Shown here: one piece after another, positions 1-57,228 of the stretch
How positions within the stretch are numbered: position 1 is the stretch's first letter
Layout of the letters: the number at the start of each line of letters is the position of its first letter
Virus record (IMG/VR): IMGVR_UViG_3300030117_002543
Coordinates: 1 to 57,228 of that record
DNA from: a virus
Taxonomy: Duplodnaviria > Caudoviricetes
Reading direction: 5' to 3' (one strand)
DNA: 57,228 nucleotides
Made by a program: the position numbers and the translations under genes
Notes under the pieces: model-generated
What the model saw: the letters and a program-made list of their open reading frames with translations, nothing else
Database searches by the model: none
Told to the model about the DNA's origin: nothing

Positions 1-2031
1 ATTCTCATTGCTTCTCTGATAGAACACCCTCTCATCATCTTGGACTTTGAGGTACTTGTTGTCTCTATCACCATAGTCAATCTTGTTGTCATGTCCATTG
101 AACGAACCACTGACCAGTCTTGCATTGTACAACTTGGTATGCTCTTTGTCAACAGTGGAGCCTGATATCTTCAACCTACTTTGGGTGTAGTCATACTCTG
201 TATCTGGTTCCAATGTCGTATTGATTACACCTGTGTATGGTGTTAGGAACAATTTCTTCGCACTGAAATTCTCTGCTACTGCACTACCTGTCCATGTGTT
301 TGCAGTCTTGAGTTTCTTGTCCTTTATTGTAAATGACTGCGTACCACTGGATTGTGCGTTGACGGTATTGACGACATACTGATATCCATCAATCTCAACT
401 ATGTCATTCGTTGATAGTATCGCTCTGAGTTCTGTTTCCTTCTTGATATCACTCAGTACAATGAGGGAGGTGTTGGATGAGTCCCTTGCTACTGTTCCAT
501 GGAACTCAATCAGATTCAGATTGTCGTTGTGTATGTTTCTCTGAATTACGAAATCCGCTTCTTCTTTTATCTTCAAGTGCTGTAGTCCACTGTTGTCCAT
601 TACCTTGAACTTGGCTAATTGGCTCATCTTATTGCGAGGATTATTAACTAAAGCATCAATTATGAGAGGAATCTTATTGTTCTTAAAATTCGCTAATTCA
701 AAGGTAACATACTTTCCGGGGCCAGTGAGATTGCCATCTAATGTAGTAGCAGTCGTTGTATCTGAGTTTGCTGTATGTCGATGCATCTTCGGGAATGCAT
801 TTTGCCATCTGTAGAAATCGTTTGAGGTTGAGTCGTCACTAGTCAGGTTCGCATCAACGAGAACGGCATCCAATCTCTCTTTGCCTAGACTTGGTATCGT
901 GTTGTCGAACTTGCCCTCTGTCCTGAATATCACATTCTGTATCGTCTTGCCCACTTTCACGTTGAAGTCAGATGTGGTTGCACTGACTGCTATTCTTGCA
1001 AAGTCTAGAAGTACATCATTGCTTGATATGCTCTCTATGTTTCCTAGATATACATCACTGGCATTGAACAGGGACATACCTACAGAGAGTTTGTTGGTGT
1101 CACTGCTACCACTAGTGATGAACTTAACAGTGTTAGAACCAACTGCAAACTGTGCATGTTCCTTTACCTCGGTGATGGATATATTCGTTGAGTATCCCCA
1201 CCATCGTAGATGAGTAGCATTGTACTTGGTCATGTAATCCAACTGGTCTTTCTCATCCAGTCGCTCATCATAGAAGTACCAAGTTGGCCTACTGCATACA
1301 TTGACTCTATCGTGCTTTGGAGTTGATGAAGATGTGTCTCCTCTTAGACCATAACTGACTGCTACGATATCAGTAGCGGTTTTTGCTGGTCCCTTGTATA
1401 TCTCAAACTTGGTGTTGATTGGAATCTCTGTGGGATATGCTGGTTTGAACTCAAGCCCATCGCCCATCTCGTCAAAGGCAATTATCTTGGTAACTTTAGC
1501 GAAGTGTGGTCTCACTGCATCTGCACCCATTTGAACAGTATCAGGATTCAACAGTATGAAGTAATCATAGTTCTCTATGTCCAATCCTATCTCCTCTGTT
1601 GCTGGGTAGTTGGATGTGGAGTAGACGAACTTCCTATTTGTCTCAGAGTTAGCGACTTGTGAATCAAACACCTTCACCTTGAACGAGTGTGTCTCATCAC
1701 GATTTGTAGCGAACGAGGTTAGCGTTGTGTTGCCGGGATAGAGCCTGTTGCCTATCTTGTCTGCTAAATCATTGCTGATTGACCCACCATGAGAAGTCTT
1801 TCTTATTTCTATGAAGTTCGCTGAGTTGACTAGACTGCTTCCTGCAACTGAGTTCTCGTATTGTAGATTGTTCTGTACGAATAATGGATTTACAGATGTG
1901 GATAGATATGCTTCCGTGGTCTTGCTTGCGTGGTCACCATAGTCGAACGATGTACTATCATCCGTGATGTCTGACTCCGTTTTACCAGCGTTCATCACGA
2001 ATACTGCTTTGCCCTTGTCTGTCGTACCCAT
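1..2031 (-). CDS. Large putative tail/baseplate structural protein, truncated by window edge
   Basis: ATG at 2031 (MGTTDKGKAVFVMNAG...) directly after the stop of 2032..5103, with a GGTGA RBS. The frame reads open at both ends checked and has no stop in the window, so it is absent from the ORF track. It lies in the tail module. Confidence 0.7.
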   Translation of the reverse strand, partial: MGTTDKGKAVFVMNAGKTESDITDDSTSFDYGDHASKTTEAYLSTSVNPLFVQNNLQYENSVAGSSLVNSANFIEIRKTSHGGSISNDLADKIGNRLYPGNTTLTSFATNRDETHSFKVKVFDSQVANSETNRKFVYSTSNYPATEEIGLDIENYDYFILLNPDTVQMGADAVRPHFAKVTKIIAFDEMGDGLEFKPAYPTEIPINTKFEIYKGPAKTATDIVAVSYGLRGDTSSSTPKHDRVNVCSRPTWYFYDERLDEKDQLDYMTKYNATHLRWWGYSTNISITEVKEHAQFAVGSNTVKFITSGSSDTNKLSVGMSLFNASDVYLGNIESISSNDVLLDFARIAVSATTSDFNVKVGKTIQNVIFRTEGKFDNTIPSLGKERLDAVLVDANLTSDDSTSNDFYRWQNAFPKMHRHTANSDTTTATTLDGNLTGPGKYVTFELANFKNNKIPLIIDALVNNPRNKMSQLAKFKVMDNSGLQHLKIKEEADFVIQRNIHNDNLNLIEFHGTVARDSSNTSLIVLSDIKKETELRAILSTNDIVEIDGYQYVVNTVNAQSSGTQSFTIKDKKLKTANTWTGSAVAENFSAKKLFLTPYTGVINTTLEPDTEYDYTQSRLKISGSTVDKEHTKLYNARLVSGSFNGHDNKIDYGDRDNKYLKVQDDERVFYQRSNEN

Positions 2032-5000
2032 TCAATCACCAAACGTATAGTAAAACAAGATGTCCGAGAATCCCGGAGTGAGTGTCTTTTGTGTGGAAGA
2101 CGGTCTCTTCCCTTTGTGCATCGCTATCTCAAACAGTTCACCAAAGAACTGCTCTGCATTATTCGCTCCCCTTCCTATCTTGCAATCACTGTGATGCAGA
2201 TGGAAAGGAGTGAGAGTATGACTGTCCTTCTTCACTAATTCATCATTCAAGTAAAGTTCTAGAGTGCTTTTGCTGTAGACCAAGGAGACCTTGTATACCT
2301 GTTCAAGATACAGTGCTTCTTTCAATTGGTCAGTGTATACTGTGCTAGTAATAGCAGTAGCAGGTGTGGCATCGAGTGTAATTGTATCTCCTGATACGCT
2401 TTGCACTGTTCCTATGAGAGTGGTCGATGAATCGTATATCTTGTTACCTGCGCTGATTCCTTCTGCCTCACCGCTTCCTACTTCAACAGTGTTAGCAGTA
2501 GTAGTGGAGAAACTACTCGTTGGATTTGTTTCTAATCCAGATGCATTCTCAGTCACAGTTGCACTTCCTACTGAGGCTTGATTCAACTTCACTGTAACTG
2601 CATTGTTTGCTCTAGTTGTGATGAGCGTACCGTTGTGTCCATTTGCCCCATCTATAGCAGTCTCTAGATTCGCGGCAGTTGTGTCGTTATTGCTTTCTGC
2701 CTTGTAGAATACATATGTCCCATCTGTGGTTCCAGTGGTTTCATGCTGTGAAGCCTTGTACTTCTTCAACGTACCAGCGGCATCTGTCAGACCAAGGAAG
2801 TTATCTGGTGTTCCACCACCACTGAAATTAGTCCTGCTAATGTTTGAAGGTAGATTGGTGAGTGTTATCGCAGTGGAGTTAGCACCTATCTTGTTCTGAG
2901 TCAGGTTGATTGTAGCACTACCTGCTGAATCTGTCAGTATGGTTCCGTTATGTCCGTTGCTATGTGCTATTGCTAGTCTGAGATTATCAGCAGTGGCGGA
3001 AGCACTACCTCCCTCTTGGAATGCTATGCCACCACTGACATCCCCAATGCTTCCTCCACCATTGTTTCCATTGCCTAGTGCATCACCATTCTTTACTGGG
3101 ACATACTTCTTCGTCGTTGGACTGGATTCGTTGTCTATTAGTTGTATGAAGGGAGTGCTAGACGCATTTGCTTCATTGACCCCTCCTGTGAAGTTAGCAC
3201 CGGAGATGGTTGCTACGCTGTTAGCAATGTTTGCCTTTGCTAAAGTCGCACCGTTACCAGCAGTTCCAACTACGTCGTGAGACAAACCAACGTTCCCTCC
3301 ACTATTCTTTTGTGCTGTTATTGTGCTTGGATGTCCAGATGACCCATTGATTGCTGATACTAATGCAGTAGCCGCTGTAGCATTGTCTGCATTACTTGCG
3401 AAATAAAAATAGACAACTGATTTGGTACTGCTGTCATCGAATGTTCTAGTACCTGTAGTTCCAGTGTTCTGATTTGTTGCATCATGTGATGGAAAGTAGT
3501 TCTTTGTATTACCAGCACTATCTGTGATTGTGAAGTAATTGATTGTATTGTCATTGGAACCAGTTGTCTCACCTAGAATCAACTCATTGACTCCGGCACT
3601 AAGTCCAGCACCAACCGCTCCAACGCTACTGAAATCATTAACTTTCAATTGCCCACTAGAGACCTGTGCGCCTGTGGTCAATGCGGCACTAGTGATGCCT
3701 ACTCTGTTTGGAGCAGAACCAGTAAATGCGGCAGTTAGTGTAACGCTCCGTGTGGGAGTTCCTGCGGTAGGGTCAGTTGTGCTTCTAGGGTCACTAGCAT
3801 TACCAGCGAAACCAACGTCATAAGCATTTACAGCACTTGCAAAATTAGATGCTGTTGTTTGTAAATCACCTATCAAATACGCTCTAGAACCACTAGGATA
3901 TGTAAAAGCACCATTGTTACCAGACAACGCATCGCCGTTGCTTACACTTCCTCCGGATGCTATGGCATACCATTTGGTGGTTGTTCCTCCCGCCTCATCC
4001 ACTAGTTGAATGAAGTTATTGACATTCCCTGCGGATACTGCGTCTGTTGGAACTGTCGGACCAAAGATGACTTCTCCCTGTTCCTGTACTGGAAACACAT
4101 CGGTATTCAACCCGTTTCTATTTACTATCTCAAGACTAGCCGTAGCGTTAACTGGACTGACATAGTTGGCTATATCACCTGATACTACAATCTGACCAGT
4201 TGCCTTGGTGTTCTTCTCAAGGTTACTAAACGCGCTGATGGTAACGACATTGCTGGGATTACTACCACTAGCAGATGCCGATATCCTACGATGTTTAGTA
4301 GTCAACCCGTTGTAGTATCCAGTCGGGTCATAATATCCCTGTAGCGAACTCTCAGCAGTGATGACAGTACCACTCTCTATTGTCTTCGTAGTGCCAGCCG
4401 CATTGCTCAACTCTGCCTTTATCTTGTACTCAGCAGGTTGATTGTACGAACTGCTCGTTGTATTCTGCAAGTAGAACTTGAGATACTGGTTGTGAAACAG
4501 CATCATCTTCTGAGTCAGATAAGCAGATGCACCGAGGTAGTCTATGCTCTCGTACACGGTTCTATCGGTTATCGCATCTGTTGGATATGGAGGCGTTCTT
4601 TGGGAGTCCAGCACCCCATGCCTACCCGAAGCCCTAGAACCCGCTCCATTTACATCGTACGGGGTAATTATGGCCTCTAACACGAAGCCGTTTGCTATGC
4701 CTATGTCAGCATTGTCAGACCAGATGCTTCTGTCTCGTAATGATGATGTCGGTGTTACGTTTTTCTTGAGGTTCTCGTTGTTGTTCAATTGAACCAAGTT
4801 GTTTGCCACCAGTGTTATCTGTGTGGCTGTAACCGCACTTACGACTCCAACTAAAGCATTAGCGTCATCGAACACATTGTCCTCGACTGAGAACTTGGTC
4901 GTGGCATCAACGGTATCAACTGCTATCGTTGTGGTTGAATCAGCACTTATCCCACTGCCGTTGTTGACGAGAACACCACTTGATTCAACAGCACCAGCCG

Positions 5001-5103
5001 CATGATTCACAGCCTTGTCATAATCAAGGTTGAGGTATCCGTTGCACATCAATGGAAAGACAAGTTTGTACGAGTCTTCGATATACGCATTTACCATGTT
5101 CAC
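2032..5103 (-). CDS. Tail fibre/adhesin-like protein with LamG (concanavalin A-like) termini and internal ~120-aa repeats
   Basis: G/T/S/N-rich. N-terminal 'FVLEAIITP' and C-terminal 'LELYLNDELV...IGRG...FFGELFEIAM' are LamG-like. Four repeats of [LI]xDxxGxxKxY...TAxNLxxAI...GH. Confidence 0.65.
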   Translation of the reverse strand: MNMVNAYIEDSYKLVFPLMCNGYLNLDYDKAVNHAAGAVESSGVLVNNGSGISADSTTTIAVDTVDATTKFSVEDNVFDDANALVGVVSAVTATQITLVANNLVQLNNNENLKKNVTPTSSLRDRSIWSDNADIGIANGFVLEAIITPYDVNGAGSRASGRHGVLDSQRTPPYPTDAITDRTVYESIDYLGASAYLTQKMMLFHNQYLKFYLQNTTSSSYNQPAEYKIKAELSNAAGTTKTIESGTVITAESSLQGYYDPTGYYNGLTTKHRRISASASGSNPSNVVTISAFSNLEKNTKATGQIVVSGDIANYVSPVNATASLEIVNRNGLNTDVFPVQEQGEVIFGPTVPTDAVSAGNVNNFIQLVDEAGGTTTKWYAIASGGSVSNGDALSGNNGAFTYPSGSRAYLIGDLQTTASNFASAVNAYDVGFAGNASDPRSTTDPTAGTPTRSVTLTAAFTGSAPNRVGITSAALTTGAQVSSGQLKVNDFSSVGAVGAGLSAGVNELILGETTGSNDNTINYFTITDSAGNTKNYFPSHDATNQNTGTTGTRTFDDSSTKSVVYFYFASNADNATAATALVSAINGSSGHPSTITAQKNSGGNVGLSHDVVGTAGNGATLAKANIANSVATISGANFTGGVNEANASSTPFIQLIDNESSPTTKKYVPVKNGDALGNGNNGGGSIGDVSGGIAFQEGGSASATADNLRLAIAHSNGHNGTILTDSAGSATINLTQNKIGANSTAITLTNLPSNISRTNFSGGGTPDNFLGLTDAAGTLKKYKASQHETTGTTDGTYVFYKAESNNDTTAANLETAIDGANGHNGTLITTRANNAVTVKLNQASVGSATVTENASGLETNPTSSFSTTTANTVEVGSGEAEGISAGNKIYDSSTTLIGTVQSVSGDTITLDATPATAITSTVYTDQLKEALYLEQVYKVSLVYSKSTLELYLNDELVKKDSHTLTPFHLHHSDCKIGRGANNAEQFFGELFEIAMHKGKRPSSTQKTLTPGFSDILFYYTFGD

Positions 5104-5795
5104 CCATCCAAGAAGTTCTCAGCGAGAACGAACGCCTCCTCAAAGTCGAGAGTAAATTGAACTGCTGGAAACTCTGCCCCTGTTATCGTGGTGTTGAAGG
5201 AACGGATGAAACCCATGAGTCCGATGGAATCCTCTTGCTCAACGAATGGAGCGAAGAACTCACTGTTGGAATCTTGTGAAGTGAATACATTGTCATAGCC
5301 TCGATTCTTGAATGTGAATGGTATCTTAGGTAGGTCAAGCAAATCAGCAGTCTCATCACCAGCAGAGCGGTAGGAGAAACTGTGGTCTACTCTACTTGGA
5401 ATCAGTATGATGAGTTTGTTCAGGCTTTGGTCGTCTTGGAATGTGCTTGAGTCCACATACGAGTGAATCAGTTGAGCCAGTTCAAACGATGTCATCTTGA
5501 TGTCCTTCGCGGCTTCACCATCTCTCTTCTTGACTATTCTCTGTCCTAGAAGAGTACCGCTGATATTCACAGTCTTCTGTGCCATGCCAGTGTCAAAGGC
5601 TAGATTCAACGACTCACCTGTTACGGCTCCTGAGAAGGGAACACCCATGTTCATCACCGTCTTTGATGTGTTTATCGTAATCGAATCGACCATTAGCGGT
5701 ATCCGATTCGCATGACCCGCTTGGTTCAATCCCTCATCGTTTCTTCTCTGTAGTTCCAAGAACACTTGGAAGTTAGCAAAGTTCTCACCTGACAT
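5100..5795 (-). CDS. Putative distal tail/hub protein
   Basis: Directly downstream of the tape measure gene; beta-rich ('ISGTL', 'FTLDFEEA'). Confidence 0.5.
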   Translation of the reverse strand: MSGENFANFQVFLELQRRNDEGLNQAGHANRIPLMVDSITINTSKTVMNMGVPFSGAVTGESLNLAFDTGMAQKTVNISGTLLGQRIVKKRDGEAAKDIKMTSFELAQLIHSYVDSSTFQDDQSLNKLIILIPSRVDHSFSYRSAGDETADLLDLPKIPFTFKNRGYDNVFTSQDSNSEFFAPFVEQEDSIGLMGFIRSFNTTITGAEFPAVQFTLDFEEAFVLAENFLDG

Positions 5796-7057
5796 CAGAA
5801 TCTACCTACCGCACTTGTCGTTCTGTTCATCTGTAGGTTGATTTCCCTTGCTACCTTCTGAGCGATATCTCGTATCTCTGCATCTGACGCACCAACCCTA
5901 CCATTTACATGAACGTTTATCGTGTTGCCCATACCTCTGCTTTGTGAGTTTGAGTGTACCGTTGCTCCACTTGGTAGGGAAACTAATTCTGGTCCGTTCT
6001 CACCGACGATAGCCATTCCGCCTCTGTTTATCGTACCGCCAGTAGACAAACCAAGGAACGACTTGACTCCTTTGACTGCACCTGTAACTCCCTTAACCAA
6101 AGGCGAGTTCATTAGCATATCTGCTAACATCAAAAATATTCGTACTGGGGCTGAATTCATAAAGGCTTTAGTTAACTGCTTCCATGTTTGTGTAGCGGCT
6201 TCTCTTATTATAGCAACCACATTTCCTATTTTTTCTCCTAACCATGAGATAAGCGGGCTGATTACCTTATCATAGACAAGTCCGAACAGTTCACCGTAGT
6301 TACCACTGAATGCGGCCTTTAGCACATCGAAGATGAACATGATAACCTTCTTCACGACACCTAGAACCTTCTTGATGTCCTCCATGGAAATGTGCTTGCT
6401 GATGAGTTTGAACACCTTAACTGCTAATGGAATAAGTAGAATGAAGCCTATCAACATCACAGATGCGCCAATTAAGAAACGTAGCATCATTTTGAAAACA
6501 TTCTTGATTAGTGAAGCAATCTTCAACATCTTCATTGCAAATTTTCCAACTGGACCCGCTTTGTCGTATCTTAGTTGCTCAACCATCTTCCCTTCTAATC
6601 CACCAATGAGTTCCCTGTTGGCATCCAATTGTTCTGTCAAAACACCAATTAATGCCTCATCTGCATCTTCACCGTATACCTTTTTATAAATTTCAATCTG
6701 GTCTTCGTACTCAGGCAATTTTCTCATCGCTTCTATATCGTATGTCTGACTCTCCTCGTCAAATTTAGGCAGGTTCTCTTGAGCCTCCTTAAGTTGCTTC
6801 ATTGTCTTAGCCGCTTTGCTTTGAGTCTCGATACTTTCCTTGATGTTCTTATTGTAGAGGGTGATTGACTCTGCTACTGCACGGAACTTGTTTTGTACCT
6901 TCCAGAAACCGCTACCGGATGTCATCCTACTGACGATGTTCCATGCCTTTGATTGCATGGCGGCTTCTGCTAACCCACCTGCTAGTTGGTCATAACTCTC
7001 GGTGAGTGCTTTGTTAGAGTCAGCCAACGAACGTATGACCTTCTCTTCTTCTGACAT
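5795..7057 (-). CDS. Tail tape measure protein (short, 420 aa)
   Basis: Helical with a hydrophobic middle; C-terminal 'GGMAIVGENGPELV' motif typical of tape measure proteins; follows the tail chaperone. Confidence 0.75.
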   Translation of the reverse strand: MSEEEKVIRSLADSNKALTESYDQLAGGLAEAAMQSKAWNIVSRMTSGSGFWKVQNKFRAVAESITLYNKNIKESIETQSKAAKTMKQLKEAQENLPKFDEESQTYDIEAMRKLPEYEDQIEIYKKVYGEDADEALIGVLTEQLDANRELIGGLEGKMVEQLRYDKAGPVGKFAMKMLKIASLIKNVFKMMLRFLIGASVMLIGFILLIPLAVKVFKLISKHISMEDIKKVLGVVKKVIMFIFDVLKAAFSGNYGELFGLVYDKVISPLISWLGEKIGNVVAIIREAATQTWKQLTKAFMNSAPVRIFLMLADMLMNSPLVKGVTGAVKGVKSFLGLSTGGTINRGGMAIVGENGPELVSLPSGATVHSNSQSRGMGNTINVHVNGRVGASDAEIRDIAQKVAREINLQMNRTTSAVGRF

Positions 7058-7061
7058 TTAA

Positions 7062-7280
7062 TCACCTCTTCTTTACTGCCTTCTCTATTTGCTCTGCCTT
7101 TAGACTCTCTATTTCCCCATGTATCTGTATCATTTCCGTCATTTGCTCTATCGGTGTGTGTTGTGCCTCCATTGGGTTTATCTTGAATATACTACAATAT
7201 GTGTAAAGCATCACCTTCATTGCTATGTCCGGTTCTACTTTTCCTCCTCTCAGTGCTTTCTTAATCAGTTTACTTTTCCC
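7062..7280 (-). CDS. Tail assembly chaperone frameshift extension (gpT-like)
   Basis: 73-codon -1 frame (SKLIKKALRGG...AVKKR*) entered at slippery G GGA AAA (7274-7280); lies between the chaperone and tape measure genes. Confidence 0.8.
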   Translation of the reverse strand, partial: GKSKLIKKALRGGKVEPDIAMKVMLYTYCSIFKINPMEAQHTPIEQMTEMIQIHGEIESLKAEQIEKAVKKR

Positions 7281-7624
7281 ATATCATCACCCACTTCTAG
7301 GAATGGGTTCGGGAGAACTTCCTTCAATTGTGCGCCGATATAGGGACTCAGCCTTAGCATGTCCAACGGCTCCAATGGAGGCTCTGTCTTCTCTACGAAC
7401 TCTGTAACCAGATACTTGTAGAGTTTGTTCATATCAATCTCCATCTCTTGGGTTCTGGAATTCAGGCTCATCAACTTGGACATCGCCTTCTCGACCTGAA
7501 GCCAAGTAGGTTCCTTCACCCACACTTTCATTATTTCATCTGAGTCAGGGCTGACCTTCAACTCATGGCATTCTGTTTCTGTTCTTGCGAACAGCATACT
7601 CTTATCATTTACTACATTTGTCAT
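7265..7624 (-). CDS. Tail assembly chaperone (gpG-like)
   Basis: 119 aa between tail tube and tape measure genes; ends just past a slippery heptamer. Confidence 0.75.
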   Translation of the reverse strand: MTNVVNDKSMLFARTETECHELKVSPDSDEIMKVWVKEPTWLQVEKAMSKLMSLNSRTQEMEIDMNKLYKYLVTEFVEKTEPPLEPLDMLRLSPYIGAQLKEVLPNPFLEVGDDMGKVN

Positions 7625-7631
7625 TTTTTTA

Positions 7632-7675
7632 TTCCACCTATTTCACGAACCAACAAACAAACAGTGTTGGTGGAA
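7632..7675 (-). terminator. Intergenic hairpin downstream of tail tube gene
   Basis: Minus-strand TTCCACC...GGTGGAA and CCAACA...TGTTGG inverted repeats in the 7625-7711 gap. Confidence 0.4.
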
Positions 7676-7711
7676 TGTTTTTGAGAGATATCGTTACTCC
7701 TGATATCCCTC

Positions 7712-9325
7712 CTAATCGTTATTCTGTATTACCCACTTACCCTTGTAGAACGTACCAGCAGGAGTTGTACCTGCTGTTCCCTCAACGAGGCTCCTAGCGG
7801 ATACAGTCATTGCATACTCGATTGGTCCCTTGTCTTCGGGGAAAGGTACATCTAATGATTGTACGATGTAATTGTCTAGTTGTATTTGTATCATATCGTC
7901 AGCAGACTTTTGGAACTTTAGGGTGAGTGTCTCATCTGTACCAGTTGAGTTGTGTTCTCCTTGAACTCTTAGGTTATCCCAAATGTCCGTATCCGTGACT
8001 AAGAGGTTCAACGACACCTCATAGGTTCTCTGACCCGGTATATGTGAAGATGTCACTTGTCTGCTATAGTTGCCTATGAATCTCTGAGGAGCGATGTTGT
8101 TGTTTACGGTGAATGAACCGCTCTTTACCCTAGCAACGGTTTGACCAAATACTTCTATCGTTCCACCTGAGAAGAGATAGGGTTGATTATCTGTATCTGT
8201 AGCACTAAAATTGAATAAATTACTGGCGGTTCTCTCGTTTCTCTTTGGTACATATGTTTCTGGTGAGTCAAAGGCTCTTCTGGATACCAAGTCTAAATTA
8301 GTCTTGACCTCTTGTCCCTCTTCAAAGTTCATTGTAAGAGTATTTACTTGGCAACCCGTAAAGACTCTTGAGTAGATATCTTTGAATGGTCTAGCAGTGG
8401 CTTCGTTAGAATCTCCCTCTGAACCAACATAATAGTCATCAGTGGCAAGGCCATCTTTCTCATACGTCACTTCTAAAGCAAAAGATGGAAGTGCATCACC
8501 ATCAGACTCTCCAAATCCATAGACAATCGGCCCAGTGCCTATGTTCTCCCAAGAGGAACCTGTTAGTATTGCTCTGCCAGTATTATCAAGTGCCGAAGAG
8601 GTTCTTACAGGTGGTTGTGTTTGTCCACCTATTGCCCTCAAGAACTTCCTGTTTGTAGTGTCAGCAGATGCATCAGCAATATTAGTGACTACTTCACTAC
8701 TACCGCTTAAATCAGTGCCAAGATGGTCATGTCTAACACTGTTTATTTTTCCAAGAGCGTAATAGAACCACGACCCATTGCTCAAGGACAAATCCAGAGA
8801 GCCACCACTCACCGTTTCGTTCTTCTTAAACTGATAACCGTAATTCCTACCAGCCAACGCAAGAGAGAGTTGTCCTAGTTCGACATCCACGCTTGGGGGG
8901 CTGACAGTATTAACCAGTCCTAACCAATTGTCTGCTAGTAGTGCGGGCTTTGCTCCTGTATTACCAGAGGTATCCTGTCTCATGGTTATAGCGGGTGCTG
9001 GAACGGGTGCGCCAAATGCTAGAATAGTGGCATGAATAACATCATCTTCTGCATCTCCAACTGCTCTATCTACTGTGATTGTCGTACCAGTATTAGCGGT
9101 AATCATAGCAGTTCCATTAAAAGAAGCACTGGTTGCGTTTTCTATCTCAATTAAACATCCAACATACAGCCCCTCAACTAGAGTTAAATCAAAATTGTCT
9201 ATGACTGTAAATGGAGTAGCCTGACAAGTTGCATCGAACAGATAAATATCCATCTCAGGAATCATTGTTGCCGATGCTCCTGCACCGACCCATACTTGTT
9301 GATTGAGTGTTGTACTTGTAACCAT
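7712..9325 (-). CDS. Major tail tube protein
   Basis: 'PSFALEV...VFTGCQVNTLTMNFEEG' tail-tube-like pattern; position upstream of chaperone and tape measure genes. Confidence 0.75.
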   Translation of the reverse strand: MVTSTTLNQQVWVGAGASATMIPEMDIYLFDATCQATPFTVIDNFDLTLVEGLYVGCLIEIENATSASFNGTAMITANTGTTITVDRAVGDAEDDVIHATILAFGAPVPAPAITMRQDTSGNTGAKPALLADNWLGLVNTVSPPSVDVELGQLSLALAGRNYGYQFKKNETVSGGSLDLSLSNGSWFYYALGKINSVRHDHLGTDLSGSSEVVTNIADASADTTNRKFLRAIGGQTQPPVRTSSALDNTGRAILTGSSWENIGTGPIVYGFGESDGDALPSFALEVTYEKDGLATDDYYVGSEGDSNEATARPFKDIYSRVFTGCQVNTLTMNFEEGQEVKTNLDLVSRRAFDSPETYVPKRNERTASNLFNFSATDTDNQPYLFSGGTIEVFGQTVARVKSGSFTVNNNIAPQRFIGNYSRQVTSSHIPGQRTYEVSLNLLVTDTDIWDNLRVQGEHNSTGTDETLTLKFQKSADDMIQIQLDNYIVQSLDVPFPEDKGPIEYAMTVSARSLVEGTAGTTPAGTFYKGKWVIQNND

Positions 9326-9337
9326 TTATCTCTCTCC

Positions 9338-9865
9338 CTATACGCTGATAGCCATCCTCTTCATCTCAACCGTTAACTTGTAGCCCAATAACCTTTTGCC
9401 CCTATCATTGGCTTCGCTTCGACTCTGTAGTTTGATGAGTTGTGCGCTATCTTCGACTGAATTACTACTGTTACCACTGACATACACCTTGGGTTGAAGA
9501 CTATTGTTCTCAAAGATGTATCTCGTTATTCTGTAAAGTGCTTGTAGCCTATCCCTTGAGAAGGTCAACTCTGAGAAGTCTCTCCTGTGTAGTGTTCTTA
9601 TGTGAACAGTGAAGCCAAACACTTCGTTTCTCACTGCATAGTCAATCGTTGGATACTCAGTAGCACCACTGTCCTCGTACACTATTATTGCAGACTTTGA
9701 ATCCATGTCAACCCTTCTTCCTTCGTTGGGAGCGATGGAACGAACATCGATGAAGTTCGGAGTTTCATTGTGATTGGATGTGATATCTCCACTTGAAATT
9801 AAAGCAGATGCGGCGGCTGACCAATTGTCACTCAACAGTCGTATAATGAAAGTAACCTCATCCAC
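9338..9865 (-). CDS. Putative tail terminator/completion protein
   Basis: 175 aa directly upstream of tail tube; positional inference. Confidence 0.5.
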   Translation of the reverse strand: MDEVTFIIRLLSDNWSAAASALISSGDITSNHNETPNFIDVRSIAPNEGRRVDMDSKSAIIVYEDSGATEYPTIDYAVRNEVFGFTVHIRTLHRRDFSELTFSRDRLQALYRITRYIFENNSLQPKVYVSGNSSNSVEDSAQLIKLQSRSEANDRGKRLLGYKLTVEMKRMAISV

Positions 9866-10058
9866 CCTTCAATACCTCCTTAGTCGCCTTCTGTATCTCT
9901 TTTAACATACGAGCGTGATATGCTTTCTGTGCCTCTTCAATCACTGACTCATCAGATAGGGCGAAAGCGGCATAGGCACTGTCTTTGAGCAATTCATTTC
10001 TTTGCTTTTCTCGGTCTAGTATCTCTTTTAGTATCCTAGTTGGGTTTCCCTCTAACAT
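9858..10058 (-). CDS. Small hypothetical protein
   Basis: ATG at 10058 after GGTGA RBS; tightly packed in operon. Confidence 0.6.
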   Translation of the reverse strand: MLEGNPTRILKEILDREKQRNELLKDSAYAAFALSDESVIEEAQKAYHARMLKEIQKATKEVLKGG

Positions 10059-10062
10059 GATA

Positions 10063-11160
10063 TCACCCAATGAAGTACACCATGTTCGACTTGCCCTCTA
10101 GGGTCTTGTTGGCCTCTTCTATCAGAATGTCATGCTTGGTCTTCAAGTCAATGTTAGAGTTAGTCTCTGCAATCAGAATGGAGTTGTCATCATGTCGTAT
10201 CACCTCTGCGGCTACTAACTTAGTAGCGGCATCGTGTATCGTAGCAGGTACTCTACCCTCTCCGGCGAGATAGGTCACACGTATGCCGTTGTTTTCTATG
10301 AACGGATATTCCGAATGGAAGAATATCTTTCCTTCGTCACCGATGCTCCAATAGTCGCCTAGTCTGCGCTGGTCTTGGTTGTCAGTGAAACCCGTCACTG
10401 TTCCATAGGTAGATGCTAGTGTGCAATTCGTTCCATCCTCTCCCATCAATAGTGAGGATATGATTACCTTTGAACTGTCTTCGCTATCTGTTGTAGCATA
10501 AAAGAAGTCAGAGATATTAACTGCATTAGTGGTGTCCTTCAATGTCTTCGCCGCTGTCTCACCAGTGAACTTAGCGGTCTTCATCGGGTATACCTCGTTG
10601 ATTACGTCTACTATCTGACTGGCTGTAGTCTTAGCACCAAAGTTGTCATAGAAGTCCCTGACTGAGTTGTTCGCTAAATTTCGTATTGTGAATGTGTATG
10701 TGGTTGGTATGCCAACAGTGAGCGTGATTGTCCAATCATTGGTCGTCGCTGATTCAGGAACGTCAAGGGATGCGGTTGCAGAGGCCAAGTCCTTGTAACT
10801 ATTACCTTGCCAAACTTCTAGCCTGACAATCTTCTGCACTTTTGGATATGACAATTGCACGAACCCAACGTAATCCCTGTAACTTCTTAGAGGATATGCG
10901 CTCTTCGTGAATCCCTCAAAGGAATGAAACTCATCCTTGTAGATGGTCGGCCTATAGGATGTCTTCGTCTTGTCATCCACCTTCTCCTCGACTCTCTTGA
11001 TTATCTTGCCTACCTCTGCTATGGTAGGTGTAGTAGATGATGTGAATGAGTTTATCTGCAACAAATTGGATACATCGGTGTGTGTCGTGTAGAACCCTCT
11101 ACCATTTGTATAGTCCGGGTTTATCGATGTGAAATCACTTGGGGAGGATACCTTGCCCAT
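10063..11160 (-). CDS. Putative head-tail adaptor (connector) with inserted domain
   Basis: N-terminal 'YTTHTDVSNLL...IIKRVEEKVD' and C-terminal 'IRVTYLAG...VPATIHDAATKLVA' resemble gp6/gp15-type adaptors. Confidence 0.6.
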   Translation of the reverse strand: MGKVSSPSDFTSINPDYTNGRGFYTTHTDVSNLLQINSFTSSTTPTIAEVGKIIKRVEEKVDDKTKTSYRPTIYKDEFHSFEGFTKSAYPLRSYRDYVGFVQLSYPKVQKIVRLEVWQGNSYKDLASATASLDVPESATTNDWTITLTVGIPTTYTFTIRNLANNSVRDFYDNFGAKTTASQIVDVINEVYPMKTAKFTGETAAKTLKDTTNAVNISDFFYATTDSEDSSKVIISSLLMGEDGTNCTLASTYGTVTGFTDNQDQRRLGDYWSIGDEGKIFFHSEYPFIENNGIRVTYLAGEGRVPATIHDAATKLVAAEVIRHDDNSILIAETNSNIDLKTKHDILIEEANKTLEGKSNMVYFIG

Positions 11161-12845
11161 TAGCCCACCAGTCCCTTCAATCTATTGTAGCCCAACTTCA
11201 ACTCCATTAGGCTTTTGAAATCCTTCTCGGTATCTTGCATCTTTTGCCTGTCTAATTCTACGGCGGTTCTTGGCCCCTCACCACCCAAGGGTCTTCTTCC
11301 GAGGTCTTTCATCGGCTTGCCCTTCTCGTCAACTCTTTTTTGATATATCTCATAGTCCCTAGCACTGACTAGTTTTGTTGGTCTGAAATTTACCCTTAGT
11401 CTAACCATGCCTTTTCTCTCCTTTCCTGATTCCATAACTGGTACTGGATTGCCGCCTTTGTCCTTTGTTTCCTCAATGACATCTTTACCCATGGCTTGAT
11501 TGTATAGGGCATTTGCCAAATCATCAATCTTCTCTACATCTACTATTGTAGGCTTGCCATTGTCCTCCCAAATATCATACAGTTGTTCAGAAGTTAAATC
11601 GTCTAGTATCTGATTCTTCTTGGAGTCTTTTAGTCCTCTTACCTTTTCCAATTGCGGAGAGTCATCCACTTCGCTGAATGGTTTGTCTTGTGTGAATTTG
11701 TTAAATGCATACTCCATCAGTTTTACAATTGGCTTAATCTTCGTACTTCCCTCTACAGCCTTGCCCTCTAGTTTTCTCACGTACTTCATCCAAGTCTCCT
11801 TAGTCAGTGGATTGTTCAGCCCGAAACCAACGTTCTTTAAATCACCAGCAGATAGGTTATCCACTAATATGTCCAGTTTACCCACGTTCAACATCCTATC
11901 CTCTGGTTCAACTAGAGACAATAGAACGCTCTTCAATGGTGATTGCTTCTGTGATAGAATTACTTTCTCGATGTATTTCTCTAAGTTTTTTAGTGAAAGT
12001 AGGTTTTGATAAACATCCCATGTTTCTTCTACGTCATCGATGAGTCTGGTCTTACCAAACCCTTCCATCCTGTATCTACCATCATTAGTCCTGTCTATGC
12101 TGAATATCTCAACAGTCTCGTCTACTTCACCACTCTTTGGACTGGCAATGGTCAGTTTGGAATCTTCCTTCTCTAACTTTCCATAGCCCTCTGCTACTGA
12201 TATCTGCTCAATGTACTTCTCAGTGTCGAATGTGATTTGGTTATCCTTTACCTCTATGTGGTCTTTTATCTCCTCATACAGTATCGGCCTAGAATCAAGG
12301 AAGGCTCCTATGAATCCACCTGTAGTGTCATCATCCATAGCACCAAATGGCAACCCTTCCTTGAATCCTTCTGCGGTCTTCTTCCCCTTCATCGTTCTTT
12401 GGAGTTTGTTGTTGTTGTCCAAATCAGAGAGGATGAAACCCATCTCCTTCATCTTTGCAAGTATCGAAGTGGATAGGATATCATCTGGAAGCAGGTTCTC
12501 ACGCTTCAAGTCCTTGACTATCTCATCAACCAATTGCTTCTCCATAGTGTCTAGGAACTTTCTCTGATAGTCCTTGAAGTCCTGCTCATCAAACTCATAT
12601 CCTTCGTTGTCTGGTTCTCTATCGAACTCCTCTTGGGTGTATGTCAGAAGCCCACCCATTCGACCTTGTATCATATCTAGTTTGGAGTTCGACTTCCTGT
12701 TGCTTATCCAAGAGAAGGGATATGCTAACATCTGTCGAAAGAACTTCTCTTCAATGAGAGTCTGGTAATCTGCGTTCTTGTTGGCATCTAGAATTAACGT
12801 CTGCCCATCTGCGCTTACGTCTTCATCCAGATAGATTCTGCCCAT
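11160..12845 (-). CDS. Hypothetical protein (561 aa, acidic)
   Basis: Long ORF with RBS, coupled to neighbours. Confidence 0.75.
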   Translation of the reverse strand: MGRIYLDEDVSADGQTLILDANKNADYQTLIEEKFFRQMLAYPFSWISNRKSNSKLDMIQGRMGGLLTYTQEEFDREPDNEGYEFDEQDFKDYQRKFLDTMEKQLVDEIVKDLKRENLLPDDILSTSILAKMKEMGFILSDLDNNNKLQRTMKGKKTAEGFKEGLPFGAMDDDTTGGFIGAFLDSRPILYEEIKDHIEVKDNQITFDTEKYIEQISVAEGYGKLEKEDSKLTIASPKSGEVDETVEIFSIDRTNDGRYRMEGFGKTRLIDDVEETWDVYQNLLSLKNLEKYIEKVILSQKQSPLKSVLLSLVEPEDRMLNVGKLDILVDNLSAGDLKNVGFGLNNPLTKETWMKYVRKLEGKAVEGSTKIKPIVKLMEYAFNKFTQDKPFSEVDDSPQLEKVRGLKDSKKNQILDDLTSEQLYDIWEDNGKPTIVDVEKIDDLANALYNQAMGKDVIEETKDKGGNPVPVMESGKERKGMVRLRVNFRPTKLVSARDYEIYQKRVDEKGKPMKDLGRRPLGGEGPRTAVELDRQKMQDTEKDFKSLMELKLGYNRLKGLVG

Positions 12846-12854
12846 TCACCCCAC

Positions 12855-13565
12855 CTATGCAAGCCACTTAGCCCATGCAATGCCCTTACTCATGGCATTA
12901 GCAAGACCAAGACCACTTGAAGGTGGTGTATAGGACATTTGACCCGAAACGGGGTCAATCCAGTATGGATTATTCATATTGTCATATCCAGCAGGTGGCA
13001 CTGGATAACCCGACTGGTTGTTGAATGCCATCTGCTGTTGCATCATTGCATTGTTCATTCCAACTGCGGCACTGTTACCCTGTATCATCGATGGGTCTAC
13101 TCCACCGGGATTGCTCATCCCCGCTCCTCCCATCGATAGTTGTTGTTGCTCCCCTGCTGGCGTAGCGAAACCTTGAGATTCCAAATACTGTGCTTTTGCC
13201 ATTCTCCTTTGCATTACTACTTCTGAGTTGATTGCAGAAGCAAGGAGTGTCTGTAGGTCTAGATTGATGTTAGCCTCTGTAATTGTGCCAAACGCGGAAG
13301 TGGCATCGGAGTGCATGTTCATTACACCAGCACTGTCAGTCGTGAACTTCAACTCAGGGAGCATCTGTCCCAACACCTTCTGTACAGTATCTTCAATGAG
13401 TTGAGCCAATGCCGCTAGGAATGCCTCTCCATGATACTGAAAGAAGTCCTCTACATGGTTCTCTTGTAGAGTCAACAGATTGTTCATTGTCTTGAACTGA
13501 GACTGTTGATTGTTCTGCATTGTGTTCATCAAAGTGCTATTGCTAGTACCGAATAATCCCATCAC
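12855..13565 (-). CDS. Hypothetical Q/M/N-rich protein with C-terminal amphipathic helix
   Basis: ORF coupled to 13562..14239; ends 'GLANAMSKGIAWAKWLA'. Confidence 0.75.
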   Translation of the reverse strand: MMGLFGTSNSTLMNTMQNNQQSQFKTMNNLLTLQENHVEDFFQYHGEAFLAALAQLIEDTVQKVLGQMLPELKFTTDSAGVMNMHSDATSAFGTITEANINLDLQTLLASAINSEVVMQRRMAKAQYLESQGFATPAGEQQQLSMGGAGMSNPGGVDPSMIQGNSAAVGMNNAMMQQQMAFNNQSGYPVPPAGYDNMNNPYWIDPVSGQMSYTPPSSGLGLANAMSKGIAWAKWLA

Positions 13566-14239
13566 TGCTCACTCTCCACTACAGGAACCTTAGTACCCTC
13601 AGTCAATAATGTTTTCACTCTTGAGTTAACTGCGTCTGATTCCACAGTCAGCCGAAACAGTTCTTCCTCTTTACTCTCTTCGTTAGACGCTGGTGGTTTG
13701 ATAGTCCATCCCAATGAACTCAAAGAAGCGATATCAGTTGCTTTCAAACTAGTCAACGGCCCACTCGCTAATGGATTCAGTGTTGTAGGCATCGAAGGAG
13801 CCTTTGGTATGTATGCGCTGAAAGAGAGACCGTGTTCCTCTGCTAGTATCTGTTGCTCTAGCATCTCATATTGCCTGTGTATGGCGGCGTGTTTCTCGCA
13901 ATAGGTTCCTCTCATCGGATATCCCTTGCGTACCTTGTGCAATGGCAGTGGTGGTCTCAGGTTGTCACCTGCTTCCCAAACCTTGTGGGTTCCACAAACA
14001 ACGCATCTGTCCTTTATGTTGTACTTGAACCTGTACGGCACTTTCAGGAAGGTTTTGGTTTCTGGTTTGAGGACTTTCATTATCTCCTTCAATTGTTTCT
14101 TTGGCTTGTGACTTTTGTACTCATATTGCATCACTGGCCCTGCCGCTCTTGCGGCATCTTCCTTGTCCATGAACGCTTTATTCGTTACATTCGTTGAGTT
14201 AGCCCCGATGAGGCTAGGTGGTGTAAACTGCATACTCAT
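13562..14239 (-). CDS. Zinc-finger protein
   Basis: CVVC...YCEKH metal-binding motif. Confidence 0.65.
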   Translation of the reverse strand: MSMQFTPPSLIGANSTNVTNKAFMDKEDAARAAGPVMQYEYKSHKPKKQLKEIMKVLKPETKTFLKVPYRFKYNIKDRCVVCGTHKVWEAGDNLRPPLPLHKVRKGYPMRGTYCEKHAAIHRQYEMLEQQILAEEHGLSFSAYIPKAPSMPTTLNPLASGPLTSLKATDIASLSSLGWTIKPPASNEESKEEELFRLTVESDAVNSRVKTLLTEGTKVPVVESEQ

Positions 14240-14251
14240 GCCCTTTCACCT

Positions 14252-14923
14252 CTAGTAGTCCTTTATCATTGTTAGGACACCCCTGTAGACCATCTCCGAG
14301 TCGGATTTAGCACTTACAATATACTTGTGACAGGGTATTCCCTTGTCGTTTAACTTTTGCATTCCCTCTCTGAATGCGGCGAATATGGGATGTCCCTCTA
14401 TCGGCCCATCGTAGTCATACCTGTCTTTCCATAGGTCGTATTTATTGGCCCATATGGATACTGCAATCGGATAGTCTGCCTCTCTTTTCTTTTTCTTTTT
14501 CCCATTGTAATGCCAGTATGGTTCGCATATCGTATCAACTAAGAATGTCCAACACAACTGCTGTTCGATGTCATAGTGCTTGTTCATGTGCCTATCATCA
14601 ATCATAAATATGACATACTTGACTCTTCTTTCTTTCATGTCCTTAATCCACTCTTGCCAGTAGACTGTCTGTCCTCCTAAGTCAGCGGTCTTTACTGTGT
14701 GTGCATCTCCGTCTAGTTTGACGTATTTTCTAGATGCACGTTGCAATCCCTCTGTCCTATGTCGAATATCAGGAACCTCACCTCTTGTTCTCAACTGGTG
14801 ATTCAACGTTGTCTTTCCTGCTTGGCTTGCTCCGTATATTCCGAAGTTGATTGCGTGTATTCTCTGGTATATCTTGTTAAGTCCCTCGACTATCAATATG
14901 GCAAATCCTGCCATCACTGACAA
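14252..14923 (-). CDS. Ras-superfamily small GTPase, Arf/Sar-like
   Basis: G1 GASQAGKT, G2 Thr (HRTEG), G3 DLGGQ, G4 NKYD, G5 SAK; probable TTG start at 14923 after GGTGAT; N-terminal hydrophobic/amphipathic helix. Confidence 0.85.
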   Translation of the reverse strand: MSVMAGFAILIVEGLNKIYQRIHAINFGIYGASQAGKTTLNHQLRTRGEVPDIRHRTEGLQRASRKYVKLDGDAHTVKTADLGGQTVYWQEWIKDMKERRVKYVIFMIDDRHMNKHYDIEQQLCWTFLVDTICEPYWHYNGKKKKKREADYPIAVSIWANKYDLWKDRYDYDGPIEGHPIFAAFREGMQKLNDKGIPCHKYIVSAKSDSEMVYRGVLTMIKDY

Positions 14924-14927
14924 GGTA

Positions 14928-15152
14928 TCACCACAGGTGATTCCAGAAATCCATAAAGCCATTCCATGCGATGGATAGAGTGTTCACACCTGCTATGGCA
15001 AATGCCTGTCCTATGACGAAACTAGTGAGAGATGCCACTGCTCCCCAAAACCAAAACCTAGCCCGTAAGAACCAGATATCAGCAGAGTGCGCTCTTTGTA
15101 AGTCATATGCGAGAGTTGACTCATCCATTCCAAATAGGATTTCGCTGACCAC
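14928..15152 (-). CDS. Small membrane protein
   Basis: Hydrophobic segment 'FWFWGAVASLTSFVIGQAFAIAGV'. Confidence 0.7.
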   Translation of the reverse strand: MVSEILFGMDESTLAYDLQRAHSADIWFLRARFWFWGAVASLTSFVIGQAFAIAGVNTLSIAWNGFMDFWNHLW

Positions 15153-15165
15153 TCACATCACTCCC

Positions 15166-15597
15166 TCACTGTTCTGTTTCCAAGGTTAAGAATGAACCCG
15201 GTGTGTTTGGGTTCAGATTTGGAAGGTTGCTGTCACCGTAGACGTTTGGTGGTGAAACCACTGTCTGGTTCCAGTTCTGTTGGAACTGCCTGAAAGAGTC
15301 CCTGACTCTCTTTCTGTTCTCCTCTTCTCTAGCCTTCCTAGCCCAATAAGCATCTATTCTCCTCTGTAGCAAGAATTCCTCAATCCAATCATTGAGAATC
15401 ATATCGAATAGGGCTTTCAAAATCATAATCCCACCTATGGTGGATATCCCAAAGAGGACAGCATGTTCCTCTGCTCCGTATGGGAAACTCATTCCGTACT
15501 GGGAATAGAAATAGATGTTTATCCCGCTGACTGCTCCTACGAACAGTATTGTCATCACTAGTCTTGTGTCTGTATCTATACTTGGCATATTTATCAC
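15166..15597 (-). CDS. Membrane protein (2 predicted TM helices plus charged tail)
   Basis: 'LVMTILFVGAVSGINIYFY' and 'AVLFGISTIGGIMILKALF' hydrophobic segments. Confidence 0.7.
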   Translation of the reverse strand: MINMPSIDTDTRLVMTILFVGAVSGINIYFYSQYGMSFPYGAEEHAVLFGISTIGGIMILKALFDMILNDWIEEFLLQRRIDAYWARKAREEENRKRVRDSFRQFQQNWNQTVVSPPNVYGDSNLPNLNPNTPGSFLTLETEQ

Positions 15598-15908
15598 GCA
15601 AATTCAATCGAGTAAGCACCAGTACCCGTTACGTCAACGTAAATACCGTTTTGGCATACTACCCCATGCATGTCATATTCCAGTGATTGCGCTCTAGTTG
15701 CTCCTGTAGAGTGTATTTGCAATCGTGCCACCTCTATTTCACCGCCACTACCTAGTCCTGTGCCATCGGCACTGTCGTAGACTTGTACGGTGAATGTCCC
15801 ATCTGCAACTGTAGATGCGTGTATGGAAATCAGTTTGCATCTACCTGTTCTTATGATAGCATCAGCAGTTCTTACGCCGCTGGTAAAACAAGTCCCACTG
15901 CTTGCCAT
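15594..15908 (-). CDS. Small beta-rich putative virion protein
   Basis: 104 aa, G/T-rich, in capsid operon. Confidence 0.6.
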   Translation of the reverse strand: MASSGTCFTSGVRTADAIIRTGRCKLISIHASTVADGTFTVQVYDSADGTGLGSGGEIEVARLQIHSTGATRAQSLEYDMHGVVCQNGIYVDVTGTGAYSIEFA

Positions 15909-16393
15909 TATGCTCCCTCGGTTAGCGTCTTAATCAGGTCTGCTTTTCTACCTTCTGTAGAAAGTCCTCTTTCTTCCAAGAGTTCCTTTAGGACTTTCAC
16001 TGTGAGTTTGTTCAAGTCAGGAGGAAGTGGACTTCCCTCCTTCTTCTCTTCTTTTGGTTCTTCCTTTACCTCTGCTATCTCAGGCTCAGGAACTTTCTTT
16101 CTTCCCATTAGTTTCTCTGTTCTGGACTTTGGATATAGGTTATCCATCACACCCTTTCCATCTGGACCGCGAAGTTTCAGCATTTTGGATAGGTGCTTTA
16201 CCTTGTGAGGATTCCTCTCCATTAGTCTTTGAATCTCTCTCTTGTCGTCTGCTGTGAATTCGACATGTACGTTTCTATCACCATAAAGCACGATACCCTT
16301 TCGTGTAGGAACCCTTGTACCGTTCCTATCGAAGGTGTATCCCTGCCACTGTATTTTACTACCGTTTTTGCTTCTTACTACTGCCATATTCAC
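15908..16393 (-). CDS. SAP-domain protein
   Basis: C-terminal 'LNKLTVKVLKELLEERGLSTEGRKADLIKTL' matches the SAP/HeH nucleic-acid-binding consensus. Confidence 0.8.
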   Translation of the reverse strand: MNMAVVRSKNGSKIQWQGYTFDRNGTRVPTRKGIVLYGDRNVHVEFTADDKREIQRLMERNPHKVKHLSKMLKLRGPDGKGVMDNLYPKSRTEKLMGRKKVPEPEIAEVKEEPKEEKKEGSPLPPDLNKLTVKVLKELLEERGLSTEGRKADLIKTLTEGA

Positions 16394-16408
16394 ACCATAA
16401 ATTAGGGG

Positions 16409-16450
16409 GTAGCAACCCCCTTCCTGTTACTCTAGGAAGAGGGCCGCTAC
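16409..16450 (-). terminator. 17-bp hairpin after capsid genes (terminator or mRNA stabiliser)
   Basis: Minus-strand GTAGCGGCCCTCTTCCT-AGAGTAAC-AGGAAGGGGGTTGCTAC pairs fully when G-U is allowed. Confidence 0.65.
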
Positions 16451-16462
16451 TTTATGTTTTAC

Positions 16463-16825
16463 TCAAATTAGCCCGTAGACTCTAAGTCTAAACTGCATAC
16501 CACTGTGGGTATTACCATCAGTTTGTTCTGCTGGTGTGGCTTGTAGAGCGTCTACTATCAACATAGTAAACGAGTTGCCGGATGTGTATGCACCCGCTTC
16601 TGAGACTACGAAGGTCGGATAGAACTTCACATTCGCAGTTCCGGTCAGCGTCACTGCATTAACTGTCGATAGTCCGAAGTTAGATGCACTGAACACTACA
16701 CCAGATGCGTCATATGTTGAAACATCCACTACTGCATCCACGTAATACTCATCACCGTGTACGTGGGGAGCAGTGTGTCCCTTGTGGTCAGGTAGGATGG
16801 TTACCGTAAAAACTTCCTCAGTCAT
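16463..16825 (-). CDS. Putative capsid decoration/minor head protein
   Basis: 120-aa beta-rich ORF immediately after the major capsid gene. Confidence 0.55.
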   Translation of the reverse strand: MTEEVFTVTILPDHKGHTAPHVHGDEYYVDAVVDVSTYDASGVVFSASNFGLSTVNAVTLTGTANVKFYPTFVVSEAGAYTSGNSFTMLIVDALQATPAEQTDGNTHSGMQFRLRVYGLI

Positions 16826-16839
16826 ACGAAATCACCCGC

Positions 16840-18210
16840 CTACGCACTCGTTATGTTGGTAATCTTTCCTTGGCCCTTGAAGAAGGAGCAACCAGTCTCG
16901 CCCATGGTGCGGTACATTCCTTGGTTCCCAAGTTTTCCAACACCGAATGGGTCACCGTTAGTGATACCATTCTCAAAGTACTGAGTAGGCTTCATCACCG
17001 ATAGCCACAGATGGTCAGTGTCTAGGATGAGTATGTCACTCAACTTGTTCGCAGTCGCATTACCAGTCTGTGTCATGTCCTTGGCTGGAATGATTGGTAT
17101 GTCGTAGTATGTTGCAACTCTGAAACCAACCTCTGCACCCTTGACTCCACGAACTCCATTGTGGGTGGGTACGATTTCCTTCCTGTCCATGAACCTCTCT
17201 TGGCTCTGTAGTAGGTCAGATATGTGCTGGATAGTATCGTATCCAGTTAGCATGACCTTGGGGTTACCTCCGTTCTGCCTGATTCTCCTAATCATGTCGT
17301 TCAAGATAGTCAGTGTTAGAACCCTTGCGTTACCAGCGGCGTATCCTGCACCGAAGTCAACCTCTGCTGAGAGGAAGTCCTCAGTACCAGTGTAGTCACC
17401 ACTGCTGTTAGCGACAGTTCTGGTTGCACCAAAAATCTTGGTCTGTGTGACTGGCAGTGCGGCGGCATTGCCACTCTGCTCACCCATGTCTGCGTCACCC
17501 ATTGCGGCTAGTTCACCAGCAGACGAGACTATCTTCAATAGAGAAGTGTAGTTCTCCTCAATCTCGTCGTACTCTGCCTTGTCGTAGAACTCTAGTGGCA
17601 TCAGAAGCATCTTGTTCTGAACCTCTGCGTGGTGCTTACCCATGTCCTCTCTTACGATTGCTCGTATGTCACCAACACCGTCATCGATTGCGGCCAACTC
17701 CATTCCGAGTTCAGAGAACTCAAAGAGGTGTGCCACAGTCTTTGGACTGACGTAGAGTTTGGTGTACTCAGGAGACAATGCCCTGAATGAAGCATCTCCT
17801 CCAAGCACTGCGTTCTCTCCGACACCACCAATCTTGTCTGCGGATATTCCAGATAGGTCAGCCGTGCTTGCACCGGGGTCTTGTGTACCAACGGCGAATG
17901 CGTTTCCACTACCACCAGCAGGTCGGCTCTTGAGAACTCTCCAACCACTGGAAGTGTATGGCCTCTTGGAAATCATCGACAGTGCGTTGACTTCCTGATT
18001 TAGCATCGACCAGACTTTCTGTCCGTATAGCAAGTTGTATAGGTCACCAAGTCCACTTGCTCCGGAGAAGTTGTTTGCCGAATTGTCGTGCGGCGTTCCA
18101 AATCCTCCAACTACTCCACTGCTCTTTAGCAGGGCATTCCCTGTTCCTCCGACCATGCCATAGGTGCTGGCTTCTAGGTCTGCTATTGTTCTAATATGTC
18201 CATTACTCAT
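16840..18210 (-). CDS. Major capsid protein (HK97 fold)
   Basis: 456 aa following protease/scaffold; 'LTLTILNDMIRRIRQNGGNPKVMLTG', 'VATYYDIPIIP', 'QGKITNI' typical of archaeal HK97-type capsids. Confidence 0.9.
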   Translation of the reverse strand: MSNGHIRTIADLEASTYGMVGGTGNALLKSSGVVGGFGTPHDNSANNFSGASGLGDLYNLLYGQKVWSMLNQEVNALSMISKRPYTSSGWRVLKSRPAGGSGNAFAVGTQDPGASTADLSGISADKIGGVGENAVLGGDASFRALSPEYTKLYVSPKTVAHLFEFSELGMELAAIDDGVGDIRAIVREDMGKHHAEVQNKMLLMPLEFYDKAEYDEIEENYTSLLKIVSSAGELAAMGDADMGEQSGNAAALPVTQTKIFGATRTVANSSGDYTGTEDFLSAEVDFGAGYAAGNARVLTLTILNDMIRRIRQNGGNPKVMLTGYDTIQHISDLLQSQERFMDRKEIVPTHNGVRGVKGAEVGFRVATYYDIPIIPAKDMTQTGNATANKLSDILILDTDHLWLSVMKPTQYFENGITNGDPFGVGKLGNQGMYRTMGETGCSFFKGQGKITNITSA

Positions 18211-18221
18211 ACTTCATCACC

Positions 18222-19451
18222 TCACTGATACCTCTCCACAATATTGTGAATGTCACTCCATGAAATCTCGGCGGCTTCCTGTAGGTTGGTTGGGATACCT
18301 TCTGGTAACTCAAACGCAACTTCCCTTGCCTTCCTTATCTCATCGCTTTCTGCCGAAAGAGACTTGCGTAGTTCAGCGAACTCTTCCTTAAGAGCGGCCA
18401 CATCGTTGCGAGCATCGTACTCTGCTCTCTCTGCGGCTGACTTCTTGACGGATAGTTCTGCCTCTAGACGGTCACTGAATTCCTTGTTGAGGGATTCGTA
18501 AGCCATTGCTTCCAGTCTCTCGGCCTTGAACGCTTCGTATGCCTTCTCGACATTCTCAACGCTTAGGTCAAGAGTGGAGAAATCGCTGTTCTCCAATCCC
18601 TTTGATACCTTTAGAGGTGCTGGGGTTGCGACGGGGTTCCCGCCACTGACGACTTCTTCTCCGGCCTCGTAGTCTCTTGTTGAATCCTCATCAAGAGCCT
18701 TCTCCTCCATATCGTCTTCTTCGTCGGCCATCTTCATCTCGCCGCCCATTTTCTCCTCTTCAGACATCATCTTCTCGTCTTCATCAGTGTCCATCATCTC
18801 TGACATGTCACCTTTCTCCATTTCTTCTTCTTCTTCCTTGCGGAGGGAATTGACTTGCTTCATCAAGTCATTTAACTCCTCAAGTGCTTTTTCCAGTTTT
18901 TCACTCATTTCTTTTTCCTCCATTTTTAAAATGTCGAATTTTGCTTCCGGGTTTATTCCTTTTTCACAGACAGTAACTTCATGCAACTCAAGTTTTTCTA
19001 TCTCGTTGTATTCCCCAAACTCCTCAGATTTTCTCTGTCTCTTTGATATCGCTTGTCCACCTATGCTGAAAGACCGTAATGTTCCTTTCCTAATACCTCT
19101 TGAGATTTCCTTAGCCTTCTCGATGTCATCGCGCATCTTGATTACTACATAGAATCCAACGTCATCTACACCAGTTTTGTGTAAGACACCGTTTGAATCT
19201 CGGTATTTTTCTACAACCTCCCCAACTTGAACATTTGAATGATTTGACATTACATTTCTGTATTTTTCTTCTTCCATGTATTTCTTGACTGCTTCTTCCA
19301 ACGCATCTAGTGTAATTAGGTCATTTTGCTTGTCTACAATTTCTATAGATGCATACCCTCCAATTACTAGATTATCTGACTTTAATATGTTAAATTCAGC
19401 ACTAGTTTCTGCCTTCAATAATACTCCTGTCTTTCCCGACACTCCAATCAC
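18222..19451 (-). CDS. Prohead protease fused to acidic scaffold domain
   Basis: 'VIGGYASIEIVDKQNDLI', catalytic H (SNHSN) and S (SFSIGG), 'LHEVTVCEKGINPEA'; coiled-coil acidic C-terminal half. Confidence 0.9.
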   Translation of the reverse strand: MIGVSGKTGVLLKAETSAEFNILKSDNLVIGGYASIEIVDKQNDLITLDALEEAVKKYMEEEKYRNVMSNHSNVQVGEVVEKYRDSNGVLHKTGVDDVGFYVVIKMRDDIEKAKEISRGIRKGTLRSFSIGGQAISKRQRKSEEFGEYNEIEKLELHEVTVCEKGINPEAKFDILKMEEKEMSEKLEKALEELNDLMKQVNSLRKEEEEEMEKGDMSEMMDTDEDEKMMSEEEKMGGEMKMADEEDDMEEKALDEDSTRDYEAGEEVVSGGNPVATPAPLKVSKGLENSDFSTLDLSVENVEKAYEAFKAERLEAMAYESLNKEFSDRLEAELSVKKSAAERAEYDARNDVAALKEEFAELRKSLSAESDEIRKAREVAFELPEGIPTNLQEAAEISWSDIHNIVERYQ

Positions 19452-19472
19452 CTGTTTCTTTTACTATTTAAC

Positions 19473-22064
19473 CTACTCGCTATTTTCTTCCGGAAATGGC
19501 AAATCAGCATACTTATCTTCTGATATTATCCATACTCCTTCGTCATCTGTTTTATCCAACATCTCCTGCTTCTTTCCAGTCCAAGCCAACCATGTCTTTT
19601 GCTCATCCAATGGAACAACTCTCACATGCATTCTAGTCTGGAACTTGTCACCATCTAATCTGTACTCATGGTATCCATCCTTCTGAACTCCTAGTTCCAA
19701 ATCACCTGCATCGAGAAGTTTCTCCTCGTTGACAGTAGTTGCTACAATTGCCGGAAACTTACCTGACTTTCCAAACAGATTGAATATGTCCTCTGTGTCT
19801 TCTATGTCTATTGTCCAAGCCATCTTCTCGCCACCTGCTCTGATTACGAAGTCTATATTCCCGTCTTCTCGTTGGAACAACTTGAATCTGCCTTTGTTAG
19901 GCGTATCCTTTTTTTTTAACTCCTCAACATCTTTCTCAAGAACGTCATCCCTCGCTTGGAACTTGTTGGGATGAACGTACTGTATGTCCTCCTGCTTCTT
20001 CATCCATGACATGAGTTTCTCAGGCTTCATCTCAAACAGTTCCTCATAGACTTCCTTGTAGTGTTCTTCCACGAACTCTAGTATCTTGTCGAATGGCTTT
20101 GGGTCATCACCGTGTTCAATGATGTCGTTCCTGATTCCAAGTCTCAGTTCGGACCTCTTCGTTTTGAGTATCTCTGTTACCTGTTCTTTCCAGATGTCGA
20201 TGTTGTACAGGGCATTCTTCTGCATCAGGTCATCACCACTGAAACCGTAGATAGTAAACCCATCTAGGTCAGACTTGAGAATTATCTCAGCAGTTCCATG
20301 TATGTCATCCGTTATGTAATAGCCTTTCTTGACCTTCTCATCAACCCCGCTCATTACCTTGAATCTATCACCTACCGCTTTACCAGCGATGTACTCTATA
20401 GCAGAATCAAGTGATTTCTTGGTCTTGGTTGAGAGTTGCTCTAGGGTATCCACCTTGTCAGATTCAGTTACCTCTGGTATCTCTATCACCTTGGCTGAGT
20501 AGAGACTAAAACCATCTTTGCCCTTCTTCACTTCATCCACCTTGACTCTGACTATATCACCGACATCAACCTTCTCCTTAGTGTTCAACGCCTTCCCAAC
20601 TGAAAGATATGCCTTATCTCCTAGTTCGGTGGTCTTGTAGGTTCTCGCTGTCTCGGCATTAACTGGCCCTATTCCCATAGTGTAAGAGTACAGGCCACTT
20701 GCGGTCTTCTTGGATTCTAATACCACGACATCCAAATCAACGAACTTCTTCCACTTTATCCACTTTGGATTCTTCTGCTTTCCAATGATGTATGTGGATT
20801 CTATGTCCTTGATTACAACTCCCTCTGATGATGGTAATTCCATTATCACCTTAGAGTAGTCCTCGACCTCCTTGATTGAATCTGCTATCCTAGTGTCCTT
20901 TTTGGATGGGAATGCTAGGTTCTCTGTTGAATGGGAACTGTACTGGTAGAAGAGAATGTTGACCCTCTCCCTTAATGGCTCATCTGCAATCATCTTTCCT
21001 TCGTGCTTCATAATGTCGAAAACGTGAGCAGATAGTCTTCCTTTGGTTTCCTTCTTGAACACATGCGCTACGGTGTCAGCACGATGCAATGGCTCGTCAT
21101 CTAGGAAGAGCGTGAGTTCAGCATCGAGTATGCAATCCCCGAAGTTCTTCTTTTCCATCTCCTTGACTTGCAATGGGCATTTGTCCGTGATGTCCTTCTT
21201 GTTGAATGAGTATATCTTGATGCTGTCCCCATCCTTGTGAATCTGTATTCGCATTCCATCGTACTTCTCTTGAACTAACCACTCACCACTAAACCCCTTG
21301 AGTTGCTTCAAGTCATCAGTCTCAAAGATTCGATACATCGGCTTGTTGGGTATGATGAAGTCAACTTCCTGCTTCTCCTCCTCGCTCTTCTCCGCCTTTA
21401 CCACATCCAAATCAACAAGAGCATCCCACTTGTCTTCCGGATAGGTCTCGTTGTACATCTCCTTCAATCTAGAGAATGCCGACTTGAACTTGCTCTTGAC
21501 CCTACGAGTGTCCTTCCCCTCTGCACCATAATGCTCTATGATGTAAAGCGGGATGTCCTCTACCTTCAAGTCGAGACCCATCGTTCCTTGTGTTATCTGG
21601 TCAGGCTTGAGTTTCTGTGACTCGTATATCTTGTCAGGCATCTTGTTAGGATGAGAGCGCATCGCATAGTGGATGAATGATATGAAGACATCTGGTTTCT
21701 CCATGAATGTGTCAATGACATCATCACCTAACAACTTGGAGAAGGGGTCGCTTATCTTCTCCGACTTGAATCTCATCTCCTTTATTTCCTTGAACAGACG
21801 CTCGGCTGTTCCGGACTTCGGGTCATAGACATCATCATCAAACAGAATCTTCTCTGTAACGTACTCTTTCAACTCCCTAGCGAAGTTGCTCATCTGGTCG
21901 AAGTCCTCACGAATCTTCTTGACGATGCTCTTCCACTTCTTCCCATACTCTGATGGGTCTTCCTTCGCTGATAGGTATGCGAATCTAGTACGCTCAAAAA
22001 AATCAAGGACTCTCTTCGTGAGTCCGTCTTCTTCCTTCTCAAATGCTAGACCAGAACGAGGCAT
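19473..22064 (-). CDS. lig: ATP-dependent DNA ligase with extra N- and C-terminal domains
   Basis: Motif I QEKYDGMR, III ILDAEL, IIIa VFDIM, IV EGVVIK, V WIKWK, followed by an OB domain. Confidence 0.9.
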   Translation of the reverse strand: MPRSGLAFEKEEDGLTKRVLDFFERTRFAYLSAKEDPSEYGKKWKSIVKKIREDFDQMSNFARELKEYVTEKILFDDDVYDPKSGTAERLFKEIKEMRFKSEKISDPFSKLLGDDVIDTFMEKPDVFISFIHYAMRSHPNKMPDKIYESQKLKPDQITQGTMGLDLKVEDIPLYIIEHYGAEGKDTRRVKSKFKSAFSRLKEMYNETYPEDKWDALVDLDVVKAEKSEEEKQEVDFIIPNKPMYRIFETDDLKQLKGFSGEWLVQEKYDGMRIQIHKDGDSIKIYSFNKKDITDKCPLQVKEMEKKNFGDCILDAELTLFLDDEPLHRADTVAHVFKKETKGRLSAHVFDIMKHEGKMIADEPLRERVNILFYQYSSHSTENLAFPSKKDTRIADSIKEVEDYSKVIMELPSSEGVVIKDIESTYIIGKQKNPKWIKWKKFVDLDVVVLESKKTASGLYSYTMGIGPVNAETARTYKTTELGDKAYLSVGKALNTKEKVDVGDIVRVKVDEVKKGKDGFSLYSAKVIEIPEVTESDKVDTLEQLSTKTKKSLDSAIEYIAGKAVGDRFKVMSGVDEKVKKGYYITDDIHGTAEIILKSDLDGFTIYGFSGDDLMQKNALYNIDIWKEQVTEILKTKRSELRLGIRNDIIEHGDDPKPFDKILEFVEEHYKEVYEELFEMKPEKLMSWMKKQEDIQYVHPNKFQARDDVLEKDVEELKKKDTPNKGRFKLFQREDGNIDFVIRAGGEKMAWTIDIEDTEDIFNLFGKSGKFPAIVATTVNEEKLLDAGDLELGVQKDGYHEYRLDGDKFQTRMHVRVVPLDEQKTWLAWTGKKQEMLDKTDDEGVWIISEDKYADLPFPEENSE

Positions 22065-22070
22065 TCATCC

Positions 22071-22325
22071 TCACACCTGTCTCGCTTCACCAGTGTTGAA
22101 CCAAGACGACTTTTTCATAGTGCCATCGTTTGTTTTGTTTTCCTTCCCTTCGATGTTGCTTGTCTTCGGGATTGGCTCTTCTGATGGATTCTTCTTTGGC
22201 TTCTTGACCTTGACTTCCTCTCCCATCAGGTCATCCTTGTTCTCAAGGATTCCTAGATGTCCTGCTTCCTGTATAATCTCTTTCGCCTTCGCAATGGCTT
22301 CCTGTATGATTTCCTCTTCTCCCAT
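22071..22325 (-). CDS. Hypothetical protein
   Basis: Tightly packed ORF, charged. Confidence 0.65.
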   Translation of the reverse strand: MGEEEIIQEAIAKAKEIIQEAGHLGILENKDDLMGEEVKVKKPKKNPSEEPIPKTSNIEGKENKTNDGTMKKSSWFNTGEARQV

Positions 22326-22326
22326 T

Positions 22327-22560
22327 CTATCCCTCTATTGTCTCTATGATTTGGTTGATTTCTGACCAGTCCATCTTCGCTATTGTGTCTCCTGACATTC
22401 CTGATTGCTCGTTGTTCATCGATGGCCGTGGGCTATCGACTACCACAAGCCCGCTCTTCATCAGTAGATTATCTTTCTGATAAACGACCTCTTCCAAGGA
22501 TTTCACCTTGCCAACCAGTTCTTTCAGGAGCAGTAGCATCTCGTTCTTCTCATCACTCAT
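22327..22560 (-). CDS. Hypothetical protein, C-terminal 'MDWSEINQII'
   Basis: Coupled ORF; C-terminus resembles the scaffold C-terminus 'ISWSDIHNIV'. Confidence 0.7.
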   Translation of the reverse strand: MSDEKNEMLLLLKELVGKVKSLEEVVYQKDNLLMKSGLVVVDSPRPSMNNEQSGMSGDTIAKMDWSEINQIIETIEG

Positions 22561-22631
22561 GCGTCTTCCTCCTTCCTGAACTCATTTAGTTTTTCCTTAA
22601 GATTTCTTTTTAGTATTCCTTTCATGTTCAT
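22557..22631 (-). CDS. 24-aa micro-ORF (MNMKGILKRN...)
   Basis: Fills the gap exactly, with TAA-ATG and ATGA coupling; not in ORF track. Confidence 0.45.
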   Translation of the reverse strand: MNMKGILKRNLKEKLNEFRKEEDA

Positions 22632-22919
22632 TTACATCATCTCTCCGTATTCATTCATATCAAATTCTCTACCAAGACCGGGATTATACATTGTTGTTGG
22701 TCTTTCTTTAGGAGGTGGAGCATCTACTGCTTCTTTCATTTGTTTAACCGCGCTATCTAAACCATCAAATTCTACAAGATAACCTATTTCTTGAATCGGG
22801 TCAATACCGGGAAGTTTTTCTGCATATTTTTTTATCAAATTCTCTAAATCATATTTTTTCATTATTTGTTCTAGCAAATACTTCTTTGAGTCTGTTTTGA
22901 TTATATCTTGCCAACTCAT
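22632..22919 (-). CDS. W-tag small protein (MSWQDIIK)
   Basis: Shared N-terminal motif; AT-rich. Confidence 0.75.
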   Translation of the reverse strand: MSWQDIIKTDSKKYLLEQIMKKYDLENLIKKYAEKLPGIDPIQEIGYLVEFDGLDSAVKQMKEAVDAPPPKERPTTMYNPGLGREFDMNEYGEMM

Positions 22920-22924
22920 TTCAA

Positions 22925-23110
22925 TCAATCCATCGGAGGAATCCCTTGTTCCTCATCTTCCTTTCTTCTTTCTTCCATTTCCCTTTCTATGTCTTCGGGT
23001 GTGATTTTAGTTCCGTATCTGCCTTCGGCAGTAGCAGGTTCTTTTCCTCTGTAATCACCTTCAGTTTCTTTAGGAATTGGAATCTTCTTCAATATATCTT
23101 GCCAACTCAT
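22925..23110 (-). CDS. W-tag small protein (MSWQDILK)
   Basis: ATG at 23110 overlaps the upstream stop (ATGA). Confidence 0.75.
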   Translation of the reverse strand: MSWQDILKKIPIPKETEGDYRGKEPATAEGRYGTKITPEDIEREMEERRKEDEEQGIPPMD

Positions 23111-23340
23111 TCTGATTCCTCTATTTCTGTACACTGGCGACATTGCATATCTTCTCTCTCTTTTTTAGTTCTCAATTCATTATCACATTTTTCATATCTT
23201 CCATTGCCAAGAGGAAACATAGTCTCGCAATATTTTACGAAATTGGGAACGGACTTTGCATCTTGCGGAGTGTGCGTTCCATACATGTCCATGTAGAAGT
23301 CTTGCTCTTCCCTTCCTTTCAGGATATCTTGCCAACTCAT
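23107..23340 (-). CDS. W-tag small protein (MSWQDILK) with Cys motif
   Basis: Shared motif; C...C...CxxC. Confidence 0.75.
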   Translation of the reverse strand: MSWQDILKGREEQDFYMDMYGTHTPQDAKSVPNFVKYCETMFPLGNGRYEKCDNELRTKKEREDMQCRQCTEIEESE

Positions 23341-23663
23341 TCTAACTTCCCCTTCTTCTTTGGATAAATCTCTGCTCTCAACTGGTTGTAAAGTGTCTCG
23401 TAGTCCTTCCGTAACTCAGACGCAGTGGCAACTAGGTCTAAGTTGTTCTCATCGAACTTCTCAAACTTCTTCTGCATGTTCTTGTCGTTCTTCACCAAGT
23501 CAAGACCCTTCATCGCAGTCAACAAATCGGACAACTGTGTTATCTCCTGACCCATGAACTCAGACGGTTGAGCAGACTGTAGGAGTTTCTTTATCTTCTT
23601 CTTCTCCTTTGGGTCGAGTTTCTCCACTAGACCGTCTGCTTTCAGGATGGTTTGCCAACTCAC
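23337..23663 (-). CDS. W-tag protein (MSWQTILKA)
   Basis: GTG start overlapping the upstream stop. Confidence 0.75.
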   Translation of the reverse strand: MSWQTILKADGLVEKLDPKEKKKIKKLLQSAQPSEFMGQEITQLSDLLTAMKGLDLVKNDKNMQKKFEKFDENNLDLVATASELRKDYETLYNQLRAEIYPKKKGKLE

Positions 23664-24844
23664 TCGTCTTCCTCCTCTTCATCGTACAAATCATGGGCCT
23701 CTATTATGTTTCTGAATTCCCTGTTGAACTGAAATGGCCTTGGTTCCTCTATCTCCTTTAGTTCATTTACTATACCTTCATTGATGTACTCAATGGCTAA
23801 TGTTCCGTCTTCCCTTCTCGTTATCTCAAACACATGCATCAGGAACTCTATTGCTGTGAGGTACTTCTCGATGTTTTCTTCTGTGGCTTCATCTTCTTCT
23901 TCTGCATCCAAATAATCGTCATGCATTTCCATTACGTCTTCTATCAGTATGTAGAGTGCGCTCTCCAAGTCATCGAATGACGATTCTTCAAACAGAGCGG
24001 GGAATGCTTCCAGCAAGTTATCCTCTCTGATTAGATTGAATAGTTCGTCTAGGTTGTTCTCATCGAATCTGACGTATCTCTCTAGTCGGCTTCTTGATTC
24101 CCTCTTGTCGTAAGATGACATCTGTTCCATACCCAAGAAGTTAAGCAAGTCCTCCCACACTTCCTTGGATGTCTTGCCATTGTACATCTTGTATCCTAGT
24201 TCTTCTCCCTGCATCCATTCCTTTGTCTCTTCATCAAACCTAGCGAGATTGAGTGGCTTCTCTAGATAGACCTCACGAACAGCATTCGATATTCTTTCAC
24301 CTAGATACAGGAACTCGTTTATCTTGTCCTTGAACCTTGCAAATTGCGTAGACCATTCCTTTGTGAACTTCTTCTTGTTCGGGAACTTCTCTTCCATCTC
24401 TGCTGGGCTGTTGAACTTTGACACCATTCGTAGGATTTCCTCTAGACTGTCGGCATTCAATTCCCTACTAGCGAAGGACTGTCTTTGCTCTGTTCTCCTT
24501 TCCATCTCTTGGATATAGCCCTCTTGAAGACCCTTCAGTGTTTCTTCTAACAACGCTCTTACTTTTTCAAATTCCCAATCATCGGATAGAGGAGTTGCTT
24601 GAATCCTTTCTAGGGATTTCCTTGAGTCAACCATGAAACCCGGATTGTTTCTCAAGTCTCCTCCCTTTCTTGCTCTTCTGTCTTCTAGTGGAGCAGGTTG
24701 TGTTAGTAGGTTAGGGCCGAATTTTTCCTCATCCCATTCGCTAGATGCAGTCCTCAATTGCTTTGGGGTAAGATTCCCCTTGATGTCATAGATGTCAGAA
24801 TGGACTTCCTCACCCTGCTTTCTGAGGATATCCATGAATGACAT
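23660..24844 (-). CDS. Acidic hypothetical protein (MSFMDILRK tag variant)
   Basis: 394-aa ORF with GGTGA RBS. Confidence 0.75.
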   Translation of the reverse strand: MSFMDILRKQGEEVHSDIYDIKGNLTPKQLRTASSEWDEEKFGPNLLTQPAPLEDRRARKGGDLRNNPGFMVDSRKSLERIQATPLSDDWEFEKVRALLEETLKGLQEGYIQEMERRTEQRQSFASRELNADSLEEILRMVSKFNSPAEMEEKFPNKKKFTKEWSTQFARFKDKINEFLYLGERISNAVREVYLEKPLNLARFDEETKEWMQGEELGYKMYNGKTSKEVWEDLLNFLGMEQMSSYDKRESRSRLERYVRFDENNLDELFNLIREDNLLEAFPALFEESSFDDLESALYILIEDVMEMHDDYLDAEEEDEATEENIEKYLTAIEFLMHVFEITRREDGTLAIEYINEGIVNELKEIEEPRPFQFNREFRNIIEAHDLYDEEEEDE

Positions 24845-24848
24845 CCAA

Positions 24849-25073
24849 TCACCACGGAATGTTTTCTTTCTTCAACTTCTTCTTCTTAGGTAGGAGAATA
24901 GCATCAGGGATATCAGTGGAATTGGGTAGTGGCTTTGACTTAGTATTTGGGTCAATGCCTCCTAATGAGAAATCACGGTTCTTCGTGATTCTGTTCTCAT
25001 GCTCCCTTCTTTCCTCGTTCCTTGCCGCTTTCAGTTCTCTTTCCAATTGCCTTACGCCTTTCTTTTCACTCAT
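24849..25073 (-). CDS. Small basic hypothetical protein
   Basis: ATG at 25073 after GGTGA. Confidence 0.65.
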   Translation of the reverse strand: MSEKKGVRQLERELKAARNEERREHENRITKNRDFSLGGIDPNTKSKPLPNSTDIPDAILLPKKKKLKKENIPW

Positions 25074-25197
25074 CTTTGTCACCTTTCTTGTCTTTCACTG
25101 CATCCTTCATTGGCTCTTCCTTATCGCCATCTCCATCGATGTCAATAAAGTCGGGCTTCTCTTCCTTATCTTTTTTCAATATTTCTTGCCATTCCAT
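25066..25197 (-). CDS. 43-aa W-tag peptide with DxDGDG (EF-hand-like) motif
   Basis: Translated by hand: MEWQEILKKDKEEKPDFIDIDGDGDKEEPMKDAVKDKKGDKDE; below ORF-track cutoff. Confidence 0.7.
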   Translation of the reverse strand: MEWQEILKKDKEEKPDFIDIDGDGDKEEPMKDAVKDKKGDKDE

Positions 25198-25298
25198 ATT
25201 CCTTCCTCCACAAATAATCTAATTCTCTCATCTGTCTCCGCATTCAATTTGTCAATTTCTTCTTTCCATTTCCTTGCTATCTCAAGCAGTCTGCTCAA
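25176..25298 (-). CDS. 40-aa micro-ORF
   Basis: TTG start overlapping portal stop: MSRLLEIARKWKEEIDKLNAETDERIRLFVEEGIWNGKKY. Confidence 0.45.
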   Translation of the reverse strand: MSRLLEIARKWKEEIDKLNAETDERIRLFVEEGIWNGKKY

Positions 25299-26932
25299 CC
25301 AACCCGCCTCTCACTACGCCTATCGACATTTTCATTCCCTGCTTCTCTTGGCAAACCGCTGAATCTCTTATCGGGACCAACGCTCATGCTCGGTTTGTTT
25401 CTTCCTTTCACAGTAGCGGGTTGACCTGCTTCTTCGGCAGTTGGCCTAGTTCCGGCTTCCATCATCTGACCTAGTTGTGACTGGTCGATGTTGGTTCCAG
25501 CATACGGGTCTAATTCGATTTCATCGTCTTGCTGTTGGTCTTCTGGTTGTGGTGGCTTGACGTAAGTGAATCTTCCTTCGTCATCCATGTTGACTTCAAA
25601 TCCGAGGTTCTTGATAGCCGCCGCGACGTTGACCTCAATCTCCCTCTTCCTCAGTTTGGCAATCTCATCCTCCTCTTCTGATGGTGGCAGTTTCAACTCC
25701 CAATCGGTGATACCGAATTCTGCTGTCATAAACGGGAACACGTAATCATTCCAAATCGTCTGTGCCATCTCGACTGCTCTGTTGGTTACGAGTATTTGCA
25801 TACCCTCGTTATTCAATCCCCCACTAGCAGAATTGTCTGCCATGAATACCTTGCTGACTCCGTAGAATCCTGATATTCTATCCCTCAAGTCATCCTTGAC
25901 AGACATGTAATCCATCTCTTTCAGGCTATCCATGAACTTCACCCACTCGACGGAACCCTTGCCGCCTTCCGCTTCGATTCCCATTACAGGAATGAAGTGC
26001 GGGTCTTTCTCCATCTTCTCCTTGACGCTTCGCCAAAACGACCTCATCGAATCTATGTTTCTAGTCTGAACTGCTAGTAGACCCTTTGGCATTCTAGCCT
26101 TAGTGTATGATGAGTTGACGTAGTTCTCCATCGCTATCAGAGTCGTAACGTGATTCCATAGTGTTATGATTGGTGACAGTCCATACATCCTACCGGGTGA
26201 GTATTTGCTGAAATGCAAAACCTCTCCCTTTGTGAAATACTGCTCTTCTCCCTTCACTCTGTTTACATAGTGAACAGGGTGCAGTTCTGAGTTGCATTCC
26301 TCGCAAAGACCAGTTGGACTTGTCTCTATTCTGTCTCTATGCTTGACACAGATGTAGCCTCCCTTTCCTCTTTCACCCGTATCGTTAGAGTAGATGTGCA
26401 TCGTAACAGGGTCACCACGATAGACCTCCTTTATTCGATGCATACGAATCTCGTTATTGTTATCCATGAAGTACTCCTTCACTAGGACAAGATAGGCATC
26501 ATCCATGATATTCAGGTCATCCTCTAGTTCCTTCAATACGTCTATGAACATCTGCTCCGATTTGTTGACATAACCATCTAGGAATCTCTGAGCGTACTTC
26601 AACTGGTCAGGGTTCGGCTTCTCTAGGTTCATCGAGCCACACTCTGCACATTGTTCAACAGGCGACTGATGTTCCTTTCCACAATCAGTGCATTTCTTGA
26701 CGAACTTCTCCTCCCATAGGTATCCTCTTCTGAATATCTCCTGCTTTAGTTGGGTAGTACAAGTCCTGACTATTACCGATTGCTGTGCTATGTGGTATAT
26801 CACAGGAGATGTGAGTAAATACGATGTGTCCTTCTCCTGAATGCCCGGATTGTATATTGTCCTGTCTGCTGGTTTTGGAGTTGTCCTACGAAATAGGTTT
26901 CCTATTCTGAATCTTCTCTTTTCATCTGCCAT
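25295..26932 (-). CDS. Portal protein
   Basis: 'LEDDLNIMDDAYL', 'EVLHF...YGLSPI', 'ISGFYGVSKVFM' HK97-type portal motifs; near terminase. Confidence 0.9.
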   Translation of the reverse strand: MADEKRRFRIGNLFRRTTPKPADRTIYNPGIQEKDTSYLLTSPVIYHIAQQSVIVRTCTTQLKQEIFRRGYLWEEKFVKKCTDCGKEHQSPVEQCAECGSMNLEKPNPDQLKYAQRFLDGYVNKSEQMFIDVLKELEDDLNIMDDAYLVLVKEYFMDNNNEIRMHRIKEVYRGDPVTMHIYSNDTGERGKGGYICVKHRDRIETSPTGLCEECNSELHPVHYVNRVKGEEQYFTKGEVLHFSKYSPGRMYGLSPIITLWNHVTTLIAMENYVNSSYTKARMPKGLLAVQTRNIDSMRSFWRSVKEKMEKDPHFIPVMGIEAEGGKGSVEWVKFMDSLKEMDYMSVKDDLRDRISGFYGVSKVFMADNSASGGLNNEGMQILVTNRAVEMAQTIWNDYVFPFMTAEFGITDWELKLPPSEEEDEIAKLRKREIEVNVAAAIKNLGFEVNMDDEGRFTYVKPPQPEDQQQDDEIELDPYAGTNIDQSQLGQMMEAGTRPTAEEAGQPATVKGRNKPSMSVGPDKRFSGLPREAGNENVDRRSERRVG

Positions 26933-26933
26933 A

Positions 26934-28277
26934 CTATGCCTCCGTCTTTATGACTCCCTCGATGACATCCATCTCCGTCATCTTGGAGTTCTCATGGAAC
27001 TTGGATACTGTGTCTATGTCTATGCCGTATTTGATGAAGTCATAGTTGGCATTGTCCTTGTGGTTCTCGTATTTCATCAGTTGGAACAACTCCTGTCTTC
27101 GGGGTTTGTACCACTCGGCCTTCTTGTGAGACTTTTTCATTCTAAGCAATTCTAATAGTATGTCTGCGTTTGCTCCTTTCATTTTCAAGAAGGGTCTGCA
27201 TTTCGTAAGAATTTCATTTACATCTGCCGCAGAGTAAAAATTCAATCTATTGACAGGCTTGGTGTCTTGTGGTGATTTTTGGTCTAGATGCAATCTGCCA
27301 CACCCAAGGGACTTGTGCATCTCCATCATAAACGCCTTTCCCCTGTCTCCCGTTGCGACTAGGCCGACTCTTGGATTAAAGTTTTTATCCATTGTAATGT
27401 ATCCATCAGAGTCTATGAAAGCGGCAGTGTATGCGTAGATGTCCTTTTTTATGTCATCACTGAACTTGTAGAAAGCACCATCAACTGTGGTGATATTCTG
27501 AGTCCTAGCCATCTTTGAGATTATGCTGGGTGATGTTTTCTTGAACAGGTTCTTAGGAAGTCTCTCATGTATCTGCCTAGCCGAGATTCCGGGTTCCTCG
27601 CAAACAGCATGAAGTATCTCCTGTTTGATTACATCTTTCGGGCTGATGCTAGGCATGTGTTCCTTGATTATCTTCTTGAACTCCTTCTTGCTATTGGTCA
27701 TCTCCTTGGTCAAAGAGGAGTAGTCCGAGTTGTATGGTATCTCTGCTCTATCGAGTCTAGCCTCCCAATACTTGCAAAGGGAGTCAATGGCATCTCTCCT
27801 AGTGTTCTCGTCATGTATGTATGAGAGTTTGATTAGTTGCTCTTCGGAACAAACCATCTCCTTGACGACGGGCTTATACTTAGAAATCCAGTATATCCTG
27901 TCTATCGTGTTGTCCAAGTGTGATGCGTATCCCTTGATTAGATTGTCAATCGATTTCGTGATTGCTATTTTCTTCTCTCCTTTCAGGGTTCTTCGATAGT
28001 CCTTGAGTTCCTTGATGAGAGATGGAATGTCTTTACCCTCTACCTCGTACTTCTTGAAGTCGTCATTAAGTTGCTTCTTGGCATCGGATAGTGAGATATT
28101 GTGTTCCACTGCGAACTTCTTCTCAATATCGAAGTGGTTAGTGGTATTCTGCTCTGACAGCCAAGACCTCTTGAGTTCATCAGACAATCTCTTCTGCTCC
28201 TCAACTAGCGTTTCTTCCTCATCGGCAAGAGAAGCCATCTCCCTAAGTTTGTCTCCCTTCTCTCCCATTGTATTCAC
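26934..28277 (-). CDS. Multidomain protein with winged-HTH and C-terminal LAGLIDADG endonuclease domain
   Basis: 'YAYTAAFIDSDGYI' LAGLIDADG motif; 'EEPGISARQIHERL' HTH. Confidence 0.75.
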   Translation of the reverse strand: MNTMGEKGDKLREMASLADEEETLVEEQKRLSDELKRSWLSEQNTTNHFDIEKKFAVEHNISLSDAKKQLNDDFKKYEVEGKDIPSLIKELKDYRRTLKGEKKIAITKSIDNLIKGYASHLDNTIDRIYWISKYKPVVKEMVCSEEQLIKLSYIHDENTRRDAIDSLCKYWEARLDRAEIPYNSDYSSLTKEMTNSKKEFKKIIKEHMPSISPKDVIKQEILHAVCEEPGISARQIHERLPKNLFKKTSPSIISKMARTQNITTVDGAFYKFSDDIKKDIYAYTAAFIDSDGYITMDKNFNPRVGLVATGDRGKAFMMEMHKSLGCGRLHLDQKSPQDTKPVNRLNFYSAADVNEILTKCRPFLKMKGANADILLELLRMKKSHKKAEWYKPRRQELFQLMKYENHKDNANYDFIKYGIDIDTVSKFHENSKMTEMDVIEGVIKTEA

Positions 28278-29720
28278 CTACAGATTCAGTCCCAAAATAC
28301 CCGGTGGTATTGCACTACCAGCAGGTCTAGTTGGAGTTGTATCGAACAAGTCCATGTCGTCTAGTAGAATAAAGTTCTCCCCCGGAGATTGGGTGGCGGC
28401 ATTGGCTAGAGCGAGGCTCATAACCAAGTCGTCATGCGCACCAACTCCCTCAAACCTACCAGAGTCAGTGATGCTGAACATGGAAAGTTCCTCAATCAAG
28501 AGGTTAGTCAACCTTCTGCTGGAATTGTCGCCATAGGGAAAGTTGAATTTTCCATTCTCTATGTTCATTTGCAGGTTCAGAATTATCTCCTGCTTCTTCT
28601 TTCTCGTAGTGTCGAAATCCTTGATGTTCAAGTCGGAGATGCTTCTCAACTCCTGTGTGAATGCCTTAGCGAAGGTGTTGGTCTCATACAGCACCACCTC
28701 TGGTTGGAATATCTTTCCTATCAGTCTAATCTTCTCTATGTTCTCTCTGAACTCAACATTCTTGGCTCGGTCAACATGCACGATTGTCTTGTTTGCTTCA
28801 TCATCAACCTCAAGCACTGTGATTACATTGTAGTCACCGTCAGTCGAAATAGCAGGGTCAACACCGACGTAATACTTGAATCCCTTATCTTTCCTATTTC
28901 CTAGTTTCAAGACATACTCTTTGTTCTTGCAGTTCTCGATGAACTCTGGATTGAATAACGAAGTGCCTGTTGATATCGGTACGCACAAGTATTCTCTTGT
29001 GAACTTTAGAGAACCTATCTCAGCCTTCCTCTGCAACAGTGCATCATGGTCCCAACGCTCAGGCCAAAGAGGTTCGTTCAATGAATTGAAACATGGATAC
29101 TTGGTGACTGTGTATGCTTGGTTATCCTCCAATTGTGCAAAGATATCAGTGTATGTGAATGGCGTACCAATCATACGAAGATTCGATGTATGGTGAAGCG
29201 TCGGTATCATGTCACCGAAGAACCAGTCTGTGACTCTCTGTATTGCTGATAGGCTGAACTCTTTCAACGGGTCGTCGATGATAATCTCCTGTGGGTGAAG
29301 TCCACGAATCTGAGAGCCAACTGACCTCTCAAGTATCGCATTGCCATTCGTGAGTTGTATGTTGCCGATGGCCCAGTTGCGTGAGGGCCGGAACTTCTTG
29401 AGTGCTGGGTGATTGAAGTATCTGTCAATCTCCCTCATGTGAACTAGAGTCTGCTTTTGGTTCGATGAGATGTATAGCATCTGATATGGTGGCTCTTGGA
29501 AGACTAGATTCCATACCACCCAACAATGCATGAAAACAGACTTGCCGTGGTCACGACTACAGATGATGACAGTCCTATCCGTGTTCTGCATGGACTCCAA
29601 CCACTCTTCCATGTACGGTGGAAACATCATGCCGAGTACGTTCTGGAAGAAGTAAGGGAAGGATGTCTTCGACAACTCCATGTCCATAGCGGATACGAAG
29701 TCCATGTCGTCTAGTTCCAC
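28278..29720 (-). CDS. terL: Terminase large subunit
   Basis: Walker A SRDHGKS, Walker B IIIDD, nuclease 'VGVDPA' and 'HDDLVMSLALA'. Confidence 0.95.
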   Translation of the reverse strand: MELDDMDFVSAMDMELSKTSFPYFFQNVLGMMFPPYMEEWLESMQNTDRTVIICSRDHGKSVFMHCWVVWNLVFQEPPYQMLYISSNQKQTLVHMREIDRYFNHPALKKFRPSRNWAIGNIQLTNGNAILERSVGSQIRGLHPQEIIIDDPLKEFSLSAIQRVTDWFFGDMIPTLHHTSNLRMIGTPFTYTDIFAQLEDNQAYTVTKYPCFNSLNEPLWPERWDHDALLQRKAEIGSLKFTREYLCVPISTGTSLFNPEFIENCKNKEYVLKLGNRKDKGFKYYVGVDPAISTDGDYNVITVLEVDDEANKTIVHVDRAKNVEFRENIEKIRLIGKIFQPEVVLYETNTFAKAFTQELRSISDLNIKDFDTTRKKKQEIILNLQMNIENGKFNFPYGDNSSRRLTNLLIEELSMFSITDSGRFEGVGAHDDLVMSLALANAATQSPGENFILLDDMDLFDTTPTRPAGSAIPPGILGLNL

Positions 29721-30580
29721 TATATTCTCCCCCTACCACGACCTAATAACGATTTTATGTGTTTTATTCTATTTTCCCTTATCGTTATTTTTTTGTCTAG
29801 TTTTCGGATAGCCATTGATATTCTATTCATATCCTTTTTCCTTTTCACTTTCCTACGACCACGAAATTGTTTGTCTCTTTGCTCTACGAGTTTCTGTATC
29901 TCTTTTCCTAATTCCATCTGTTCCTGTATGAGTTCTTGTCTCCTCTCTGGTGTCATACGGAATGCCTGTATCCTCTTCTTATCATTATCCCAAAGTGGTT
30001 TGAATGTTGGATTCATCGGATGTTCGACTATATTGCTAGTGGGATAGACGCTATCGAAGGCAATGACACTAGATTCGTTATCAAGTCTCTCTGGTGTCAA
30101 TCCCGTTTTAGTCTTCTCATATGTGTCTTTTATTTTCTTCTTTCTATATGTTACACAATAGGTATCATCGTCGGCATCTGCGAATGAGTAGTAAACTCCA
30201 CTACCCAACGCTCCTATTTTATCCACTATCTCTGCTAGGTTTCCATTTACTTTCATGCCAGCCAACTTGGGATTTTTCGCTTGGTACTCAAAATGCGGCC
30301 TAGTTGTAGCGGTGTTCTTTAGATTGTAAAAATAGTCTGTTATTCTACCTGATGGTTCACTATCATCATAGTCATAGAGTCTATTTTCGTTCCCGACGTT
30401 TTGATACTTATCTCCGCCTAAGTCTTCTCCACCTAGTTTTAGAACATTGAACCAACTCATAGATTTCTTGTATCCAGATGCGTAAGCGGCGGCGGCTTGT
30501 CTCTCAGCATCCTTGCGATTTCTGTAGACCTTTCCTTTGCTACCCCACTTGTAGCCACCCTTGACTCTACGGATTGGTAT
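29720..30580 (-). CDS. Polyprotein-like: small basic module + W-tag (MSWFNVLK) + unknown domain
   Basis: The ORF-track N-terminus (30581-30787) overlaps the upstream gene. Coding-like sequence begins at ATA 30580 (PIRRVKGGYKWG...); alternative ATG at 30460. Confidence 0.6.
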   Translation of the reverse strand: MPIRRVKGGYKWGSKGKVYRNRKDAERQAAAAYASGYKKSMSWFNVLKLGGEDLGGDKYQNVGNENRLYDYDDSEPSGRITDYFYNLKNTATTRPHFEYQAKNPKLAGMKVNGNLAEIVDKIGALGSGVYYSFADADDDTYCVTYRKKKIKDTYEKTKTGLTPERLDNESSVIAFDSVYPTSNIVEHPMNPTFKPLWDNDKKRIQAFRMTPERRQELIQEQMELGKEIQKLVEQRDKQFRGRRKVKRKKDMNRISMAIRKLDKKITIRENRIKHIKSLLGRGRGRI

Positions 30581-30581
30581 T

Positions 30582-31562
30582 CTAACCCCTCCTCTTGAAC
30601 CAACCGTGAAGTCCCTCGTCTTTCTCTCTGCTGAATGTACCAGCCTTCCTCTTCTTCGGCTTTCCACCTCTTCTCTTGTAGTCCCTGCAAGCAGAGCAAG
30701 TCGGTCTGCATCTTCTCTTCTGTCCCTTGGATGCATCTTTCCTACCACAAGGCTCTGTTCCGGGCTTGTCATCTGTGCAAGAAGCACAACTGACCCAATC
30801 CTTGGATATTATTTCCTGCCAACTCTTACTGACCTTATCCGAATCAAGATACGCATCAGCAATCAACGCACCGACTTTCTTTCCAGTCTCGACATCGCTT
30901 GGGAAGTGATTGCCCATCTGTATCCTTGACATGGATATCTTCTCTGCCATATCATTGAGTTCCTCCTGCTTGTCAGGATACTCCTTCCCTAGTATCTTGG
31001 CAAGGGCATATGACTCCGTTGCATGTCCACTTGGGAATGATGGAGTGTCATCTGTGCTAGTGACGGATTCTATCTCATCTGATATCTCATATGGTCTAGG
31101 TCTTCCGTACTTCATCTTGAGTTTGATTATGTGAATGTCGATGTCTTCGATTAGTTTCTCCCTGTCTTTCATCTTCTCCCCAACTATCTTCAACATCATC
31201 TCATGGTTGTTCATGTCTAGGTCTTCTATTTCACTCTCATCGATTTTCTTACCCTTTATCATCTCGATGACTTTGGGTAGTTCTTCCTCGTTGGATGGAT
31301 GCGAATACTCAGGGAATGTAACATCGAAACTCGGAGTCTTTTCCAGAAGTTTCTGCTTGTCATCAGGTAGCCTATCGACCCATTTTGACTCTGCTTTGGT
31401 CAATGCTTTTTTTTTTGAGTTGCCCCAATTAGCCGCACCTACTTTACGGCACTGCACCAAAGCACCTGACGCATATGCAGAAGGCCATTTGGTGTATCGG
31501 CTTCTGACCTTGCGATAGCAAGCGTCTTTCTTCTTCTTCAAGTCTTCAAACCAGAGTTCCAT
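30582..31562 (-). CDS. PAP2/haloperoxidase-superfamily phosphatase flanked by small basic Cys modules
   Basis: KxxxxRxRP (KMKYGRPRP), PSFPSGH, SRxxxGxHFPSD motifs. Confidence 0.85.
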   Translation of the reverse strand: MELWFEDLKKKKDACYRKVRSRYTKWPSAYASGALVQCRKVGAANWGNSKKKALTKAESKWVDRLPDDKQKLLEKTPSFDVTFPEYSHPSNEEELPKVIEMIKGKKIDESEIEDLDMNNHEMMLKIVGEKMKDREKLIEDIDIHIIKLKMKYGRPRPYEISDEIESVTSTDDTPSFPSGHATESYALAKILGKEYPDKQEELNDMAEKISMSRIQMGNHFPSDVETGKKVGALIADAYLDSDKVSKSWQEIISKDWVSCASCTDDKPGTEPCGRKDASKGQKRRCRPTCSACRDYKRRGGKPKKRKAGTFSREKDEGLHGWFKRRG

Positions 31563-31571
31563 ATTATTACC

Positions 31572-31784
31572 TCATGCACCTGCCGCCGCATAGAATCTCT
31601 TTTTGCAAAGAGCGCAAATTTCTTTTCCTTCGGGGTCTAAGTCTCCTCTCATAAAATTAGTAGAGCCACATCTAGCACAAACCTTCTGCGCTTCAGGACT
31701 TTGAGGCATCACTGTACCTAATCTCTGTCGCATTCTCAATTGCTGTTCCAAGGGATTTATCTTTACAATATCAAACCAAGACAT
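31572..31784 (-). CDS. W-tag zinc-finger protein (MSWFDIVK)
   Basis: CARC...CALC; ATG at 31784 after GGTGA. Confidence 0.75.
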   Translation of the reverse strand: MSWFDIVKINPLEQQLRMRQRLGTVMPQSPEAQKVCARCGSTNFMRGDLDPEGKEICALCKKRFYAAAGA

Positions 31785-31788
31785 ATTA

Positions 31789-32577
31789 TCACCAATCCCT
31801 GCAAGCCATGCATCTAGGGGAGTTGTCACCACCCTTGCAAGTGGAACACTTGTGTCTAGCCCTAAATGATTTTCTCCTCTTGCCTGACCTCTTGCCTGAT
31901 ACGGTTACTCCCTTCTGTCCCCAATGAACTCGCTTGTATCCTCCACCGGGTTTGCTGACGCACTTCATCCACTTCTTACCCTTGGCAGTTGAACTGGTCT
32001 TCTTCGTTGGTCCCTTGCACTGTGCCTTGACTAGGGCGAACCACTGTACGCTAGGTTTGTAGAATAGTTTCCTGATTGCGGTTGTCGAACTTCCTTCATT
32101 CTCCAACATCGTGAAGACCTCCCTTATATCGTCGGGGATGTCATCTTGGTCAATGACTTTGTTGTTTGAGTCAAATTGTATGGGGTTGAATCCCTGTCTC
32201 TCAAACACAGGAACACCTGCTGGCTTTGCCGCTCCAACTATTGGTCTGTTGCTGTGCATGTCAATGACTTTGTTAGATATCCAACTACCAGCACCCCTTG
32301 TCTCTTCCTTGCTGAGACCAGATTCTTTCGCATGGCTTTTCAAGCCAGTCAAGAGATAGATGTTCTTGTACGGTGCGATTCCTTGAACTGCAATTGGCTT
32401 GCCATCTTCCACTGTTGGATAGTATGCGATGTAATACTTGGGGTCTACTTTACCAAATGGAGTATTAGTAAGCATCTGGTATCTCTCTGCTCTTGTTTGA
32501 TAATCTATGCCATGCTCTGCAAAACGCGCTTTGACCTCATCTTCCGACAATGGAGGTGAAATCTGAAACTCTGCCAT
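31789..32577 (-). CDS. GNAT-like domain + W-tag + basic 'SFRARHKC' module
   Basis: 'RGAGS...FERQGF' resembles GNAT motifs A/B; 'WFALVKA' precedes a K/R/C-rich C-terminal module. Confidence 0.6.
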   Translation of the reverse strand: MAEFQISPPLSEDEVKARFAEHGIDYQTRAERYQMLTNTPFGKVDPKYYIAYYPTVEDGKPIAVQGIAPYKNIYLLTGLKSHAKESGLSKEETRGAGSWISNKVIDMHSNRPIVGAAKPAGVPVFERQGFNPIQFDSNNKVIDQDDIPDDIREVFTMLENEGSSTTAIRKLFYKPSVQWFALVKAQCKGPTKKTSSTAKGKKWMKCVSKPGGGYKRVHWGQKGVTVSGKRSGKRRKSFRARHKCSTCKGGDNSPRCMACRDW

Positions 32578-32581
32578 CTAA

Positions 32582-35230
32582 TCACCTGAATGTCGCCTTG
32601 AGGAAGTAGACGCTCTCCTTGGGAACACCGTATCTTTTGCTTAGGTTCTCCATCGAGTCCATGTCCGTCACTATGTTCTCAATCTCACCAGCGGATACCT
32701 CTACGTTATACTCCTTCTCCATGATGTCCATCGCTGTTGAGATATGATTGAAGTTATCGAGTTTGGATGTGTTGTAGTAGATGGGCTTGTCCATCATCTT
32801 CCTGATTGTGTCATGTACCTCTAGGACTGGTATCTCATCGGACTTGACGATGTTCATGTCATCCAATGCAGAGCGGAACTCTGCCACTTCCTTCTCCATT
32901 CCTGCCTTCTCGTAGACAGAACCACTTCTCTCCAAGTAGGACTCTATTGCTTCGATTGGATATATCTCCTCCTTGCTCCAATCCTCTGCCAGTTCTGCTA
33001 CTGACTTACCACCGAATGTCCTGTCTGACTTGTTGTTCCTCTGTAGGAAATTGTGATACCAGTACCCAATCTCTACGTCAATCGCATCCTTGAATGACTT
33101 GCCTCCAACAGCCATTATCTCCATTGCCGCCTTCTTCAAATCAACAAGAGCGTTGTCCAACTTGTTCATGTCTTTGAACTTGGATGGGTTGCTGAGTTCC
33201 TTCAATGCCCTGCTCATCTTGTCTAGTTGTGATGGTATAATCAATCCACCTTGTCCTATGCTTTCAGCCCATAGTAGCATGAAGAACGCATTTGCTCCTT
33301 TGTTGTCTTGAGTGAGGGTTTTGAACAAGTCAATCGTTGAACCTAACTCGCCACTATCACCGAATGCTATGGCATCATCGAATGGCTTGTACCTGCTGTT
33401 GATTGGCTTGACGTAATACTCAAAGATTGCATCTAGCATCTTGTCGAAGTCATCCTTTAAGTCTCCCAACTCGGATGTGAATGTTTTCTTTCGACTTGTT
33501 CCGAAACCAGTCGCACCAAATGGATTCTGATTGTCAGGCATTGAAGCATCCATACTCCTCTCCTGTACCGTGAATGGGCTTGATAGTCTCTCCATCTCAT
33601 TCTCGCTACTATCTATTATCTCACCAACTGCCTTAAGGAAGCCAGTGATGTTCTCCATGGTGCTATTGTAATCCTGTAGTAGTTTACGAGCATCATCATC
33701 CAACTCCGAGTATAGTTCCCTATCATCAATCATTGCGATTAACTTGGGAGACACTGGCAGATGGTACTCGGAACGAGTTGATGATGCCTGTTGCATGAGT
33801 TTGTCTATGTATGATGACAATTCGGAACTGATGTCTGTTGTGTACTTGGCTCCTGCTATGGCAAAGTTACGACTGAGTTTTCTCAATTCCTTCAAGAACA
33901 AGGGGCCATCTAGCCAAGCACTGTACTTGTTCTCCTTCTGCTGTTGAGGTGCGTAGACGTAGTAGAATAATGGGTCAACATCCACATCTTGCATTATTCT
34001 CCTGAGTTTCCTACCAAGCAATGTTCTCTCCTGTGCAGATTCCCTAGCCTCATCGGTTGGTCTGGTGTCAGTTGCAGATGACTCGTATGGATTGGCATCA
34101 TCCAAGTCCTCTACTACTTCCTCGATGCCATAATCATCATCATCTGATGGAACGACCCTGCCTTCCTCACCTACTATGGCGGGGCCAAGTTCTCCCAATT
34201 CCTCTCTCAGTTCATCACGAATCTTCCTATCAGTGTACTGTCCACTACCAAGACCCTGAGTCAAGGACATGAATCTCTCAAAGAAGATAAGGTACTTGTC
34301 CCTCTTGTCCATGTGGTCTTGCATCTTGAGTGGCTTCATTACGAAGGTGTATTGCATACTGTGAGGATACTGCTTGAACTCATCAGCGTACTCACCAACC
34401 TTAGCAACTATTCCCTTGAGTCTGTCATCTTCCGTATCGAAATCCTCCAAGCCATCAGAGAAGTCACCCACTGCTTTGACTAGTTCATCGAATCTCTTCT
34501 CATGTATTCCCTGCCAGTAGTCGTAGATTCCTTCTCTCCTAGTCAAGAACTTTAGGTCTAGTTTACCAATCAGCATATCAGCATCCAACTTGTCTGCTTC
34601 ATAGAAAGGCATGTCCCTTTGAATGAGTCCGGTGAGATAGTTGATTATTGGCTTGACTCTGTTCCTGAGTTTACTGTTTCTCTCGGTTTCCAATGCTCTC
34701 TTGTACGTCTTGAGTTTGGCTTGACTCGCATCCCCTACAACTTGTAGGTTGATGAGAGATGGAACTTCGCCTGTAAGGAACATCTTGGAATTCAGTCTTT
34801 GTCCCTCTGCGGTGAAGTTCCTGAGAACCTCATCTAGTTCTGTTGTCAGTTCAGGTATCTCCTCGATTACGTCATCGCTGAGACTCGTCAGGATGAATGT
34901 GATGTATGACTTGAGGTTCCTCAATCTGCCAATATTAGGATATCTCTCCTTGAGTTTCTGTGTGGCCTCCTCTGCCGACATATCCAACTTGGCTGGAAAA
35001 ACACCGTCTTCCTTCACTACTTGCATCACTTCTTCATTGGTGATGCTTGCTCTGAATGGCCTCACTAAGTCCTCTGCTTCCTGTAGGGAAAACGATTCCT
35101 TTTGTTTGTCATCCACATGATTCTGAATGCTGATTGGAAACTGTCCCTTGTCCTCTGTGATGAACTTGCGAACAAATTCAATCCGATTATCGGCAAGCAT
35201 CTCCAATGTCATATGTTCTCCCTCAGCCAA
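32582..35230 (-). CDS. Large acidic helical hypothetical protein (882 aa)
   Basis: Long ORF; C-terminal HTH-like segment after 'IVKSD'. Confidence 0.8.
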   Translation of the reverse strand: MAEGEHMTLEMLADNRIEFVRKFITEDKGQFPISIQNHVDDKQKESFSLQEAEDLVRPFRASITNEEVMQVVKEDGVFPAKLDMSAEEATQKLKERYPNIGRLRNLKSYITFILTSLSDDVIEEIPELTTELDEVLRNFTAEGQRLNSKMFLTGEVPSLINLQVVGDASQAKLKTYKRALETERNSKLRNRVKPIINYLTGLIQRDMPFYEADKLDADMLIGKLDLKFLTRREGIYDYWQGIHEKRFDELVKAVGDFSDGLEDFDTEDDRLKGIVAKVGEYADEFKQYPHSMQYTFVMKPLKMQDHMDKRDKYLIFFERFMSLTQGLGSGQYTDRKIRDELREELGELGPAIVGEEGRVVPSDDDDYGIEEVVEDLDDANPYESSATDTRPTDEARESAQERTLLGRKLRRIMQDVDVDPLFYYVYAPQQQKENKYSAWLDGPLFLKELRKLSRNFAIAGAKYTTDISSELSSYIDKLMQQASSTRSEYHLPVSPKLIAMIDDRELYSELDDDARKLLQDYNSTMENITGFLKAVGEIIDSSENEMERLSSPFTVQERSMDASMPDNQNPFGATGFGTSRKKTFTSELGDLKDDFDKMLDAIFEYYVKPINSRYKPFDDAIAFGDSGELGSTIDLFKTLTQDNKGANAFFMLLWAESIGQGGLIIPSQLDKMSRALKELSNPSKFKDMNKLDNALVDLKKAAMEIMAVGGKSFKDAIDVEIGYWYHNFLQRNNKSDRTFGGKSVAELAEDWSKEEIYPIEAIESYLERSGSVYEKAGMEKEVAEFRSALDDMNIVKSDEIPVLEVHDTIRKMMDKPIYYNTSKLDNFNHISTAMDIMEKEYNVEVSAGEIENIVTDMDSMENLSKRYGVPKESVYFLKATFR

Positions 35231-36855
35231 TCCAACGGTTCTATAGTCTTTCTTTCATGCAACATGTTAGTGTTGTACTCACTAAGCAGTGTTGCCATCT
35301 TCTCCTTTATCGCTAGTAGCATGTCGTTTCTAATCTCTTTGTACTTAGAAGTGGAGAGTTCGTCATCTAGTTTCTTCTTGTTCTCGTCACTCTGTTCTTT
35401 AGCGTAGGCTTTCACTGCGGCCTTTACATCGCTTGCTCCTTGATAGGCGCGTTCTGCTATTGCGATATATCGAATTAAGTCTCCAATCATCACTTGATTC
35501 TTATTTCCTTCTGCCGCAAAAGAAACCGCCATATTTGGGTTGTCTGCTTGAGCGATGGTTTGCAAGTATTGTGGGAAAGCCCTCTCACTTGTCTCCTCAG
35601 ATGTTATCTGCTTCAATGAGCCATCATTGTTCCACAGTTCTATTCCCTCGTCTTGTAGAAGTTCGGACTCCTCCAACCTCTTCTTTGTCTCCATATCAAC
35701 TGGCCTCACGAAACCGTTGACCTTCTCCTGTAGTTTCCTCAAGTCCTCCTCATGCTCATCCAACATGTCCTCCAATGCATCATCAGAGTTTATGCCATAC
35801 ACCTCCAAAGACTCATCCCATTCTCCACTCATCATCTTGTCATAGGCATCTTTAGGAATGGAGAACTTCACATCTACGCTTTCCACTTTCATCTCCTCTC
35901 CCAAGTTAGCCAACATAGATTTGAACTCCTTGCTCATCTCCCTGTCTGCGGCTACTGAATTCTCAAACGAAACAACGCTCTCGCTCCTATCCCATTCCTC
36001 TTGTACTGCATTGTCAAACTCGCTTCTCCTGAGTTTGTTGTATAGAATCTCCTTGACTGTGCTAGATTTGGTATCGGCAACTACCATGAACTCTTCAAAA
36101 TTGATAGAATCATTCTCCAAGATGTATGATGTTGCAGGTGGAACGTTACCTCCTTGGGTCATGTCTAGCCCAAACAACCTACGTGCGGCGACAGATTTCA
36201 GTCCTTCCCTTATCGGCAAGTAGGATTCCTTTCCTAGTCTCATCTCATTTGCCGTAGGTGGTAGTGTCAACTCGTTACTTATCATCTTGACATATTCCAA
36301 CACCGTGTCATCCCCGATTGAGGAGGGGGATACCTGCCTCCTCATCTCCTCGGATGAGTCCAGTTGCCTGAACACCTTCCTCATCTTCTCAGCGAGTTCG
36401 GGCTTGTCCTTGACATAATCTTTCAACTCATCATTGTTGGCTTTATTCCAATTTTGAATGGCAGAAAACAATCCCTTCATTTTGCTTCTCTGTACCAACT
36501 CCAAAAGACCATCGTGGTTTCCCTCAAGAAAATCCTCAATCTTGTCTCTCAAGTAAGGCTTATCCATTTGTTTAGGAGTAGGTTGCTTTTGCCTGTATTC
36601 TTTGAGCATTCTCAGATAATCTTCCTTGTCTTCCAATTTCCAATTGACTTGCTTGAACCTCTCTTCAAACTCCTCATCTTCAACTCGCTCTATTTTCTGA
36701 GTCAACTTACTAATACTTATTTTTCCGGTTCTCGTATCATACTCTGACAGGTCTACTGGTTCGTTTGTAGCCCCTGCTATGGTCAACGCGTTTGCAATCT
36801 TAACTTGCTCATCAGATAAGAATGGCCTGACTTTCAGCAGAGACTCCCATGCCAT
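35209..36855 (-). CDS. W-tag large acidic protein (MAWESLLK)
   Basis: 548-aa ORF with RBS. Confidence 0.8.
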   Translation of the reverse strand: MAWESLLKVRPFLSDEQVKIANALTIAGATNEPVDLSEYDTRTGKISISKLTQKIERVEDEEFEERFKQVNWKLEDKEDYLRMLKEYRQKQPTPKQMDKPYLRDKIEDFLEGNHDGLLELVQRSKMKGLFSAIQNWNKANNDELKDYVKDKPELAEKMRKVFRQLDSSEEMRRQVSPSSIGDDTVLEYVKMISNELTLPPTANEMRLGKESYLPIREGLKSVAARRLFGLDMTQGGNVPPATSYILENDSINFEEFMVVADTKSSTVKEILYNKLRRSEFDNAVQEEWDRSESVVSFENSVAADREMSKEFKSMLANLGEEMKVESVDVKFSIPKDAYDKMMSGEWDESLEVYGINSDDALEDMLDEHEEDLRKLQEKVNGFVRPVDMETKKRLEESELLQDEGIELWNNDGSLKQITSEETSERAFPQYLQTIAQADNPNMAVSFAAEGNKNQVMIGDLIRYIAIAERAYQGASDVKAAVKAYAKEQSDENKKKLDDELSTSKYKEIRNDMLLAIKEKMATLLSEYNTNMLHERKTIEPLDWLRENI

Positions 36856-36863
36856 TGTAACAC

Positions 36864-37382
36864 CTACTTGAACTCAAACAATCCCGTTTGTTTCTTCTTG
36901 TCCATCTCGGCCTTTCTTCTTGCCTTCTCTTGCCTTCTTTTATGGAACTTCTTTCTCTCTTCATTATAGCCCATCGTGCCTTTGATAGGTTTTTTCTCAT
37001 CTTTGTTTTTGATTAAATTAAACCAATTTCTTTCTTCTTTATTTTCGCTTGCCAATTTATATCCTCCTTGATTTCTGAATCGACCTCTCATTTGTCCATC
37101 AACACCAACGGTCTTTGCGTGTTTCTCCATCTCACGCTCTAGTTGCTGTCTCATCCAAGCCTTCCATTTGACTCTAGGACTATTTGGAAGACTAATCTGA
37201 TGCGGTTCATTTGAAGGGTCATGTTGTTCGGATGGATTCGCTTCGGTATATCTGATTATACCCCCATGCGCTCTATCGGGTATTGACTCGACAACCTTGA
37301 ACTTAGGGATGTTTCTTTTGATGAACGCAACTGCTTGAGCGAGTTTGCCTTGCTTCTTTTGCAGTCTATCTTCCCAAGTCAT
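36864..37382 (-). CDS. W-tag protein (MTWEDRLQK; internal RNWFNLIK)
   Basis: ORF with two tags. Confidence 0.7.
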   Translation of the reverse strand: MTWEDRLQKKQGKLAQAVAFIKRNIPKFKVVESIPDRAHGGIIRYTEANPSEQHDPSNEPHQISLPNSPRVKWKAWMRQQLEREMEKHAKTVGVDGQMRGRFRNQGGYKLASENKEERNWFNLIKNKDEKKPIKGTMGYNEERKKFHKRRQEKARRKAEMDKKKQTGLFEFK

Positions 37383-37389
37383 TTTATCA

Positions 37390-37860
37390 CTATCTTTGAT
37401 AACCTACTATATCTGAGGTTAGATACCAGAACATGTCATCCGCATCAAGTCCCAAGTAGTTGTTAAAGAAATAATCATATTCTTCATCAGTTGGTGGCCC
37501 GTCATATAAATCCTTATTTTGTGACTTAATAAAATCGGGTAATGTTCTTTTTAGCAAATCGTTTATCTGCTTTTGAAGAGGCTTCATTTTTTCAGTGTTT
37601 ACATCTTCTTTCTCCTCGTTAGTCTCAAGGTCAACCCAAATGCCAACATATTCCTTAGCCAATTCTTCTAACTGTGCATTCTCCATTTTAAGAACTTGCG
37701 AATATATCCAATCGGCAGTCCCATGCAGAGATTCCCAGTCTGGTTCTTCTCTATCCAAGTTTTCGTCTGCAAACATATCTACAATGTCAGCACTACTCAT
37801 ACCATACGTTTGTTCCATTTCCCAAGCATCTCCTTTTCTTAGTATATCTTTCCAAGTCAT
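37390..37860 (-). CDS. W-tag protein (MTWKDILRK)
   Basis: ATG at 37860 after GGTGA; upstream part of the track ORF overlaps another gene. Confidence 0.75.
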   Translation of the reverse strand: MTWKDILRKGDAWEMEQTYGMSSADIVDMFADENLDREEPDWESLHGTADWIYSQVLKMENAQLEELAKEYVGIWVDLETNEEKEDVNTEKMKPLQKQINDLLKRTLPDFIKSQNKDLYDGPPTDEEYDYFFNNYLGLDADDMFWYLTSDIVGYQR

Positions 37861-37864
37861 CGTA

Positions 37865-38173
37865 TCACCTGTAGGAATAATTGTCCTTCGCTTCCTGACG
37901 TTGCTCTTCGCTAATCCAAGGTTCCTTGAAAGACAGCCTTGGTGCTTCCTTTCCACCATCCTTCGGTGGCATGTCATCGAACTTGAAGCCCCTTGGCGGT
38001 GGGATGCGATAATCAAAATCGTCACCGCAATACGCACACAATTCTTGTCCCTTCTCAACTGCTCTTATGCAGTTGTTAGCACAGAGAAGGTAACCCATCT
38101 TGTATCTATTAGGTGTGCTTTCTCTGACCTCCTTGCATATTTTATCTGCTTTCATTATATCTTTCCAATTCAT
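37865..38173 (-). CDS. W-tag zinc-binding protein (MNWKDIMKA)
   Basis: ATGA coupling; C...CxxxC...CxxC. Confidence 0.75.
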   Translation of the reverse strand: MNWKDIMKADKICKEVRESTPNRYKMGYLLCANNCIRAVEKGQELCAYCGDDFDYRIPPPRGFKFDDMPPKDGGKEAPRLSFKEPWISEEQRQEAKDNYSYR

Positions 38174-38829
38174 TGCATCTTCTCCTCCATCTGCTTTCTC
38201 ACATCCAACCACACTTCGGGATGGTTCTGCGCGAGAACCTCCTTGATGACTTGCATCTGATGAACTATTATCGTGTCTTGCCTCTTGTGAACCAACTTGC
38301 CCTTGAACTCCATGAGGTACTTGAGGCTCTCACGAATCTCCTTAGCCAACTTGGTCAGCGAGTCGATGTACTTGGGGTCGAGGCCATCCTCTGCGAACAA
38401 CTCGTCAACCTTCGACTCAAGCCTAGTGATGTTGCTACTGAGAACCCCAATCTCATCGACATCCTTCTGTGCGATTAATTGTGCCGCTGACTGTTGGACT
38501 AGTGGCTGTAGGTGATGCTTCATGTGTCGCATGATTTGGTCTTCTGAGCAACCGACTACCTCTGCCGCTGTTGTTGGTGTCATTATCCCATCATGCACCT
38601 GCTTCTCTATCTCGATACGAATCGGATGTGTGCATACCTTGCACCTTGGGTTGGATGTGTTTGTGTAGCCAGCCATGTGATTCCTCTGATGTCGTGATGA
38701 TGTGCCACTGGGCCAGTTCATCCTATTGTCCAACTCATCGGCAGTGATAGCCATGGACTCCAAGTCATGCTCTAGTTGCTCACGGTCCTCATGGTTGCAA
38801 AGTGCGCATCTCTTTCTCGTAATCATCAT
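38170..38829 (-). CDS. Duplicated Zn-finger/HTH protein, possible terminase small subunit
   Basis: Two repeats of RCxxCxH...RHxxxH followed by a coiled-coil; the TerS call is inference. Confidence 0.5.
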   Translation of the reverse strand: MMITRKRCALCNHEDREQLEHDLESMAITADELDNRMNWPSGTSSRHQRNHMAGYTNTSNPRCKVCTHPIRIEIEKQVHDGIMTPTTAAEVVGCSEDQIMRHMKHHLQPLVQQSAAQLIAQKDVDEIGVLSSNITRLESKVDELFAEDGLDPKYIDSLTKLAKEIRESLKYLMEFKGKLVHKRQDTIIVHQMQVIKEVLAQNHPEVWLDVRKQMEEKMQ

Positions 38830-39917
38830 TACACATCCAATGTTCCTTGTTCACCAGACACAAATTCTTGCTCTCTCTTTCTTTTATCAGCAAGGTCTTG
38901 TCTGACGTTCTTTGTTCTCTCTAAATTAGTAACTGCGGCTACATTCTTCCTACCGCCATAACCCGGCAAAAACTTTCCTTTTACATCCCTACCTAGTTTA
39001 GTTTGCTTGGTTTTCGGTCTCTTTGCTTTTTTCTCTTCGCTCTTTTGCTTGGCTTCTCTTGCCGCTCTAGCCGCCGGAGATTCTTCTGAACCCTCAGTGA
39101 ATGTCATACCGAAATCGCTTAACGTGCCAGTTGGTTTTCTCAAGACATCCCTTGAAGCCTGTGGTAGTTGTTCTTCTTGAGAAGGAGAGTCATCTAGAGC
39201 AGTTTGCTCCTGCACCTCTTGAGACAATTCTTGATTCTCATCCCTCAACTCTTGGTTTCTCTGTCGTGCTGTATCAAACTCAGCGTCAAAAGACCCATCA
39301 TCAGATTGTCCGAATAAGTCTACAAATGAGGAATCTTGTGGGGGTGTTTGCTGTTCAGGAGTTTCTGGTTTTCCAGCAGGAGCAAATTTGTCAGACTCCG
39401 CTTGCATTTGTTGTTGGTACAGTTTGTAGTTCGCATCCCTTGCTAGTGCCTCTCTTCCTCTCCTTACTTTGCTATCAGCGGTAAACGGAATTCTAGGTCT
39501 CTGCAACCCAGTCCAATCACTAACGAATCCACCAACCTTCCCAAGTCCTCGTCTGACTCTACCTCTGGAAGTAGGGTCACGATAGTTCAGCATTCTCTGG
39601 TCTTTTGGTTTTTCTTTGTCTGCCGCCATCGTTTCCTTGAACCAGTCTTCGTATGCCTGTCTTCCCTCCTGTTCCTGTTGAGTAGGTTGAAGCATACTAC
39701 TAGCGGTTATAGGAGCAAGTCTTGCCTGTGCGGTTCTCTCTCTTTGATATGCTCCTTTACCTGCACCATACACTTGTCCCGCAACTTGACCAGCGGTACT
39801 CAAAGCCCGACCTGCTCTTGCTGGCAGTTGACTCTGAACTGTTGGTGTCTGTGTCTGTGTTGGTCTATTCAAGTCAGTCTCAGGGTCTTGTTGCTTGAGA
39901 ACGACAAACCAACTCAT
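38829..39917 (-). CDS. W-tag Q-rich disordered protein (MSWFVVLK)
   Basis: ATG at 39917. Confidence 0.75.
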   Translation of the reverse strand: MSWFVVLKQQDPETDLNRPTQTQTPTVQSQLPARAGRALSTAGQVAGQVYGAGKGAYQRERTAQARLAPITASSMLQPTQQEQEGRQAYEDWFKETMAADKEKPKDQRMLNYRDPTSRGRVRRGLGKVGGFVSDWTGLQRPRIPFTADSKVRRGREALARDANYKLYQQQMQAESDKFAPAGKPETPEQQTPPQDSSFVDLFGQSDDGSFDAEFDTARQRNQELRDENQELSQEVQEQTALDDSPSQEEQLPQASRDVLRKPTGTLSDFGMTFTEGSEESPAARAAREAKQKSEEKKAKRPKTKQTKLGRDVKGKFLPGYGGRKNVAAVTNLERTKNVRQDLADKRKREQEFVSGEQGTLDV

Positions 39918-39921
39918 ACTA

Positions 39922-40758
39922 TCACGCACTTCTTCTTGGTTCTGGAAACTTAGACTCTAATTCTCTGCTTACCTGTGCATCGCCGCCTTGCATTTGCCAA
40001 CCTGCCATGTGCATCTGACTTTGAGCAAGAGGGATTGGACCCTGAAATTGGAATGCTGTACCGTCTGGATAGGAATCAGGATTGCTATTGGCCCATTCTT
40101 GGTATCGCTGTTGTAGTAACGGTCCTCTTGCGGCCTCTCTTTTCTTATCCATGTCTAAGACGGACTGAGTAAATGCCTGTTGCTCCCTGTTCGCCACTCT
40201 GGATGGCATCATCCTATCTGCGAAGTTCGACAAGACGTTCTTCTCCACATGACTGAACCAATCCTCCTTCTTCACTCTGATACCAGTCTTGTCTGCCATG
40301 TCGTCATCCTGCTCAGGGTCAACCGGAAACTCCGATGCGTTCTCTGGATTTACCACAGGCTTCTCCGGTTGCTCTGGTGGCATTCCCATTGGTGGTGGTG
40401 GCATCATTCCCATACCATCCATAGGTGGGGGTGGGGGCATAGGGCCACCAGTAGGCGGTGGTGGAGGAGGCATCTCTTCCATCATCATCGGGTCTTGTTT
40501 GCCTATTTCCTCTCTGCTCTTCTGGTTTCGTGCCTTCAAGCGAGCGAGAAGTTCTGCTTCGTTCTTCTCCGTTCTCCTCTTGGCATCTTCGTCTTGTGTT
40601 GTAGAATCTTTAGTTCTCATCTTCGGAAACTCAGGCATGTTCGCAAACGGACCAGTCTTGCTGTAGTCTGGTCTATCCATGTCTTCATCAGTAGCGAACT
40701 CCTCTGCTACTGCTCTCTCATAATCCGATAGTTCCTTCAATATGTCTTTCCAACTCAT
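39922..40758 (-). CDS. W-tag protein (MSWKDILK) with Pro/Met-rich tract and second tag (DWFSHVEK)
   Basis: 'MPPPPPPTGGPMPPPPPMDGMGMMPPPPMGMPP'. Confidence 0.75.
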   Translation of the reverse strand: MSWKDILKELSDYERAVAEEFATDEDMDRPDYSKTGPFANMPEFPKMRTKDSTTQDEDAKRRTEKNEAELLARLKARNQKSREEIGKQDPMMMEEMPPPPPPTGGPMPPPPPMDGMGMMPPPPMGMPPEQPEKPVVNPENASEFPVDPEQDDDMADKTGIRVKKEDWFSHVEKNVLSNFADRMMPSRVANREQQAFTQSVLDMDKKREAARGPLLQQRYQEWANSNPDSYPDGTAFQFQGPIPLAQSQMHMAGWQMQGGDAQVSRELESKFPEPRRSA

Positions 40759-40986
40759 TTAATCCATCTCCTCCTCATCTTCCTCTTCGTCAATCTTATG
40801 AGTTCCGCAATCTCCCTTGATGGTTTCAAACCAGTCTGCTTTCTCCATTGTGTTCTCATGCTCCATCGCTATACCCACTCGCAATGCCGCTACAAGGAAA
40901 TCCAAGGCTCTAGCAACCTTGCTCTCTGCTACCATATCTGAATCTAGAATCTCTATGGCCTTCTCTACATTACTCTGCCAATTCAT
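40759..40986 (-). CDS. W-tag small protein (MNWQSNVEKA; DWFETIKG)
   Basis: ATG at 40986 after GAGG. Confidence 0.65.
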   Translation of the reverse strand: MNWQSNVEKAIEILDSDMVAESKVARALDFLVAALRVGIAMEHENTMEKADWFETIKGDCGTHKIDEEEDEEEMD

Positions 40987-41068
40987 TTCTTTCCTCTCCC
41001 AAAGCAATACACGCAAATCGCAATTGCATAGTTATCATTTGAAACGTTCACTCCACAGCATGGCAACT

Positions 41069-42247
41069 TCATGCATTCACCTTCATTATGGTTCTCCAAT
41101 CGGTCTTCTCGACATCGGCACTTGTCTTCACCTCATCACTCTCCTTGGCTTCCTCGGCCTCCTTTTTCTTCCTCTTCATGTAGGCCGAATCAGGATGTGG
41201 CTTCCACCCAGCGAGTTTCGCCATGTTAGCCATCTGCCTCCTTGACATTGTGATGAATATCTTTTCTATGTCGTTGGGTATACCGCCCATCTCTTGTGCT
41301 ATCCTCTTGACGATATTGACCTCCCTGTTCGTCTTGAGCATAATTGGAACGTTCTTGATTTGAGTTGCCGCTCTTGTCGTTGCGAAGTTACCACTGGCAG
41401 TGGTGTAGTCCTCATGGTCAACCATCATCTTGAACATCTTGGCAATCTCAGGAATCTCCAAGGCTAGTTTCGCACTGCCTTGTCCTTCGATTGGAATTGG
41501 TGTGGCTGGGTCCAACTCAAAGTCCAACTCCTGTAGGTCTTTTATTGCATCCTTGATTATCCTATGAAGACTCATCGAGTTCTTACCGAGGAAGTTACCC
41601 TCTGCATACATCGCTTGCCACATCGGAGGTCTTGCATTTCCGGGTTCACTGGAATACCACTCGGAGGGAACAGCAGTTAGATTGTCATTCTTGAAGTCAT
41701 TTCTATACTCAACATACTTTTCTGTTAGATAGTGACCATATACAGTCTCATACTCAAAAATCGCTCCATCTTCGTCATCCCAATCAGCAGGTTGTGTGAA
41801 CTTGATGTTAGCCGCATTACCACCACCAACCTCACTACTGTCCTTCCACTCATCCATCTGCTTGTCTAGTGCCATGAGTTTGTTCAGATGCTCCTCGCTG
41901 TAGTTCTGAGTTCGGAAGAACTTCTCGATGTCTCTCATGTCTGCTATTGCATCCCTTGACCAAGGCTCGCCATCAGGACCGCTGTTACCAGCCTGACGAC
42001 CTGAGATTCCCTGACCCTCGACCATATCGAATAGTGACTCACTGAGTTTGGCGTTCCCAATCGCATCTCCACTGAGTCCCTTCGTGGTTCGCAACCAATT
42101 AGACCAGTCTTGAGTAAATGCCTTGTAGTTCCTACGGGAATTTAACTTATACTTACCAAGATTAAGGGAAACTCTGTCCTTCTTCAATTTCTTAGCAACC
42201 ACAACCACATCCTCCCTTTTGTCCCTCATCTTTTTCCAAATCTTCAA
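41069..42247 (-). CDS. Hypothetical protein with C-terminal W-tag (DWRTIMK)
   Basis: 392-aa ORF; start uncertain. Confidence 0.7.
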   Translation of the reverse strand: MKIWKKMRDKREDVVVVAKKLKKDRVSLNLGKYKLNSRRNYKAFTQDWSNWLRTTKGLSGDAIGNAKLSESLFDMVEGQGISGRQAGNSGPDGEPWSRDAIADMRDIEKFFRTQNYSEEHLNKLMALDKQMDEWKDSSEVGGGNAANIKFTQPADWDDEDGAIFEYETVYGHYLTEKYVEYRNDFKNDNLTAVPSEWYSSEPGNARPPMWQAMYAEGNFLGKNSMSLHRIIKDAIKDLQELDFELDPATPIPIEGQGSAKLALEIPEIAKMFKMMVDHEDYTTASGNFATTRAATQIKNVPIMLKTNREVNIVKRIAQEMGGIPNDIEKIFITMSRRQMANMAKLAGWKPHPDSAYMKRKKKEAEEAKESDEVKTSADVEKTDWRTIMKVNA

Positions 42248-42455
42248 AGATGGTTCCCTCTAGTTTCTTCTTTTTCTTCGGCTTTATCTTGAGATACTTG
42301 CCATACGTGATATTGAACAGTGGAGCCGTTCCTGCTGATGTGCTAGTTACCGCTCCTGCCCCTCTAAGCACGGTAAACCAGTCATTTTCATCTCTTGACA
42401 ACGCAATCATATCAGAAGGGTCATTTCCCAACTTATTTTGAGAATCCTCTACCAT
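42192..42455 (-). CDS. Small protein with internal tag (DWFTVLR), ends GCGCGC
   Basis: 87-aa ORF. Confidence 0.6.
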   Translation of the reverse strand: MVEDSQNKLGNDPSDMIALSRDENDWFTVLRGAGAVTSTSAGTAPLFNITYGKYLKIKPKKKKKLEGTIFEDLEKDEGQKGGCGCGC

Positions 42456-42508
42456 CTAACCAAGTTCCACTGGAAGGTAACACTTTATTGTTCTGAATTA
42501 TCGAGATT

Positions 42509-42787
42509 TTACTCTTCAATGACTTGACTAGAAATAAATCGCTCTAGATTCTTCTTATTTTCGTTAATTCCATCTAAAATTACCTTTCTAGTCTCCTCAC
42601 TCATGTCAGCAACGAGTTTTTTCGCATTTTCCTCGGAAATACCCATAGAAACCAGCCTTTTGACCTCTGATTCGACAAATTCGTAGTGTTCATCCAACAT
42701 TTCGTCTAATTTTGCCTTGTTTCTCATCGCAATCTCATACAATCGCTCGTTCAACGCATTTTTTCGCACACTATCGAACCATTCCAT
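42509..42787 (-). CDS. W-tag protein (MEWFDSVRK)
   Basis: ATG at 42787 after GGTGA; first gene of the morphogenesis block. Confidence 0.7.
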   Translation of the reverse strand: MEWFDSVRKNALNERLYEIAMRNKAKLDEMLDEHYEFVESEVKRLVSMGISEENAKKLVADMSEETRKVILDGINENKKNLERFISSQVIEE

Positions 42788-42829
42788 GTCGTTCACCGTT
42801 CGGACTACGATGACACCTATTAATCGAAC

Positions 42830-43140
42830 GAACTTCTACCTTTTGCATACTGGATAAAATCATTATACCATTGTTTTTCAGAAATTGTCACGGAATTTTT
42901 TTAGCACTTGCGCGATTTTATTTTTTTTGTTTATTCTATTTCCAGAATAAGCATTGTGTTGTTTTTAATTTCTTCTTGTTTAACTGCTTGATTCTTTTTC
43001 TCTGTAGTTTTTTACTTGTAAGTAAAAATTTGTATGTTTCTATTTGTATCAAAGGCTTTTTTTCAAGGATTTTATTCATTCTTGATTAAATTCACCATTC
43101 AAAATGCATAACAGAAAACAAATAGAAAAAAAAATTTGAA
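42830..43140. other. AT-rich non-coding spacer with T/A tracts
   Basis: Very low GC. The minus-strand T-run near 43115-43135 could terminate the upstream small-gene transcript. Confidence 0.5.
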
Positions 43141-43147
43141 AAGCAAA

Positions 43148-43168
43148 GCCATATGGTTGTGAACTTTG
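43148..43168. repeat. Dyad element copy 1 (partial)
   Basis: gCCATATGGT-tgtga-ACTTTG; left arm degenerate. Confidence 0.7.
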
Positions 43169-43271
43169 TTTCAACCCTGTTGAATCGGGCTAATAAGCCG
43201 TCATCGTCATCATTGCAATCATATGAACAGCGAAGCATATCACAATTACATTCAATACATCTTTATTCATT

Positions 43272-43445
43272 TTACATGCCCTCGTATCTGTCCTTTTCTG
43301 CTTGCAATGCTGATTTGAACCTGTCACGCTTGAAGTTCGCGTTTGTCTCTGATAATCTGACTATCATCCACTCTTCTTGAACCTCATCGAGGTTGAGTTC
43401 TGCCATCAGGCTAACCAACCAGTTGAAATGTCTCCTCTGAAACAT
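43272..43445 (-). CDS. 57-aa hypothetical protein
   Basis: Translated by hand: MFQRRHFNWLVSLMAELNLDEVQEEWMIVRLSETNANFKRDRFKSALQAEKDRYEGM; TAATG coupling. Confidence 0.7.
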   Translation of the reverse strand: MFQRRHFNWLVSLMAELNLDEVQEEWMIVRLSETNANFKRDRFKSALQAEKDRYEGM

Positions 43446-43627
43446 TAGTTCCCCTCCTTCTCATACTGCTTCTCATAACTCTCAACGTCTTCACAAGTAC
43501 AGTCAAGACCGCAGTTCTCACCCTCAAAACCACACTCCTCACAGTAGGCATCCTGAATTAGGCCAAGGTAAGCCCCGGTTATCTCCAAGGACTCGCCACA
43601 ACACTCACACTCCATATCGTAATACAT
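43445..43627 (-). CDS. Small Cys-rich acidic zinc-ribbon protein
   Basis: CECC...CEEC...CGLDCTC; leaderless ATG 22 nt downstream of CCCTATAAG box. Confidence 0.7.
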   Translation of the reverse strand: MYYDMECECCGESLEITGAYLGLIQDAYCEECGFEGENCGLDCTCEDVESYEKQYEKEGN

Positions 43628-43649
43628 CAACTAGGGGTATTCTCAACAT

Positions 43650-43700
43650 CTTATAGGGTGCGTTTACAAAGTTTACTTACCATATGGTAGTAGGACTTTG
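43650..43700 (-). promoter_or_regulatory. Dyad element copy 2 + TATA-like box
   Basis: CAAAGT(43667)-N6-ACCATATGGT(43679)-N6-ACTTTG(43700); minus-strand CCCTATAAG at 43658-43650. Confidence 0.8.
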
Positions 43701-43759
43701 GCTAACTACCTTGTATTTTTTAGGAACGTCTGGAAACAGTGGAAGCAATTTCATGTTTC

Positions 43760-44482
43760 GACGTTGGAGGGACTAGCATTACGGCGTGGAGTGTTCAACT
43801 AGTATTCTCCGCGTCTTACACCTAGTTATCGCATTGCGAGTAAGCAATCTTGTCGGGCCTTACCCCGGCTGGCTTCTTGTTTCCTTCAGTTCCTATAGGA
43901 ATCTGTCTGGTGTCTTGATAAGGGGTCTTCTCATGGTTCGTTACGGGGATTGCCGCCCCCTGAATGAGTTCGCGCTATCCCGGAGGACTCTCAAACTACT
44001 AATGCATGTACATCGACTTACCTTATCTAATGCCTAAGCGAAAGGACACCTCTCTCGCGTCTTTGTCTCTAACCCTCTCCCATGGGTATCAACAGCCAAC
44101 CTCTCTCTGTCGAGATTCAGAAGGCCGACATTCGGAATTAAAGGAGTGTGAAGGGAACGTCAGGAGTAGAGGACATCATCTCGGAGGTGTTGGGAAGGGA
44201 GTTCACTCAAGACCTCAACCTTCGACCAAGCGCACCTCTAGTGTCTTAGCATCCATCAGTTCCGTGTGGAATGTGATTGGTGGTAGCCGGGACTTATGTG
44301 TACCCGGAAGTTTCCTGTCCTCCTACATAATTGCAGAATTACCGAAACCGCCAATATTAGACTCGTTAGTGTCCTTTACAACGACTCCTATCTCTAGGTG
44401 TGATTGCCCCACGACAGGGAATATTGCACGTTACCCCGGAGGAGGGGTATTCCGTCACTACCGTACTAGTCCGTCAACTAGC
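43760..44482 (-). ncRNA. Candidate ~720-nt structured non-coding RNA
   Basis: Own dyad promoter; 5'/3' closing stem (44451-44478 with 43763-43790); nested long-range helices; no plausible sense ORF. Confidence 0.7.
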
Positions 44483-44503
44483 AATAAGGGCATGTATAAT
44501 TGT

Positions 44504-44551
44504 CTTATGAGGTGCGCATACAAAGTTTGCTTACCATATGGTTGTGCTTTG
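44504..44551 (-). promoter_or_regulatory. Dyad element copy 3 + TATA-like box
   Basis: CAAAGT(44521)-N6-ACCATATGGT(44533)-N3-GCTTTG; minus-strand CCTCATAAG 44512-44504. Confidence 0.8.
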
Positions 44552-44565
44552 CAGAACCCCTATTG

Positions 44566-44661
44566 GAACCAAGCCCCGAATGATATTCAGTGCGCCCCTC
44601 CTTGAATCCCATTGTTACAGGATGGGGGGCGGCGAATCACCTATCACCGGGGCTTGAGTTC
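44566..44661. ncRNA. ~95-nt imperfect long hairpin
   Basis: GAAC/GTTC, CAAGCCCCG/CGGGGCTTG, TGATA/TATCA, CGCCCC/GGGGCG, TCCT/AGGA. Confidence 0.5.
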
Positions 44662-44833
44662 ACTCTTCCGCGTAGCCGTCAAACCATTGACCACGTTTCT
44701 TCAAGTCTGAGCAAGTGCTACCGGATGTTTCCGGGTCTGAGCAATGCTCCCTAGCCTCTTCAAGAGTAAGTCCTCTCTTGATAACTCTGTCATTTCCTTC
44801 AAACCTGAATCGTATTATCTTGTATGTCGTCAT

Positions 44834-45079
44834 TTATTCTTCCTCCGTTTCTATTGCCACATTGTATAGTGGACCGGGACTTCTTCCCTGCGTACCGGGT
44901 TGGTATATGCCAACATCCATCAACCAGAAGACATATTCTATCCCGGTTTTTATCCCGTAGGCATCTTCTAGTTCCTCGTCGTTGGGGTCATCCCTTGCGA
45001 TTATCCCCTCGTTGACGGTTATGCACCTTCTCATCTCGGTCCTAAGCCACTCGTACTCTTTCTCGTTCAATGTATTCAT
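44834..45079 (-). CDS. Small acidic hypothetical protein
   Basis: Leaderless ATG 21 nt from CCTTAAGAG box. Confidence 0.7.
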   Translation of the reverse strand: MNTLNEKEYEWLRTEMRRCITVNEGIIARDDPNDEELEDAYGIKTGIEYVFWLMDVGIYQPGTQGRSPGPLYNVAIETEEE

Positions 45080-45100
45080 GCTAGGGTCTTGAATCACCAT

Positions 45101-45152
45101 CTCTTAAGGTAGCGTCTACAAAGTTGCACTACCATATGGTGGGAACGCTTTG
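45101..45152 (-). promoter_or_regulatory. Dyad element copy 4 + TATA-like box
   Basis: CAAAGT(45119)-N6-ACCATATGGT(45131)-N6-GCTTTG; minus-strand CCTTAAGAG 45109-45101. Confidence 0.8.
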
Positions 45153-45180
45153 GGGGACCACCTTGAGAAGTGGAAGGATT

Positions 45181-45576
45181 TTACTCCTCCTCACGACTCT
45201 TTGCGTGTTTCCTCTCAAAATCTCTCATCTTTGTTTCCTCCAATCGAACCAACCAGTTCTTGAACTCGCTGTTAAACTTCCTCTTGTCCCAAGTAGGGAC
45301 ATTGCAAGACCAATCGGCCTCAGCCAATCTCTCACAGAACTCAAGAGTCATAACGTCATAGAAATCTCCCATGTCGTATATCTCATTGGCTAGGTTGACC
45401 ATGAGCATTCTTCGCCTGAACTCAGCGGGAGTCATTTTTACTCCGTATCTATCACCAATGTGACCAACACCCGCTTGACTTGCCAGTATGCCAAAGCCGA
45501 AGCCGTTGACTAGTGAAATCTCTGTACTAGTGAAGCCCTTGTCAGGGCCGTTCTCGATTCCAACTATCAGAGGCAT
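45181..45576 (-). CDS. Hypothetical protein
   Basis: 131-aa ORF coupled TAATG to upstream gene. Confidence 0.7.
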   Translation of the reverse strand: MPLIVGIENGPDKGFTSTEISLVNGFGFGILASQAGVGHIGDRYGVKMTPAEFRRRMLMVNLANEIYDMGDFYDVMTLEFCERLAEADWSCNVPTWDKRKFNSEFKNWLVRLEETKMRDFERKHAKSREEE

Positions 45577-45758
45577 TAAAGGTTCATCTCCCTGAATGCG
45601 ACTAGAGCGGCTTTCAACTCTGCGAGTGATTCCGCTAGGTCATCACCACGAACTCTTAGGCTCTTGATGATAATCACGTGGTCTGAACCAGACTTGGAAT
45701 GTCCAACTTCCAGTTCGTACTTGTATGGCTTTATCATTTCTTTTGCTTCTGTTATCAT
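45576..45758 (-). CDS. Hypothetical protein
   Basis: 60 aa, ATGA coupling. Confidence 0.65.
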   Translation of the reverse strand: MITEAKEMIKPYKYELEVGHSKSGSDHVIIIKSLRVRGDDLAESLAELKAALVAFREMNL

Positions 45759-45991
45759 TCTTCTTCATCTCCTGTTAATATCATATCTTTCTTGTATTCG
45801 GCTAGAGTGACCCACTCGGTCTTAACGGTCAAGGACAATCGAATCATGCTTCCATAGACCTTTTCGGCAAATTCACCGAGGCTTTCCCAGTATTCAATCA
45901 GTTCTTCTTTGCTGTCGAAGTAGACAACGGTTCTCTTCTCTATTTCTCCACCTGCTCTGATGTAGGTGTCGTATTCAATCTCTGTTCTCAT
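45755..45991 (-). CDS. Hypothetical protein
   Basis: Leaderless ATG 20 nt from CCTCATAAG box. Confidence 0.7.
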   Translation of the reverse strand: MRTEIEYDTYIRAGGEIEKRTVVYFDSKEELIEYWESLGEFAEKVYGSMIRLSLTVKTEWVTLAEYKKDMILTGDEEE

Positions 45992-46011
45992 GTCCAACAG
46001 ATTTTTTCAGC

Positions 46012-46080
46012 CTTATGAGGGTACGCCGACAAAGTGTCTTACCATATGGTAGTACAACTTTGTAAGTGCTACCTCATAAG
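46012..46080. promoter_or_regulatory. Dyad element copy 5: bidirectional promoter
   Basis: CTTATGAGG-N9-CAAAGT-N5-ACCATATGGT-N6-ACTTTG-N9-CCTCATAAG between divergent genes. Confidence 0.85.
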
Positions 46081-46140
46081 ACTTAGTTCAGGCTCTTGGA
46101 TGTCGGGAAAGACACAAACTAACTAAGGAGAGAAAGAAAT

Positions 46141-46602
46141 ATGGCACAAATGGAAAATTGGAATGAATTTAAGGACACCGTGAACAGTTTCCTAAAGGGT
46201 GGTTCAGTCGATGAGATGACTGCTTCCACCGTTGGGGTACTCATCGGTAAAGGAGACAACAACATAACGACACAGACGAAGGTGACCTCGGCAATCAAGA
46301 CCATGCTAGAGGACTTCGATGGCGCACCAGTGGGCAGGGTATCCGCTCTAAACGGTGAGGCATTGACTACCTTCACTCAGGCAAGCGAGGCAATCAGGGC
46401 GGTTTCAACCGTCTTCGATTCTCACCCTGCACTAAAGGGACTCGTTCTTCCAAACGGGAGGAGCAAGATATCGCACTTCCCCGATGGTGATGCATGGGCA
46501 GACTTCTTGATTGGAGTCATGCGCAGACACGCAATCTCAGCAAGCAAGGCTGGCTGGGATGGCTCTGCCGACAGCCTAGTGGCTTTTCAGGAGGCTAACT
46601 AA
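46141..46602 (+). CDS. Hypothetical protein, paralog of 49244..49756
   Basis: 153 aa with AGGAG RBS; visible alignment to the 49244 protein. Confidence 0.8.
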   Translation: MAQMENWNEFKDTVNSFLKGGSVDEMTASTVGVLIGKGDNNITTQTKVTSAIKTMLEDFDGAPVGRVSALNGEALTTFTQASEAIRAVSTVFDSHPALKGLVLPNGRSKISHFPDGDAWADFLIGVMRRHAISASKAGWDGSADSLVAFQEAN

Positions 46603-46643
46603 GTCGGTGATGTTGTCTTCCCGGCACACATCAGGGTGAATGC

Positions 46644-46674
46644 CAAAGTCTCCCACCATATGGTAGCAACTTTT
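46644..46674. repeat. Dyad element copy 6
   Basis: CAAAGT-N5-ACCATATGGT-N4-ACTTTT. Confidence 0.75.
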
Positions 46675-46829
46675 AATCTCGGAAATAAACTTGGAAAAAG
46701 GTACATTCATGCGTAGGGCGCGTTTAAAAGGGTTTTAGCCAAACCCCTATTGAGAATCCTGACTCGCTTCTTTCTGCGAGTTATTCCAAATGTATACTTA
46801 ACCCACTCTACTCTTTAGTTAAAAAATAT

Positions 46830-47206
<377 letters not shown>

Positions 47207-47662
47207 ATGGCATGGAAGAAGAAAACTGAAAGTGAAAGTGAAAATGAAATAGAAGAGATGGTTGAAAATTTCAAAGAGGAGTATAAGCCAACTCTAGGAC
47301 CGAAGGCAGAGGTGACAACCCAGCCCTTCAATGGTATGCAACACATGCAACCAGCACCGAAGGATATGAAATGGAAGGAAGTGAAAGCACACATGGCAGG
47401 AACAAGTCAGACAAGAATAGAAGAAGTAATGGAAGAAATAAGAGTGATGCTCTTGGCAAAGAACGAGCAGTATGGAGATTCGGCATTGAGTCCGAACCGC
47501 ATATTCTCCAAGGCATCTACGGATGAACAAATCAAGGTCAGAATTGACGACAAGTTGAATCGCCTAATGCTAGGCAATGATTCAATGGAAAGCGATGAGG
47601 ATGTTATCAAGGATTTGATAGGATATCTCATATTACTCCTAGTGTCCCAAAAGGATGCTTGA
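47207..47662 (+). CDS. DUF1599-like nucleotide-modification-associated (all-alpha NTP pyrophosphatase-like) protein
   Basis: 'KNEQYGDS...VRIDDKLNRL...DLIGYLILL' motif; ATG at 47207. Confidence 0.7.
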   Translation: MAWKKKTESESENEIEEMVENFKEEYKPTLGPKAEVTTQPFNGMQHMQPAPKDMKWKEVKAHMAGTSQTRIEEVMEEIRVMLLAKNEQYGDSALSPNRIFSKASTDEQIKVRIDDKLNRLMLGNDSMESDEDVIKDLIGYLILLLVSQKDA

Positions 47663-47667
47663 AGTGA

Positions 47668-48212
47668 ACCCAAGGGGACTGGTAATCTCCTTGGAATAAA
47701 ACAGAGTTTGCAAAGTAAAAAGTAGAAAGAGACAGGGTTTGCTAATTAGAGGTTGATTTCCCACGTATAAGGGAAACATTACAACGGGATGCTTCGACTT
47801 GATATCATCGAGTAAGTCGTAAAGAATCAACCATCACATGTTGGTATGTTATAGCAGTAATACGTGTAGGCAAGTAAATCACGTTTGGATAATGAGATGT
47901 GGAACCAGTTTTCTAAGACTGCTTCTGAATTGAAGTGAAACTGCCGAAAAAGCAGGTCAGTCGAGTAAGTCGATACTACGGTATCGCAGGAAAAACCACT
48001 ATTTCCCCCTCCCGAATGACATCGGCATAGAACGAATACTTCTCTGTAACAATTAGACTCCAACTGTCAGAGCGGAATGTTTACATTTCACATCTGATGG
48101 TAGAGAAACGGGGTTTGTTGCGAATAAAAAGGACAGTTTTCTGTTTGACGTATCTTTGGTTTTAGCCATCAGTTCCGTAGTAACAAGGGGGTGGTTCCCC
48201 TGTCCTTCCCCA
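47668..48212 (+). ncRNA. Candidate ~550-nt structured non-coding RNA
   Basis: No sense ORF; many helices including C(UACG)G tetraloop hairpin CGATAC-TACG-GTATCG (47971-47986). Confidence 0.6.
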
Positions 48213-48236
48213 CAACAAAACAATAGGTGAATGAAA

Positions 48237-48734
48237 ATGAATATATTTGTATTAAGCGAATGCCCAACAGAGAGTGCAGAGATGATGGTGGATAAACACG
48301 TAGTCAAGATGCCGACAGAGAGTATGCAGATGATGTGTACCATAGCGAATCTACATGACTACCAGACTCCATTTGCTCCGGTGATGTTGAATCACCCTTG
48401 CACTATTTGGGCGAGACAATCAAGACAGAACTTCAATTGGTTGCGAGAGCATACCCTTGCCCTTTGCAAGGAGTACACTCGCAGGTATGGTAAGCGACAC
48501 AAGGTAGAGTGGTGTCTCAAAGAGTATGATGCCACATGGATTACCTTGGAGTCCGAACTACCAGACATCGGATTGACACCCTTCGCGGTTGCGATATCCG
48601 ACCACATGAACTGTAGGCAACTAGACGGCTTTGACGATATGTCAGTTGTCGATAAGTATCGTGCGTACTACATGCACGACAAGAATCACTTCGCATCTTG
48701 GAAGACCAAGAAGCCAAGTTGGTTCACAGCGTAA
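48237..48734 (+). CDS. Pyrimidine dimer DNA glycosylase (T4 endonuclease V/DenV-like family)
   Basis: 'MNIFVL...DKHVVKM..ES.QM', 'NHPCTIWAR', 'LCKEYTRRYGKRH', 'YRAYY'. Confidence 0.8.
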   Translation: MNIFVLSECPTESAEMMVDKHVVKMPTESMQMMCTIANLHDYQTPFAPVMLNHPCTIWARQSRQNFNWLREHTLALCKEYTRRYGKRHKVEWCLKEYDATWITLESELPDIGLTPFAVAISDHMNCRQLDGFDDMSVVDKYRAYYMHDKNHFASWKTKKPSWFTA

Positions 48735-48743
48735 GACTCGCAA

Positions 48744-48844
48744 GAGCAGGGTTTGCCAAGTAAAAACGGGAAAGGTTTCTAATCATTGGAATAGTGTTCA
48801 ATTTTCTTTCTCTCTTCTGTAGCACGAACCCGTTCCCCCTGCTC
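48744..48844 (+). ncRNA. ~100-nt structured intergenic element
   Basis: GAGCAGGG/CCCTGCTC and AACGGG/CCCGTT stems; shares CAG[AG]GTTTGC-x-AAGTAAAA with 47702. Confidence 0.45.
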
Positions 48845-48932
48845 CATGGGGTCACCAGTGACCTCACCTATGTTTCCAAGAACTACCCGTTACACTGGAA
48901 AATAGAACAAATGAAATCTAGAGAGATAAAAG

Positions 48933-49241
48933 GTGAATAAAATGAATGGAATGATAGTTAAAACAATAGCAAGTGGAATAACATCCACATTACTGACATC
49001 AATGGTTGCAACGTGGTATCTCATCCAAGAGTTCCTTGGTGAGAGCATGGCAATGCAATTGATGATACCAGCATATGCATGGTCGTTGCTCACATTATGG
49101 GGTGACGAGATAAAGGATGTAATGAGAGGTAACAAGACAGTCGAGGAAGTTGTAGAAGAAGTCGTGGAGGACAACGTAGAGTTGGAACACTCTTGGGACT
49201 TCATCTCAAGACAACTACCAAGATATAACAAGGAGGAATAA
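48933..49241 (+). CDS. Small membrane protein
   Basis: Two hydrophobic segments and an acidic tail. Confidence 0.65.
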   Translation: MNKMNGMIVKTIASGITSTLLTSMVATWYLIQEFLGESMAMQLMIPAYAWSLLTLWGDEIKDVMRGNKTVEEVVEEVVEDNVELEHSWDFISRQLPRYNKEE

Positions 49242-49243
49242 GA

Positions 49244-49756
49244 ATGGCAGAAATGACAGATGAAAGATGGAATGCAATAAAAACGAAAATAGAACTGTGG
49301 TTCAACAACCATCAGGATTGGGAGTCAGAGCATATCGAACTGATATCGGTTCCCAACCTAGTCTCAGCAGGTGACAACAAGCCCGCGAAGAGAGTCGCAC
49401 TTTACAGTGCAATCAGGACTTGCTTCTCGGATATCGCTGACAAGCCCTTTACGACAGGGAAGAAGAGTGCGATGCCCGATGAGATTCAATCGTTCAGAGA
49501 TGGACAGTTGGAGTTGTTGAAGAAGGCACTGATGGAAGCGTGGGACAACTCCCCGCAGATGCAACAGTTGCTTGTCAGGAACAAGAGAAGCGGTGGTGGG
49601 TTCTTCACTTCCGCAGAGGACTACGCTCAGTCAGTAGTGGACTCAACGAGACTACGAATGAACACAGCGTACAATGCGTACTTGAGAAGTGACGATAAGG
49701 CCGATTATGTATGGAACGGCAAGGACAACATGGATTGTCAAATAAACAAGGAATGA
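49244..49756 (+). CDS. Hypothetical protein, paralog of 46141..46602
   Basis: 170 aa; GGAGG RBS. Confidence 0.8.
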   Translation: MAEMTDERWNAIKTKIELWFNNHQDWESEHIELISVPNLVSAGDNKPAKRVALYSAIRTCFSDIADKPFTTGKKSAMPDEIQSFRDGQLELLKKALMEAWDNSPQMQQLLVRNKRSGGGFFTSAEDYAQSVVDSTRLRMNTAYNAYLRSDDKADYVWNGKDNMDCQINKE

Positions 49757-49760
49757 GAAT

Positions 49761-49967
49761 ATGAATGAAGAAGAGAAACTATGGAAAGAAGAGGGAATAG
49801 TGTTGGTAGGAAGCACGATGCGTAACGCACCTGTGTTCCTCAACAAGAAGCAGTTGAACAAATTCAGTCGTGAGGACTTGAAGAGGTATCTTCTGGATGC
49901 GCTAGATGAACTGGTCGTTCTCCGTTACAGGAGAGGATTCAGTTGGTTGGATGAGGTGGTTGAATGA
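49761..49967 (+). CDS. Hypothetical protein
   Basis: 68 aa, coupled. Confidence 0.65.
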   Translation: MNEEEKLWKEEGIVLVGSTMRNAPVFLNKKQLNKFSREDLKRYLLDALDELVVLRYRRGFSWLDEVVE

Positions 49968-51823
49968 CTGATTGGAAGGAAGAAGTAGAAAATCAAGTCA
50001 AATACTGCCGTTATTGCCATGAACCTATTTTGCTTGTAGATTGGTTGAAGATACCAAGAAGTAAATCAACATGGTATAATTGGAAAACCTATGCTAAAGT
50101 ATGTATAGATGAGAAGCATGTTGAATGTGCTTCTAAATACAATGCAATGAAAAACAAGGCCAAAAAACCATTCTTTGACCGAGCGACAGCAGTTGCTAAG
50201 TTCCGTGCATTAAGAGAGGCACTAGGATTTGAGGAAGCAGACAGTGAGTCTACCTTTTCCCCATGGGACTTGGTTGAAGTCTCCATGATTAAAAACTTGG
50301 CAGGAGTTAACAGGGTAGTCCAAACACCAGAGCAACAGGTGTACAAAGACGCGATGTTGTATTTTTGGTCGGTTCAAGAGGACTACTTCAAGTATGAAAA
50401 CCGTGAGAAAACCAAGAAGGTATCTAGAGTCACAAAGAACTACGGTGAAGTGTTCCATGTTGATAATAAAATGCAGAATTTTAGTTCGACAAATCTTTGG
50501 TATTTGTATGCTGTTTTCAAGACGATGTTTCCCAATGAGTGGAAAGACGTACCTGTTTGGGCAATAAGTGGTAAGACTAGGGCATCTCTGTATCAATGGC
50601 AGATTATCGATGAATATCTTTGGAAGCGCGATGGTAAGTTGAATCATACCTTCCTCGCTGGTCTTTTCGATAAGATGATTGCAGAGTGGTATCCTGACGG
50701 TATCACATATCAGGATTATATTTCTCTCTCGGAACTCAATACCTACCAAACTAGGAAGCAGACGGATTCACCTTGGTTTCCAGCAAACGACTTGTTTAAC
50801 TACAAGCGTGGGCAAATGGCAGAGGAACCTGTCTTTATCAAAAGCGTGTGGACTTTTGTTTCCATGTTTCAAAGGCACTACAGTAGAAAGGAGAATGGAA
50901 CTTTCGATAAATTCATGTTCAATAAGATGGATTTCAAGGTTCATTCCAATGTATCAGGAAGACAGGGATATGATGCTGATGAGATAACAAAGGCAGATTG
51001 CTACAATTGGTTCTGGAACTATTTCGTGCCTTACTTCGGTATAGAGATAGAGGACAAGGAGAACTTCCCATATAACACACCAGTCAATGAATTGTTACAA
51101 TTCGTTAACATCCCGGTTCGTGATATGGGTCAAGTAGTTGGACTTTACAAGTTCATGGGAAAATTAGGTCAACCTAGAGGGGTTACTCCATCACCGGAGA
51201 AAGTGATTAGATTGCTATATCCGGACTATAAGTTCGACATGGTGCTATGGACAACAGAGGCTACAAAGGCTGAGAAGAAGATGAATCAGATTCTTCTGAA
51301 AGTAATGACACGTGCTGGCTTCGATTGGTATTTTAGTAATGCTGAGTACATACCAACAGAGGATGGGGACATCGCAAAATATTGGGATACTCAGGCTCCA
51401 ATGAAGATAGACGGCATAAGCCTACTACTCAAATTGATTGTGGAGGCCCAAGGCGCGTACCACTATCTCTTCGATGAGGAGGTAGTCTTTCTGAATGATG
51501 GTATTAACTACAGTAGGAAGGTTCCAGAGAGTTATCGAGGTAAGGATAGAACGGTACTTGGTTACAGACAGAACAGAGATAGACTTTGTAGGAAGGCCAT
51601 TGTTCGCAATGGATTTACTCCTGTGTATGTTATTCTCTATGAAGGAGCATATCCTGTAGAGGGAGTTCACGGTGACATACCACAATGGAACGGAACATAC
51701 GTTACATCAGATAGAAGCCGTGGTAGAATAGGACTTGCAGAGACATTCGACTTGCAAGGAAGGGAAGACATTGGTGATATGATTAGAGAGTATTACCGCA
51801 ACGTAATAGAAGAGGAGGAATGA
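49964..51823 (+). CDS. Large protein with C-terminal Vsr/DUF559-like PD-(D/E)xK endonuclease domain
   Basis: 'AEKKM...KIDG...LIVEAQGAYHY...RDRLCRKAIVRNGF'; N-terminal CxxC...C..H..C. Confidence 0.55.
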   Translation: MTDWKEEVENQVKYCRYCHEPILLVDWLKIPRSKSTWYNWKTYAKVCIDEKHVECASKYNAMKNKAKKPFFDRATAVAKFRALREALGFEEADSESTFSPWDLVEVSMIKNLAGVNRVVQTPEQQVYKDAMLYFWSVQEDYFKYENREKTKKVSRVTKNYGEVFHVDNKMQNFSSTNLWYLYAVFKTMFPNEWKDVPVWAISGKTRASLYQWQIIDEYLWKRDGKLNHTFLAGLFDKMIAEWYPDGITYQDYISLSELNTYQTRKQTDSPWFPANDLFNYKRGQMAEEPVFIKSVWTFVSMFQRHYSRKENGTFDKFMFNKMDFKVHSNVSGRQGYDADEITKADCYNWFWNYFVPYFGIEIEDKENFPYNTPVNELLQFVNIPVRDMGQVVGLYKFMGKLGQPRGVTPSPEKVIRLLYPDYKFDMVLWTTEATKAEKKMNQILLKVMTRAGFDWYFSNAEYIPTEDGDIAKYWDTQAPMKIDGISLLLKLIVEAQGAYHYLFDEEVVFLNDGINYSRKVPESYRGKDRTVLGYRQNRDRLCRKAIVRNGFTPVYVILYEGAYPVEGVHGDIPQWNGTYVTSDRSRGRIGLAETFDLQGREDIGDMIREYYRNVIEEEE

Positions 51824-52062
51824 AAATGAGAAATGAAACAAATGTAGAATTTAGGTTGGTGAATGATGAGGAGATGCCACCTATCGTGATAACGATGAAT
51901 GACAACGACAGCCCGAAGGTTGTGTTGAATGCCGACCACAAGATATGGCTTGCGTTACATCGCAAGACCATAGGTGGTTGTGCAGAGGCTCTGTATGAGA
52001 AGATAGACGAGTTGCTCACAGCACATCTACAGGAGCAACGCGCATACGAGAGGATGGACTGA
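51820..52062 (+). CDS. Hypothetical protein
   Basis: 80 aa, coupled. Confidence 0.7.
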   Translation: MKMRNETNVEFRLVNDEEMPPIVITMNDNDSPKVVLNADHKIWLALHRKTIGGCAEALYEKIDELLTAHLQEQRAYERMD

Positions 52063-53208
52063 ATGCAGGATGTGAAGTACAAGAGAGAACTAGGTGAAGG
52101 TCGCTGGGACAGGAAACTGAAGGAGAACATGGTTACACTGTCGAAGGCAGACAACTACGATGAAGCCAAGCATGAGTGGATTGCCACTGGTGAAGTATGG
52201 TGGAGAGGTCTCAGAGTACCACAGCCTAGTTGGGTCAGTAACGAAGGCTATTGCTTGTGTGGTCACCATATCGTGTATCACTATGAGATACACAACACGG
52301 AGACAAACACAAGGATGGCTGTTGGTTCTGACCACATCAACTCGTATCTAATCATGCGAGCAATCCGTGAGGAGACTGGTCTGAAAGATGGTGAGATTAC
52401 TGACTCCATGATTGATGAGTGGGTGACAGTGAGAGTCGATGCTCTCATCAAGACTGCTTGGTGGAATACTCATGGTGATGACTTCACTGAGATGTTCGAT
52501 GACATCAAGGAACTCGACTTGAGGTTGAATGTCAGGCAGACTGGCAAGAGAATCTACAACCATGAGTTACAGTACTACGAGGACATCACTGCCATTCGCA
52601 AGGTATCGAGTGGTAAGTTCGGTGACCCCGACTACGAGATGTCATCCATTGTATGGAGATGGAATCATCCTGACAATCCAAAGGCACAGATAAACACAAG
52701 GGGATATCCCAATGACAAACTGTGGAAGGACTTGACCATGTTTTGGGCCTTCATCGAGCAACACAAGGAGAAGGTATCTCAGTTGGATGAGAAGGTCGCA
52801 CTGAGGATTGAGGAGTTGAAGAACCACAAGGAGGAAGTTCTCGCACGTAGGGAGAGGAGACTTGAGCAACTTGCCATTGCTGAATCCGCAAGGAAGCAGA
52901 AGGAGCAAGAGAGGTTTGAGTTATCCTGTGATTACTACGGTTGGAGAACATTCGATAGGACTGATGGAATCAACGCTTGGGAAAGGGGATTCCTGACTGA
53001 CATGCGAAATAGAATCCTACAAAACTATGAGCCTACTGAAAGACAGGCTGAAGAATTAAATAGAATAATAAATCGCAACGATAAGCCAGCGAGTGATAAA
53101 CAACTGGCGTATGTTGTAGCGTTAGGGTACAGAGAAGACACATCAGAGATGACGAGTAGGCAAGTATCCATAATAATAGACAAACTGAAAGGTGAACAAA
53201 ATGAGTGA
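52063..53208 (+). CDS. Zn-binding domain protein with C-terminal 'PASDKQ' helical module
   Basis: 'CLCGHHI...VGSDHI' and 'PTERQ/PASDKQLAYV...MTSRQVSIIIDKL'. Confidence 0.7.
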   Translation: MQDVKYKRELGEGRWDRKLKENMVTLSKADNYDEAKHEWIATGEVWWRGLRVPQPSWVSNEGYCLCGHHIVYHYEIHNTETNTRMAVGSDHINSYLIMRAIREETGLKDGEITDSMIDEWVTVRVDALIKTAWWNTHGDDFTEMFDDIKELDLRLNVRQTGKRIYNHELQYYEDITAIRKVSSGKFGDPDYEMSSIVWRWNHPDNPKAQINTRGYPNDKLWKDLTMFWAFIEQHKEKVSQLDEKVALRIEELKNHKEEVLARRERRLEQLAIAESARKQKEQERFELSCDYYGWRTFDRTDGINAWERGFLTDMRNRILQNYEPTERQAEELNRIINRNDKPASDKQLAYVVALGYREDTSEMTSRQVSIIIDKLKGEQNE

Positions 53209-53458
53209 TAAGAAAACAACGAAGAAAGCAACAACGAAGAAAGATGAGGAGGAGGCGCAGGAAGCCTTGGCTCAATTGCAACAGAACGCAATGAACCTAC
53301 AGGGGACTGCACAGAACCTCGCTAATCAACTGTCTCAGTACATGCAACTATGCAAGCACTACGAGCAGACGATTAACATCCTCACAGGTAGGCTCCAAGA
53401 ACAGCAGAGGTTGGTGGAGCAACTACAGCAACAGCAGAACGCACCGGAGTCTTCATAG
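53201..53458 (+). CDS. Q-rich coiled-coil protein
   Basis: Heptad pattern; ATG at 53201 after GGTGA. Confidence 0.7.
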   Translation: MSDKKTTKKATTKKDEEEAQEALAQLQQNAMNLQGTAQNLANQLSQYMQLCKHYEQTINILTGRLQEQQRLVEQLQQQQNAPESS

Positions 53459-53493
53459 ACTCTGACTTAGTGGAACGAATAGGAGATAATAAT

Positions 53494-53700
53494 ATGAAAT
53501 TGAGAATAATGAATGACACAGGACACACTGTACTAGACGACGTAACTGTTTCAGATGTAATCGACCAAATCAACGACCATCCCACACATTGGGTTTTCGT
53601 TGAGGGTGAGATGGTATCGAGACAGGAAATCCCGAACATCAGTTGGGATGAGGTTGATACTGTCAACCTAATTCCGGCCATGGTCGGAGGCTCGCTCTGA
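53494..53700 (+). CDS. Ubiquitin-like (beta-grasp, ThiS/SAMP-like) protein
   Basis: 68 aa ending 'DTVNLIPAMVGG-SL'. Confidence 0.7.
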   Translation: MKLRIMNDTGHTVLDDVTVSDVIDQINDHPTHWVFVEGEMVSRQEIPNISWDEVDTVNLIPAMVGGSL

Positions 53701-53719
53701 GCCTAACTCGTTCTTAACT

Positions 53720-53840
53720 GAGCAATGCTTAAGTGCAACTCTGCATAATTTGCCTAAGCATTATAGGTCTGCTGAATAACGCAAAAAACCCCAGCAACGG
53801 GTAGGATTGTTGCCAATCGGGTGAGAAGCCCGACAACCAA
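53720..53840 (+). promoter_or_regulatory. Structured leader upstream of nrdJ
   Basis: AATGCTTA/TAAGCATT, GCAAC/GTTGC and TCGGG-TGAGAAG-CCCGA hairpins. Confidence 0.4.
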
Positions 53841-53858
53841 ATTTTCGGAGAGAGAAGA

Positions 53859-55727
53859 ATGGAATTACAACAAGAAATATTGTCAGAAATAACAACGAAC
53901 ATGAAGTATGCAAAGTACTTGCCTCTTGAATTCAGGAGGGAATCTTGGAAAGAGATTGTAGAGAGGAACAAGGAAATGCACAAGAAGAAATTCACACACA
54001 TTCAAGGGTTTGACGAGAAGATAGATTATGTCTATGACAACTTCGTTCTAACCAAGAAAGTGCTACCATCCATGCGCTCCATGCAATTTGCAGGGAAGCC
54101 GATTGACTTGTCTCCGAACAGAATATACAACTGTGCGTACATGGCTATCGATTCTACGATAGCATTCTCGGAAGCCATGTTCCTGTTGCTGGGCGGCACA
54201 GGAGTTGGATACTCTGTTCAGAGACACCACGTATCAAAATTGGATGCAATACAGAAGCCTAATCCTGAGAGGACATACAGGCATCTAGTTGCGGATTCGA
54301 TAGAAGGATGGGCTGATGCAGTCAAGGTACTATTTGACGCATACACAGGAGACAGGAGAACAACGCCAAGGTTCGACTACTCCGACGTAAGACCGAAGGG
54401 CAGTCAATTGAAGACTAGTGGTGGTAAAGCACCCGGCCCTGCTCCATTGAAGAAGTGCATAGTTACCATAGAGAACATGCTACTGAACATGGAAGACGGT
54501 CATCACATTACACCAATCGAAGCACATGACATGATGTGCCACATCGCAGATGCAGTTCTCGCTGGTGGTATCAGAAGAGCCGCAATGATTAGTCTGTTCA
54601 ATGCAGATGATAACGAGATGATTAACTCAAAGAACGGTCACTATTGGGAGACCAATCCACAGAGAGCAAGAGCGAACAACTCAGCAGTTCTCATCAGAGA
54701 GAAGTGCGAGAAGGAGTTCTTCGATGACCTGTGGAATAGAACCAGAGCCAACAAGACTGGCGAGCCGGGTATATTCTTCTCCAATGACAAGGATTGGGGA
54801 ACGAACCCCTGTGCAGAGATTTCATTGAAGAACCATCAATTCTGTAATCTCTGCGAAATCAACGTATCCACTGTTGCTAGTCAGAAGGACTTGGAAGAGA
54901 GGGTGGAAGCCGCGACTATCATCGGAACGATGCAAGCGTGTTACACTGACTTCCATTATCTACGACAGTCTTGGAAGACCACAACAGAGAAGGAAGCACT
55001 TGTCGGTATCTCGATGACTGGCATCGCAAGCAATGCCCTCAAGGACTTGAATCTTGAGAGAGCATCAGATTGCGCAGTCATCGTCAACAAGACATATGCC
55101 GACATGTTCGGAATCAACTCAGCCGCAAGAGTTACTTGTGTGAAACCTGCTGGTACTACCAGTCTGGTGCTAGGCACTTCCTCCGGAATACATGCTTGGT
55201 ACTCCGAGTATTACATACGAAGAATCAGAGTGATGAAGAACGAGGCAATGTATCTGTATCTCAATGAGATGCTACCTGAGTTGGTGGAGGATGATGAGTG
55301 GGATGACAACCAAGCAATACTTGCTATCCCACAGAAAGCCCCGAAGGGTGACATCATCACAAGAGAGGAGTCTGCTCTATCCATGTTGGAGAGATTGAAG
55401 AAGTATTCAATCGAGTGGGTGAGAAGGGGACATATGAGTGGGGTCAACTCACACAATGTCTCTGCCACTGTCAACGTCAGAGATGACGAGTGGGAGACAG
55501 TGAAGGAATGGATGTGGGATAACAGAGAACACTACAACGGTATCTCTGTCCTGCCATTCGACAACGGTGTGTATACACAAGCACCGTTTGAGGCTATTGA
55601 GAAAGAACAATACGAGGATATGTTCGCCAAATTACAATCAATTGACCTAACACAGGTCAAGGAATACAATGATAATACCAATCTGCAAGGCGAAGTTGCT
55701 TGTGCAGGTGGTGCGTGTGAAATATAA
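53859..55727 (+). CDS. nrdJ: Class II (adenosylcobalamin-dependent) ribonucleotide reductase
   Basis: 'YNC', 'TNPCAEI' catalytic motif, 'VKPAGTTS', C-terminal redox pair 'ACAGGACEI'. Confidence 0.92.
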   Translation: MELQQEILSEITTNMKYAKYLPLEFRRESWKEIVERNKEMHKKKFTHIQGFDEKIDYVYDNFVLTKKVLPSMRSMQFAGKPIDLSPNRIYNCAYMAIDSTIAFSEAMFLLLGGTGVGYSVQRHHVSKLDAIQKPNPERTYRHLVADSIEGWADAVKVLFDAYTGDRRTTPRFDYSDVRPKGSQLKTSGGKAPGPAPLKKCIVTIENMLLNMEDGHHITPIEAHDMMCHIADAVLAGGIRRAAMISLFNADDNEMINSKNGHYWETNPQRARANNSAVLIREKCEKEFFDDLWNRTRANKTGEPGIFFSNDKDWGTNPCAEISLKNHQFCNLCEINVSTVASQKDLEERVEAATIIGTMQACYTDFHYLRQSWKTTTEKEALVGISMTGIASNALKDLNLERASDCAVIVNKTYADMFGINSAARVTCVKPAGTTSLVLGTSSGIHAWYSEYYIRRIRVMKNEAMYLYLNEMLPELVEDDEWDDNQAILAIPQKAPKGDIITREESALSMLERLKKYSIEWVRRGHMSGVNSHNVSATVNVRDDEWETVKEWMWDNREHYNGISVLPFDNGVYTQAPFEAIEKEQYEDMFAKLQSIDLTQVKEYNDNTNLQGEVACAGGACEI

Positions 55728-56010
55728 TGAAAAGGCATGGTTATCAATAGAAAACGAAATCGTAGATTCAATGACAAATGCGGGTGCGAAAGACAGCATC
55801 CGTACTTGGTATTGGAGATACAGGAAAGAACACATTCAACTCGCTGAGTTGAGACATGGGATATTGAGGCTGATAAAGCAAGGCTATTCAGTTTTGAATG
55901 ACATGGATGACATACAGAACTTGTATGACAGAAAAGAATATTACAGAATAAATAAACAAGAATATGGTGATTATTATGAAAATGAAATTTACAATACCAA
56001 GAACAGGTGA
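55717..56010 (+). CDS. Hypothetical protein
   Basis: Probable GTG start at 55717 overlapping the nrdJ end. Confidence 0.55.
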   Translation: MKYNEKAWLSIENEIVDSMTNAGAKDSIRTWYWRYRKEHIQLAELRHGILRLIKQGYSVLNDMDDIQNLYDRKEYYRINKQEYGDYYENEIYNTKNR

Positions 56011-57223
56011 TGGTGGACAGGAAGATACGACATCCTTCCTGATGCGTGTCAATGGTGTTAGATGGAAACCCGGCATGAGACCAAACCGCTTTGGTGAGAG
56101 AACTCTAAGAGTTCCTCAATTGGACATAAGAAGTAGGTTCTCCAAGACACTAGACCCTATGACGGAGAACATCGCTTACACAATCAGGCAAGTTTTGATT
56201 CCAAACACACACGGAAGGAGAAGCAGGTACTATAGTTACGATAACAGTGACTATGAGAAGTGGACTACTATTATCACCTTCAAGAGAGATGATGGGGATG
56301 CTATGATATGGATACAGAAAAACAAGACGGTGTATACCATGAACAGTCAGAGGATGTCATTGAACGACATATCACTGGCCTTGGCTAAGATAATCTTCAG
56401 GAGCGTGGTAGATAGAAGTGCAGTCAGTCTTGAAGAGTACATAGACAGAGTGATTGAGACTCCACCACATGTGATGTATGCTCTAGAGAACAGAACGCCA
56501 TACGTGTTTTGGGATGGTGGCACAAGATGTGAAGTCAGAATCAACACGAAGTTGGTAGGCAAGAAGGATGTCGCACTTGAGATATCCGAAGGAGTATGGG
56601 GTTCAATGTCCGTATCAGACCTGAACACGTTCGTGAACACGTTCGGATTGAACTCAAGCCGCTCCAAGAAGTGGTATCGAATATCTCCTTCAAGACTGTG
56701 GACAGCACTCATGGGTGAGGAGCCATCCGAGAGTCAGAAGAAACTGATGATTGCGTGGTTGCTACAGAACCGGACTCAGAAGATGGTCGAGGAGAGAGCA
56801 TACGAGTTGGTCTACGAACTGGCTGATGAGTTTGAGAACATCCAAGTGGTGATACATGAGGGATACATGGCTCTGTTCGTCAGGGGTATCCATGCTGATT
56901 GGATGATTGCTGATGCCAACAAGGGTTGGAAGCAAGGACATCAGAATGTCAACACCTACTATTGGGATGGTAGAAAGTGGACAGGACCGATTTGCATCGA
57001 CAACCTACATCACAACTCTAGCATTGGTGACCAACTGTCATCAAGAGCAATGATGTTGATGAATGACAAGGGTGCTGGTGAGATGATATACACACTCAGG
57101 GGACTACAACCAATGGAGCAAGAGTGGTACGGCAAGCATCGCTACGACAGAGTGCTGATTCCTTATGACAAGAGAAAGGATAGGAAACTCAAGACAATCG
57201 ATTACGGAGCGTTGAACAAATGA
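55976..57223 (+). CDS. Hypothetical protein
   Basis: Long ORF; ATG at 55976 after GGTGAT. Confidence 0.75.
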   Translation: MKMKFTIPRTGDGGQEDTTSFLMRVNGVRWKPGMRPNRFGERTLRVPQLDIRSRFSKTLDPMTENIAYTIRQVLIPNTHGRRSRYYSYDNSDYEKWTTIITFKRDDGDAMIWIQKNKTVYTMNSQRMSLNDISLALAKIIFRSVVDRSAVSLEEYIDRVIETPPHVMYALENRTPYVFWDGGTRCEVRINTKLVGKKDVALEISEGVWGSMSVSDLNTFVNTFGLNSSRSKKWYRISPSRLWTALMGEEPSESQKKLMIAWLLQNRTQKMVEERAYELVYELADEFENIQVVIHEGYMALFVRGIHADWMIADANKGWKQGHQNVNTYYWDGRKWTGPICIDNLHHNSSIGDQLSSRAMMLMNDKGAGEMIYTLRGLQPMEQEWYGKHRYDRVLIPYDKRKDRKLKTIDYGALNK

Positions 57224-57228
57224 ATCCT

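What the first reader, a model, noticed from the sequence alone, without database searches (positions are those of the whole stretch)
43760..44482. Candidate ~720-nt large structured ncRNA with its own promoter
Seen on the minus strand: the start predicted from dyad copy 3 (~44482) coincides with a segment GTTGACGGACTAGTACGGTAGTG that pairs with CACGCCGTAATGCTAGTCCCTCCAAC about 700 nt away (43763-43788). Properly nested helices lie inside: ACACCTAG/CTAGGTGT (44401-44394 with 43825-43818), ATAGGAGTC/GATTCCTAT (44391-44383 with 43903-43895) and AAAGGACAC/GTGTCCTTT (44377-44369 with 44049-44041). Local hairpins include TACCCC-TCCTCC-GGGGTA and CCGGG...CCCGG. G-U pairs favour the minus strand and the ORF track has no minus-strand ORF here. 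Known: large phage ncRNAs such as GOLLD and ROOL are in this size range. I do not recognise this one, so it may be a new class in an archaeal virus.
Basis: partly seen in the sequence, partly recalled or inferred. Interest (0 to 1): 0.88.

Follow-up and report, generated by a model that had tools for sequence, protein, structure and literature searches.

The report
manA RNA gene in archaeal virus
The candidate new 720-base RNA is really a known structured RNA called manA followed by a loosely organised non-coding tail, but it sits as a stand-alone gene in a marine archaeal virus, which is a new setting for this RNA.

Summary
The four long-range helices exist at the stated coordinates, but they are no more than chance gives and relatives do not support them. 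The whole fold has z -0.37. H1 is matched by 26 of 300 shuffles. On six lineages only 1 of 47 pairs changes on both sides, and 342 of 500 shuffles do as well.

The 5' 207 nt (44483->44277, minus strand) is a full-length manA RNA: Rfam RF01745, 84.7 bits against a cut-off of 55.2. It starts 27 nt after a conserved TATA-like box beside a repeated operator dyad. That spacing matches the one that gives leaderless mRNAs at sister promoters.

Downstream lie a conserved 110-nt hairpin with 4 compensatory pairs, a 233-nt segment present in only one clade, and local 3' hairpins.

No ORF follows before the next promoter. The plus-strand ORF is open only in the window.

Portal and capsid proteins match only archaeal tailed viruses. 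Relatives have a split PolB, so the virus is magrovirus-like.

Verdict: a new member of a known family in a new host domain and gene context.

The parts
44503..44556 (-). Operator dyad and TATA-like promoter box. The dyad is CAAAG..ACCATATGGT..CTTTG with core CCATATGG at 44534-44541. The box CATAAGA runs 44509->44503. Predicted transcription start is G44482.
   Evidence: The element is repeated at 43680, 45132, 46042 (both directions) and 46656. It is nearly invariant in 10 related sequences, while the 14 nt between box and start vary in sequence but not in length. The box-to-ATG distance is 27-29 nt at three sister promoters. There is no sigma-70-like site here.
44277..44483 (-). manA RNA (Rfam RF01745), full length
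   Evidence: 84.7 bits against a gathering score of 55.2, model positions 1-192. It folds alone with z -2.34. On six lineages, 62 pairs are 99.5% paired and 11 pairs change on both sides, with 0 of 500 shuffles as high. An RNA-library contig covers 44286-44473 (run X20).
44154..44263 (-). E1: a conserved long imperfect hairpin directly 3' of manA, closed by GGAAC/GUUCC
   Evidence: It is the minimum-energy fold of the window sequence alone. 33 pairs are 98% paired and 4 pairs carry compensatory double changes in three lineages, with 1 of 500 shuffles as high. Sequence identity to relatives is 83-100%. Thermodynamic z is only -0.64.
43906..44138 (-). X: a 233-nt segment present in one clade only. 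It is flanked by the imperfect direct repeat CACACTCCTTTA / CAGATTCCTATA. It is non-coding and fast-evolving.
   Evidence: Present in the window, L011, L012 and L005=L015. Absent from L016, L017~L018 and L004=L013. Absent anywhere in the complete 98-kb relative. Identity among carriers is 78-87%, with internal indels. Fold z is +0.34 and +0.98. RNA-library contigs lie at 43908-44146 (depth 122.9), 43757-44126 (adapter at 44126) and 43937-44126.
43881..43901 (-). Small palindromic hairpin UUCCUAUAGGAA at the 3' edge of X
   Evidence: Alignment columns 586-606, 8 pairs, 95.8% paired, no double changes.
43772..43826 (-).
   Evidence: Columns 666-721: 13 pairs and two compensatory double changes. 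The window has A-U where four lineages have G-C, and L004 swaps U-A to A-U. Single-sequence energy is not significant, z -0.37.
43625..43700 (-). Next copy of the dyad and box (TATAAGA, 43655->43649). It drives a leaderless 61-aa Cys-rich ORF with ATG at 43627 and marks the end of the non-coding unit.
44006..44605 (+). Plus-strand 199-aa ORF: not a gene
   Evidence: No Pfam family. The frame is open only in the window. It is broken by 1-nt indels and the X indel in all 5 other lineages. It also runs across the promoter and antisense to manA.

Best explanation
The locus is a stand-alone non-coding RNA gene in the early region of a magrovirus-like marine archaeal tailed virus.

Transcription (inferred): an archaeal-type promoter, made of a TATA-like box next to a repeated operator dyad, starts transcription at about G44482.

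The 5' domain (shown): the first 207 nt fold on their own into the known manA RNA. This has a P1 hairpin and a multi-stem junction closed by GGUAG/CUACC.

The tail (shown as local structure): it is modular and locally folded, not wrapped around manA. It holds a conserved 110-nt hairpin (E1), a clade-specific 233-nt segment (X) and small 3' hairpins.

Function (inferred): no ORF belongs to this transcription unit, so manA here acts as an RNA in its own right and not as a 5' UTR switch. Going by the 2026 cryo-EM preprint, its likeliest molecular behaviour is self-assembly into closed homo-oligomers through loop-loop contacts. Early in infection this could act as a scaffold or as a sink for a host or viral factor.

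RNA-library contigs suggest that the manA body and the X part exist as separate pieces, which points to processing or separate ends.
For: Family membership and structure:
- manA membership. Relatives score 86.1 and 83.1 bits.
- Local structure with covariation: manA; E1; 3' hairpin.

Promoter and start:
- The box-to-start distance is 27-29 nt at three leaderless ORFs and at manA.
- The same dyad, box and spacing precede manA-like RNAs in two distant relatives: L099 at 54.3 bits and L100 at 41.9 bits.

No ORF in the unit:
- Window.
- L099 and L100.
- The 13-aa ORF after manA is frame-shifted by a 2-nt deletion in L016-L018.
- L099 has a T5 run directly after manA. L100 has a long hairpin plus T6 about 130 nt after it. 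Both were read from the sequence.

RNA libraries of 4 studies hold pieces:
- manA body at 44286-44473.
- X at 43908-44146, depth 122.9, with nothing else from 43000-45300 in that run.
- Two contigs end at 44126, one of them with an Illumina adapter attached.

Host and function:
- Archaeal virus: portal 10 of 10 and capsid 11 of 11 matching records are archaeal tailed viruses. PolB is split in G001 and G002. An RNR is present. This fits magrovirus group B as described in PMC5434244 (passages read).
- Self-assembly of manA RNAs: preprint 10.64898/2026.07.01.735769 (passages read).
Against: - No direct mapping of the start, the end or the strand. The RNA data are assembled contigs, which cannot show strand or true ends and may contain DNA.
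- One contig (X15, 43824-44314) bridges the manA 3' end, E1 and X. A long transcript is therefore not excluded.
- The window has no T-run of 4 or more between manA and the next promoter (read). Read-through into the downstream ORFs is possible.
- Thermodynamic support for E1, X and the 3' hairpin is nil: z -0.64, +0.34 and -0.37.
- The E1 and 3' structures were found with RNAalifold on the same six sequences used for counting.
- Oligomerisation was not tested for this sequence. It rests on an unreviewed preprint about other family members.
- The MCM Pfam family was not found in 0 of 3 records, although PMC5434244 says magroviruses encode MCM.
Confidence: 0.6

Rival explanations
1. manA is a cis-acting leader (riboswitch-like) of a long transcript. 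Transcription from 44482 reads through about 850 nt into the Cys-rich 61-aa ORF (ATG at 43627) and the genes after it, and the manA fold controls read-through or stability.
For: - Rfam and Weinberg 2010 (PMC2864571, passages read) class manA as probably cis-regulatory and commonly in 5' UTRs.
- The window shows no T-run or terminator between manA and the downstream ORFs.
- The RNA-library contig X15 is continuous over 43824-44314.
- In L099 a T5 run sits right after manA, where a termination switch would sit.
Against: - A complete, conserved copy of the promoter and operator lies between manA and that ORF and gives it a leaderless start.
- The distance is 850 nt and varies by 233 nt between clades.
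- In L099 and L100 the next unit also has its own dyad promoter.
- In 3 of 4 RNA runs the pieces are separate and E1 is not covered.
Confidence: 0.17
2. One reading: one ~720-nt structured RNA whose 5' end pairs with a segment 700 nt away and encloses nested long-range helices. This would be a new large ncRNA class.
For: - The helices exist in the window, and the minimum-energy fold of the 723 nt uses the closing helix.
- In L017 and L018 the core of H1 stays perfect through changes on both sides (1 pair).
- Contig X15 bridges much of the region.
Against: - Fold z is -0.37.
- H1 is matched by 26 of 300 shuffles, and 8-bp helices are at chance level.
- 91.8% of cells are paired against a shuffled mean of 91.9%. 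One double change is seen, and 342 of 500 shuffles do as well.
- H1 has an A-C mismatch in three lineages and is broken in L004.
- P1 covaries locally instead.
- The distal arms of H1 and H2 covary with each other.
- H4's partner lies in X, which three lineages lack.
- The 5' part is a known independent fold.
Confidence: 0.05
3. Only manA is functional. Everything from 44276 to 43700 is a decaying spacer or the remnant of a lost gene, and the RNA contigs reflect read-through or DNA carry-over.
For: - X is poorly conserved (78-87%), holds indels of 11 and 30 nt and is dispensable.
- There is no thermodynamic signal.
- There is no Rfam match at E up to 10 apart from two noise hits.
- 0 of 47 related records have a DNA match.
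Against: - E1 is 83-100% identical across lineages, which is more conserved than the variable stems of manA.
- E1 shows 4 compensatory double changes, and the 3' hairpin shows 2.
- The X17 contig, at depth 122.9, is confined to X. This is not what DNA carry-over or even read-through would give.
Confidence: 0.15

Closest known systems
manA RNA motif (Rfam RF01745; Weinberg et al. 2010, PMC2864571)
   Same: - Full-length match above the gathering score (84.7 bits).
- Same P1 hairpin, closing helix/pseudoknot strands and multi-stem junction.
- Marine origin.
   Different: - The carrier is an archaeal-type tailed virus, not a cyanophage or gamma-proteobacterium.
- It starts at the predicted transcription start of its own promoter, and no ORF follows in the unit.
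- One stem (model positions ~80-100) is replaced by a longer, invariant helix capped by a GAGA loop.
- It carries a conserved 3' hairpin extension.
Self-assembling manA RNAs (preprint 10.64898/2026.07.01.735769; passages read)
   Same: Same Rfam family. Several hairpin loops are available for loop-loop contacts. A GNRA-type loop (GAGA) is present. The UCCUCC loop has a perfect complement, GGAGGA, 120 nt downstream (read).
   Different: Assembly was not tested for this sequence. The interfaces named in the preprint (L5-L7', L8-L9', L3-L8', L6-P6') could not be mapped because its figures and supplements are not held. Here the RNA may carry a long 3' tail.
GOLLD and ROOL large phage ncRNAs
   Same: Virus-borne, non-coding, and several hundred nt if the tail is counted. 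According to the preprint's introduction, they also form RNA-only multimers.
   Different: No Rfam match to either family. There is no single large conserved fold. Only the 207-nt manA and the 110-nt E1 show conserved structure.
Magroviruses, group B (Philosof et al. 2017, PMC5434244; passages read)
   Same: - Capsid and portal resemble only those of archaeal tailed viruses such as the Haloarcula siphoviruses.
- About 98-kb genome (G001).
- Split family-B DNA polymerase.
- Ribonucleotide reductase.
   Different: The MCM Pfam family was not detected in 0 of 3 records. No host link such as a CRISPR spacer or tRNA match was tested. No paper in the held library mentions both magrovirus and Rfam.

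Membership tests
manA RNA (RF01745) | Covariance-model score at or above Rfam's gathering score over the whole model | tested here: met
   84.7 bits against 55.2, model positions 1-192 of 192, E 3.4e-20. Relatives score 86.1 and 83.1 bits.
manA RNA (RF01745) | Conserved secondary structure kept through compensatory changes | tested here: met
   62 pairs, 99.5% of cells paired. 11 pairs change on both sides, with 0 of 500 shuffles as high. Slid controls give 33-45% paired. The structure came from RNAalifold on the same six sequences, but it agrees with the Rfam alignment.
manA RNA (RF01745) | Closing helix/pseudoknot strands (model [[[[[ ... ]]]]]) | tested here: met
   GGUAG (44462-44458) pairs with CUACC (44285-44281). 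All 5 pairs are present and invariant in 6 of 6 lineages, so they say nothing on covariation.
manA RNA (RF01745) | Position in the 5' UTR of a protein-coding gene (the basis of the 'cis-regulatory' label) | tested here: not met
   There is no minus-strand ORF of 30 aa or more between 44276 and the next promoter at ~43655. The 13-aa ORF is not conserved in frame. The same holds in L099 and L100. This is a typical context and not a structural criterion, so membership stands.
manA RNA (RF01745) | Homo-oligomer formation (preprint, 2026) | not testable with these tools
   Needs in-vitro transcription with SEC or cryo-EM.
GOLLD / ROOL / other large Rfam ncRNAs | Match to the family covariance model | tested here: not met
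   No match in the whole window at gathering scores. None in 43000-45200 at E up to 1. None in 43740-44280 at E up to 10, apart from two noise hits of 12-14 bits.
Archaeal bulge-helix-bulge intron (considered for X) | Two 3-nt bulges 4 bp apart, formed by the two junctions | tested here: not met
   A brute-force search of 70 nt around each junction found 0 candidates. The search was crude and relaxed motifs were not covered.
Magrovirus group B (virus assignment) | Halovirus-like capsid and portal, split PolB and RNR | tested here: met
   only archaeal tailed viruses matched; PolB in two pieces in G001 and G002; RNR. MCM was not found, so the full replisome set is not confirmed.

The most novel reading that the evidence does not exclude
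manA is not a riboswitch at all. It is a stand-alone, self-assembling viral RNA shared by viruses of bacteria and of archaea. In these magrovirus-like viruses it is made from an operator-controlled early promoter as the head of a processed precursor. That precursor also yields a second abundant small RNA (X, about 240-370 nt) of no known family. The virus would thus make an RNA-only cage or scaffold during infection of Poseidoniales archaea.
Probability: 0.25. Interest if true: 0.75.

Novelty: new member of a known kind. Interest (0 to 1): 0.45.

Why it matters
manA has been an orphan riboswitch candidate since 2010. In 2026 it was reported to build 60-subunit RNA cages in vitro, with no known biological role.

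This locus gives that RNA a clean genetic context:
- It has its own conserved, operator-linked promoter.
- No gene follows it.
- The same arrangement recurs in three separate lineages.

This argues that manA works as an RNA in trans. It also places the family in viruses of a second domain of life. The virus's RNR is most similar to those of bacterial phages, 57.7% to a Microcystis phage. That would fit gene flow between cyanophages and these archaeal viruses, although this is inference only.

The locus also offers natural variants, with and without X and with diverged peripheral stems, for structural work.

Tried and rejected
Leads that went nowhere:
- DNA similarity of 43600-44600 to 50,697 phage records: no match.
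- Pfam and PHROGs on neighbouring large ORFs: mostly no families.
- tRNA/tmRNA scan of the window: none.
- Viral-contig scans with an X 26-mer and a manA pattern returned only the two relatives already known.
- Scans of species-representative genomes with the manA-subtype pattern and an X pattern: 0 and 0. These need exact matches, so they are weak evidence of absence.
- The bacterial-type promoter and terminator scan found nothing at the dyad promoters. It found one terminator-like site inside X, at chance level: 1 against a mean of 1.4.
- X as a BHB intron: no motif.
- X with its own promoter: the TTTAAT at 44142-44137 lies only 16 nt from the contig end at 44126, not the 27 nt seen at the real promoters. 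Rejected.
- The 13-aa ORF MDAKTLEVRLVEG after manA: rejected as coding. L016-L018 shift its frame, and its variable positions are the ones compensated in the E1 hairpin.

RNA-run caveats:
- Parts without cover in the RNA runs are holes in contig data and prove nothing. E1 is uncovered in X17, X18 and X20, and manA in X17 and X18.
- The match between the X17 contig ends and the X indel borders could also come from assembly-graph branching between strains with and without X.

My own slips:
- My coordinates for L017 were wrong and covered the manA 3' part. That row is not used.
- My first reading of alignment A1, that H3's partner is deleted in L004, depended on the alignment. In A2 the partner is kept with mismatches.

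What I could not see:
- Supplements are closed. Weinberg 2010 Additional files 1-3 (gene contexts of all manA hits), S-CREM1 Table S7 and the preprint's Figures S13-S17 could show whether ORF-less or archaeal-virus manA copies were already noted. I could not read them.
- Literature searches for manA together with archaeal viruses or magroviruses found nothing relevant (one search lists all 10 papers that name the motif).

Full report
**What the window is**

The window is a 57,228-base IMG/VR virus record, estimated 60% complete.
- Its portal protein matches only archaeal tailed viruses in the phage collection: 10 of 10 records, from Haloarcula siphoviruses and a Methanomassiliicoccales virus.
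- Its major capsid protein does the same, in 11 of 11 records.
- The large terminase and the ribonucleotide reductase have bacterial-phage relatives.
- Two close relatives were found. G001 is 98,438 bases and estimated 100% complete. G002 is 58,459 bases.
- Both relatives carry a family-B DNA polymerase in two separate pieces.
- The MCM Pfam family was not found in any of the three records.

Halovirus-like capsid and portal, a split PolB and an RNR are the traits that Philosof et al. give for magrovirus group B (PMC5434244, passages read). I call the virus magrovirus-like. No host link was tested. The DNA is held by marine metagenome runs of several studies.

**Checking the observation**

The four long-range helices are literally present, but they are no better than chance.
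- The 723-nt fold has z -0.37 on the minus strand and -0.64 on the plus strand.
- The closing duplex H1 (-25.4 kcal/mol) is equalled in 26 of 300 shuffles of the downstream sequence.
- The count of 8-bp helices is 67, within the 63-95 seen in 10 shuffles.

**What the 5' part is**

Rfam finds one family in the whole window: manA (RF01745) at 44483->44277 on the minus strand. It scores 84.7 bits against a gathering score of 55.2, over the full model. This 207-nt piece folds alone with z -2.34. Its minimum-energy structure reproduces the model's P1 hairpin, its closing helix and its stems.

**Relatives and the test of the long-range model**

Protein-anchored and pattern scans gave two IMG/VR relatives and eight metagenome loci. 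After removing duplicates and truncated loci, six distinct lineages cover the whole region (alignment A2). I counted base pairs on A2 for two models.

| Model | Pairs | Cells paired | Shuffled mean | Pairs changed on both sides | Shuffles as high |
|---|---|---|---|---|---|
| manA, local | 62 | 99.5% | 94.7% | 11 | 0 of 500 |
| E1 hairpin (44263->44154) | 33 | 98.0% | 95.4% | 4 | 1 of 500 |

In the long-range model, most departures are broken pairs.

Three details decide against it:
The pairs are GCUAG/CUAGU in the window, GUCAG/CUGGC in L017 and GUCAG/CUGAC in L004.
One of these is the window-specific G-C to A-U change that made H1 and H2 look perfect in the window.
- H4's partner lies in a segment that three lineages lack.

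One caveat applies. The local structures outside manA were derived with RNAalifold on the same alignment. For E1, however, the same fold is the minimum-energy structure of the window sequence alone.

**The promoter**

A dyad (CAAAG..ACCATATGGT..CTTTG) with a following (C/T)ATAAGA or CTTAAGA box recurs at 43680, 44534, 45132 and 46042 (both directions), and partly at 46656.
- At three copies, the first base of the box lies 27-29 nt before an ATG that opens an ORF. This implies leaderless mRNAs.
- At the manA copy, the box (44509->44503) lies 27 nt before model position 1-2 (44483/44482).
- Across ten related sequences the dyad and box are nearly invariant. The 14 nt between box and start vary in sequence but never in length.
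- No sigma-70-like site fits these places.

This geometry is what established knowledge of archaeal TATA-box promoters predicts. The assignment is inference, since no transcript ends were mapped.

**What follows manA**

There is no minus-strand ORF of 30 aa or more before the next promoter copy. A 13-codon ORF just after manA changes frame in L016-L018. The plus-strand 199-aa ORF has no Pfam family and is open only in the window.

The 233-nt segment X (44138->43906) has these properties:
- It is present in the window's clade: window, L011, L012 and L005=L015.
- It is absent from L016, L017~L018 and L004=L013. It is absent anywhere in the complete genome G001.
- An imperfect 12-nt direct repeat flanks it.
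- It is the least conserved part, at 78-87% identity with internal indels.
- It has no folding signal and no Rfam match.

**RNA evidence**

Six metatranscriptome runs hold part of the stretch. Four of them, from four studies, were laid. The data are assembled contigs, so strand and level are not shown.

| Run | Contig(s) laid | Depth | Note |
|---|---|---|---|
| X20 | 44286-44473 | 12.7 | the manA body |
| X20 | 43937-44126 | 3.3 | within X |
| X17 | 43908-44146 | 122.9 | identical to the window; nothing else from 43000-45300 |
| X18 | 43757-44126 | 9.3 | read-1 Illumina adapter joined at 44126 |
| X15 | 43824-44314 | 6.8 | continuous; also covers neighbouring genes at similar depth |

The region is therefore represented in RNA libraries. 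The manA body and X tend to appear as separate pieces, and two studies share an end at 44126. The X17 contig ends coincide with the X indel borders. Assembly branching between strains could also cause that.

**Distribution**

- Among 43 other records of this virus group (portal 71-99% identical), RF01745 matched in 2, both just below the gathering score (54.3 and 41.9 bits). It matched in 0 of 8 records that are at least 90% complete.
- The E1-X-3' DNA matched 0 of 47 such records. The same kind of search did find it in G000-G002.

The cassette is thus an accessory element of a narrow lineage within a hypervariable early region.

The two distant manA-like copies are informative. Each starts 28-29 nt after the same kind of dyad and box.
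- In L099 a T5 run follows manA at once.
- In L100 a long hairpin and a T6 run follow about 130 nt later.
- In both, the next thing is another dyad promoter, with no ORF in between.

**Interpretation**

This is a member of the manA family in a new setting. It sits in an archaeal-type virus, is placed exactly at a predicted transcription start, has its own regulated promoter, has no coding sequence in its unit, and carries a lineage-specific structured tail.

That context argues against the long-standing 5' UTR riboswitch reading (Weinberg 2010, PMC2864571, passages read), at least here. It fits the 2026 preprint's finding that manA RNAs assemble into closed oligomers through kissing loops and a GNRA contact. 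The preprint is unreviewed, and I read only passages. Its figures and supplements were not available.

The long-range 720-nt architecture and the claim of a new class are not supported.

Noticed in passing
window 43149-46663: A palindromic operator-like dyad (core CCATATGG inside CAAAG..CTTTG arms) recurs six times in the early region and once at 14450. It is usually followed by a (C/T)ATAAGA or CTTAAGA box that lies 27-29 nt before a leaderless ATG. It probably marks a regulon of early promoters under one virus-encoded DNA-binding protein.
   Followed up: partly
window 43906-44146: One metatranscriptome run (X17) has a single 241-nt contig at depth 122.9 that is identical to X, with nothing else from the surrounding 2.3 kb. 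Two other studies have contigs ending at 44126, one with an adapter attached. This is a possible discrete abundant small RNA of no known family.
   Followed up: partly
window 44443-44438 and 44323-44318 (alignment A2 columns 41-46 and 162-167): The manA hairpin loop UCCUCC has a perfect 6-nt complement, GGAGGA, 120 nt downstream. In L017 and L004 the pair becomes CCACC/GGUG, with column 44:164 changing U-A to A-U. L016 breaks it. It could be a tertiary or intermolecular kissing contact, but column 164 also covaries with column 147 inside a stem.
   Followed up: partly
window 44419-44379: A 41-nt block inside manA is invariant in all 10 related sequences, although the neighbouring stems vary. 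It runs CCCUGUCGUGGGGCAAUCACACCUAGAGAUAGGAGUCGUUG and includes a GNRA-type GAGA loop. It replaces a shorter stem of the Rfam consensus.
   Followed up: no
window 43445-43630 (minus strand): A 61-aa Cys-rich, acidic ORF with several CxxC-like pairs, possibly a small zinc-binding protein. It is conserved in the relatives and is predicted to be leaderless.
   Followed up: no
window 53859-55727: The ribonucleotide reductase is closest to those of bacterial phages (57.7% to Microcystis phage Mel-JY01, 56.7% to an Oceanospirillum phage), although the structural genes are of archaeal-virus type. This hints at gene exchange with phages of marine bacteria, the known carriers of manA.
   Followed up: no
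G001 70915-72482 and G002 48390-50508: The family-B DNA polymerase matches in two pieces about 600-1200 bases apart, with a stop codon between or within them. This looks like the split PolB described for magrovirus group B.
   Followed up: no
L003/L004 (G001 contig ends): In the 98,438-base relative, the manA cassette lies about 900 bases from one contig end and the neighbouring 392-aa gene about 700 bases from the other end. The assembly is therefore circularly permuted, or the genome ends fall in this early region.
   Followed up: no

Follow-up and report, generated by a model that had tools for sequence, protein, structure and literature searches.

A compact and a probable large member of an uncatalogued family of stem-closed RNAs between early genes of a marine tailed phage

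The locus and its non-coding gap

As a 57-kb fragment of a tailed double-stranded DNA virus with an estimated completeness of ~60%, the window (the whole stretch of 57,228 nucleotides analysed here) represents a phage of which a complete relative measures 98 kb. Relatives of this phage come from marine and seawater data, and its TerL is at most 27% identical to those of Bacteroides phages. Structural genes, including those for the portal, TerL and an SU10-like capsid, occupy the minus strand up to ~42 kb; transcription switches strand at ~46-47 kb, and downstream lies a plus-strand block of early-type genes, a class II ribonucleotide reductase among them. This block contains a 568-nt gap (47663-48230), flanked upstream by a phrog_1485 gene (47198-47662) and downstream by a Pyr_excise / phrog_624-like gene (48231-48734) whose ribosome-binding site AGGTGA and ATG (48231) lie at 48221-48233 on the plus strand. 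The phrog_1485 gene product, which may resemble MazG-type pyrophosphatases, has no Pfam match below E 0.02 and no PDB match below E 0.29.

Several further elements were observed around the gap. At the strand switch there is an AT-rich control region (46602-47198; 88-98% identical to L002, the most distant of the close relatives described below), which holds four direct ATGAGAAACGT-like words with inverted copies and, at 46890-46944, two 23-nt repeats starting TATAAT / TATAGAAT; an RNA contig of depth 26 from run X1 covers 46900-46997 of it. A full-length manA RNA (Rfam RF01745) lies on the minus strand at 44277-44483, scoring 84.7 bits against a gathering score of 55.2, and a 199-aa plus-strand ORF that overlaps it (44006-44605) and has no family match is probably spurious. 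In more distant relatives, tRNA gene pairs are found in the early region downstream of the homologous gene (L029, 5810-5990; L039, 3693-3853).

A preliminary description of this DNA, made from the letters alone, had proposed that the gap encodes a large structured RNA. The gap is indeed non-coding, as that description held: plus-strand ORFs are all of 31 aa or less, minus-strand ORFs of 63-96 aa are without support, and indels of 1-3 nt between relatives are spread through it. The proposed check against Rfam placed no family in the gap, even at E up to 10. Rfam 15 (4227 models) includes tRNA, tmRNA, RNase P, group I and II introns and the known self-cleaving ribozymes, together with GOLLD, ROOL, HEARO, IMES and manA; its sole match in the window is the manA RNA at 44277-44483, and a search of 47400-48500 at E up to 10 returned just a chance SAM-SAH match of 13.8 bits inside the downstream gene. 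The statement that the gap holds no tRNA, RNase P or intron also agrees with our results, as none of these was matched, ARAGORN called 0 genes in the window, and no tRNA or tmRNA appeared at E up to 10. A scan for sigma-70-like promoters and intrinsic terminators found none bounding the RNA, Bacteroidetes-type and archaeal motifs sought by eye were not seen, and the gap contains no iterons.

All motifs named in the preliminary description are present in the sequence, at or beside the positions at which it had placed them. On the plus strand these are the hairpin strands CCAAGGGGA/TCTCCTTGG (47670-47678/47686-47694), the pair GGTTGATT/AATCAACC (47751-47758/47825-47832), ACGTG/CACGT (47862-47866/47880-47884), the three-way junction GACTG[CTTC..GAAG][CTGC..GCAG]CAGTC (47917-47962), the C(UACG)G hairpin (47971-47986), the segments GCGGAA (48072-48077), CTGATGG (48094-48100), CCATCAG (48166-48172) and TTCCGT (48173-48178), the distant pair GACAGGG (47731-47737) and CCCTGTC (48198-48204), and the strands of a proposed pseudoknot, AGATGTGGAA (47895-47904) and TTTCACATCT (48086-48095). 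Several of the local helices are upheld by the analyses that follow, namely the hairpin at 47670, the GGTTGATT/AATCAACC domain, the three-way junction and the UNCG hairpin.

Folded as one molecule, the whole 568-nt gap is not more stable than expected by chance (minimum free energy z-score -1.28 on the plus strand and -1.23 on the minus strand). Local domains are moderately more stable than their shuffles in predicted plus-strand folds, with z-scores of -2.48 (47666-47698), -2.50 (47747-47836), -1.68 (47913-47990), -3.88 (48055-48110) and -1.80 (48126-48206); among four domains folded on both strands, the plus strand scored better in two and similarly or worse in two. RNAalifold on three sequences also drew long-range pairs; the program did not discriminate between strands. 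One helix that it proposed (47736-47743/47874-47881) was rejected, as two independent changes at one column break the pairing, and a search for an internal tandem duplication at the sequence level was not significant (best local score 24, against 22.8 +/- 3.6 for shuffles). What really supports a structured RNA is the comparison with relatives, together with the RNA contigs. Taken with these, the gap 47663-48230 is a real non-coding, plus-strand, structured RNA that reads as a chain of a hairpin (47670-47694), a large module (47699-48049), a spacer hairpin (48058-48105) and a compact module (48105-48212).

Modules of the gap and their conservation

Eight further distinct copies of the gap were found by way of the downstream protein and exact DNA words. 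A two-block pattern recovered seven close relatives from metagenome contigs and had no match in the genome collection; three conserved blocks, used as exact patterns, returned only two viral contigs, both already among the relatives, and no match to the gap was found by blastn among 50,697 phage records. Against the whole records of five more distant relatives of the downstream gene, the best blastn E-value of the gap was 0.16, and in L004 and L005 what lies upstream of the homologue of the downstream gene appeared, from the alignment, to be the reverse strand of a minus-strand gene. The flanking genes of L002 are 92-98% identical to those of the window; identity across 47640-48020 is just 39-79% and returns to 95-98% across 48040-48140, so that the 5' two-thirds of the gap change faster than the flanking genes while their hairpins survive.

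A curated structure of 81 pairs, in which most pairs are invariant and which draws on a clade of about four lineages with low diversity, shows five double-sided changes among nine close relatives, against 1.5 in shuffled alignments (0 of 500 reaching five) and 0-2 in slid controls; one of the five covarying helices (346-359) may owe its change to an alignment accident in L002. The plus strand alone is compatible with the UNCG and GNRA loops and with the many G-U pairs that never vary.

The large module is preceded by a leader (47648-47696, plus strand), at the start of which the contigs of three RNA studies begin (47647/47648). It overlaps the final 15 nt of the upstream gene (stop codon 47660-47662) and carries hairpin P1 (47670-47678/47686-47694; z -2.48), which is retained in L002 with its inner stem and loop altered.

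Covariation of its closing pairs and an RNA contig from run X1 (47697-48013) support the large stem-closed module at 47699-48049 on the plus strand. Its closing stalk joins R1 (47701-47706) to Y1 (48042-48047) and R2 (47720-47724) to Y2 (48037-48041) around a 13-nt bulge (47707-47719), with ACAGAG (47701-47706) and AAGUA (47720-47724) facing UACUU-CUCUGU (48037-48047). The strands of the stalk lie ~340 nt apart. The closing and loop-stem pairs are standard at 13 of 13 positions in all six sequences compared (78/78 cells; 28-54% in slid controls). Two adjacent stalk pairs are changed on both sides in L022 and L023, giving compensatory swaps at 47722/48039 (G-C in four sequences, A-U in two) and at 47723/48038 (U-A in four, C-G in two).

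Inside the stalk lie a domain at 47751-47832, hairpins at 47836-47849 and 47862-47884, and a helix (47894-47902/47996-48005) that encloses a variable domain. The hairpin at 47836-47849 has U-A replaced by A-U in three sequences and C-G by U-A in one; the domain 47751-47832 is retained in L002, where its outer helix is shifted and compensated, and at 47786-47819 two alternative folds are each favoured by different lineages. The variable insert (47911-47992, plus strand) consists in the window of the three-way junction at 47917-47962 and the C(UACG)G hairpin at 47972-47985. According to nine independent minimum free energy folds, it is exchanged in close relatives for one to four different hairpins, even between near-identical phages, and the enclosing helix is predicted in eight of the nine around unrelated inserts. 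Within the insert, the loop UACG becomes UGCG in L012, and a GGGA loop occurs in L001, L011 and L015.

Two further words within the large module were noted. At 47800-47809, CUUGAUAUCA contains the palindrome GAUAUC; its invariance in all nine close relatives despite variable flanks marks it as a candidate for a kissing loop. Just two copies of the 12-mer TCGAGTAAGTCG exist in the whole window (47808-47819 and 47961-47972), and both are inside this module.

Towards its 3' end the large module carries Block II (48002-48050, plus strand; matched by nhmmer in 10 of 28 sources), the sole sequence block common to all large-module lineages. It comprises TTCCC, a linker, a 2-bp stem, a loop, Y2 and Y1; the stem (48023-48024/48033-48034) presents the loop GCAUAGAA (48025-48032). 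This loop, GCAUAGNA, is invariant across all lineages, and the outer pair of its stem is intact in 12 of 12 sequences (G-C in six, C-G in five and A-U in one). A degenerate Block II pattern matched 19 stretches, nine of them within contigs already known as relatives; the other ten were rejected as chance-like, being GC-rich and gene-like with nhmmer scores of at most 19.5 bits. A GGCATAG or CATAG word resembling the Block II loop was also seen just 5' of the 5' stalk of compact modules in L033 (1078-1092) and L035 (3785-3808).

Between the two modules, the spacer hairpin (48058-48105, plus strand) is formed by 48058-48060/48103-48105, 48063-48072/48091-48101 and 48074-48079/48084-48089, with a z-score of -3.88 on the plus strand against -2.49 on the minus strand. 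Its pairs change from U-G to U-A in L011 and from G-U to G-C in L001 and L015, with one A-C break in L002.

The compact module (48105-48212, plus strand) was recovered by a covariance model, R1, built with 17 pairs from five distant relatives of another clade, the window's own clade being left out. It scores 39.6 bits, with E-values (3.6e-07, or 2.5e-08 with filters off) that are rough, having been obtained from a shortened calibration. The match aligns 48105-48212 to model positions 1-125, and the same place is matched in six close relatives. Its R1/Y1 helix, GGGG (48110-48113) with CCCC (48208-48211), is shortened relative to the model, while R2/Y2, AAGGACAG (48129-48136) with CUGUCCUU (48200-48207), and the terminal hairpin (48187-48190/48197-48200, loop GUGGUU) align to it fully; the pair 48188/48199 changes from G-C to A-U in L002. 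The module ends 9 nt upstream of the ribosome-binding site.

In a search of 29 sources (226 kb, both strands), model R1 gave 22 matches in 16 sources, all on the gene strand and all intergenic. With the reservation that an alignment fitted to the model favours pairing, 95.7% of cells in these matches are paired, against 78.0% after shuffling (reached in 0 of 500) and 41-62% in slid controls; 65 cells are doubly changed, against 20 after shuffling, and 10 of the 17 pairs are changed on both sides. The compact module 48105-48212 is thus a member of a family of stem-closed modules. The homolog covariation that the preliminary description had proposed to look for is found in this family and in the closing stalk of the large module.

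A further compact module occupies the next intergenic gap (48744-48844, plus strand; 22.8 bits, E 0.0071, or 0.00048 with filters off), at a place also matched in L001, L002, L011 and L012; the stalk of this module, GCAGGG/CCCUGC, differs from GCAGAG/CUCUGC of the model by compensated change. With filters off, nothing besides these two window sites falls below 0.06. The complete 98-kb relative has exactly two compact sites, both at this locus, and a distance of 19-45 nt separates the end of the compact modules from the next start codon in the window and five relatives. In L003, which has no RNA gap at the corresponding position, tandem compact modules were observed at 62-169 and 183-278 (53.9 and 34 bits).

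A search for relatives of the upstream gene gave 24 loci, and by a crude ORF criterion the gene is followed by a gap of 290-850 nt in at least 14 of them. By sequence, the gaps group into several clusters, and the Rfam search of them returned no family, only tRNAs situated elsewhere. Block I (47697-47739) is common to the window's clade, L022 and L023, and Block II to these and a second clade of seven loci, whose nhmmer profile finds the window's clade weakly, at Block II. In that second clade, RNAalifold predicts a large RNA closed by two long-range helices, with 22 of 60 predicted pairs compensated; one uninterrupted 3' strand pairs with a 5' tract and, beyond a U/A-rich bulge of 12 nt, with a second tract, and a compact version of the same layout, of 100-130 nt, lies downstream of the large modules. 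The large module of the window has the closing architecture of the large modules of this clade. It is not matched by model R1, as expected from its 310-nt body, and its probable kinship with the compact family rests on the shared layout and short motifs.

We conclude that the compact module, and probably the large module as well, belongs to an uncatalogued family of stem-closed plus-strand RNAs that lie between early genes in one group of marine tailed phages. In the modelled plan of a module, a purine tract R1, a U/A-rich bulge and R2 would pair with a continuous 3' strand, Y2-(U)-Y1. The predicted stalk wraps a body of ~60-90 nt in the compact form, or of ~310 nt with swappable hairpins and the loop GCAUAGNA in the large form.

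RNA contigs and readings of the locus

Of 24 listed sequencing runs, 13 are RNA, and each holds 5-14% of the words from a 2.4-kb stretch around the gap. Contigs were mapped for four RNA runs, one from each of four studies, and all four have contigs within 47647-48024: the body of the large module is present in RNA libraries of four ocean studies. These contigs carry no strand and no reliable ends or level, their ends may be assembly breaks, and RNA libraries can contain DNA; with that limit, run X1 has a contig at 47697-48013 plus six unaligned letters (depth 336) and run X11 one at 47648-48024 that continues into an Illumina adapter (depth 9.8), neither run having a contig assembled on the flanking genes. 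Run X8 has a contig at 47648-47874 (depth 10.3, against 2.7 on the downstream gene), and run X2 has small contigs within 47647-47815 at depths of 3.3-3.7 each (up to 7 in one tally), against 4.9 on the upstream gene. The depth of the body is therefore far above that of neighbouring genes in X1, X2 being an exception in which gap RNA is not more abundant than the upstream gene. Contigs start at 47647/47648 in three studies and end at ~48019-48024 in two, in both cases beside the Block II loop (~48019, and 48024 into adapter). The stretch 48034-48195 is without an RNA contig in the four runs, which is not evidence of absence. The adapter at 48024, of the type entered by read 2, fits a plus-strand RNA if the library was dUTP-stranded.

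We hypothesize, with a probability of about 0.5, that the gap yields a processed, stable and probably trans-acting RNA cut from the early transcript. The modules would be co-transcribed with the early genes from promoters near 46900, and the large module would be excised by cuts at its stalk, or close to it, and at the border of the GCAUAGNA loop. It would then persist as a stable RNA of ~325-375 nt and might act in trans, for example as a protein-binding RNA or scaffold, and the compact modules could act as punctuation for the processing or stability of the downstream mRNA. Because no promoter or terminator bounds the RNA, processing is something that we infer and do not see. As the contigs end at 48013-48024, before the end of the module, the abundant species would be without the 3' strand of the stalk that closes it. 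These ends lie 13-23 nt before that strand, at the conserved loop, and fit either cleavage in the loop, whether by a nuclease or by self-cutting, or cleavage in the stalk with subsequent trimming by exonucleases towards 47996-48005.

The modules may instead act in cis only, as intercistronic elements of processing, stability or translation whose stalk is cut by a host RNase; the structured pieces would protect or tune the neighbouring messages, and the abundant RNA would be a nuclease-resistant by-product. This is a possibility to be taken seriously, though we consider it on the whole unlikely. It would account for modules that occur solely between early genes and on the gene strand, for the 19-45 nt between compact modules and the next start codon in the window and five relatives, and for the placement of both compact modules of the 98-kb relative at this one locus; the RNA lacks a promoter or terminator of its own in our scans, and contigs of three studies run from inside the upstream gene (47647/47648) into it. 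A 310-nt body with a conserved loop and a fast-changing insert, however, exceeds what a cleavage site needs, and the depth of 336 on the body in X1, with no flanking-gene contig, points to a species that accumulates separately. A more specific variant holds that the large module is a new self-processing RNA, with GCAUAGNA as its active site, cutting itself between G48024 and G48025 to release the abundant species of ~325 nt, or that a dedicated nuclease cuts it at the 5' edge of this loop. The only block shared by all lineages does coincide with the contig ends (~48019 in X1, 48024 and adapter in X11), and the loop sits on a covarying stem. Yet a search at E up to 10 matched no known ribozyme class, the evidence of two contig ends is thin, and trimming by an exonuclease towards 47996-48005 gives similar ends, so that we regard self-cleavage, like the dedicated nuclease, as improbable.

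The preliminary description had favoured a single ornate RNA of ~550 nt, closed by GACAGGG/CCCTGTC and with a possible AGATGTGGAA/TTTCACATCT pseudoknot, and this we now find hard to credit. Both pairings are present in the sequence, GACAGGG/CCCTGTC stays paired in L002, where two C-to-U changes give G-U pairs, and the long-range pairs drawn by RNAalifold would agree with such a molecule. The AGATGTGGAA/TTTCACATCT pairing is, in the alignment, invariant except for its two terminal pairs, which are broken in L002 and the L001 group. The energy of the whole gap nevertheless resembles that of shuffles, the large module closes on itself with covariation, and the contigs of two studies stop at 48013-48024. 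The CCCTGTC strand is also claimed by the stalk of the compact module, whose closing helix AAGGACAG/CTGTCCTT (48129-48136/48200-48207) was recovered by the independent covariance model. The extended pairing GCGGAA..CTGATGG/CCATCAG-TTCCGT fares no better, as four of its varying pairs are broken and two are retained as G-U wobbles (the CTGATGG/CCATCAG helix alone breaks in three pairs among relatives), against one broken and two consistent in the rival local hairpin 48063-48101. It is scarcely believable that the gap is a DNA-level element such as an origin or operator array, or a decayed gene, that makes no RNA. A GAGAAACG-like word at 48103 does resemble the repeated operator-like word of 46977-47197, but helices that covary and include G-U pairs, tetraloops that fit one strand, and RNA contigs all speak against an element of DNA, as does the lack of iterons in the gap, and a decayed gene is opposed by the lack of an ORF and by frame-breaking indels between relatives. 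The body of the large module changes much faster than the surrounding genes while its fold is retained; such fast, fold-preserving change in an early region is what would be expected of an RNA engaged in host takeover or an arms race.

Comparison with known systems

Complementary flanks around structured RNA between cistrons are known from RNase III stalks (early-region sites of phage T7, rRNA precursors) and from tRNA punctuation. The modules of the gap likewise enclose structured RNA between cistrons within complementary flanks. They differ from RNase III sites, where cleavage falls within a coaxial duplex of ~20 bp, in a predicted stalk of only 11-14 bp with a large one-sided bulge; a hairpin of 4-5 bp is stacked on this stalk. 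The compact module has a 5-bp hairpin, with a loop of 7 nt, that runs straight into a stem of 6-8 bp, dimensions that may resemble those of a tRNA; by contrast with tRNA, the 7-nt loop is UGUGGUG or GUGGUU and has no T-loop motif, and no tRNA was called.

Ornate phage-associated RNAs such as GOLLD and ROOL are several hundred nucleotides long and multi-domain, and have no known role. The RNA of the gap is like them in its length of several hundred nucleotides, its several domains and its presence in a phage; it differs in having no Rfam match and in being a chain of modules with variable inserts instead of one conserved fold. A third such RNA, manA (RF01745), which has been reported to form RNA-only cages (10.64898/2026.07.01.735769), is likewise a structured RNA of marine viruses, and the window phage itself carries one; manA has no match in the gap at E up to 10, has another fold and lies on the other strand.

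Within the literature on structured RNAs of marine phages, we found no description of the stem-closed module family. In behaviour, its closest analogues appear to be the RNAs of the Cellulophaga crAss-like phage phi14:2, in which abundant and stable early intergenic RNAs, with no role known according to that account, have been described (10.1101/2020.03.07.982082). The likeness is one of behaviour; the available description of those RNAs gives no structure, and blastn of the gap against the phage collection did not match phi14:2. It lies in long intergenic RNAs between early genes of a marine phage, running in the direction of the genes and reaching levels above those of most genes (10.1101/2020.03.07.982082). 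The stem-closed modules are a new family among the phage-borne structured RNAs without known role, a small and puzzling class (manA, GOLLD, ROOL) to which this locus adds a family supported by covariation, together with modules of 350 nt and 108 nt as concrete objects for testing.
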